The notes under the pieces are model-generated. The model did not search any database. It worked only from the letters and a program-made list of their open reading frames with translations, and was not told the origin of the DNA. This document shows positions 1-64,000 of a stretch of DNA of 64,000 bases, in pieces. Each line of letters begins with the position of its first letter. The first letter of the stretch is position 1. Location: NCBI RefSeq assembly GCF_028641065.1, contig NC_073398.1, positions 25,606,001 through 25,670,000 of the forward strand, in the 5' to 3' direction. This stretch comes from Leucoraja erinacea (Eukaryota). The translations under genes were made by a program, and so were the position numbers.

Positions 1-1260
1 ACATGCCCTTCGTCTCTTTAATGATTTCCGCTTTCCAAGCCCCCACTCCCTCATCTTTACTCTAGACGTTCAGTCACTACACAATCCCCCACCAGGAAGG
101 CCTTATAGTCTTCTGCTTCTCCCTCGTCTGCAAAACCTGCCAATCCCCTCGACTAACACTCCCCTCTGCCTGGTGGAGCTGGTCCTCATCCTCAACAACT
201 TCTCCTTCGACATTTCCCAGTTCCTCCAAATCCAAGGCATAGCTATGGTCCAGCTATATCTGCCTCTTTGTTGGGTATGCTGAACAATCACAGTCCCTGG
301 CATACACTGGCCCTATCCCAGAACTCCACCTCCACTACAGTGATGACTGCATTGGTGATACCTCCTGCACCCATGCAGAACCCATCAACTGCATTAACTT
401 CCCCACTAATGACCATCCTGCACTCAAATCCACTTCGACCATCTCCCACACCTCCCTCCTCTTTCTTGATCTCACTGTCTCAATCACAGGAGATAGACTA
501 TTGACTGACGTCTATTAGAAACCCACTGACTCCCACAACTATCTTGACTACACTTCGTCCCATCCTGCTTCCTGGAAAGACTCTCTACTCCTAACTCCTC
601 CATCTGCGCCCAAGATGTGTTCCATACTAGGACATCCGAGATGTCCTCATCCTTTGTTGAATGGGTGTTCCTCTCTCCCATCATAGATGTGCCCCTCACT
701 CATGTCTTCGTTCTTGCTTCCCCTCCCTCCAGTCGCAAGAGGTACAGTTCCCCTAGTCCATATCGATTACCCCATCAGCCATCACAACATTACAACTCAT
801 AATCCTCTGACATTTTTGCCACCTCCAACGGGATTCCACCACCTGTCACATCTTCCCATCTCCACCCTTTATCAGAGTGAGGTTAACCACAAATTGGAGG
901 AACAGCATATCATATTTCGTTTGGGAAGCTTACATCGCAATGGTATGAATATTGACCTCTAACTTCCTAACCCCTACATTCCCTCTCTCTCCATCCCCCT
1001 GCACCCAAGTCACATCAGCTTCTTATTCCCACGTAGCAAGAAGCTAACAATGGCCTGATTCCTTTATCATCATTACTTTTTTGCATATCTTTCATTCATT
1101 TGTTTTATATCTCTCTGCATCGTCTATAACTCTTGTTTCCCTTTCCCCTGACTGTCAGTCTGAAGAAAGGTCTCGACACAAAACGTAACCTATTCCTTCT
1201 CCCAGAGATGCTGCCTGAGCCGCAGTTATTCCAGCACTTTGTGTCTATCTTTAGAACAAA
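1..1260 (+). mobile_element. Degraded Penelope-like retroelement (RT to GIY-YIG C-terminus plus terminal repeat)
   Basis: Frameshifted motifs HALRLFNDFRF, LVELVLILNNFSF, FLQIQG and KLEEQHIIFRLGSL..NGMNID. Followed by the ctgaagaaaggtctcgac...agatgctgcctga terminal repeat shared with other Penelope pieces here. Confidence 0.8.
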
Positions 1261-1677
1261 TCGAGGGCAGGTGAGAGTCGCTGTTACCTGCAGCACACGA
1301 TTGAAACAAATCCGAATGGGTAGCCTGACTGTGGGCAGCTGTTTTCTCCATTGCCTCTCTCTCAGTGTTAGCAGCATCAGTGGTGCTGAGATTTGTCCCG
1401 AGAGATAGGCAATGCAAGCTTTATTTATTAAGGTGAAAAAAGTCTCTGAAACTTGATCAGCAGCAGGAACGAAAATGGAAATAGGCCACGTGGCAACAGT
1501 GGAGAGAGAAATTATACATTGCAACTCATTGACTTGAAATATGATTTTTTTTTTTCTCCGTGTCACACCACTGAAGAATTACAGTTGTGAGTTGTCCCAG
1601 TTCAAGTTTCCAGTATTTCCTTTTCTTTCAGCAGCAGGGACCTGGATAGTTATCCCTTGCTCAAATTTACAGGCAAC
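1043..1677. repeat. Segmental duplication block, paralogous to 26702-27336 (lectin tandem unit of about 26.7 kb)
   Basis: Near-identical sequence by eye. Positions 1-36 also match 26665-26700, with about 1 kb deleted in the second copy. Confidence 0.9.
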
Positions 1678-3599
1678 GCCCTTGGAAACAGCAGCTGATT
1701 GGACGGGAGGAGACCGATTTGTTGATTGGACGGGAATTTTCAGGGAAGCTGGTCGGTGATTGGTCTCAACCCCTTGGAGATAGCGGTTGATTGGCTCTAC
1801 TTCCCTTATGAAAGGATAGAACAACCTTGGCTATTTTCAAGTTCTTAGGGGTCTCAGCTTTAGTTGGTGAAGATACAAAGATCTTCTTAAATCACCTATA
1901 ATTTCCTCTGATGCCACTCCCATAAAAAGTGTTGGGGTTGTAAAGTTCGATTCACTACAAACAGATAACAACACAATAAAGTTAGTAATACGGTAACGTC
2001 TTAATTTCGCCCAGGCGGGTGTGGGAGGTAACTCTAAATATGAAAACACAGACACAGAGTTCCTCATGTTCCACACATAGATGCAAAGCACATGCGTATA
2101 CTTATACACGAACCAGTCTGCAATTCAGCAATTCTTTATCTTACAGAACATTGTACAGCCTCTTTGTCCATATATGGTAATATTAAAGATTGGTAGTTTC
2201 TCCCGATCTTAGAGGAAAAGTAATTTTTTCATATACTTTTGCTCGAAGGAGCTACTCTTTATCTCTGCAGATTCAAACAGTCTTGCTTTTTGACCTTGTT
2301 TATTCATTTATTCATCAACTGTTCATTATAATCTTGTTGAATATTCAGAGTAAAGGGTAAGGACCCAGTGTCCTGTACATTTAGATCATAGGGCAAAGCA
2401 TCCAGTGTTTGTGAACTTTATTCTTGTTGAATATGGAGAGAAAATGGCAAAGCACCCATTTTCTATACTTCTAAACTAAAAGCGGAGTCTATTTTGTAAC
2501 CTTACCTAACTTCTTCAGGTTCTTCTGAATGTTCTACCTCAGAGGACTGTGGAGCTCAGAATGCACAGACTGTCATTATTATATCGTGGGAGCGTCTCAG
2601 TAAATGAAGCTGCCGGAATGTTGTAAAAACCCAACTCTTCAGTAAAGTTCCTTTGGATGGAACTTGCTGGTCTTCACTGCTCTGACCTGTGTGTGACTCT
2701 AAACTCTCACCAAAATGCTTGTCCCTTTATCAAACGTCCTTAGAGGTTACCAAGAAAGACACAGGAATATCTCAAAACTTTGCTGCACCTGCACATCTCC
2801 CTACACAGGTATTGGCAGTAATTTCCACTTTTCATCATCCATGCTCATATCCCAAGGAACTCCTGAGGTGATGTCCTGGGGCTGGGATGTTCAACCACAA
2901 GCATCGTACTTTGTGTGGGGAATGTATCCAACCATTGACGTATTCTCTCCTTGACGATCCTTGTCTCAGAATGGCCAGGTCTCCTCGATGCTGCACTCAG
3001 TCAAATGATGCCTTGTCTTCAAGGAGCCTCACTCTGGCCTCACCTTTGGACCAAGGCTGTGATGTGGTCGAGAGCCGAGTGATCTTGGTGAAACCCACAC
3101 AGAGCATGGGCAAGTTGATTATTGTAGGGGAAATGACACTTGCCCGCACTGTGGACAACCTCTGATGATTGGGAGCAGACTGGTTGGCTGGTCATTAGCT
3201 GGACTGGATTAGTCCAGCTTTATTGTGGGGTCCAATTTATGGCCAATACCTGGTGAAGACTTTGGAGCATAAGGGAAGTTTGGAAACAGGGTGGCTTGAA
3301 GGAAAGTTAAGGAATGGTTGTTGATAGGAGAGGTGAAGATGCTGGTTTGAAGGTGAAGGAAACTGGCCCTGTGTTTGACCTCTGGATGTCACCAGTGGTT
3401 TTATCAGCACTAAAGGCTGAAGAACTCATAATGCTGATGTTGAAGACTTTGACAATGTCCTGGAGTGTAGATGCAGGAATTAAACTAAAACACCGACTAT
3501 GCCTCTGCAGATGCTGCCTGACCGGCTGAGTTCTTCCAGCATTTTTTATTCATCCTGGAGAAATTATTTAGAAAACTGTTCCAAACCCCTCAAAATAAC

Positions 3600-4010
3600 A
3601 GACATTGCTTGTTCCAGCTGCAGATTAACTTTCTACACCTTATGAACCAACACACCTGCACCCCTCTACACACCAACATTTACTGGCTTCCCACCACGTG
3701 AAATGTTCTGTTTTGCTATTTCTCCCATCTAACAACACAACCTCCCATTATCCTACAGTACGCCCCAAATATAACATTTACACAACCATTGTAACCTAAT
3801 TCTAGAGACTTGTCTGTGACCACAACAATCACTGTGGGTACAGGTCTATTGGTTACATGGAGAAGATTTCTGACATAAGTTGCATCCAATACAAAGAAAC
3901 AACACGTAGCAAAGATGAATCACAGTCCGTTCCTTGAAACCTCAGAGACTCGCCCTCTGAGTGACCAAGGTTCAGGACACTTTTCCTCCCACCGTGTCCT
4001 GTTCACTGAG
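3600..4010. repeat. Paralogous intergenic block, also at about 30670-31075 and 33365-33565
   Basis: Shared text cctcccattatcctacagtac...gagacttgtctgtgaccacaacaatcactgtgggtaca...ggttacatggagaagatt in all three copies. Confidence 0.85.
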
Positions 4011-5257
4011 CCAGCTACCTCTATCTGTCAAGCACTTTCTTTGTCCTGACCTGAGCCCCAATATCCCTCGTCACCCAGGTTCTCTACTTTTGCCTTCCTT
4101 GCGCTTCACTCAAACTGGGATATTCTCATCCTGAGATCATCTGATCTCACGTTGAAAAGTCTCCAACATCATAGACATCCCATTACCTGCTAACAGCCTC
4201 TCAAAGTCAATATCTGCAAGTTCCACCAGAGCCAACAGAACTGACGGAGATGCAACTCATCCTTGATCATGAAGGAACACCCTAGAGAAAAGGAAGATCT
4301 GGGGGACCTGGGGAGGAGGCTGAGGGTGGGCATAATTGAGGTTTAAAAATTATGAGATGAATTGAATGAGGAGATAGGAAGAATATTTTACTAGTATCAC
4401 AGATGTTTAAAACAAGAGGGCACAGATTTAAGGCAGGGGTAGGAGTAGGGGATTAATTATTTATACACAAAGGGTATTAGGAATGTGAAATGCCTGCAGG
4501 AGGTACAGGCAGAGATTGTCAGAATGGTTAAGAAATATCAAGATGATCAATGAAATTGCCAAGATACAACAGGTGGGTACAAGATAGTCGGCATAAACAT
4601 AGTGGGCCAGGGAGCCTGTTTCCATGCAGAACCACGTGACTGTGAATCCTTTCCTTGTGCTTCAGGCCCAAGGGAAGAAACCTCACGTCCCCTGGTGATT
4701 GCACAATGTTCAGTTCCATTCACAACTCTTCACTAAATGAAGCAGTTCATCCAGCAAAAACATTCCGTCCTGGGCCAATAAATGGCCAGTAGCATTTGCA
4801 ACACATGATTGTCAGGCAATGGCCAACTCTAAAGGTCAGGGTCTACCCGTAACAGCCAATGACATTAATGTCACCAGTTCTCCCACCATTTACAACTTAG
4901 GGGTCACCATTGACCTGAAAACCTACAGGACCTGCCGCATTGATTCTGTGCCTCTAAGGGCAGCTCAGGTGCTGGGGAAACCTCAGCACGTGATTCACCT
5001 TTGATGCCAAACTCTTCCCATCATCTACAAGTTGTTAGATCAGGAGTATTGTGGAATCCCTCTGCGCTCCTGGATGGCTACAGATCATCTGGATGAGTAC
5101 AGATGCATTCAGGATACTGCAGCCCAGTTCATGTGGCAGTCCCCTCCCCGCACTGTATATTCACTCTCTCCACCACAGACAAACCATGGCTATTGTGTGT
5201 GCCATCCACAAAATAGATTCAGTGAAGCAAATGATGAGAAACTGATTTGGTGGTTAT

Positions 5258-6040
5258 ACAGAAAAGCTGGAGAAACTCAGCGGGTGCAGCAGCATCTATG
5301 GAGCGAAGGAAATAGGCAACGTTTCGGGCCCAAACCCTTCTTCAGACTGATCGGGGGTGGGGGTGAGTCGGGACAAGAAAGGGAAAAGGAGGAGTAGCCA
5401 GAAGGCTGGAGGGTGGGAGGAGATAGTAGGGGAGCTGAGGAAGGGGAGGAGACAGCAAGGACTAACAGAATTGGGAGAATTCGATGTTCATGCCCCGGGG
5501 GTGTAGACTCCCCAAACGGAATATGAGGTGCTGTTCCTCCAATTTCCGGTGCTGCTCGCTGTGGCCATGGAGGAGACCCAGGACAGAGAGGTCGGAGGCG
5601 GAGTGGGAGGGGGAGTTGAAGTGCTGAGCCACCGGGAGGTCAGCTTGGTTATTGCGGACCGAGCGGAGGTGTTCGGCGAAACGATCACCCAACCTCCGCT
5701 TGGTCTCACCGATATAGATCTGCTGGCATCTAGAGCAGCGGACGCAATAGATGAGGTTGGAAGAGATGCAGGTAAACCTCTGTCGCACCTGGAACGACTG
5801 CTTGGGTCCTTGAACGGAGTCGAGGGGGGAGGCAAAGGGACAAGTGTTGCATCTCCTGCGGCCGCAAGGGAAAGTGCCCGGGGAGGGGGTGGACCGAGAG
5901 GGAAGGGAAGAATTGACAAGGGAGTTATGGAGGGAGCGGTCTTTGCGGAAGGCAGATATGGGGGGAGATGGGAAGATGTGGCGAGTAGTGGGGTCACGTT
6001 GGAGGTGGCGAAACTGACGGAGGATTATTTTTTGTATGTG
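5258..6040 (-). mobile_element. Young 5'-truncated Penelope-like element with intact GIY-YIG endonuclease C-terminus
   Basis: ORF 5462..5788: NLIYCVRCSRCQQIYIGETKRRLGDRFAEH...VAQHFN...LEEQHLIFRLGSL. Terminal repeat at 5258-5350. Confidence 0.92.
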
Positions 6041-7411
6041 AGACTGATTTGGTGTCCTTGATCACAGTACGGGAGAGCTATGTTGTGGAAATCTGAGACC
6101 TTCACAAACATCTCAATGTGTGGAAATGATTGTTTAATGAATTAGAAGTGAGGTGATGAAGTGATTTCCCTCAGCGAGTGTCTCCCAGCTGGCTGAGGTG
6201 ATGAGGTAACAAATGCTGCTGCACATGGCTCCGTGTTTTCCAGTTACTGAGCTCTCAGCCAGGCAGCAGGAGCACGGACTAGAGGATGGAGATCTGAGAT
6301 CATTGGCAAATGGGGCAAAGGGGACAGGAGGATTCAGTTTTGTTCAGGAAGTTGCCATGGACTGAAAGGCTGGTGGAAGCAGAATCAACAACGACTTTCA
6401 AAGGATTCATCTAAATGTATCCAGGGGCAAAGTCCAGTGGTTTGTGGAAAGAGCAGGAGAATTCTGTTAAATAGATCACACGGTCCAAGAAATGGCACGG
6501 ATATGATGGGGCAAATGGCCTCCTTCTGTGCAGTATCAATGTATCATTCTATGATTCCATCTGGCCTCCAGAGTGTGAAGTGATTGGGGAACGAGAAAAT
6601 CCTGAGAATGAAAGGGTCATTTGGCCCATAGTTCCCTCAGCTGTGCCTGGAAATGCAACAAGCATCAAGCAGTCCATTATCTCCCCATCCTTCCATGCTC
6701 CTTCTGGCCAGATTCACTCCAGCTCCTTGTTGAAAAGTGGCCAAGATACTAAATTGAACCAGTTACTCACAAATGGATTACAAACTTTCCTGAGAAAGCG
6801 ACGGATGGGGACCTTCCACCGTGATGGGAAATTGAGAGGAAACAGACCAGAGTGAGTAGAGGAGTGAGTGAGGTGTTCTGGGTCAATAATGTTGTTTTTG
6901 ATTATTCGCATGAACCTTACATCTTAATTGTTTCTGTTGATAATATTCATTAGATCCTAATACCATAAACACATAACAGGGCCACTTTAATTTCACTGCA
7001 CATCTCGTATGTGTATATGACAAATAAACTTGACTTCACTTGAAATACTATCTACAGTTTCCATCCCTCAGTGTTCAGATACAGTGCCACATTCTACAGT
7101 CACACTTGGAGCTCACAAGACATTTCTGTGACTTCCTGTTCATCTTGTTCTAATCTGTCAGTCAGTGATTGGTCAGCAGGAGTTTTACGTAGATTGCTGC
7201 AACCAATTGAGTTTGATTCCAATGGTTCCAAAAGCCTCCAAGATGCCAGAACTACACGTATATACGGATGCAACAGCATTGGAAACCTCATCGACACAGA
7301 GAGCTGGGAGAGAGAGAGGTGGGAACGGCAGCAGGATATGCCCATCTTCACTGTGAAACTTGAGACTAATGATGAATTGTTTTTTTGTGTTTCAGGTTCG
7401 AGGAAGGAAAC

Positions 7412-7466
7412 ATGATGCTGGTGTGGGCTTTGGTGCTGACCGCACTGCTTGCCAGTGATTTGGCAG
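7412..7466 (+). CDS. Lectin A coding exon 1 (signal peptide)
   Basis: Acceptor tttcag ends at 7395, aaacATG, MMLVWALVLTALLASDLA, donor G|gtaagg. Confidence 0.88.
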
Positions 7467-10400
7467 GTAAGGTCCATTGATTCCAGGAGCTTTAGAAATA
7501 TATTGGTGTGAGGAATGAATGCACAGGCACTGTGTTGGGACTGTGGGACATGGGAATTTGTGGACTTTGGAACTGGTCGGGATGTGGTAGTAAATGTCTC
7601 TTCTCTGGGATACTCATCTCGGAGCTGCTGAGTTGGAAGGTGAGTTTGAGACTCATCTCTACACCAGGAGACAAAGATTTCTCCACGGTGACGCTTCACA
7701 GGAAGACAGAGTTGCAGGAAGAGGGATATGTGACTCTCTGTCAGGAACCCAGGGGATGCAGTGGAAAAGGTTCTGCAGGCACTGGTCCAATGCAATGGGT
7801 GCAGTTTACTTGCCCACTGTGAGGGTGAGGATGGACGCTTGAGGGAGGATGGCCAGAGTGCTGGCAATGCCATAAGGGTGTGAGTCCTGGGGGTGGGGAG
7901 TGAAAGAGACAGAAAAAGATTGGAATTATGAGTAATTCAGTCATTAGACTGACACACTTTGAAGTGCAAAAGCATTGCAGTTGCTGGAATTCTGATGACA
8001 TAACTGTATAACTATAGTCTGTTTAATGACTCCTCAAATGGCAATACATGTCCCTGGAATCAATCAGGTGAATCTTCATTTCACTCCCTCTACAGCACTG
8101 ATATTCTTCTGGAGGTCAGTAGTCCAAATCTTTGACCGATATTCCAGGTACAGTCGCCACTGGACCCAATATACCTGCAGTAAGATGTCTTTGTTCATCC
8201 ACACAAACTCTCTGACAATAAATGCAAACAGCTTTGCGTTAGCAGCAGTGTTGATGCACTTCTCTCAGTCACTTCATACTGATGTTGTTTGTAAACGGTT
8301 GGGTCTTATTCTTGCGGCACACTTCAGTGTATCGGTATTATTAAACGTCAGTTTCTCTTATGTCAATCTGCAAGGGATGTAAATAGATATTGATCATCTG
8401 AGTTAACCAGGGTTAGATAGGGCTCTTAGGGCGGACGGTATCAGATATGGGGAGAAGGCAGGAATGGGGTACTGATTGTAGATGACCAGCCATGATCATA
8501 TTGAATGTCGGTGCTTGCTCGAAGGGCCGAAATGCGTATTCCTGCACCCAAGTATTAATCTTTTTTTTCACTTGCTGTAGAAATATTTCTTCGGATTTTG
8601 ATTTTTCCACGTTATTCATCTCAAATTCTACTTTTCTTTTCGTTCTGAAAACCTTGGTTTATTTTTGGTGAAATTTGTTGTTATTTTTCAGGTTGCTGAA
8701 GAAAATTTGGAATTGTTCACAATTCCCCAGTTTTCTTCTGATCTTTTTGTTTAAACAATGGCTTTGGCTGGACCACATGTTCTTTTGTATTTTAGCATCT
8801 TAAATGGATCTCTATCTCCAATAGTTGTGTTGAGCTGATTCTCATTTCTTTCACCTCCTCGTTCTTGCTACATCTGTTGGCCTCTGCTTATTTGAGTTTT
8901 TCTGGGGGGTTTCTTCCGGAGAGATATCAAAAAAGTTTTATTTTTTAAATATCACTGTCATTTGCTTATTTCACAGTATAATTTCTCCTGTCTCAATCTG
9001 CACTGGATGCACATAGATTGAATCAACTTTTTAGTTTTGCTTGATGTACTTTACTTGATAACTTTTTCTTTTTTTCCCACTCTCAAATTCTACTTACATT
9101 TTCCCAATCAAAACATTTGTTTATTTGTAATTAAATTTGTTTTTATTTGTTCAGGTTGCTTAAGAGAATTTTGAATTGTTCACAATTCGTACCTTTCTGC
9201 TCTTTTGGAAAAAATACAAATCTTTTCTTCTGATCTTTTTGTTTCAATGATGGCCATGATTGGACCACACTTTCTTCTGCAGTTTATCTATATTATACTA
9301 AAACTCTTAACTTAGCTCTTAACATTTGAAATATCTGTGTGTTTGCAAGGTTGTGTTGGCTTTCTTTTAATCTATTTAATTTGTATCTTCTTCCAAATAC
9401 AAGGCCACAGCCTTCCCATTTTCACACATTCTACTTACATGTTTTCTCTCGACGGGATAAACGTCTTCCCGTCGCATTCCAACCTATATTTCCAAAGTTT
9501 TTAAAGTTTTAATTGTTTATTTTAAAGAATTAACAGATTTTCAGTGGGAAACTCTTGCAGCCTTTCCATTGATGATGTCTGTTAGGTATGTGGTAATTAG
9601 CATATGTAATTAGTATATGCAATTAGTGTCTTGTCATATGTTGTGTAAGTAAGCATGTGCGGCGAGACTCAAGGTGGCGTCCTGTAGTAAAGAAATTTGT
9701 AAGATTACTCCCGTGTCGGAACCTTTATTCAAGTGTGCTAAGCATCCCGAATACACAACAATTGGCGACGAGGATAAAAGAACGAAGATAAGAGCAAGGC
9801 CAGGAGGAAGAATCAAAAAGAAAGTTAAAAAAGAAGTGTATTTGAAAAAAAAGTGGAAAAGCACGAAATCTAAAGATTTCTAAGAATCTAAAAAGATTTC
9901 TAAGAAACCTAAACCTAAGAAAAGAAAAGAAAAGAAAAAAAGAAAAAAGAAAGTAGGAACGGGAAGCAATGGCTCAGTGAAGAGCAAAGGAAAACAAGCA
10001 GGGCAGTTAAACTGCCGTCGTTTGAATTCAAGCGTCGCGTGAGGGCTCGTGCTGTGAAGCCAACTGCCAGCCCCAGGACCAGCCACAGACGTCGGGTGAG
10101 GGCCTCGTACCGTGTAGGCCACGGACAGGTCCAGAGAGCCACCGACAGAGGCTGAGTCTTCAGCCCAACCGAGAACAGTCAGCCCGGTGGGGGGGAGGAA
10201 GCAAAGAAGGCCCGGTCTGGATCAGAGTCAGCCCGACCGTGAGCAGAAGAGTGGGTCCACGCGAGAGAAGCAGGACACAGCACTCAAGCACTGCAGCCCA
10301 GTTGCAGGGGACGGCCGAGAGCGGGGAATGCCCGGACATGTAGGGAAGTCCGGCCCTGAGCGAAGAGTGAGTCCACGTGAGAGAAGCGGGACACAGCATT

Positions 10401-13400
10401 CAAGCACTGCAGCCAGGTCAGGAGCAGTGTCAGCCCAGTCGGGGGAGTGAAGAGGAGAAAGCGTGGTCGCGGGAGACGGCTGACAGGGGAGAAAGCCTAC
10501 CACAAGGGAGGCACAGTCCCGACGCTTGGAGCAGCGGGGACCAGCAGCAAAAGAGCAGCGACTCGCCTTCAGCCAGCGACGAGCCGTGCAGCAGGTCCAG
10601 TAGTAGCCGGGAGGGCTGTGGAGACAGCGGGCAGGCAAGTCGGCAGAGCAGTGGTGGAGTCAGCGAGAGCCAGCAAAGGCAACAGCAACGGCTGAGCCAG
10701 CAGCAGCATCGGAGGTCCGGAGTGGCCAGTGGTGTACAAGTCACCGAGGATGCACCAGAGTCCACAGGCCGCAAGCTGGAGCAGTGAAAGCCTTCATAAT
10801 AAAAGTCCTCTATGAATGTAATGCATTGTCACAGTTAAAGTTTGACTGTTTGGATTTAATGTATGGGTCACTGTTATCAATAATTTAAGTAAATCTGTGT
10901 GCATAGCAGGAATATGGTTTAAAATATTCTAGTTGGCATTAACCTGAAGTGTTGGTTATTAGTATGAATCTATTATTATAAGATTAAGTAATAGTCAGTG
11001 AGCTGGATACTCTCTTAGAATGTAAAGGAAATAAGTCCAGTGCAGAGAACACTGTGTGAGAGAACAGAACGCAGTGTACCTGGATAGCAACAGATAGCAT
11101 GGCTACTTCAATTGTAGGAAAGTGGCCCCAGTTAGAATCTGGGTGCAATTTTGAGAAATGGACTGAAGTCTTGGAGGCTTCGTTCATTTCTTTTTTTTTT
11201 TGTTTTTTTTGTTTTTGTTTATTTTATCAGAAGTTAATACAGCACAAAACAGTACAGTGGAACCTAATTTTAGGTGCCAACTATGTAATACCGTAATCCA
11301 TTCTATGTACAACCTCTAGTTTTATGTTATGAGAAGGAAGTAAGCAAGACAAGAAAAAGAAAACAATAGAAAGAGGAAAAAGTGGAAAAATAGATGGTAG
11401 AGAGTAGAAAAACGTGAAGTGTGTATATAAAAAATAAAAAAGGAAGAGAGAAAGTGGAAAGTAGAAATAGAAGAGAAGGCCCCTTAAAAGAGAATTTTTC
11501 AAATCTGTATTCGGAGATGTAGATCTATCCGCGTCATGAACTGAAATCAGCAATCTTTACGGTACCGCTGCATCACATGATTCCAAAAAGTCGATGAAAG
11601 GAGACCAACTGCTTAAGAATTGGTCATATTTATCTATTAGTCGGAGTCTCATTTCTTCAAGGCGTGCTATGTCCATCATATTCCTAATCCACATTTTAAC
11701 AGTTGGTATGGTTGTATTTTTCCAAAATTTAAGTATCAATTTCTTTCCAATTATTAACCCATAATTAAAAAAAACATTTTGATCTTTATTTAAATTGGTA
11801 TCTTCTCCTATTATTCCAAATATAATCCATTCCGTTTTGGGTTCTATTCTTGACTTGAAAAGCTTTGTAAATATATCACTCCAAAATTTATTCAACTTTG
11901 TACATCCTACAAATGAATGTGTTATATTAGTGTTTTGAAACAAACATTTATCGCATCTGGGAGAGACGTTTGGATAAAATTTATTCAACCTCGTTTTTGA
12001 ATAATATAGTCTATGTAATAATTTGAATTCAATTAAATTATGTCTTGCATTAATAGAACAGTTATGTGTATTCATCAAATAGTTTTCCCATCTATCCTTC
12101 GAGATCTGTATCATTAGCTCATGTTCCCAATCTTCCCTTAATGCTTCTGTTGAGGGTGATTCTCTATTTAATATATTATTATAAAAGTATGATATAAATT
12201 TTTGTGAATCAGCCTTAATATTCATTGCTTCTTCTAAAGGATCTAAAAATATAGTTTGAAATCTATGTGTATATTTCTTCATAAAGTCACATACCTGTAT
12301 ATATTTAAAATATTGATTATCCTTCAATTTAAATTTTAATTTTAATTGTTGAAATGATAACAGTTTGCCCACTTCATACATATCCCCTACTTTCCTATTC
12401 CCCAGTCTATCCCATCGTTCATTTCTAATGATATCTCTGCAGAAGAGAAGAAGAGAGCATGGTTCATATTAGCCTTAGGAAGAGAGGGTTATCATACCTT
12501 ACGTACGTTACTGCTGCCAGCAAAGCCCACAGAGAAAACGTATGAGGATTGTAAGGAGGTATTAATGGCTCATTTCTCGCCAAAACCTCCAAGGGCATCC
12601 AGAGGCAAGGAGCCTGAACTAGAGGGCAGGGAGTCCCTCAGTGGACAGAGGTCAAGTGCAGAATGACAAAGGTTCAGATTCAGATTCAGATTCAATTTTA
12701 ATTGTCATTGTCAGTGTACAGTACAGAGACAATGAAATGCAAAGGTCAAGTGCAGAATGACAAAGGTCAAGTGCAAAGGGACCAAGGTGAAGTGCAAAGG
12801 GACACAAGTCAAGTGCAGAGGGAAAAGGCCAAAGGTAAAAGGCAAAGGAAAAGGAGTCAAAAGCAAAGGAAAATTGCCATTCAAAGGGCAACTCTAGTAA
12901 TTCAAGCTGCATTTAGGGGTATGAAGGTACGGAGAGAGATCCGGAACAAACAGAAGGCTGCAACGGCAATACAAGCAGCATTTAGAATGCATAGAGTATA
13001 CCGTCAATACAAGGCAATGAGATTAGCAGCTATAATAGTGCAAACCCATTATAGGGCACACCTTCAAATGGTAAGTGATCACAAAACTTACATGAAGGTA
13101 CGCAGCAGTGTTGTACTGCTTCAGGCAGCCTACCGAGGAATGCTTATTCGAAGCAACTGCGGTGCATGCATAAATCTGCCAAGGTCATACAGACTTATTA
13201 TCAGATGCATAAACAGCGTCAGTATTTTAAGAAACTATGCTGGTCTGCCATTGCGGTACAGCAATGATACCGAGCATGCCAGATAAGAGATGTCCAAGTG
13301 AGACAGTAGGATAGTTTGAGAAAAGCAGTGATTTGTATTCAGGCCTTATATCGCGGGATCAGAGTCAGAGTATTGGTAGAGAAAATCAAGGCAGCACGAC

Positions 13401-16400
13401 GTATTAAGTCAATCATAAGAATGTGCATTACAAGAAACCATTTCTTGATGCAAAAGGCGGCTGTAGTCACTCTGCAAGCAGCATACCGTGGTTACCGATT
13501 AAGGGCACGCTACAAAGCTGTGCGTCAAGCAGTCATTTCGATCCAGAGATGGTACATAGCTTGCAAAATAGGGCATTCCCAGTTTGTGCAATATCAGTCA
13601 ATGAGGGATGCAACTATTACCATTCAGACTGCTTACAAGAGTATGATGGTTAGGCAGGGGGTTAAGCAAAAGAGAGCTACTGTAAAAGTGCAGTCAGAAC
13701 TCCATAGGAGTTGGTATCGGAAAGAGTTAAGTGGACAAATAGATAAACAACAGAAAAGGCTTAAATGATACAAAAGGCTTAAACAATATAGGAAAGCCAG
13801 TGTTGTATTGCAGACAATATAGATCATACTTCTTGATAAAGAACCAGAAAGGTGACTTAAGAAGACAAGTAGATGAACAACAGCAAAGGCTTGAACGATG
13901 CAAGGAAAGGTTGAATAAATGTGTGGCACAGGGAGGTACAATTACAATGTTTCAAAGGCACTTGGAGGGGTGGAAGATTGCAACCTTCACGTGATCCACC
14001 CTGTTTCGACGATTCCAATCAACCTGGCGTGCACAATCAAATAAGATCAAATAGAACAAGTTGTCCTACAACTTTAGGCTGTGCACGCCATACGCAAGAA
14101 GAAGAAAGGCACTTGGACAGGTACATGGATAATAAAGGTTGAAAGGATATGGGCCAAACGCAGACAAACAGGGCTCGCTCAGGAAGGCATTTGGGTTGGT
14201 GAATTGGCTTAAATCCAAATTATCTTTAACTGACAGGGACGAGCAATTTGTTGGGACTGGAGGAGACTCAGCATCACATTGAAAAGCGCAACATAGGCAA
14301 ACAAGACTGCGAAAATGACTGGGTTTATTATCCTCCCTTAAAATCCTGTTCGCGTTTCTTTTGTGACAAAAGAACATGGACCAATGCTGAGGTACGTCCC
14401 TAAAACCAGTGATTACTTCGGGAGGCCTGGGGAACACTGATCTCTGCTGGTTCAATCCCATGAACACAGCACAGCCTCTCGTTGAATTGCCTGCGATGAG
14501 TCCCTGTGTTCCAGGGTGCGCTTCACTGCAGCCGTGGGATATGGTTTCTATTTCTCGGACCAGTGGGTATCCAGGGAATACAGTTCCCCAATTTCTGACA
14601 TCACTTTGCATTATCTATTTGGATGATTTTTTTGCTTGCTTATCAGATGATAAATTCACTGAATTTACACTAATTTACGGAAACAGATAAACTATTTTTT
14701 TTTTGTTTTTTTGTTTTTTTGTTTATTTTATTAGAAGTTAATACAGTACAAAACAGTACAGTGGAACCTAATTTTAGGTGCCAACTATGTCACCCCGTAA
14801 TCCATTCTGTGTACAACCTCTAGTTTTATGTTTTGAGAAGGAAGTAAGCAAGACAAGAAAAAGAAAACAACAGAAAGGGGAAAAAGAGGAAAAATAGATG
14901 GTAGAGAATAGAAAAACGTGAAGTGTGTATATAAAAAAAAGAAAAAGTGGAAAGTAGAAATAGTAAGATTAAACGAGAACTTACCAGTTCGAAGTTTAAT
15001 CTGTATTTTATGAGGGAATACATGAAGAGCCCGCTAGTACACTTGCGTGTCATTCTTCAAAGCAGCGGAGTGAATCACAGATACCTGTAATGACTTAAGC
15101 ATAGTAAGATTAGAGAAAAGATACCAGTCGTGTTTATGATCAAGGGTGGGAGCGGAGGGCATGTATTCCCTCAACGTTACTCGTCATAAAATACAGATCA
15201 AACTTCGAACTGGTAAGTTCTCGTTTAATCTTACTATTTTACTTCGGAGTCACGTGAGGGACTCCATGAAGATTTCAAAGCTCTGTGATTCAAGCCGTGG
15301 AACGAGTCCATCATCACGTCTGCCTTGGTTTTGGGGAGAATAGTGATAACATATTAAACATCAATATGATATATATAAATATCCATAAAGTTAATAATAA
15401 TTGATAGCCCCTGTTTTTTGGGGTAAATTATGGTATAGAAACTTAACAATGTTTCTGAAAAAATTCCAGTTTCCATTACTGGTTTGTTATAATCTTTAGA
15501 ATGTTCTTTCCGATGGCCATCCTGCAGTCCTGAGGATTTTATCCATAGGAAACCTCCAATTTAAATGCTGCCGACATTGCTGCAGCCTGGTGGAGTGAGA
15601 TTTTAACCCAGTTAGTGTTTACACCAACTTTGGTCAATACTATGTTAGCCATTTAGCTGGCCTGGCCTGTTATTCTTTAATGAGGCTGTCTGTAGTTGAT
15701 GAAAAGTTCCTCTTCTGTGCCACTGATGGTCTTGGTTTGTTCCATGTATATTTGTAGATGTCTCACAACAGTCAATCATCTGTAGGGTAGGCTCCAAAAA
15801 TGTTATGTTAAGGCCCTGTCTGTTTTGTTCCCTAATTCCTGAATATAGAAGTGTAAGTTGCGAGGTGAACTGGTCTTGTTATCCAGCCTTAATTTGGTAG
15901 GGACTGAGTCCTTAGTGCCGTGACCTAAGCCATCAGCATGATAGTTTTGAAAAAATGTCAAAACCTGTAATGACAGCGCTGTGGCTGGAGCCCAGTTCTT
16001 TAACAACGTTAAGACGATGCTGATGTCCCATATTTGGGAATACTCGGTCTTTGGGGAATTCCCATAAAATTGTCCTCCATAAGCTATTGTTCCGTTCTCT
16101 TGCCATAGATAAGTAGATGGACTATTTCTGGCACAGTTGATGTCACTAATACTAAGCCCCTGTAGGTTAACAAAGCTGCCAAACAGGCTGGATGATGTAT
16201 TATGGTTGCAACACATCTCCCATTAGTTTATGTATTTTAGACACTGTCTTTAGGTTGATTGTCTGTGGCCCGCTGTGATCCTGTCCATTGCTCTGGCCGT
16301 CAGTCCCAGATGTAATAGCGGCGCTTTCAGACTCTACGATTTAAGCGATTTATATGTTCATGGCACGGGTGGTTTTTTCCCCATTCTTCATCGTCTGTTT

Positions 16401-19400
16401 AGGATGGTGCTGCATGGTTCTAATCTCATTCCCAGTACCGCCGAGAATCATGGTTGGGTAGGTCAGTGGGGTACTATTAAAAACACCCCTACTGATGAGG
16501 TTGCCAAATTGTGTTGGCCAGATTGTTACATGATGTAGATTCCCTTTCACCCATGTGCTACCACAGTTGATATGTGCTACCACAGTAGTATTGTTAATTT
16601 ATAATCTAATAACCTGTTTAACATATTCCAGAGCAACATGACTTTAGGCCATGAAAAACACCCAACATTTCCAGGTAGTTATGCCCAGTGTTAGTAATAA
16701 TGATGCTTCCTGTGTATTCCATCTTCCTCCACAGCTGGAAATGGAATTGGTAACACACCATCCTAGTGCATAGCAATGCATATGTAGGACCATAGACTGG
16801 TTGCTGACAATGATAGGATTGGAGCAATGCCCAATGTTATCTTTCCACCATTTAGTTCCAATATGGCTTCTGTATGGCTTCATCATTCTATCGAAATGAT
16901 CACCATTAATTTTAAGAGCTCATATTTTGGCCCTCTGTAAATCTTTATAATGTAAGGGTTTGAATTATGTGGCTGGAAACCCATATTCCCAGTACCACCT
17001 GTTGCCAAAATTCTTGCTACCAGTCTGATGGATGGTTTATCCTCATGTCAATGATTTTGCTGTATGCCTTTATTAAGGTTGTAACCTCTGTTGGCAAAGT
17101 TACTGACATGAGGAACTGAGTTATTGGTGAACCCCAAATAATCCCTTTAGTTTGAAGGCTTTAATTTCGATTTAATTGGATGGATAATGAATCTTAGTTT
17201 CCAATAATTGTTAAGTGGCTGTTACCGTTTGTTCAGCCCGTCCTAAGTTCCCGCACAATTAGTATGTCATGCAAAGAAGCCATTACCATTGTGTGGCTGG
17301 TTGTTATATTTTGTAAATAACCTAGGTGCTAATGTAAACACATTAGGTAGTGCTCTATACTGCTAGAGCTGAGCCATCCAATTAGATAAAATAACGTCCG
17401 TGGTCACCTGTTATGGGTACTGAAAATAGTAAGCATCCTTTGAATCAATGCTTGCCATTTTCATTCTTAAAACGAATATACTTAACAATAGAAAAAAGGT
17501 TTCCGTTCTTAACGAATATATCGTATTATTTATTTCATTTATTTATTTTTAATATATGGTCCCTAGATAAGGGACATATCAGATATTTAAACTGATAAAA
17601 ACCCCAGATATTATGCTTGATCTTGGCCAAAAACCCGAGATCTGATCTAGGTTTGATGCGTCAAGCGCCATATCCTATTTTGTTAGGAAGGGAATGCGTA
17701 GATAATAATTCTTCCCTTACAATGCAGCTAAAACCCCTCCATTGCTGATGTCCAGTGTCTGTATCCCATATGACATATTTGGTAATTGGTGATAATGTCT
17801 GGATACGAGTAGATCGGCATCTGGTGTTCCATATCGTGTAGAAACCTCAGCAAATACTATAGCCCAATATCCATTTGGTGTTCTCCTCCAAATTCCTCTC
17901 TCGATATATCAGCTGGACTAGAAAATTATGTGTTGTAAAATTCTATTGTGTATCCCCGGATACTGTTTAAGATACGAGTGTCAAAAAATTATTTATTCGA
18001 TGTCTTCTCGCACCAACCTCCTTGCTTCCTTCTGGTTTTACTGTTTTCATCTGGATCCCCGAGGCCGTGTGTTGAGGGTGTACACATCTTCAGATATAGT
18101 GGTGATACCTTTGAGGATGATGTTTGGACGTTTAGATGAGCTCCAATTTGGCTTCATTGTCCAACTCCTTGACCTTCTAGATCGGTCACCTCCAAATAAA
18201 GATAATGCTAGGAGGTTTCGGGTTTACACAGGCCTGTGTCAATCCCGATTTGATGTAACCAGATTCATAAGTTGATTAGTTTAGTACATTCAGGGATTTA
18301 CAATCCCCAGTGGCAAGTGACCGCTATGGTGTCAGCTAATGTTTGCCCCTGCAGTAGAGAGAGAACATATGGTCTATGCTGGTTTCTAACCTGGTTTGTA
18401 GATCTTTCCCAGTTAGCTTTACTCACAGCTGTACTGTTGTTCCCCCTGAAACATAGACAGACATCCCATGTGACTTCCCAGATGGGAATGGAATTTGTCA
18501 GTAAATTTTTTGGACTGCTAAATCCTTCAGTCACAACATAAGTATTCCTGTATTTCTATCAGGAAAAGACCAATAATGCACTCTATGTACTTTGTGACTT
18601 AGAAAAAGCTTCACCTCATTATTATAGCTCTTACATCTGTTTACCTGTCCAGGGTTTGCCCTAGACTTGACCCCAGCACTCTTCTGACAAAAGAGTCTAC
18701 TGGAGGGAGAGAAGCATGATTATAGCCCTAAGAAAAGGTGCTGCTTCCTTCTCCCTAAGTCTGTCTTTTCCTCCAGCACTTCCCTATAATAGTGGAAGTG
18801 AGATACAGCCCTGTATAAGGTGCTGCTATGGGACTTACCCACTCGAGGATTTGCTCTTCTCTTTTTTGGACCTGCATCGCTGCAAACGCGGTATGTTCTC
18901 GCAGGTGCAGGTCCCGCAGTGTCTACGCGTCGCAGTGCTCACGGGCACTGAGTTCCTTGTAGTGCCGTTGGCCTGCGGTGCTCCACAGCGCGGTGTAGTG
19001 CTCACGGCACTGAGCCGCCCGTCTACCGTTTGCCTGCGGTGCTCCAACGCGGTTCAGTCCGCTCGGGGAGCTGGCCGCTCGCAACCGCAGGTAAGGTGGC
19101 TTAACGCGGTGCAGTGCTCCCCACTGTGCCGCTCCTTCCTTAATTGGGCCCGCAGTGCTCCAACGCGGTGCAAGTCCTCTTGGGGAACTGACCGCTCGCG
19201 ACGCAGGCCCAGCAGCTCCAACGCGTACCCCGTGCTCACGGGCACCGACCGCTCGCCGCTACCTCCAGTCTCCCAGCCCCACGGACCCATACAGCGCTCC
19301 TTACCCTGTAGGTCCCTGGGCTGTTTCCCGAGTCGTCAGACCGACGGCTCCGGAGTGCTCCACCGGCTGTCGGCGACCCGTACACCTGCTGGAGCTAAAG

Positions 19401-22400
19401 TCGCACCCGCTCCCGCCAAGGGAGACCGTCGTGCCACCGGCCGTTGCTGGCTGCCTGCTCCTACATAGCAGCTCTCCCCCGCCAGCTTTCCACAGCCTTC
19501 CTGTAAAGAAAGGTAAGTAAAAAAGAAACGAAGTTCTCTTACCGACTGTTGCAGGTTTCCAAAAACCCTGCCGTTTGGGAGGAACGTCCTTCCTCCCCCA
19601 ATGACTCGTTGCAATGCGTGTAGCGATAATGACACGCAAGCGTACTAGCGGGCTCTTCATGGAGTCCCTCACGTGACTCCGAAGTAAAATAGGAGAGAAG
19701 GCCCCTTAAAAGAGAAATTTTCAAATCTTTATTCGGAGATGTAGATCTATCCCCGGCATGAACTGAAATCAGCAATCTTTACGGTACCGCTGCATCTCAT
19801 GATTCCAAAAAGTCGATGAAAGGAGACCAAATCCTTAAGAATTGGTCATATTTATCTATTAGTCGGAGTCTCATTTCTTCAAGGCGTGCTATGTCCATCA
19901 TATTCCTAATCCATATTTTAACAGTTGGTATTGCTGTATTTCTCCAAAATGTAAGTATCAATTTCTTTCCAATTATTAACCCATAATTAAAAAAAACGGT
20001 TTGGTCTTAATTTAAATTGATATCTTCTACTATTATTCCAAATATAATCCATTCCGCTTTAGGTTCTATTCTTGACTTGAAAAGCTTTGTAAATATATCA
20101 AATATATTTTGTTTGTTTAAAGGAATTCTGCAAACACCAACACGATTATGCACATCTGGCTTCTGTGTCCTCGGGTGAACACAACATATTCCTTAAGAAA
20201 ATGATTGATGCACGGAACAATACATGTCCACAAATTTGGATTGGACTAAACGACATATTGCGGGTAAAGTTAATGATAATGTGTTAATAATAATTTGTTG
20301 TCCTTCCCTGATCATCCTCTGACCATTTCAGACGGCAGGTAAGAGTCAACACATTGATGGATCTTTGGAGATTTATTACCCAGAAGAACAACAGTGAACC
20401 AGATGTGTGTTTACAACAGTCCGCTAGTTTCAGTCCCCATTACTGATGGTAATTTGTTACTCCAGGGTGATTGCAGTTTATTTACTTGGATTCAAATTCT
20501 CTGGTGTCTGGGATAGGATTCAAACTTGCGTGCCTGGATCACCGGGATATCGCAGAGTAAAGGCCCTGTTCCACTTACTTGTCCTTGGCATGCAAATTAC
20601 GCGACCTCGTCCGGTAAAGGCCGGTCCCACTGAGAAGCGCGGAGGGTATGGAGTTGTGCACGGTATTGCGCGGCGCTCCAAAATTTTGTAGCAAACAAAA
20701 TCTTTGCACGCCACCGGCCTGTCGCATAACTGATGGCCAAAGTGGAACAGGCCCAAGACCCTGGCGCGACGCAACGTCCCACCTCCAGCAGCAACAGAAG
20801 CGGGCAAACGATTGTCGAACTCAGCCTGGGGCTCACAGCTGTTGCGGATCCGGTCGGCCCCCACTTCTACTCTCAGAGCGGGGCCAAGAAAATTGAAAAT
20901 AGACACAAAATGCAGGAGTAACTCAGTGGGACTATTGAGGATTATAATTATAAAGCGTTATGTATGAATGTATAAATATAAAATACACACTGACACAACA
21001 CAAGAAAATAGGAGCAGCAGCAGGCCACTCAGCCCCTCAAGCCTGCCCCGCCCTTAAATAAGGTCATGGTTGACCAGTGCCGGCCTCAACATTTTCCTTC
21101 ATTCTTCTCGATCCCCTCTGTAGTCGCGTTCCGGTTAATCCTTCTACCGAAACTTGATTATTTTTGTGCCCAAACTGTGGAAAGGACACAGGGCAAGGCT
21201 GGTGTGCAGAATGATGTCGCAGAGCATCTGCCAATGAGAATTTAGAGATTTGGGGATATGAAATTGAAAGGATCAGCCAACTGAAGCTGAACAGATGACA
21301 GTTGGCTGATCCTTACAGGTAAATTATTAGTGATCATTATAATCAATACTTGATGGAACTTCATGGAAGGGATGCTCCTGCGAGGAGCCACGTATAAGAA
21401 CAGACCTAGCGGACGCTGAGAACAAAGACCCTGAAGCCATCGAGAACAAAGACCTTGTGGTCGGTTGAGAACGGACTTGGCAAACACCAAAAACTGAGAA
21501 CAAAGGGCTGAGGACAAAGATCATGTGGCCGCTGTGAATGAAGACCAATTGGATCATACAGGGCCACATGCGGAGGCAAATGTGGTCCACCACTGCCAAG
21601 AAGGGCACGCTGGGCCACTGCCTGCATGGGGAAGCTCGCATACCCCGAAGATCAGAGAGTCGAGGAGGGAGCCACCGGCGACTATGAACACGAGCAGTGG
21701 GCTGGGAGGACAGTGACTGGGCACCTCCAAGTTTGGCTGTAGGAAGTGTCCCTGGGACTCAAAGGTGGTCGGGTGAGGACTGGGACATTGGGTCGCGGGT
21801 CTGCCGCAGTCTGGGATCTACCTGAACGTATCCAGCACCTCCGGCATGTGGACTGTACTTTGGACTTTGGAGTTTGTCTTTGGAAACAGCGCCAAAATAC
21901 GGCGACCGTGTATTTGTCGGTGCAAAAGTATTTCACTGTGATGTGCATACGTCACAATAAAGAACCATTGAACCATTATCCATTCAAAACCTTGAAGGTT
22001 ATTGGCCAAAACAATGATAGCAATGGCAAACTTTGTACGAGGCATAAAAGGCCATTCTCACGTTACGAGCTGACACAAGTGGTAACCCGAGTTAAACCTC
22101 GTGGTAATAACGTACGATTCTCGTGCCGGTAGGTTCTCGTGTAACTTGTCCACTCTTGCAAAAAGTCAAACATGTTTGAAATTTTCCACGAGTCAATTTT
22201 ACTCTTGTGGTTAATAATTGAAATGTTTTAACTCGATTTAAGAACGTAGTGGTCCGTGCGTTTACCTTAGTGTATCGTGAGTCTACCTGTGGGAACTCTT
22301 TAACTCAGCGGGCAGGCAGCAGCAGATTGTCGCTCCCGTCAGTTTCCCAGCGACAGTCACCTGCCACGTGAGAGAGATCATGCACTGTTGTAGGTTTCCT

Positions 22401-25400
22401 TTGCATGTCGGTGTTTCTGTCTTTCTTCACTCATTGTTGGTTCCATCTGTCACCACCCCCACCTACAACCCTCTGCTTCCCGGCCATGTGTGTGACCCCT
22501 TCCCTCCCCTCTCCAGCTCCCCGCCCATTGCACCGGTGCGGGGGCTTTGCACTGTCTTCACGTCGGCGATGCCAGCAGGTCTGTGCCAGTCACCGGAGAC
22601 GTCAGGACCAATGGGACATCAACCCCCAGGCCCACCAAGCCCACCAGGCCCACTGCAAGCACGGAGAACCCAGAGACCAACAGCCAACAGCAACTCCAGC
22701 CCAGCCCCGCTCCAACTACAGAGGAACCCAGGTTGCGGATGAGGGGGCACAGCTCGGGCTGTGGGCAAACTGCCACTTGTCGCCGTAGGGGCCCATCGGG
22801 GAACGGGTTCCTGTTGGTCCTGACGTCTCCTGCCACCCCCCTGTACAGGAGCTGAGACTGGGAACTGTACCGCCCTTGCAGGTGAGCAGGAGAGTGTGGT
22901 TGTTTGCAGTTGCAGAGGGAGGGGGCAAGGGTGGTACAGTTCCCAGCCTCAGCTCCTGTCCAGGGGGGTGGCCGGAGACGCCAGGACCAATGGGACACCG
23001 ACCCCCAGGCCCACTGCAAGCACGGAGATCCCAGAGACCCACAGCCTGCAGCAACTCCAGCCCAGCCCCGCTCCAACTCCAGAGGAACACGCTCCCCGAA
23101 GGCGCAGAAGTTGATGGTGTGCAAGGTACGTCTTGTTCTTGGGGTGGCGGATGAGGGGGCGCAGCTCGGGCAGTGGACGAACTGCCACTTTTCGCCATAG
23201 CAGCCCATCGGGGGGCGGATTCCTCTGGAGTTGGAGGGGGAGGGGGGTATTGTGCTGTTTGATCACCCCCTGCTATCCCAGGGACAGGGAGACACAGTGG
23301 CTTTTAAGACTGGTGGGCAATCACTTCCAAAGTTCTGCCCACACAGTCAGTACATCTCTCCTACACTTGTCTCCCGCACTAAGATCACCCCGCAGAGAAT
23401 GATCCCCGCCTAACCCAAGAGCCATGTCACCCCAGACAGATTAATGACGCACCCCCCCACCCCCCAACCTCTCGCCATCTCAACTCACGCCTGGGCACCA
23501 AAGCAACTCAGGAGGCAAACCTTGAGCTCCGTCTCACAACAATCTGATGTGCACATCCGTCCACATTCAAAGATTTAATCTCCCGTCTCCCCGCAGTGTG
23601 CAGACATGGCAGTAAATTCAATTAAAACATCTCAAACCTGTGTGTTTCAAACAAATCATAAGTATAACTGCTCTGGCACTGGATAGTGCGCATTTTCCCT
23701 TTGTAGGTCACATCAGTAGATGCGGCCGCTCTGAATTATATCTTTAAAACAAAGCCACAGGATGGAGAGGTCTTCTTTAACACTGTTGCTTATTAAAACA
23801 TAACACTGTTGCTTATTAAAACAAAACTTCAATCAGGATTGGCTCAAGAATAACTCAGGAGACGAACTGGAAACAACGCTGAAATGACAAGTAAACGGTA
23901 AACTGCCGTCTACCCGTGGGAACTCAGTTAACCTCTTGATCTTTCACTTGTTATATCATGCTCAACCACGACCCCTTCATTCGGGTTACCTCTTGCGTCA
24001 GCTCATAACGTGAGAATGGCCTATTAGTTTCATAATTTTTTACAAAAAATAAGTCCATTCAGCCCATCGAGTTCATACCAGCTCCCAGTACATTCCCATC
24101 AATCCCATCCATTCAGTGATTTAATTGTAACCCAATTCCTCTAATTCGCTGGAAAACCGCAGTCACGGAGAACGTGCAAACTCACATGGATAACACTGGA
24201 GGTCAGTATTGAATTCATGTCTCCAGACCTGTGAGGCAGCAGCATTACCCACTGCCCCACTCCACTGCCATTGACTGATCCCACAAGAACCATAAATGAT
24301 GGGCAAACATCAGCTCAGGAATGATTGACTTGGATATGGATAACTAGATGCAGACTTGTTTAAATAAAAAATGAGCCTTCTTCAAAAATATGATATTGGC
24401 TCAACCAAATATAAATTGTTTTCTATTATTGTTCACGCTTTACTTCTATGTGTCTGGGTGAGGCAAAAAAAAAAATCAGCTGAGACTTTCTGTCATTTTC
24501 TCTAATCGGGATATTTTTGTTCCAAGGATTCTGTTACTTTCATCAGAGTTTAGCTTTGTTTAGTTTAGTGTAATTTGGTTTAGTTCCTTATTGTCACATG
24601 TAGCAAAGTACAGTGAAACGTTTTTGTTGTGTGCTGTCTCATCAGGAGAAAGACAATCCATGATTACAATCAAGCCACACACAGTGTACAGATACAGGAT
24701 AATGGGAATAAGGTTTAGTACAAGATAAAGTTCCGTGAAGTCCAATCAAAATAAAGCATAGTTTAAACTCCCATCCACTGCCCCACTTGTCCCGGCTGCT
24801 CGTATTCTGCTCTAACTCCGGCTCAGGTACAGCTCCTCCCTGTACTGTGACGTGGCAGCAGGAATGACCATTGATTTATACCCACAGGAAGGGACTCTCG
24901 TATGGGTTGATGGATCTACTCATATTTATCGACATTGGCTTCAGGGCGAACCTAATGACAATGGAGGCATCCAAGATTGTGTGGTCATTAACAATGATGG
25001 TAAGTGTAACAGTGAAAGAGATGTTATTTTGTTGGAAGGTACACAAAAAAGCTGGAGATACTCAGCGGGTGCAGCAGCATCTATGGTGCGAAGGAAATAG
25101 GCAACGTTTCGGGCCGAAAACCTGAAGAAGGGTTTCGGGCCGAAACCCTTCGACCCGAAACGTCGCCTATTTCCTTCGCTCCATAGATGCTGCTGCACCC
25201 GCTGAGTTTCTCAAGCTTTTTTGTGTACCTTCGATTTTCCAGCATCTGCAGTTCCTTCTTAAAAACATTATTTTGTTGGAAGTTCATTTCAGACTCAGTA
25301 TTGAACAGGACGTGACCTCAAGAGACCTACTGTTACACCATGGGAGTGAACCAACCCCATGGGCTATGTGCTCTCTGACTAACCAGCAGTTAGAGGACGA

Positions 25401-26204
25401 TATATGGGGTGTAATGCAGGAGTCAGCGGAACAGACACTGAGTGTAACTGTGCAGGAGGAATGTACAAGGGGGTAACACTGGAGTTAGAGGAAGGTGTCA
25501 GTCTGAAGAAGGGTTTCGGCCCGAAATGTTGCCTATTTCCTTCGCTCCATAAATGCTGCCTCACCCGCTGAGTTTCTCCAGCACTTTTGTCTACCGTGTA
25601 ATGTGACATGACACTGTTGACCCTATTACCTCTATAAATCATCAACTAATCTACTCTAAACCAGGGTTTAGCACAATTTAATCTTTATTAACACTCGAGC
25701 TACTTAAGCATGCATGGAAACCGTTGACCTCTAATAACTAGTCATTACTTTACTATTCCAGCTTATCACTTCTCAAACTAAATCACAAAAAACATGACGT
25801 TCAAAGATTTGAACAGGGGTGATTAGAACTTGGAGATCTAGTGTATGGATGACTGATGGTCGGGATGGAGGCCTGTTTCCACGTTGCATCTCTAAAACAT
25901 AAAGATAAAACATTTGAACTGAATGATAAGCAGAAAATGCTAGAAGCATTCAGCAGGTCAGACAGCATCTGTAATGGGAAGAACAGGAATAATTCATTTC
26001 TCAATGACTTCCCTGTTTCCTCTCCACAAATGGTAACTGGCCTATAGGTTATTTCAAGCATTTATTTCAGTTTTCCATCATCTGCTTAAGTTTACTTGTG
26101 GACTATCAGGTAAATGCTTTACTTTTTTTCTGTTTCTAGATGAGGGACTTTGGAGTGATCGATCTTGTCTTGAAACGGAAGGTTATATTTGCTCCTATCA
26201 TTGA
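7412..26204 (+). CDS. Secreted C-type lectin A (175 aa; signal peptide, propeptide ending EKR, single CRD with EPN motif); join(7412..7466,14237..14391,20123..20263,24888..24999,26140..26204)
   Basis: All five exons have AG/GT boundaries, intron phases 1,0,0,1, 528 nt open frame. Translation: MMLVWALVLTALLASDLAGTSNLLGLEETQHHIEKRNIGKQDCENDWVYYPPLKSCSRFFCDKRTWTNAEEFCKHQHDYAHLASVSSGEHNIFLKKMIDARNNTCPQIWIGLNDILREGTLVWVDGSTHIYRHWLQGEPNDNGGIQDCVVINNDDEGLWSDRSCLETEGYICSYH. WIGL, WxDG and canonical Cys present. Confidence 0.9.
8395..8555 (+). mobile_element. CR1 LINE 3' end fragment
   Basis: ttagatagggctcttagggcg...tatggggagaaggcaggaatggggtactga...cagccatgatcatattgaat matches the 3' ends of other CR1s in the window. 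Confidence 0.8.
11192..12414 (-). mobile_element. 5'-truncated L1/Tx1-type LINE (ORF2 C-terminal zinc knuckle, 3' UTR, A-rich tail) with 12-bp TSD
   Basis: ORF 11557..12381 contains FKLLHRLYY...SPRCDKC...THSFVGC...FW. T-rich tail at 11192-11225. TSD tcgttcatttct at 11180-11191 and 12415-12426. Confidence 0.92.
12870..13720 (+). pseudogene. ASPM-like IQ-repeat fragment, frameshifted and with stop codons, inside the LTR element
   Basis: About a dozen IQ motifs (VIQAAFRG, AIQAAFRM, IVQTHYRA, LLQAAYRG, CIQALYRG, TLQAAYRG, SIQRWY, TIQTAYKS) with ASPM-like spacing. Frameshift near 13150, in-frame TGA and TAG near 13265-13310. Confidence 0.8.
13967..14104 (+). mobile_element. 138-bp retroposon with 5' HDV-like ribozyme fold and (GAA)n tail, copy 1
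   Basis: TSD aaaggcacttgga at 13954-13966 and 14105-14117. Homologous to 62408-62547. Confidence 0.85.
14237..14391 (+). CDS. Lectin A coding exon 2
   Basis: taactgacag|GG...GCTGAG|gtacgt. Encodes EKR...CENDW...SC..FF...TWTNAE. Confidence 0.92.
14964..19692 (-). mobile_element. Complete-ended non-autonomous DIRS1-type tyrosine recombinase retrotransposon (ITRs plus ICR, decayed gag/RT/RNaseH/MT/YR)
   Basis: ITRs at 15021-15053 and 19629-19661. ICR at 15184-15272 is the reverse complement of the joined termini. Remnants GYTIEF, MASIDSKDAYY, QYRALPN, YSQIWDISIVL..L..W.PA. Confidence 0.95.
17548..17646 (-). ncRNA. U2 snRNA-derived segment (about nt 1-97, lacks Sm site) inside the DIRS element
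   Basis: Minus strand reads atcagatctcgggtttttggccaagatcaagcataatatctggggtttttatcagtttaaatatctgatatgtcccttatctagggaccatatattaaa. Colinear with U2 atcgcttctcggccttttggctaagatcaagtgtagtatctgttcttatcagtttaatatctgata...atatattaaa. Confidence 0.9.
20123..20263 (+). CDS. Lectin A coding exon 3
   Basis: tttaaag|GAA...CGG|gtaaag. EFC...AHLASV...WIGLND. Confidence 0.92.
20562..20754. mobile_element. PIF/Harbinger-like MITE
   Basis: Imperfect TIRs ggccctgttccactt / aagtggaacaggccc. A related single end gggcctgtcccactt lies at about 34925. Confidence 0.65.
21361..21977 (+). mobile_element. Retroposon-like insertion with internal gagaacaaag repeats and a (gaaccatt)2 tail
   Basis: Absent from paralogous introns (empty site atggaacttatccaat at about 49241). 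aataaa plus a short tandem tail at the 3' end. Confidence 0.6.
22049..24022. mobile_element. 2-kb non-autonomous DNA transposon (Harbinger-like) with 42-bp TIRs and GC-rich internal direct and inverted repeats
   Basis: aggccattctcacgttacgagctgacacaagtggtaacccga versus the reverse complement of 23981-24022 (3 mismatches). Absent from paralogs B and C. Confidence 0.85.
24888..24999 (+). CDS. Lectin A coding exon 4 (EPN)
   Basis: cccacag|GAA...GATG|gtaagt. WVDGS...WLQGEPNDNGGIQDC. Confidence 0.93.
25039..25267. mobile_element. Palindromic Penelope terminal-repeat-derived mini-element with 15-bp TSD
   Basis: About 75-bp inverted arms. TSD ttattttgttggaag at 25024-25038 and 25268-25282. Empty site in copy C at about 49959-49973. 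Confidence 0.85.
26140..26204 (+). CDS. Lectin A coding exon 5
   Basis: tttctag|AT GAG GGA CTT TGG AGT GAT...TGA. WSD..C......IC. Confidence 0.9.
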
Positions 26205-26329
26205 ACCAGCGATTAGAAGACTCCAGAATGGTCCACTCATCCTTTCCAGCAGTGGATCCAGTGCTTTGATTTCCTTGTAGCCGCTCTCACTGTCTGTGCT
26301 GACTGTACTCACTGAGCTTCTCAGCCAAT

Positions 26330-26335
26330 AATAAA
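26330..26335 (+). terminator. Polyadenylation signal of lectin A
   Basis: AATAAA about 125 nt after the stop codon, conserved in gene B, with a GT-rich tract downstream. Confidence 0.7.
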
Positions 26336-28819
26336 GAGAACTGCAACATGAGTTGTGTTTCACTCCTCTCACTCTTACTTTCTATTATGTGACTGAGCTG
26401 GGATTCAGTCCTTTAAGTCAGTCAGTAACCACATGAGGCTGTGGTCCACACACTTACTCCAGGAGCTGACCAAAGTATGGGCAGGATACATTCGAGACTC
26501 CGCACAGCCCAGTTTTACCTTCTCCCCAAAATCCATAAACACAACTGCCCTTGAAGACCCATTGTTTCTGTCTGCTCCTGTCTCACAGAAATGATTTCCA
26601 CGTACCTCAACTCCATCCTATCCCCCCTGGTCCAATCTCTCCCGACCTATGTCCAAGATGCCTAACATGCCCTTCGTCTCTTTAATGATTTCCGCTTTCA
26701 ATGCTAACAATGGCCTGATTCCTTTATCATCATTACTTTTTTGCATATCTTTCATTCATTTGTTTTATATCGCTCTGCATCGTCTATAACTCTTGTTTCC
26801 CTTTCCCCTGACTGTCAGTCCGAAGAAAGGTCTCGACCCAAAACGTAACCTATTCCTTCTCCCAGAGATGCTGCCTGAGCCGCAGAGTTATTCGAGCACT
26901 TTGTGTATATCTTTAGAACAAATCGAGGGCAGGTGAGAGTCGCTGTTACCTGCAGCACACGACTGAAACAAATCCGAATGGGTAGCCTTACTGTGGGCAG
27001 CTGTGTTCTCCACCGACCCGCTCAGTGTTAGCAGCATCAGTTGTGCTGAGATTTGTCCCAAGAGAGAGGCAATGCAAGCTTTATTTATTAAGGTGAAAAA
27101 AGTCTCTGAAACTTGATCAGCAGCAGAAACGAAAATGGAAACGGGTCACGTGGCAACAGTGGAGAGAGAAATTATACATTGCAACTCATTGACTTGAAAT
27201 ATGATTTTTTTTTTCTCCGTGTCACACCACTGAAGAATTACAGTTGTGAGTTGTCCCAGTTCAAGTTTCCAGTATTTCCTTTTCGTTCAGCAGCAGGGAC
27301 CTGGACAGTTATCCCTTGCTCAAATTTACAGGCAACAGTTGCTCCAAACTCAACAGTAGATCTGTGGAGCATTTTAGTTTAAAACATAATCAAACCATCT
27401 TTCATTTTCAGCAGCACTTTGCTTTGTCATTTTCTCAAATACTGTAGATGTCACAGAAACCAACATCCCATTACTTCTGTGGTTAGGTGACCCTGCCATC
27501 AAGGACGAGGGGAGCAGGTGCACTGCAACACCAGCCACAGGTTCTCCTCCAAGTTATGTTTCCAAGTCATGCTGATGTGGAGACATTTCTTCATCATCAC
27601 CAGGTTTAAATCGTGGAACACCCTCCCCAACAACATGGAAATATCTTCACAAGAAGAATGTAGCAATCAAGGCAATCTCTCCCCACCACCTGGTTCAGGG
27701 AAACAAGGGATGGACAATAAATACTGGTCTTGCCAGAGACATTGTCAGTAAACATTGTCACTTGATTAAAGAGAGTGGTTTAAAGTGGTGATTTATGTTG
27801 GGTAGTCCAAGCGATGAACATGACTGGGCCAGTTCAGACTTTGTCGTGGTTTAGTTTTGGTTATTTATTGACAATGGCCAACTCTCGACTGCTTTTCAAG
27901 GGAAACCAGCCTTATGGAACTGTACCTCATGGGTTAGGAGATTGCTTGGGTCCAGGAAGGGTTGAGATACACAGCAGAAGAACACACACTGAACAAACAC
28001 TGCTATAAGCTCGTGCAAGAGCACCTGTGGCCTAGATACCAATTCCTTCATCCCAGGAAACAACCTCATGAACCTTCTCGGTCCTGCCTCCAGTACAAGC
28101 AGATCCTTCCTGAAACCCTGAGCCCACAACTGTCCACTTACTCCAGGGACAACCTGTGAAAGTGCAGGAGTTCCCTACTTAGACTCCATCCCCCACACAA
28201 TAAAGGCCAACATTCAATCAGCTTCCCATTACTTGCTGTAACTGCACGCTAACTCTGTGTTTCATGTCCTCCATTCCCTGATCCCTTTGTAACACAAGTT
28301 CTCTCACTCTGTTTAAGTGATATTTTGCTTTTTTTCAATCTTGCTTCCAAAGGAACGCGGCGTCATTAATACTTGGCTAAAACACAAATACATTTACTGA
28401 GGAATGTTGATAGATGTATTGATGATGCATTGTATAACTGCGTGTTAACTACTGGCTGTTAACAAGTGCTAACAGTGGTAGTTAACAAATCATTTTCATC
28501 TCATGGCTAATGGAGCGTTGACACGTTGTAACGATTATCCATGGTTTTTAAAAAAAAATCTGTGTTTAACAACTCTGACTCCTTTATTGTACAGAAATTG
28601 GACATAAACTGGAAACTGAAAAGTAGGGGAACGGCGTCCCCCCTGCTTACCCCATTTCCATCACTGGAAATTTGTCTCAAGACCCTCACACTCATTCCCT
28701 TCATCCAAGCCAAGACTGTAGATTATAAATAGTTGAGTTCCAGCATTGCTCCCTGAGGCAGTCACTGATTGCCAATCCAAAACCGATCCATTTATTCCAC
28801 TCACTATTCCATCAGTTAG

Positions 28820-29540
28820 CCATATAGGGTCAGGGAGATTATATAATCTCTGGTCCTGTTGTGGTGGTAGGTGAACTATAGTGGGTCAAGGCTGCTTGGT
28901 GGACCACAACCAGCCTTTCAAAGCATTTCATAATGGTGGATGTCAAGGCTACTGGACAGTTGTCATTAAGGCATGAGCTCTTGGTTTTCTTCAGCACCAC
29001 GATGATGGTGCTCTTCTTGAAGCATTTAAGAAGGAACTGCAGATGCTGGAAAATCGAAGGTAGACAAAAGTGGTGGAAAAACTCAGCGGGTGCAGCAGCG
29101 TCTATGGAACAATGGAAATAGGCAATGTTTCGGCCCAAAAACGGTGCCTATTTTCTTCGCTCCATAGATGCTGCTGCACCCACTAAGTTTCTCCAGCACT
29201 TTTGTTTACCCTCTTCTTGAAGCAGGTGGGTACCTCACCTCAGTGCAGAGAAGGAAGAGTTTAAAGATGTCCGTGAATACTAGCTGACTAAAGACTAACT
29301 ACTAAGGACACGGCCAGGAATTCCGTCTGGGCCAGTTACTTTCTGTGGGTTCACCCTGAGGAATGTTGATCTAACCTTTTCAACATGACCCTGGGAAGAG
29401 GTGCACCTGAGACTGAAGGGAAAGGTTTCATCCCCTATTGGCCTTTTGCTCAAGCGAGCTTAGAAAGCATTCAATTTTTTAGGTAGGGCCATATTATTTA
29501 AAGTAATGTTGCCTGACTTCGCTTTGCCAGTTATCATATT
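28820..29540 (-). mobile_element. Rex1/Babar-type LINE RT fragment interrupted by a palindromic Penelope mini-element (29025-29210)
   Basis: CLNDNCPVALTSTIMKCFERLV motif. The insert has TSD ctcttcttgaagca at 29011-29024 and 29211-29224. Confidence 0.8.
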
Positions 29541-29734
29541 CAGATCCAGCCACATCCTGCGTGTGTGAAAGTGATTATACTGTTATCAGTTTATAAAGTT
29601 CATACGTTTGTCCAGTGACCAAAGAAGCTTCTCTGACGAGTTGGGTTATTACAACATTCCGACAACTTCATTTACAGAGACACCCCCAGCATATGATATT
29701 GACAGTACAGTCCTCACACTGCCAAAGACCTGCA

Positions 29735-30012
29735 TTCGATCCGGAACTCAGCTGCAGTCTATGTGGAGTTTGGACAATCTCCCTGTGATCATGTGTGTTT
29801 CCTCCGTGTGCTCCAGTTGCTCCCACATCCCAAAGTTGTGCGAGTTTGTCGGTTAATTAGCTTCTGAAAAATGTCTTATCAATCGCAGGCAGTGGATGAG
29901 AAATTGAGATAACATGCAACAAGTGTGAATGGGTATTGATGGTCAGCGTAGAGTCAGTGAGCCAATGGTCTTGTTTCCAGACTGTATGTCTAAAACTAAA
30001 TCTAAAACTAAC
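29735..30012 (+). mobile_element. HE1/V-SINE-like SINE
   Basis: gtggagtttg...tctccctgtga...tgctccagttgctcccacatcccaaag core and a ctaaa-type tail. Confidence 0.75.
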
Positions 30013-30302
30013 AGTGACATTCTGTATATTCTGACAATCCACAGCCCTCTTAGAGTGAGAACATCTAGAATATTCTCATTCTTCTGCAAAGGGAAGTTCC
30101 TCTTCTCATAAATGCTAAACGTTGACACTAACCCAGTACCAGGCTCTCCAGACTTACAAACCACCCTCTCATTATGCACCCCTCATACCCTCTCCGAATC
30201 CAGTACCTCTCACTGAGATCACGTGCAATCTTTCTAAATTTATTTTAGAATTTTCCTCCATCTCTTTTCAATGGACATTTCCCTCATTCTAAATATCCAT
30301 CC

Positions 30303-30513
30303 CATGGCTGTCCGAAGGGGGGATGCGGAGCACACCCACCTTTTTTCCCCCTAGAGTAATTAAAAAATCACGCCCCACGTTTCAGGCCCGTCCGCACCCC
30401 CCCCCCCCCCAGCTCTAGCCCACCAGCACCCCCCCCCCCCCCCCCCCCCCCCACCCCCCCCGCACCCCCCCTTCATGCCACCCCCCTTTTTTTGAAAGCT
30501 TCGTACGGGCCTG
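30303..30513. mobile_element. Small MITE with poly-C core
   Basis: Ends catggctgtccgaag / cttcgtacgggcctg (imperfect TIR), flanked by catcc on both sides. Empty paralogous site near 47135-47150. Confidence 0.55.
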
Positions 30514-32574
30514 CATCCAGTGAATCAATGGTGAAATGACTGCAAGACAAATATTTCATGCCTTAGGTATGGAGACCAAAATCCCCCGAATAACACTGTG
30601 GAATATCAGCACAAGATCTTTTTTTTCCTCAAACCCTTCACAGTAAAATACATTGTGATGTTTGACTTCATAATTGTTTGTTCCAGCTGCAGAATAACCT
30701 TCTGCATCTGGTGAACCAACACGCCTGCACCCCTCCACACACCAACATTTACTGGCTTCTCACCACGTGAAATATTCTGTTTTGCTATTTCTCCCATCAA
30801 ACAGTGCAACCTCCCATTATCCTACAGTACGCTCCAAGTATAACATTTGCACAACCATTGTAACCTAATTCTAGAGACTTGTCTGTGACCACAACAATCA
30901 CTGTGGGTACAGGCCTGTTGGTTACATGGAGAAGATTAATGATATAAGTTGCATCCAATACAAAGAAACAACACATAGCAAAGATGACAGTCTCAGTCTG
31001 TTCCTTGAAACCTCAGAGACTCGCCCTCTGAGTGACGTGGTTCAGAGCACTTCCTCCCACCATGCCCTGTTCATAACTACTGGTATCTCGCGCTCTCTTT
31101 CTCCTCCCCAACCCCACATTTTATACACATTTACCCTTTGAACTTGAACAAAAACTCAGGCAACACCTGTGGAGGGTTTTGTGTTCATTTTCTAGGTCTG
31201 CACAAAACTTGAGAGTCTTCAATTTACAACAGAGGTCTTTAATACTTTACTCAATGCTGGCAGCAAGACGCCAAAAATGACTGCACACATAGGATCTGAC
31301 TGCACACTCACACCGTCTACAGACAGAATCAACTATATACAAAACATCTTCCTTTGTCCTGTGCAGTGCCACCTGCTGCATGGGAGGAGCAATGGGTCAT
31401 CCCACCCTACACCGTGCACTGAACATCACAGAGGGAATAGACAGACAACGTTAGGGATGGGACCCTTGTGCAGATTGATTGTAGTTGGGGGAGAAAGCTG
31501 GAAAAGAGAAATGGACATGGGGAAATGTCTGGCAAGTGATAGGTGGATAGATGTGATAGGGTGATATTGGCAGATGGTCTCAGATAAAGAAAGAAGAGGA
31601 GGAGTGAAATGTAAAGCCAGAGGGAGGGATACGGTGGCAGAGGACAAAGGGGGAGAGGAAAGAGATGATAAATGAAATATGGAACTTGGTGATGGGAGAG
31701 GAGCACACAGGAGGGATGGGAGGGGAAAGGAGCAAAATGACGGGTTGGTGGGTGAAATGTAGAAGCTTTAGGGTGAGTAGGGCACAGGAAAGAGAGGGGT
31801 GAGGATAATACATAAATAATTGAGAATTCAATGTTCATGCCATTGGGTTGTAATTTACCAAGAAGTTTATGAGATGCTGTTCTTCTAGTTTGCATGTGGT
31901 CTCACTCTGGCGTAGGTGAGGCCAAGGATGCTGTTCGTACCATTATCCCATCCAAGGTTGTCACAAACTTGTGGAACTTGGAGTCAGCATTCATCTCTAC
32001 AACTAGATCCTCAATTTTTGACCAACAGACTACATTCAGTGAGGATAGGGATAATCCTCCACGCTGGTGCTATGCAAGGATGCATTCTCAGCACCCTCAT
32101 ACACCCACAAGTAGGCGGCCAAGTACAAATCTAATTCAACCTGCAAATTCTCAGGTGACACAGTGAAAGTGAGCTGGAAATGAAATAATCATGAGACTGA
32201 GCAGAGGAAGGAGATTGAAAACCTCATGACCTGAGTCAAGACAACAGCCTTTCTCTCGAAGTCAGCAAGACAAAGGAGATTGTGACCGACTCCAGGAAGA
32301 GAAATTGGTACACAAACACGGGATGCATTGCCGAAATTCACATTTACTAAAGATAAAAGATGGAGACGGGGAACTTGAGAGTAAGGGATAAAGTTTTGTG
32401 ACCACGACGAGAAACGTTACGCTCCCAGGCAATGTAAGTTCCCAGACATGAACAGGTGCAGAAAACATCTCATACTTATATGGGAAACATCTTATTTTCG
32501 GAGAGTTTGGAATGTTGTGCTGCTAATTTAGCTGATCACTTTACATTTTTGCTGAAATTGTCTGTTTAACCCTT

Positions 32575-33200
32575 ACACTACACCTTGCTGATGCAGCGTG
32601 AGGTATAAATGGAGTGAATAAAAGGGAGGTTGGCTTGTGTCATGGTCTGGGCTACGTCCACAATTTTCTGCAATTTCTTGCAGTCTTGGAAAGAGTTATT
32701 CTCAAACCATGCTGTTATGCATCCCGAAAAAAAGCTTTCTACAGTGCATCTGCAGAAATTGTTGAGAGTTAGTGGGGACATGCCAAACGTCCTAAGCTTT
32801 ATACGGTGTGCTTTCTTGGCCATTGCTTCAATATGGGTGGTCCAGGAGAAGTTATCAATGTTATTGACTCTGAGGAATTTGAAGCTTTCAGTCATCTCTA
32901 CTTCAGCATCATCAATGCACACCAGGGTACTAGTACCGCTCTGCTTGCTGAGGTTGATCACTATCTCCTTTGACTTGCTGACATTGAAATGTTGTTGTCT
33001 GAACACCAGGTCATGAGGTTCTCAATCTCCTTCCTGTACTCCGCACATCATTATTTGATACCCGGACCACAATGATGGTGTTGTCTACAAATGTGTAAAT
33101 TGAATTGGATTTGTACATGGCCGCACAGTTGTTGGTGGTACAAGGAGTAAAGAATGGCGTTGAGAATGCCTCTGTGTTGAGGATTGTTGTGTATGATAAT
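32575..33200 (-). mobile_element. Rex1/Babar-type LINE RT C-terminal fragment
   Basis: LNVSKSKEIVI...SFKFL...NFCRCTVES..SGCITAWF.N....DCKKLQKIV..AQ. Confidence 0.8.
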
Positions 33201-34840
33201 TTGTCCCCTTCTGCTCAAAGCAAGCTCAGAAAGTTCTTCAGGTAGGGCCGTATTATTTCCAGTGATGTTACCTGACTTCGCTTTGTCAGTTATCGTATTC
33301 AAACATTGTCACATTTGCGTTTGTCCGAGTGATTATACTGTTGTAAGTTTCCAGTGATGTCCTGTGACAACCTCCCATTATCCTACAGTACACTCCAAGT
33401 ATAACATGTACACAACCATTGTAACCTAATTCAAGAGACTTGTCTGTGACCACAACAATCACTGTGGGTACATGTCTATTGGTTACATGGAGAAGATTTA
33501 TGCCATACGTTGCATCCAATAAAAAGAAACAAGACACCTTTCCTCCCACCATGTCCTGTTCACGCCAACTGCTGTCCCTCCTGGTATCTCTTCGCTCTCT
33601 CTCCCCAACCCCACATTTTATACACATTTACCCTTTAAACTTGAACAAAACAGAAAGCGGTGGAGAAACTCGTGCAACACCTGTGGAGGCAACAGACAGA
33701 CAACGTTAGGGATGGGACACGTGCAGACTGATTGTAGTCGGGGCAGAAAGCTGGAAAAGCGAGGTGGACATGGGGAAATGTGATAGGTGGATGGAGGTGA
33801 TAGGATGTGATTGGCAAATGGTCTCAGTTAACAAAAGAAGAGGTGGTGTGAAATGTAAAGCCAGAGGGAGGGATATGGTGGAAGAGGAAAGAGACGATAA
33901 TATGGGAAATATGGGACTAGGGGATGGGATTGGAGCACCCACGAGCGATGGGAGGGGAAAGGAGCATCTTGGTGGGAGATAGTGGGAGAACTGTAGAAAC
34001 ATTAGGTTGAGAGGGACATAAGAAAGAGGGGTTTTAAAATCCAGAGAAAGAAAGGGCCATTTGGCCCATCAATCCCACCCCACTGGAGATCCTGTGGATT
34101 CCTTCCCACATCATGTTCCTACAGGGATCTCACTCAGCTGTGCCTGGAAATGCAACAAGCATCAAGCTGTCCATTATCATTCCATGTTCCTTCTGAGCAG
34201 ACTTCACCAGCTCCTTTTTAAAAAGTGGCCAGATGCTAAATTGAACCAGTTCCTTACAAATAGATTACAAACTTTCATGAGTCCATGATGGAGGGATCTT
34301 GCCAGGCGATTGGAAATGGAGAGGAAACATACCAGAGTGAGTAAAGGAATTAGTGAGGTGTTCTGGGTCAATAATGTTGTTTTTGAAGTATTCGCCTGAA
34401 CGTTACATCTTAATTGTTCCTGGTGATAATATTCATTAGACCCTAATACCATAAACACATAATGGGGCCATACATACTTTCAACAGTTTCCATCCCTCAG
34501 TGTTCAGATACAGTGCCACATTCTACAGTCACACTTGGAGCTCACAAGACATTTCTGTGACTTCCTGTTCATCTTGTTCTAATCTGTCAGTCAGTGATTG
34601 GTCAGCAGCAGTTTTACATAGATTGCTGCAGCCAATTGAGTTTGATTCCATTGGTTCCAAAAGCCTCCAAGATGCCAGAACTACATGTATATAAGGATGC
34701 AACAGCATTGGAAACCTCATCGACACAGAGAGCTGGGAGAGAGAGAGGTGGGAACGGCAGCAGGATATGCCCACCTTCACTGTGAAACTTGACACTAATG
34801 ATGAATTGTTTTCTTGTGTTTCAGGTTCAAGGAAGGAAAC

Positions 34841-48250: not shown

Positions 48251-49934
48251 AGACGACCGATTCCTTGGAACATGAGGTGACTCAGCTTCACCTTGAAAAA
48301 CGTGGCTTAGTCAATGTATCGTGTGCTGAAAATTGGTTTTATTATCCTGCCTTACGTTGGTGTTACCAGTTTTTCCCTCAAAAACTGACATGGTTAGATG
48401 CTGAGGTAAGTCTCTGAAACCAGTGGTTGCTCTGGGTAGCCTGGGGAACATTGCTCTCTGCTGGTTCATTTCCATAAACTCACAATACAGGCTCTCGTTG
48501 AATTGCCTGCGATGAGTCCTTGTGTTCCAGGGTGCGCTTCACTGCAGCCGTGGGCTCCGGGTTCTATCGCTCGGCCCTGTGGGTGAAATATTGGGGATTT
48601 AGGGGAAACTCCACATCCAGGAGTTAACACAGAGCTGGGGTTGACATCAGAGAGATTAAAGAACAAGTACTCTGATTCAAAAATACAAAGTTGCCATTTT
48701 CCAATATCATTTCTGATTATTACTTGGAGGCATGTGAGGATGAAACATATTAATTCAGATAAAATATTTTGATATTAATTTATTTTAAAGAGGTTCTGTT
48801 ATAACCAAGAAAATTTCGGACATCTGGCTACTGTGATCTCGAGCGATCACAACACATTCATTTACAACGTGATTGGTGCAATTATCAAAGCGAGACCATA
48901 TGCTTGGATTGGACTAAACGACAGATGCCAGGTATAGTGAACAATATGGCCAAACCAGCCAACATTTCCCTTCATTCTGCATGATCCTCTCTGCAGTCGG
49001 GTTACAGTTAATCCCTCTCCTGAAACTGAATTATTTTTGTTCCCAAATGTGAAAATGGATCAAGGCTGGTGTGCAGAGCGATGTCACAGCGCAGCTGTGA
49101 AGGAATCTGCCAATGAGAATTTAGTGATTTGGGGATATGAAATTTAAATAAATCACATGAGTTCTATAAAGCTGAAAAGAAGAAAGTTAAGGCCAATCCT
49201 TACAATTAAATTATCAGTGTTTTTTTGTAACTGATACTTAATGGAACTTATCCAATTAAAACCTTGAAGATACTTGGCCAAAACAATGATAGCATTGCAG
49301 ACTCTGTTCCAGGATTTAGTTCCATAATTTCATACAACAGAGAAGTCCGTTCAGCCTATCGTGTCCACACCAGCTCGCAGTACAATCCCATCAATCCCAT
49401 CCATTCAGTCATTTCATTGTAACCTACTTCCCCTCATATAAACCCAAGCACTTGCTGGAAAACCGCATGTCACAGGGAGAACGAGCAAACTCATACGGAT
49501 AACACTGAACATCTCTGTCCTTCACTGGGAGACCCTACTTTGTATTTGTGTTCAATGTTCATCTTTTCCCTCATTTTCACAGTTACCATTACTACTCTAC
49601 TCTGACCTTTACTCTCAGATCCTGTCACTTTCATCCCAAGGATTCTGTTACTTCCATGATATTCCCCCACCCTGCCAGTCCATAGTTTAAACTCCCATCC
49701 ATTGCCCTACTTGTCCTGGCTGCTTGTATTCTGCTCTCACTCCAGCTCAGGTACAGCTCCTCCCTGTACTGTTATGTGGCAGCTTACTCAGCATTTCAAC
49801 AGCAATGACCAGTGATTTATACCCACAGGAATGCAATTTCGAATGGGTCGATGGAACTATCCTGTGTTACCGACAATGGGGTGCTGATCAACCTGACAAT
49901 TATCGAAACAACGAAGATTGTGGGCACATTCAAC
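48251..49934 (+). pseudogene. Partial C-type lectin C: open exons 2-4 only, join(48251..48405,48791..48931,49829..49934); QPD motif; exons 1 and 5 not found
   Basis: ...HLEKRGLVNVSCAENWFYYPALRWCYQFFPQKLTWLDAE/RFCYNQENFGHLATV...AWIGLNDRCQ/ECNFEWVDGTILCYRQWGADQPDNYRNNEDCGHIQ. Splice sites retained. Confidence 0.8.
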
Positions 49935-50179
49935 GTAATTGCAATACTGACAGAAATGTTATTTTGTTGGAAGTTACTTTGTGACATAATATTGAACAGG
50001 AGGTTACCTCAACAGACCTGCTGTTACACAGAGGGAGTGAACTAACCCCATGGGTCCTGTGCTCTGCAGAACTGGACTGACTGCCCAGCAGTTGGAGGAT
50101 ATATGGGATGTAATGCAGGAGTCAGGGGAACAGACACCGAGTGTAACTGTGCAGGAGGAATGTACAAGGGGGTAACACT

Positions 50180-50472
50180 GTAGTACAGCAAATGCAGCGA
50201 CGGAATCCCATATTCAACCCCGATTACTGGTGCTGACTGTACGGAGTTTGTTCGTTCTCCCCGTGACCTGCATGGGTTTTCTCCGAGATCTTCAGTTTAC
50301 TCCCACATTCCAAGGACGTACAGGTTTGTAGGTTAATTGGCTTGGTAAATATAAACAAATTGTCCCTAGTGGGTGTAGGATAGTGTAATATGCAGGGATC
50401 GCTGGTCGGCACAGACCCAGTGGGCCGAAGGGCCTGTTTCTGCATTGTATCTCTAAACTAAACTAAACTAAA
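50180..50472 (+). mobile_element. HE1/V-SINE-like SINE
   Basis: ctgtacggagtttg..cgttctccccgtgacctg...ctcccaca core and (ctaaa)n tail. Inserted at acactggagttagag of the paralogous intron. Confidence 0.85.
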
Positions 50473-51883
50473 GTACTGGAGTTAGAGGAAGGTACAGTGT
50501 GACAGGGCACATAAATAAATAACTGAACAGGCTGGAAAGTGAAAGGAATATCCAAAGATTCATTTCAAAATGAATTAAAGACAGAAACATTATGCTCAAC
50601 CTCTATATATTCTGGTTAGAGTGGACATGCTGTACTGTGAACCGTTCCATGTCACTGCTCGATACAAGGCCGAGATGCAGTGGAGCAGTGAACTGATCAC
50701 AAAACAGAGCGGCAGAGAAGCTCCAACGGGCTGAGGCTTAGAAATATAGAAAATAGGTGCAGGAGGAGGCCATTCGGCCCTTCGAGCCAGCACCGCCATT
50801 CATTGTGATCATGGCTGATCGTCCACAATCAATAACCCGTGTCTGCCTTCTCCCCATATCCCTTGATTCCACCAGCCCATAGAGCTCTATCTAACTCTCT
50901 AATAAATCCATCCAGTGATTTTGCCTCCACTGCCCTCTGTGGCAGAAAATTCCACAAATTCACAACTCTCTGGGTGAAAAAGTTGTTTCTCACAGTCTTA
51001 AATGGCCTCCCCTTAATTCTAAGACTGTGGCCCATGGTTCTGTACTCGCCCAACATTGGGAACATTTTTCCTGCATCTAGCTTGTCCAGTCCTTTTATAA
51101 TTTTATATGTTTCTATAAGATTCCCTCTCATCCATCTAAACTACAAGCCTAATCTTTTCAATCTTTCCTCATATGACAGTCCCGCCATCCCAGGGATCAA
51201 TCTCGTGAACCTACGCCGCACTGCCTCAATCACAAGGATGCCCTTCCTCAAATTAGGAGACCAAAACTGTCCACAATACTCCAGATGTGGTCTTACCAGA
51301 GCCCTATACAACTGCAGAAGAACCTCTTTACTCCTATACTGAAATCCTCTTCTTATGAAGGCCAACATTCCATTAGCTTTCTTCACTGCCTGCTGTACCT
51401 GCACTCCAACTTTCAGTGACTGGTGTACAGGGACACCCAGGTCTCTCTGTGCCTCCCCCTTACATAACGTAACCCCATTGAAATATTAAACTGCCCTTGT
51501 TTTTGCTGTCAAAGTGGATAACCTCACATTTATCTATATTATACTACATCTGCCACACATCTGCGAACTCACTCAACCTGTCCAGGTCACCCTGCAACCT
51601 CCTAACATCCTCTTCACAGTTCACACTACCACCCAGCTTTATGTCATCCGCAAACTTGCTAGTGTTGCTCCTAATTCCCTCTTCCAAAACATTAACATAG
51701 AAACATAGAAATTAGGTGCAGGAGTAGGCCATTCGGCCCTTCGAGCCTGCACCGCCATTCAATATGATCATGGCTGATCATCCAACTCAGTATCCCGTAC
51801 CTGCCTTCTCTCCATACCCCCTGATCCCCTTAGCCACAAGGGCCACATCTAACTCCCTCTTAAATATAGCCAATGAACTGGCC

Positions 51884-54877
51884 TCAACTACCCTCTGTGG
51901 CAGAGAGTTCCAGAGATTCACCACTCTGCGTGAAAAAAGTTCTTCTCATCTCGGTTTTAAAGGATTTCCCCTTTATCCTTAAGCTGTGACCCCTTGTCCT
52001 GGACTTCCCCAACATCGGGAACAATCTTCCTGCATCTAGCCTGTCCAACCCCTTAAGAATTTTGTAAGTTTCTATAAGATCCCCTCTCAATCTTCTAAAT
52101 TCTAGAGAGCATAAACCAAGTCTATCCAGTCTTTCTTCATAAGACAGTCCTGACATCCCAGGAATCAGCCTGGTGAACCGTCTCTGCACTCCCTCTATGG
52201 CAATAATGTCCTTCCTCAGATTTGGAGACCAAAACTGTACGCAATACTCCAGGTGTGGTCTCACCAAGACCCTGTACAACTGCAGTAGAACCTCTCTGCT
52301 CCTATACTCAAATCCTTTTGCAATGAAAGCTAACATACCATTCGCTTTCTTTACTGCCTGCTGCACCTGCATGCCTACCTTCAATGACTGGTGTACCATG
52401 ACACCCAGGTCTCGCTGCATCTCCCCCTTTCCCAATCGGCCACCATTTAGATAATAGTCTGCTTTCCTGTTTTTGCCACCAAAATGGATAACCTCACATT
52501 TATCCACATTATACTGCATCTGCCAAACATTTGCCCACTCACCCAGCCTATCCAAGTCACCCTGCAGTCTCCTAGCATCCTCCTCACAGCTAACACTGCC
52601 CCCCAGCTTAGTGTCATCCGCAAACTTGGAGATATTGCCTTCAATTCCCTCATCCAGATCATTAATATATATTGTAAATAGCTGGGGTCCCAGTACTGAG
52701 CCTTGGGGTACCCCACTAGTCACTGCCTGCCATTGTGAAAAGGACCCGTTTACTCCTACTCTTTGCTTCCTGTTTGCCAGCCAGTTCTCTATCCACATCA
52801 ATACTGAACCCCCAATGCCTTGTGCTTTAAGTTTGTATACTAATCTCTTATGTGGGACCTTGTCGAAAGCCTTCTGGAAGTCCAGATACACCACATCCAC
52901 TGGTTCTCCCCTATCCACGCTACTAGTTACATCCTCGAAAAATTCTATAAGATTCGTCAGACATGATTTACCTTTCGTAAATCCATGCTGACTTTGGCCA
53001 ATGATTTCACCACTTTCCAAATGTGCTGCTATCCCATCTTTAATAACTGACTCTAGCAGTTTCCCCACTACCGATGTTAGACTAACTGGTCTGTAATTCC
53101 CCATTTTCTCTCTCCCTCCCTTCTTAAAAAGTGGGGTTACGTTTGCTACCCGCCAATCTTCAGGAACTACTCCAGAATCTAAAGAGTTTTGAAAGATTAT
53201 TACTAATGCATCCACTATTTCTGGAGCTACTTCCTTAAGTACTCTGGGATGCAGCCTATCTGGCCCTGGGGATTTATCGGCCTTTAATCCATTCAATTTA
53301 CCCAACACCACTTCCCGGCTAACCTGGATTTCACTCAATTCCTCCAACTCCTTTGACCCGCGGTCCCCTGCTATTTCCGGCAAATTATTTATGTCTTCCT
53401 TAGTGAAGACGGAACCAAAGTAGTTATTCAATTGGTCCGCCATATCCTTGTTCCCCATGATCAACTCACCTGTTTCTGACTGCAAGGGACCTACATTTGT
53501 TTTAACTAATCTCTTTCTTTTCACATATCTATAAAAACTTTTGCAGTCAGTTTTTATGTTCCCTGCCAGTTTTCTTTCATAATCTATTTTTCCTTTCCTA
53601 ATTAAGCCCTTTGTCCTCCTCTGCTGGTCTTTGAATTTCTCCCAGTCCTCCGGTATGCTGCTTTTTCTGGCTAATTTGTACGCATCATCCTTCGCTTTGA
53701 TACTATCCCTGATTTCCCTTGTTATCCATGGATGTACTACCTTCCCTGATTTATTCTTTTGCCAAACTGGGATGAACAATTTTTGTAGTTCATCCATGCA
53801 GTCTTTAAATGTCTTCCATTGCATATCCACCGTCAACTCTTTTAGAATTAATTGCCAGTCAATCTTGGCCAATTCACGTCTCATACCCTCAAAGTTACCT
53901 TTCTTTAAGTTCAGAACCATTGTTTCTGAATTAACAATGTCACTCTCCATCCTAATGAAGAACTCAACCATATTATGGTCACTCTTGCCCAAGGGGGCAC
54001 ATACAACAAGATTGCTAACTAACCCTTCCTCATTACTCAATACCCAGTCTAAAATAGCCTGCTCTCTCGTTGGTTCCTCTACATGTTGATTTAGATAACT
54101 ATCCCGCATACATTCCAAGAAATCCTCTTCCTCAGCACCCCTGCCAATTTGATTCACCCAATCTATATGTAGATTGAAGTCACCCATTATAACCGTTTTG
54201 CGTTTGTCGCACGCATTTCTAATTTCCTGTTTGATACCATCTCCAACTTCACTACTATTGTTAGGTGGCCTGTACACAACACCCACCAGCGTTTTCTGCC
54301 CCTTAGTGTTTTGCAGCTCTACCCATACCGATTCCACATCCTCCAAACTAATGTCCTTCCTTTCCATTGCATTAATCCCCTCTCTAATCAGTAACGCTAC
54401 CCCACCTCCTTTTCCTTTCTGCCTATCCCTCCTGAATATTGAATATCCCTGGATGTTCAGCTCCCAGCCTTGGTCACCCTGGAGCCATGTCTCCGTGATC
54501 CCAACTATATCATAGTCATTAATAGCTATCTGCACATTCAACTCATCCACCTTATTACGAATGCTCCTTGCATTGAGACACAAAGCCTTCAGGCTTGTTT
54601 TTACAACACTCTTACCCCTTATACAATTATGTTGAAAAGTGGCCCTTTTTGATTTTTGCCCTGGTTTTGTCTGCCTGCCACTTTTACTTTTCACCTTGCT
54701 ACCTATTTCTTCTACCCTCATTTTACACCCTTCGGTCTCTACGCTCACACATTTAAGAAACCCTTTCCCTTTAACTCCATCCTCCACTGTCCCATTCAAC
54801 ACCCCACCCCCCTTATTCAGTTTAAAGCCACCCGTGTAGCAGTGGCAAACCTGCCTGCCAGAATGCTGGTCCCACAC
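51884..54877 (-). CDS. CR1 ORF2 (APE endonuclease plus reverse transcriptase); true start uncertain; 2-nt deletion near the C-terminus
   Basis: NARS, GITETW, YRPP, GDFN, SDH, NYRPVSL, LDFQKAFD, GVPQGSVLGP, FADD. The canonical end (...EKAGTGY*) lies in another frame and stops at 51787. Confidence 0.95.
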   Translation of the reverse strand: MWDQHSGRQVCHCYTGGFKLNKGGGVLNGTVEDGVKGKGFLKCVSVETEGCKMRVEEIGSKVKSKSGRQTKPGQKSKRATFQHNCIRGKSVVKTSLKALCLNARSIRNKVDELNVQIAINDYDIVGITETWLQGDQGWELNIQGYSIFRRDRQKGKGGGVALLIREGINAMERKDISLEDVESVWVELQNTKGQKTLVGVVYRPPNNSSEVGDGIKQEIRNACDKRKTVIMGDFNLHIDWVNQIGRGAEEEDFLECMRDSYLNQHVEEPTREQAILDWVLSNEEGLVSNLVVCAPLGKSDHNMVEFFIRMESDIVNSETMVLNLKKGNFEGMRRELAKIDWQLILKELTVDMQWKTFKDCMDELQKLFIPVWQKNKSGKVVHPWITREIRDSIKAKDDAYKLARKSSIPEDWEKFKDQQRRTKGLIRKGKIDYERKLAGNIKTDCKSFYRYVKRKRLVKTNVGPLQSETGELIMGNKDMADQLNNYFGSVFTKEDINNLPEIAGDRGSKELEELSEIQVSREVVLGKLNGLKADKSPGPDRLHPRVLKEVAPEIVDALVIIFQNSLDSGVVPEDWRVANVTPLFKKGGREKMGNYRPVSLTSVVGKLLESVIKDGIAAHLESGEIIGQSQHGFTKGKSCLTNLIEFFEDVTSSVDRGEPVDVVYLDFQKAFDKVPHKRLVYKLKAQGIGGSVLMWIENWLANRKQRVGVNGSFSQWQAVTSGVPQGSVLGPQLFTIYINDLDEGIEGNISKFADDTKLGGSVSCEEDARRLQGDLDRLGEWANVWQMQYNVDKCEVIHFGGKNRKADYYLNGGRLGKGEMQRDLGVMVHQSLKVGMQVQQAVKKANGMLAFIAKGFEYRSREVLLQLYRVLVRPHLEYCVQFWSPNLRKDIIAIEGVQRRFTRLIPGMSGLSYEERLDRLGLCSLEFRRLRGDLIETYKILKGLDRLDAGRLFPMLGKSRTRGHSLRIKGKSFKTEMRRTFFTQSGESLELSATEGS

Positions 54878-55734
54878 CTGTTAAGATGCAATCCGTCCCT
54901 TTTGTACAGTTCCCCCTTACCCCAAAACAGATCCCAGTGATCTAAGAATCTAAATCCCTGCCCCGTGCACCAGTTCCTCAGCCACACGTTCAGGTCCCGT
55001 ATCTCCCTGTTCCTGCTCTCGCCAGCACGGGGAACTGGAAGCAAACCGGAGATAACAACCCTGGAGGTCCTGCTTTTCAGCATTTTTCCGAGCTCTCTAA
55101 AGTCACGCTGCAGAATATTCATCCCCTTTTTTCCGACATCGTTTGTGCCGACATGCACTACCACTTCCGGATGTTCACCTTCGCCCTTGAGGATTTTCTG
55201 CACTCTGTCCGTGACATCCTGGATCCTGGCACCGGGAAGGCAGCACACCATCCTCGCATCCCGTCTGTTGCCGCAGAAACCCCTGTCCGTACCTCTCACG
55301 ATGGAGTCTCCCACTACAATGGCCTTGCCTGCCTTAGGCCTTTTTGGTTTTGGCTCAACAGCCCTATTCGCATCACAGGCCAGTCCGCCGCTCACGTCTT
55401 CTGTCCCAACAACTTCTAAGCGGATGAACCTGTTTACAAGAGGTACATCACCCGGGGACGTTGGCATTCCATGCTTCCCTCCCTTTCTCACTGTCTCCCA
55501 CCTTCTCTCTTCCAGTACCTTAGGTGTAACAATCGTACTATAGGACTTGTCGAGGAACGACTCCGTTTCTCGTACGAACCGGAGGTCATCCACTTGCTTC
55601 TCCAGTTCTCCAACACGGCCCTTCAGGAGCTCTACCTGGATGCACTTTTCACATTTGTAGCAGCCAGAGGCACCAGCGGTGTCCTTGACCTCCCACATAC
55701 TGCAAGCATCACACTGAATCAGCTTGCCTGACAT
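54817..55734 (-). CDS. CR1 ORF1 (zinc finger, coiled coil, SGNH esterase-like domain)
   Basis: CxxC..W...CxxC; VVGDSIVR, CLPGA, VHVGTND, DGLHLN. Confidence 0.95.
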   Translation of the reverse strand: MSGKLIQCDACSMWEVKDTAGASGCYKCEKCIQVELLKGRVGELEKQVDDLRFVRETESFLDKSYSTIVTPKVLEERRWETVRKGGKHGMPTSPGDVPLVNRFIRLEVVGTEDVSGGLACDANRAVEPKPKRPKAGKAIVVGDSIVRGTDRGFCGNRRDARMVCCLPGARIQDVTDRVQKILKGEGEHPEVVVHVGTNDVGKKGMNILQRDFRELGKMLKSRTSRVVISGLLPVPRAGESRNREIRDLNVWLRNWCTGQGFRFLDHWDLFWGKGELYKRDGLHLNRCGTSILAGRFATATRVALN

Positions 55735-56318
55735 CTCCTTCTTTGGTCTCTACCTCTCAAGCGTATTGCGTGGTCTCCTCTCCTCAGCCTCCTCTCCAAA
55801 GACTCTCGAGCCAAAGACTCACACTTTTCTCACAGGGCACTTCGCTCACTCACTGCCGCTCGCAAAGAGCTGTCCTGCTTAAATTGACTGATAAATTGCC
55901 TGATTTATCAATTTACAGAGCAAATTCCTCAGTTTTCAACTGTTTCCACCCCTCTCCTCCCACTTGGGCTAGAGCCAATCAGTCGTATCTCTTGCTAATC
56001 TGTTGCTGCTGTTGTTCCTCCCAAATCTACAGCAGTTAATATATATGATAAACAGTTGCGGCCCCAACACCGAGCCTTGCGGCACTTCACTCGCCATTCT
56101 GAAAAGGACCCGTTCACTCCTACACTTTGCTTCCTGTCTGCCAACCAATTTTCTATCCACGTCAACACCCTACCCCCAATAACATGTGCTCTGATTTTAG
56201 TCACCACTCTCCCGTGCAGGACCTTAACAAAGGCTTTCTGAAAGTTTAGATACACTACATCCACTGGCTCCCCTTCATCCATTTTACTTGTCACATCCTC
56301 AGAAAATTCCAGAAGATT

Positions 56319-57647
56319 ATAACCACATAACCATATAACAATTACAGCACGGAAACAGGCCATCTCGACCCTTCTAGTCCGTGCCGAACACATATTCTCC
56401 CCTAGTCCCATATACCTGTTCTCAGACCATAACCTTCCATTCCCTTCCCGTCCATATAACTATCCAATTTATTTTTAAATGATAAAAAAAAAACCTGCCT
56501 CCACCACCTTCACTGGAAGCTAATTCCACACAGCCACCACTCTCCGAGTAAAGAAGTTCCCCCTCATGTTACCCCTAAACTTCAGTCCCTTAATTCTCAA
56601 GTCATGTCCCCTTGTTTGAATCTTCCCTACTAGTGGGAAAAGCTTTTCCACGTCAACTCTGTCTATCCCTCTCATCATTTTAAAAACCTCTATCAAGTCC
56701 CCCCTTAACCTTCTGCGCTCCAAAGAATAAAGCCCTAACTTGTTCAACCTTTCTCTGTAACTTAGTTGCTGAAACCCAGGCAACATTATAAATCTCCTCT
56801 GTACTCTCTCTATTTTGTTGACACCCTTCCTATAATTAGGCAACCAAAATTGTACACCATACTCCAGAATTGGCCTCACCAATGCCTTGTACAATTTTAA
56901 CATTACATCCCAACTTCTACACTCAATGCTCTGATTTATAAAGGCCAGCACACCAAAAGCTTTCTTTACCACCCTATCTACATGAGATTCCACTTTCAGG
57001 GAACTGTGCACAGTTATTCCCAGATCCCTCTGTTCACCTACATTCTTCACTTCCCTACCATTTACCATGTACGTCCTATTTTGATTTGTCCTGCCAAGAT
57101 GTAGCACCTCACACTTATCAGTATTAAACTCCATCTGCCATCTTTCAGCCCACTCTCCCAACTGGCACAAATCTCTCTGTAGACTTTGAAACTCTACTTC
57201 ATTACCCACAACCCCACCTATCTTAGTATCATCTGCATACTTACTAATCCAATTTACCACACCATCATCCAGATCATTGATGTACATGACAAACAACAGT
57301 GGACCCAACACAGATCCCTGTGGCACCCCACTCGTCACTGGCCTCCAACCTGACAAACAACCATCCACCATTACTCTCTGACATCTCCCATTCAGCCACT
57401 GTTGAATCCATCTTGCTACTCCACCATTAATACCCAACCATTGAACCTTCTTAACCAACCTTCCATGAGGAACCTTGTCAAAGGCCTTACTGAAGTCCAT
57501 ATACACAACATCCACTGCTTTACCCTCATCAATTTCCCGAGTAACATCTTCAAAAATTCAAGAAGATTAGTCAAACATGACCTTCCAGGCACAAATCCAT
57601 GTTGACTGTTCCTAATCAGACCCTGTTTATCCAGATGCTTATATATT
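56319..57647 (-). mobile_element. 5'-truncated CR1 of another subfamily
   Basis: ORF 56520..57515 (YMDFSKAFD, YADD) with a distinct (accatata)-type tail. Confidence 0.9.
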
Positions 57648-59125
57648 AGTCAAGCATGGTTTTCCTTTCATAAATCCATGCTGACTTGGACTAATCCATT
57701 TACTGCTACCCAAATGCCCCATTATTACCCCTTTAATAATTGACTCCAGCATCTTTCCCACCACCAAAGTCAGGCTAACTGGTCTGTAATTCCCTGTTTT
57801 CTCACTCGCCCCTTTCTTGAAAAGTGGGATAACATTAGCTATCCTCCAATCCAGGGGAACTGATCCTGAATCTAATGATCTCCAATGCATCCACTATTCT
57901 CAGAGCCACCTCCCTGAGGACCCTGGGACGCAGGCCATCAGGCCCAGGGGATTTATCATCCTTCAGTCCCATTAGCATACCTAATACCATTTCCCGCCTA
58001 ATGAAAATTTCTCAGTTCCTCGACCCCCTTAAATCCTCTGTCCTCCAGTACTTCTGGGAGATTGTTTGTGTCTTCCTTAATGAAGACAGATCCGAAGTAC
58101 CTGTTCAACTCTTCTGCCATTTCCTTGTTCCCCATAATAACTTCACCCGTGTCTGCCTTCAAGAGACCCACATTTGATTTAATATTTGACTCTTTTTCCC
58201 TTAACATATCTAAAGCTTTTACTGTCCTTCTTTATATTCCTGGCCAGCTTCCCCTCGTCCTTCATCTTTTCAGCCCGTATTGCCCATTTTGTTTCCTTCT
58301 GTTGGTCTATGAAAGTTTCCCAATCCTCTGGCTTCCGGCTACTCTTTGCTGTGTTATACATCTTTTCTTTTAGTTTATTCTATCCCTAACTTCTCTTGTC
58401 AGCCACAGTTGCCTCCTACTCCCCTTAGAATCTTTCTTCCTATTTGGAATGAAATGATCCTGCGTCTTCCGGATTATTGCCAGAAATTACTGCCATTGCT
58501 GTTCCACTGTCATTTCTGCTAGGATCCCTTTCCAGTCTAACTTGGCCATCTCCTCCCTCATCCCTTCATAGTCCCCTTTGTTCAACTGCATCACTGACAC
58601 TTCCGATTTAACCTTCTCCTTCTCAAATTGCAGATTAAAACTAATCATATTATGAATACTACCTCCAAGCGGTTCCTTTATCTTGAGTTCTCTTAACAAA
58701 TCTGGTTCATTGGACAACACTAAATCCAGAATTGCCTTTTCTCTGGTCGGCTCCAATACAAGCTGCTCTAAGAATCCATCTCGGAGGCATTCTACAAACT
58801 CTCTTTCTTGGGGTCCTGAACCAACCTGATTTTCCCAGTCTACCTGCATTTTGAAATCCCCCATCACCACAGTGGCATTACCTTTGTTACATGCCAGTTT
58901 TAACTCCTGTTGCAACTTACACCTTACATCCGGGCTACTATTTGGGGGTCTGGAGATAAGACTGTCTTCTTGCCTTTACAATTCATCAACTCAATCCACA
59001 GTGAATCTACCTCGCCAGTCCCTATATCTTCCCTCGCAAGGGACTGAATTCCATCCCTCACCAGCAGAGCTATCCCCCTTCCTCTGCCCACCTGCCTGTC
59101 CTTTCTATAGGATGTATAACCCTGA

Positions 59126-59765
59126 ATGCGGCGACCTGGCCTCAGAGCGGGGACAGCGGCAACGGCCGCCCGGCATCAGAGCTTGGACGGCGGCAGCGGT
59201 AGCGACAGTGGCGGCCTGGCCTCGGAGCTGGGTCGGCGACCTGGCCTCAGAGCGGGGAGAGCGGCAGCGGCCGCCCGGCATCAGAGCTGCGGCGAGGGCG
59301 GGCGGCGGTGGCTGCTTGGGCGGCGGCGGCGGCTGGAGCTGGGGCGGCGGGTGGGGCAGCGGCGGCAGCGGCTGGGGCTGGGGAAGCTGGGGCTGGGTGG
59401 CTGGGGCTGGGTGGCTGGGGCTGGGGCGGCGGCTGGGGCTGGGACAGTGGCCGCGGCCGCCCGGCATCAGAGCTGGGACGGCGTCAGCAGCAGCGACAGC
59501 GGCAGCCTGGCCTCGGAGCTGGTACGGCGCAGCGGCCGCCCGGCATCATGACCTGCGTGGGATTTCTTCAAGATCTTCGGTTTACCTCCCATACGCCAAA
59601 GACGTGCAGGTACGTAGGTTAATTGGCTTGGTGTAAATGTAAAAATTGTCCCTAGTGTGTGTAGGATAATGTTAATGTGTGGGAATTGCTGTTCGACACG
59701 GACCTGGTGGGACAAAGGGCCTGTTTCCGCGCTTCATCTCTCAACTAAAAATCTAAACTAAACAA
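59126..59765 (+). mobile_element. GC-rich repeat tract fused to a V-SINE 3' half
   Basis: Four cggccgcccggcatc units and a gggctg array run directly into tgacctgcgtggg...ctcccat...ctaaa tail. Confidence 0.65.
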
Positions 59766-60743
59766 CTTGGGTTTAAGAGAGAAAAAACAATACAACTGCT
59801 TTCAGAAGAGTGCTACACAAAAACTGATGCAAATTACCTATCTATCAACAATCTGTCTTGATCTATCTTGGTTTTATCATACCAGTTCGGCTTCTGAAGT
59901 GTGCTATTGTTTTCATTTAATTTCTACAATGGAACAATGTTGTAACGATAGCTAAAGCAAATACGCTGGGAAAACTTTACATTAAACAAATGCCCAAGGG
60001 TCACTCTCCCTCTCCCATGCCCTCCTCCCAACATTCTCTATGATCAACAACATATTCAGTTTCTGCCTCTTTCCAGTTCCAATGAATATTTACTCCAATG
60101 TAAACTATGTCTTTCCACTGGTGATGTTGTGTGACCTGCTGTGAATTTCCCCAAAATCTATTTCTGCACTCCAGCATCTGCAACAGTTTCTCCCATGGAC
60201 AGGGCAACATTGCTCATTTTCCTAATTAACCTCTGCAGGTGTAAAAACAAGCTGCTGGAGGTACTCAGTGGGTCAGGCAGCATCTATGCAGGCAAACGTA
60301 TAATCGACTTTTCAGGTCTTTAAACCTGCATCAACACCCCTGGACATTGCTAAAGTCTTCCTCTGGTCAGCATTATGATTGCTTCAGTCTTTAGTGCTGA
60401 TAAAACCACTGGTGCCATCCAGAGGACAAACACAGGACCAGTTCCCTTCACCTTCAAACCGGCATCTTCACCCCTCCAATCAAATACCATTCCTTGACCC
60501 TCCCTGCAAACTATCCTGTGTTATACGATAAGTTTGCCCACACAGTCTGTGACCCATAGCGCTGTGGCCATAGGGCTATGTTTAAAGTTCATAGCGCTGT
60601 GGCTGTTAGTGCTATATTTAGAACCCACAGGTGAGAGATCTTTGTTTAAATCCCCACAAGCCAAGCGGACACCGCTCTGTTTAAACCTTTGCGCGTCAAT
60701 CCGGCAGTGCCCTGTGAATTACCTTTACGCACCAAGTCTGTAT

Positions 60744-60958
60744 CAAAGGTACTAGAGGAGCAAGATGCGCCACTCAGCGAAAAACGCGTAGTATGACGTG
60801 TGTGATTGTCAATGCCATTTTACTGGACTGCCCCCGCACTGTCATGGCGTCCACATCTATAGCTCAGTGTAAATTGCTCTAATCGCCGATGCTGACAACT
60901 CAACCTGTCTTTCTTCAGGTTCGGAGGAGTTGTCTATCTTGCTCCTCTAGGATCTTTG
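60744..60958. mobile_element. MITE with about 32-bp imperfect TIRs
   Basis: caaaggtactagaggagcaagatgcgccactc versus the reverse complement of gagttgtctatcttgctcctctaggatctttg. Confidence 0.7.
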
Positions 60959-61144
60959 GGCTGTATATTGCTTTACCCGCTAGTCTGCGGTTGAAAGCAC
61001 TTTGTTCCCAAAGGGTGGGGTTGGGGAGGTGAGGTTGGGGAGGTGAGGTTGGGCACGCATGCGTGCAGTCCCGTCATTGGTTATAGATTGTATTTGGGAG
61101 CAGCGCCAGGACTTACCAGCGATTATTTCAACGGCTGATTTAAA

Positions 61145-61470
61145 TGTGATATTGGCTGATCATCCCCAATCAGTACCCCGTTCATGCCTTCTCCCCATAT
61201 CCCCTGACTCCGCTATCTTGAAGAGCCCTATCTAGCTCTCTCTTGAAAGCATCCAGAGAACCTGCCTCCACCGCCCTCTGAGGCAGAAAATTGCACAAAC
61301 TCACCACTCTCTGTGAGAAAATGAGTTTCCTCGTCTCCGTTCTAAATGGCCTACTCATTATTCTCCTTATACTCCTTATTCTCAACCCTGGTTCTGGACT
61401 CCCCCAACATCGGGGAACATGTTTCCTGCCTCTAGTGTGTCCAAGCCCTTAACAATCTTATAAGTTTCAA
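61145..61470 (-). mobile_element. CR1 3' fragment
   Basis: FSQRVVSLCNFLPQRAVEA...FKRELDRAL...GYGEKA. Confidence 0.85.
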
Positions 61471-61644
61471 GCGTTTTGGATTGGTACCAAGTACCAAGTC
61501 ACATGAGCAGTCACATGGGTCCCAATTCTTCTGTTTCCTGCAGTTCTGCTCCCTTTCCCTTCCCCCGAGGTGGAACAAGGATCTCAACATTCACCCGACC
61601 AGCCTCCACATCCAACAGATCATTTTCTGACATTTCCGCTACAT

Positions 61645-62713
61645 GATATTGGGGGTAGGGTGTTGACGTAGATCGAAAATTGTTTGGCAGAAAGGAAGCA
61701 AAGAGTAGGAATAAACGGGTCCTTTTCAGAATGGCAGGCAGTGGCGAGTGGAGTGCCGCAACGCTTGGTGTTGGGGCCCCAACTGTTTACCCTTTATATT
61801 AATGATTTGGATGAGCGAATTAGGAGCAGCACTAGCAAGTTTGCGGATGACACAAAGCTGGGTGGCAGTGTGAACTGTGAAGAGGATGTTAGGAGGTTGC
61901 AGGGTGACCTGGACAGGTTGTGTGAGTGGGCAGATGCGAGGCAGATGCAGTTTAATATAGATCAATGTGAGGTTATCCACTTTGACGACAAAGGGGCAGA
62001 TTATTATCTCAATGGGGTTAGGTTAGGTAAGTGGGAGGTACAGCGATACCTGGGTGTCCTTGTACACCCGTCACTGAAAGTTGGCGTGCAGTTACAGCAG
62101 TCAGTGAAGAAAGCCAATGGAATGTTGGCCTTCATAACAAGAGGATTTCAGTATACGAGTAAAGAGGTTCTTCTGCAGTTGTATAGGGCTCTGGTAAGAC
62201 CACATCTGGAATATTGTGTACAGTTTTGGTCTCCTAATTTGAGGAAGGACATACTTGTGATTGAGGCAGTGCAGCGTAGGTTCTCGAGATTGATCCCTGG
62301 GATGGCGGGACTGTCATATGAAGAAAGTTTGAAAAGACTAGGCGTTTCAGTGAACACACACTCTACTGCCACATACTGCTGAATCTCCAGGTTTTCAAGA
62401 GTTAGATGGGGTGGGAGATTGCAAACTTCACGTGGTCTACACTGCATCGACGAATGCAATCAACCTGGCGTGCACAAACAGAAGATCAAACAGAACCGGT
62501 CATCTTACAACTTTCCGCTGTGAACGCCATACACAAGAAGAAGAAGAAGTTAGATTTAGCTCTTAGGACTCAGGGAATCAAGGGACATGGGTAAAAAGCC
62601 GGAACGGGGTACTGATTTTGGATGATCAGCCATGATCATATTGAATGGCAGTGCTGGCTCGGACCAAATGGCCTACACCTACACGTATTTTCTATATTTC
62701 TATGTTTCTATGT
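61645..62713 (+). mobile_element. CR1 RT fragment and 3' end
   Basis: ORF 61684..62382 (GVPQ, FADDTKLGG, LVRPHLEY); (ttctatgt) tail at 62689-62713. Confidence 0.9.
62408..62547 (+). mobile_element. 140-bp retroposon with 5' HDV-like ribozyme fold and (GAA)n tail, copy 2
   Basis: TSD agttagat at 62400-62407 and 62548-62555. Homologous to 13967-14104. Confidence 0.85.
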
Positions 62714-62800
62714 TGTTGACCATTTTAATTCCCCATTCTATTCTCATACCAACCTCGCTGTCCTTGGCCTCACCTATGCCTGAGTGAGACCACATACAAA

Positions 62801-64000
62801 ATTTTACTTCGGAGTCACGTGAGTGATTCCGTGAAGAACCCAGCCCAGTGCGCAGGTGCGGCATTATCGCACAGCTGTGCAACAAGCGGCCAGCGGGAGT
62901 CGGGCGCTCCCGCAACCAAGGACGTGAGGTAAGTACTTACCTTAATCGGGCCTTGTGGTTTTTTGCTCCAGGGGGAGCAAAGCAGCAGAGGAAGCGGCCC
63001 CCGTTCGACTCCAGCGAAGGAGCCGATAGTGGAGGGGGATAGGCGCTAACGGGACCGCACACGCTGCGGACCGCTGACAGGGAGCTGCGCTGATGCCGGT
63101 CCGCTGAACAGCTGTTTGGTTAACAGCAGCGGACCGGAGGGAAATTTAAAAACCCGACCGGCAGCCCTGCAGACTCCTGACAAGGAGAATCGCCACCCGG
63201 GAACCGCTAGAATGCCGCCTGAAAAACGGCAGGCAGCCTCTAAATACAGGTAAGACAAAAATCTTACCAAAATTACAGGTTCTACAGGAACCAACTTCCT
63301 CCAACACTGGAACAGGCTGGAGACAGCAGTATGTCTGTCTCCCCAAGCCAGAGGAGGTCATGGAGTTCACCTCCAGGGAAAACGAGGGCCACTGGCTGAA
63401 TGCCAAGGGAGCTGACACTCCTACTCCAGTGTTATTGCACTAGCCATCTTCCTTGTTGAGGGATTGATACAACAATGGAGTTTGAGCTATGCCTCCTCCA
63501 ATTTATAGCACACCCTTTTGCTCCCTCTTTTGAGGCTAGCTAAGGAGGCCAGGGCTGGGCTGGCTTAAACGCTGGGCAGGCGGACGAGAACAGCAGTATG
63601 CCAGGGGAGCAGGATCAGGAAGAGCTACTGGGTGTCGTGGGCCACTACATGGCTCCTCCACGCGACCATCTTCCCAAACAAAGCCCTGCAGGAGTAGGCC
63701 TTTCTAGAGGCAAATCCGCAGGCAGCTGGGTCAGCAGACTCGCAGACAAGAGCTAAAAGCAGCGAACTTTGAAGCTCCTAACAGAGGGTCAAGATGTCAC
63801 CGCCTTTGCTCGTTTTTTCCACGGATCATACTCACCTGGCAGGCGAGACGCCATGATCACCAAGGTGGTTCTCCCAGGATGAGACTATCCCGTTGCACTA
63901 CGAGTGTGCTGACGCCTAAGATGTTCCCAAATTTCGGATACTCGACTGACATGGAACGAGCAGGACATCGCATCCAACACCCAGCTGGCAGCACCCCTCG
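62801..64000 (+). mobile_element. 5' part of a DIRS1-type element (runs off the window)
   Basis: Starts attttacttcggagtcacgtgagtgattccgtgaaga, matching the 5' terminus of the 14964-19692 element; decayed gag-like sequence follows. Confidence 0.85.
63828..63952 (+). ncRNA. U1 snRNA-derived segment (about nt 1-125, lacks Sm site and stem-loop IV) inside the DIRS element
   Basis: atactcacctggcaggcgagacgccatgatcaccaaggtggttctcccagg...ttgcact...tgtgctgac...cccaaat...actcgactg. Colinear with U1 atacttacctggcaggggagataccatgatcacgaaggtggttttcccagg...ttgcact...actcgactgcat. Confidence 0.92.

Follow-up and report, generated by a model that had tools for sequence, protein, structure and literature searches.

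Related DIRS lineages in this genome have acquired snRNA sequence in 12 independent insertions, as distinguished by their junctions (two of U1, seven of U2, two of U4 and one of U5; none of U6). The U1-like piece near the end of the window, by which we mean the whole 64,000-nucleotide stretch analysed here, descends from one of them. Ten of the 12 (U1 twice, U2 seven times, U4 once) are tail-less, and all ten lie in the sense orientation and start at snRNA nucleotide 1 (p 0.001 for 10/10). The probable explanation, in our view, is that the DIRS reverse transcriptase (RT) switched onto co-packaged Sm-class snRNAs. The features of the window copy are these:

62802..64000, forward strand: 5' part of a non-autonomous DIRS-type retrotransposon, recognised from siblings and from decayed pol and tyrosine recombinase (YR) sequences matched by tblastn with an intact relative.
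62802..62865, forward strand: left terminus, an inverted terminal repeat, from comparison with siblings.
62927..62942, no strand assigned: palindrome AGGTAAGTACTTACCT, a motif resembling a 5' splice site on both strands near the left end, read in the sequence.
63511..63660, forward strand: remains of gag ahead of the cargo, for which identity to ORF1 of the intact relative L276, over its residues 168-217, is 65%.
63827..63835, forward strand: 5' capture junction, where the empty site is CATACTAAC and the filled pristine site CATACTTAC, with microhomology to U1 nucleotides 1-8.
63828..63952, forward strand: decayed captured U1 snRNA, nucleotides 1 to about 127, from Rfam and comparison with host gene L047.
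63950..63952, forward strand: CAT joint of a secondary 106-nt deletion in which the Sm-site remnant and downstream gag were lost.
63977..64000, forward strand: start of a gag C-terminal remnant that runs past the window edge, matched to L276.

The Rfam U1 match covers 63828-63957 on the forward strand and scores 56.6 bits (E 4.7e-13), which does not reach the gathering score of 69.5. True U1 genes of the host (L045-L055) fall into several variants, and the piece is closest to L047, with 88% identity over 121 nt; in 125 nt there are 15 substitutions, including T6C and A65G, and a 2-nt gap. The 5' end ATACTCACCTG and the U1A loop GTTGCAC, both given in a preliminary description of this DNA, were found in the sequence as stated. 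The U1-70K loop GATCACCAAG is also there but is not the departure from the canonical form that it was taken for, since host U1 genes L047-L049 have this loop themselves. Likewise, the piece does end at GACTGACAT, but that end was made by the later 106-nt deletion and is not a capture breakpoint. The same description made an altered 5' splice-site recognition end the key feature of the piece. Because the closest host gene differs by 15 substitutions and a gap, T6C is one change among many in a decaying cargo; the altered 5' end is likely to be drift, and a U1 of altered specificity is not supported. The stems contain many non-standard pairs and the fold is weaker. The Sm site, stem-loop IV and the 3' box are all missing from the window form of the cargo, and stem IV is missing even from pristine copies. 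We found no PSE or DSE upstream of the piece, where the DNA is instead native gag, which is also present in U1-less copies and is unlike the upstream regions of host U1 genes; as described earlier, there is neither a target-site duplication (TSD) nor poly(A). The piece is likely to be a non-functional, decaying passenger.

The cargo sits about 1 kb inside its element. Siblings of the window element are 4.7-4.8 kb long (about 4.75 kb), with inverted termini, variable flanks and an internal complementary region, which was read directly in L032, L034 and L276 and which in intact siblings mirrors the first 40 nt or so of the left terminus. The first 64 nt or so of the window copy match the inverted 3' ends of siblings at 86-88%. 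Its own right end is missing: about 2.5 kb beyond the window edge, some 3.7 kb from its start, the copy gives way to the 5' part of a related DIRS family in inverted orientation (L031:4512-6143). Another locus, L037, has an upstream flank in common with the window copy at 99% and yet keeps a normal 3' end, a pattern that points to inversion, to recombination between elements or to a difference in assembly. Element flanks differ on both sides and show no TSD, with 5' ends that read A/TTTT across the boundary and 3' ends that mostly read CTTACT/ATT.

The intact relative L276, which has the same termini, matches the Pfam families RVT_1 (E 3.7e-19) and Phage_integrase (E 3.2e-7), and its 581-aa pol gave no Pfam match for RNase H or methyltransferase domains; Pfam matched none of four fragments taken from the window element itself. 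By tblastn, the window copy and its sibling L034 match the pol of L276 (E 4e-88 and 1e-77, respectively) and its YR (E 7e-20 and 1e-57), and the window family matches gag, pol and YR, all in broken frames. No intact long frame was present in any family copy examined, with or without U1, and therefore the parent element was likely to have been non-autonomous already before the U1 capture. Two further features of the family were observed. The motif GGTAAGT, which resembles a 5' splice site, accompanies 50 of 58 sampled DIRS end motifs, at a distance of about 20 nt from the element end (e.g. L032:6487-6497), and is mirrored in the internal complementary region. The window subfamily contains two short 3' tails of LINE/SINE type: the first (L032:3780-3863) takes most RNA reads, from unrelated transcripts, and the second (L032, about 5510-5610) is in sense and common to many copies.

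In this 2.19 Gb genome, whose repeats may be those of a cartilaginous fish, the 300 bp around the U1 piece had 1015 candidate matches; 38 of the 40 that were scored are full-length at 93-100%, and the other two are split by an extra segment. The C6 form of the U1 junction occurs in 380 exact copies on many contigs, while the canonical U1 16-mer has 38 exact copies genome-wide. Siblings share the U1 junction of the window, and no L1-type TSD accompanies it. A one-off processed pseudogene or an assembly artefact, for which only the Rfam score below the gathering cut-off speaks, is thus a negligible prospect; the sibling counts refute the former, and against the latter stand sequencing runs under two organism labels, whose reads cover the element, U1 bins included.

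At the native site, 29 of 30 loci have no U1 and the thirtieth carries a different host U1 variant. Pristine-like cargo copies (L060 and L063) contain U1 nucleotides 1-139, with L060 99% identical to L047, and their comparison with U1-less parents shows that U1 took the place of about 48 nt of gag without a TSD. The U1-less site begins ATACTAAC and U1 itself ATACTTAC, so that the insertion site resembles the U1 5' end. The Sm region reads AATTTGTGGTAGTGG in pristine siblings and ATTTGTG in longer siblings, and L067 and L069 have a cargo truncated at the Sm site. From the window form 106 nt between two CAT triplets are missing, as they are from all 30 of the 30 short forms, and a decayed long form has 167 exact marker matches, with U1 in 30/30 examined. 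C6 is present on the otherwise near-pristine U1 piece of L062, and to judge from the sequences it arose early. Decay was stepwise and comprised G17C, T6C, loss of stem pairs, erosion of the Sm site and the 106-nt deletion, with loss of the 5' end in some lineages (e.g. L264 and L282; three of seven U1-bearing elements in a position-based sample). A tree of 36 rows, with the junction region masked, places the U1-less copies and the product of a second U1 capture (type B) in one clade; the order of events was taken from sequence nesting rather than from this tree because its root is the midpoint on the long row L110. The type B element, L059, has lost 43 nt at a point about 70 nt upstream of the first site and holds U1 nucleotides 1-133 there instead. 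Its U1 is 99% identical to host gene L050 and 92% to L047, and the element is otherwise of nearly unchanged parent type.

Such success could mean that element or host gains from the cargo, either as a variant U1 reading GUGAGU donors or as a cis-element (Sm site, U1A and U1-70K loops) that would help the element RNA to be exported, stabilised or packaged and would thereby promote the spread of cargo-bearing lineages. C6 arose early and is present in 60/60 sampled young copies, and cargo-bearing lineages are abundant: 60 stretches chosen by position, representing 89 of the first 100 of 13,752 terminal-motif matches, yielded 11 elements with U1 or U2 pieces, all in sense. However, pristine and young copies diverge by 9-15% in the cargo, 7-10% in the nearby flanks and 5-7% in the rest of the element (Fisher p 0.001-0.17 for cargo against rest, from 15 non-independent pairs), and the folding energy of the cargo has weakened from -44.6 to -32.1 kcal/mol. 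A PSE, like the other signals named above, is missing from the window form, and lineages have gone on spreading after loss of the 5' end or the Sm site. We saw nothing to suggest constraint on the U1 cargo, which decays at least as fast as its surroundings; a useful cargo is very improbable, and we reject a functional variant U1 on divergence, structure and missing signals. One raw single-cell cDNA run (about 1% of it read, and blind to transcripts of snRNA size), two contig sets guessed to be RNA and one contig set of unrecorded kind, when aligned to a sibling, gave low depth over the U1 bins and no pile-up of starts or ends, a result that says little about a small RNA.

The 12 insertions, by locus, are as follows:

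U1, two events: A (the window lineage) and B (L059).
U2 full-length, two events: the L187 group, and L189.
U2 nucleotides 1-95: L197.
U2 nucleotides 1-91: L215.
U2 nucleotides 1-93: L392/L403/L415.
U2 nucleotides 1-90: L266/L381.
Fresh U2 nucleotides 1-96 over a decayed 1-90 at the same site (re-capture): the L199 group.
U4 full-length, tail-less: L321-L323.
U4 with a CR1 tail: L324, with the 8-nt TSD AAACAAGA.
U5 with a CR1 tail: the L217 group.

Seven events have a usable empty relative; in each, native sequence was lost (from about 4 to several hundred nt, the automated sizes being rough) and none has a TSD. Five of the seven empty sites start with AT, as the snRNAs do, against a background of 7.4%, in a post hoc comparison with empty relatives about 70-99% identical. 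In U1, the observed part of the history is the replacement of those 48 nt or so without a TSD, followed by spread to at least 380 copies, and the other nine independent tail-less captures, of U1, U2 and U4, repeat this pattern.

Sm-class snRNAs have a cytoplasmic phase. On the reading that we favour, they would enter the DIRS particle during their passage through the cytoplasm. During minus-strand synthesis the RT would jump to the 3' end of an snRNA, to an A-tailed end or to a single-stranded stretch near the Sm site, and would copy the snRNA back to nucleotide 1. The end of the cDNA would then re-anneal upstream on the element RNA by short homology, so that native sequence is skipped, and an intact relative with the same termini would mobilise the hybrid in trans. 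Template switching explains the sense orientation, the intact 5' ends, the TSD-free replacement, the microhomology and the re-capture at one site. Capture during DIRS replication was already proposed in the preliminary description. The DIRS setting, the sharing by siblings and the lack of an L1-type TSD are established, and the pattern named there as refuting it (siblings without the U1 segment, together with an L1-type TSD) is not the one observed; packaging and switching themselves are steps that we infer from patterns in genome sequence. There is retroviral precedent: precursors of snRNAs are taken from the cytoplasm into particles, with a preference for pre-U2 in MLV (PMC4378196), and template switching builds pieces of host RNA into retroviral genomes (PMC4997597).

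The principal alternative is that LINE/Tx1 machinery, or break repair patched with cDNA, put snRNA copies into DIRS DNA, either in the chromosome or in a circular intermediate, and that DIRS amplified those that fell in master copies. The LINE-type marks (TSD, A-rich or LINE tail) that are missing from the U1 capture of the window are present for U4 in L324 (both) and for U5 (tail). These two CR1-tailed insertions, one with its 8-nt TSD, indicate that DIRS copies do receive snRNA chimeras through LINE machinery, as is established for at least one of the pair. Single-copy CR1 insertions are found in DIRS copies too, short A linkers follow four of the tail-less cargos, and A-tailed, TSD-flanked retrocopies of U1 and U2 exist outside DIRS. 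Microhomology at the 5' end and target deletions also occur in LINE insertions. L1 makes 3'-truncated, tail-less snRNA copies that end in single-stranded stretches, but 70-100% of these have TSDs (PMC4476161), against 0/7 at the testable sites here. Six nested LINE pieces in 67 DIRS copies are split evenly between sense and antisense (three each), whereas the tail-less snRNAs are all in sense (Fisher 0.036, or 0.069 with the two tailed chimeras counted as LINE); amplification favours the detection of inserts and may select for sense cargo, a caveat on the all-sense count. The U1 pieces borne by DIRS end at nucleotides 133 and 139, unlike 19 U1 retrocopies outside DIRS, which end at nucleotides 141-158, and one lineage took up a fresh U2 over an old, decayed U2 at the same site.

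The census of snRNA classes also bears on this alternative. We assigned Rfam matches to DIRS by comparing both flanks with 36 position-sampled DIRS copies. By this test 6/42 U1, 5/11 U5 and 0/48 U6 matches lie inside DIRS, as do 31 of the 38 U2 matches fetched (of 47 Rfam matches), among them all five best-scoring full-length U2 matches (L187-L191), and 1/11 U4 matches, with three more U4 in a short element known by its termini. U6 is the commonest ordinary retrocopy, with roughly 40 that are A-tailed or joined to LINE/SINE sequence, and its absence from DIRS (Fisher p 0.0003-0.01, on rough hand counts) counts in favour of capture by the RT because insertion by LINEs would be expected to favour U6. 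This absence is not predicted by the MLV precedent, as MLV does package U6 (PMC4378196). DIRS elements, of which there are some 7,000-10,000 copies, make up about 1.4-2.2% of the genome but hold 12 of about 42 independent Sm-class insertions, by hand count from match lists; among barely amplified events the enrichment is modest (4/34 in DIRS; p 0.002-0.05, depending on the DIRS fraction used). Taken with the points above, insertion by LINEs or by repair is unlikely, though it is the most credible of the rivals to template switching by the DIRS RT.

A search for exact matches to the U2 core gave 249; of 70 examined in listed order, with 10 that were already among the Rfam matches left out, 66 are in DIRS and four in a repeat headed by U2. 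At the Rfam gathering threshold, at which decayed pieces would escape, as those of U1 did, the 60 stretches gave U2 only (four matches) and no tRNA, 7SL, 5S or snoRNA. None of the U2 matches examined is a U2 gene with gene-like flanks, and true U2 arrays may be collapsed or unscored. Three identical copies of U2 1-150 (L192-L194:1500-1655) share a non-DIRS context on small contigs. The window itself contains the 5' half of a U2 (17537-17646, reverse strand; Rfam 58.1 bits); its end is A-rich, its flanks are not from DIRS, and it is likely to be an ordinary truncated retrocopy.

Other dispersed repeats, at locus positions of about 1200-1700, consist of a shared body with a U1 5' head (L144, L149, L151, L154, L170) or a U2 5' head (L373, L405, L417, L419), and some hold both U1 and U2 pieces; they look like SINEU-type repeats, here outside crocodilians. 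A further set of loci (L165, L145, L148, L150, L168; L350, L352, L355, L358) contains two kinds of broken U1: genes or 5' parts interrupted by non-LTR-like sequence, and 3' parts from nucleotides 35-40 behind poly(A). We take these loci to reflect, possibly, a Tx1-like element that targets U1 genes.

The window lineage shares with DIRS-1-like YR retrotransposons (PMC5633606) the inverted termini, an internal complementary region that corresponds to both ends and the gag, RT, YR order, but it is non-autonomous, with broken frames in the copies examined, and carries internal snRNA cargo. With the packaging of non-coding RNA and patch repair in retroviruses, including 7SL recombinants (PMC4997597, PMC4378196), it shares a host small RNA in an RT-made genome, likely through template switching with microhomology; the DIRS inserts differ in being fixed in the germ line, recurrent (ten events), present in hundreds of copies, in a YR element and without U6. 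Copies of snRNA associated with LTR elements are on record (Giles 2004, as cited in PMC4476161). In snRNA-LINE chimeras and 3'-truncated snRNA pseudogenes the full 5' end, the sense orientation and 3' truncation in single-stranded regions are also seen (PMC4476161); there, however, TSDs and a LINE or A tail accompany the copies, U6 is the favoured snRNA and the snRNA part lies at the 5' end of the insertion, whereas the ten tail-less DIRS cargos are internal and replace native sequence. The SINEU elements of crocodilians likewise amplify U1 and U2 5' parts in a mobile element, with repeated additions by template switch, but their heads are terminal and moved by non-LTR elements, whereas the window cargo is internal to DIRS; the text of that paper (PMC4494074) contains neither 'DIRS' nor 'shark'.

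Host structural RNA is found within a retroelement in another case as well. Cassandra is a non-autonomous retroelement with 5S rRNA in its LTRs, and that 5S sequence is conserved and has been ascribed a promoter role. The U1 cargo of the window lineage, by contrast, decays, and snRNA genes do not have internal promoters. We found no report of snRNA cargo in DIRS in the full-text literature, a search to which most subscription journals and Repbase were outside scope, and Repbase may already list such elements. The cargo in DIRS may be what is new here; host-RNA patching, snRNA-LINE chimeras, SINEU and DIRS structure were already known.

Tethering by U1 alone was considered as a cause of capture and is weakened by the more frequent capture of U2. 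A bolder proposal is that DIRS particles of this lineage selectively recruit Sm-class snRNAs (U1, U2, U4 and U5 but not U6), perhaps via the splice-site-like motif at their ends, and use them for priming or strand transfer in reverse transcription. We think this improbable; were it true, the 12 captures would be fossil by-products of a step that is missing from accounts of DIRS replication.

Canonical U1 5' ends number 38 against 380 altered ones, and most of the examined Rfam U2 matches lie in DIRS; what a count of snRNA genes or a U1/U2 probe picks up in this genome would therefore be mostly transposons. The model of DIRS replication is still not fully proven (PMC5633606), and the recurrent, class-selective uptake of snRNA by this lineage may offer a handle on it. 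Captures that are in sense, begin at nucleotide 1 and come from Sm-class snRNAs only would record what adjoins the DIRS reverse transcriptase and how it jumps. Capture by template switching predicts cytoplasmic assembly of DIRS particles, snRNA within Gag particles and jumps at capped 5' ends.
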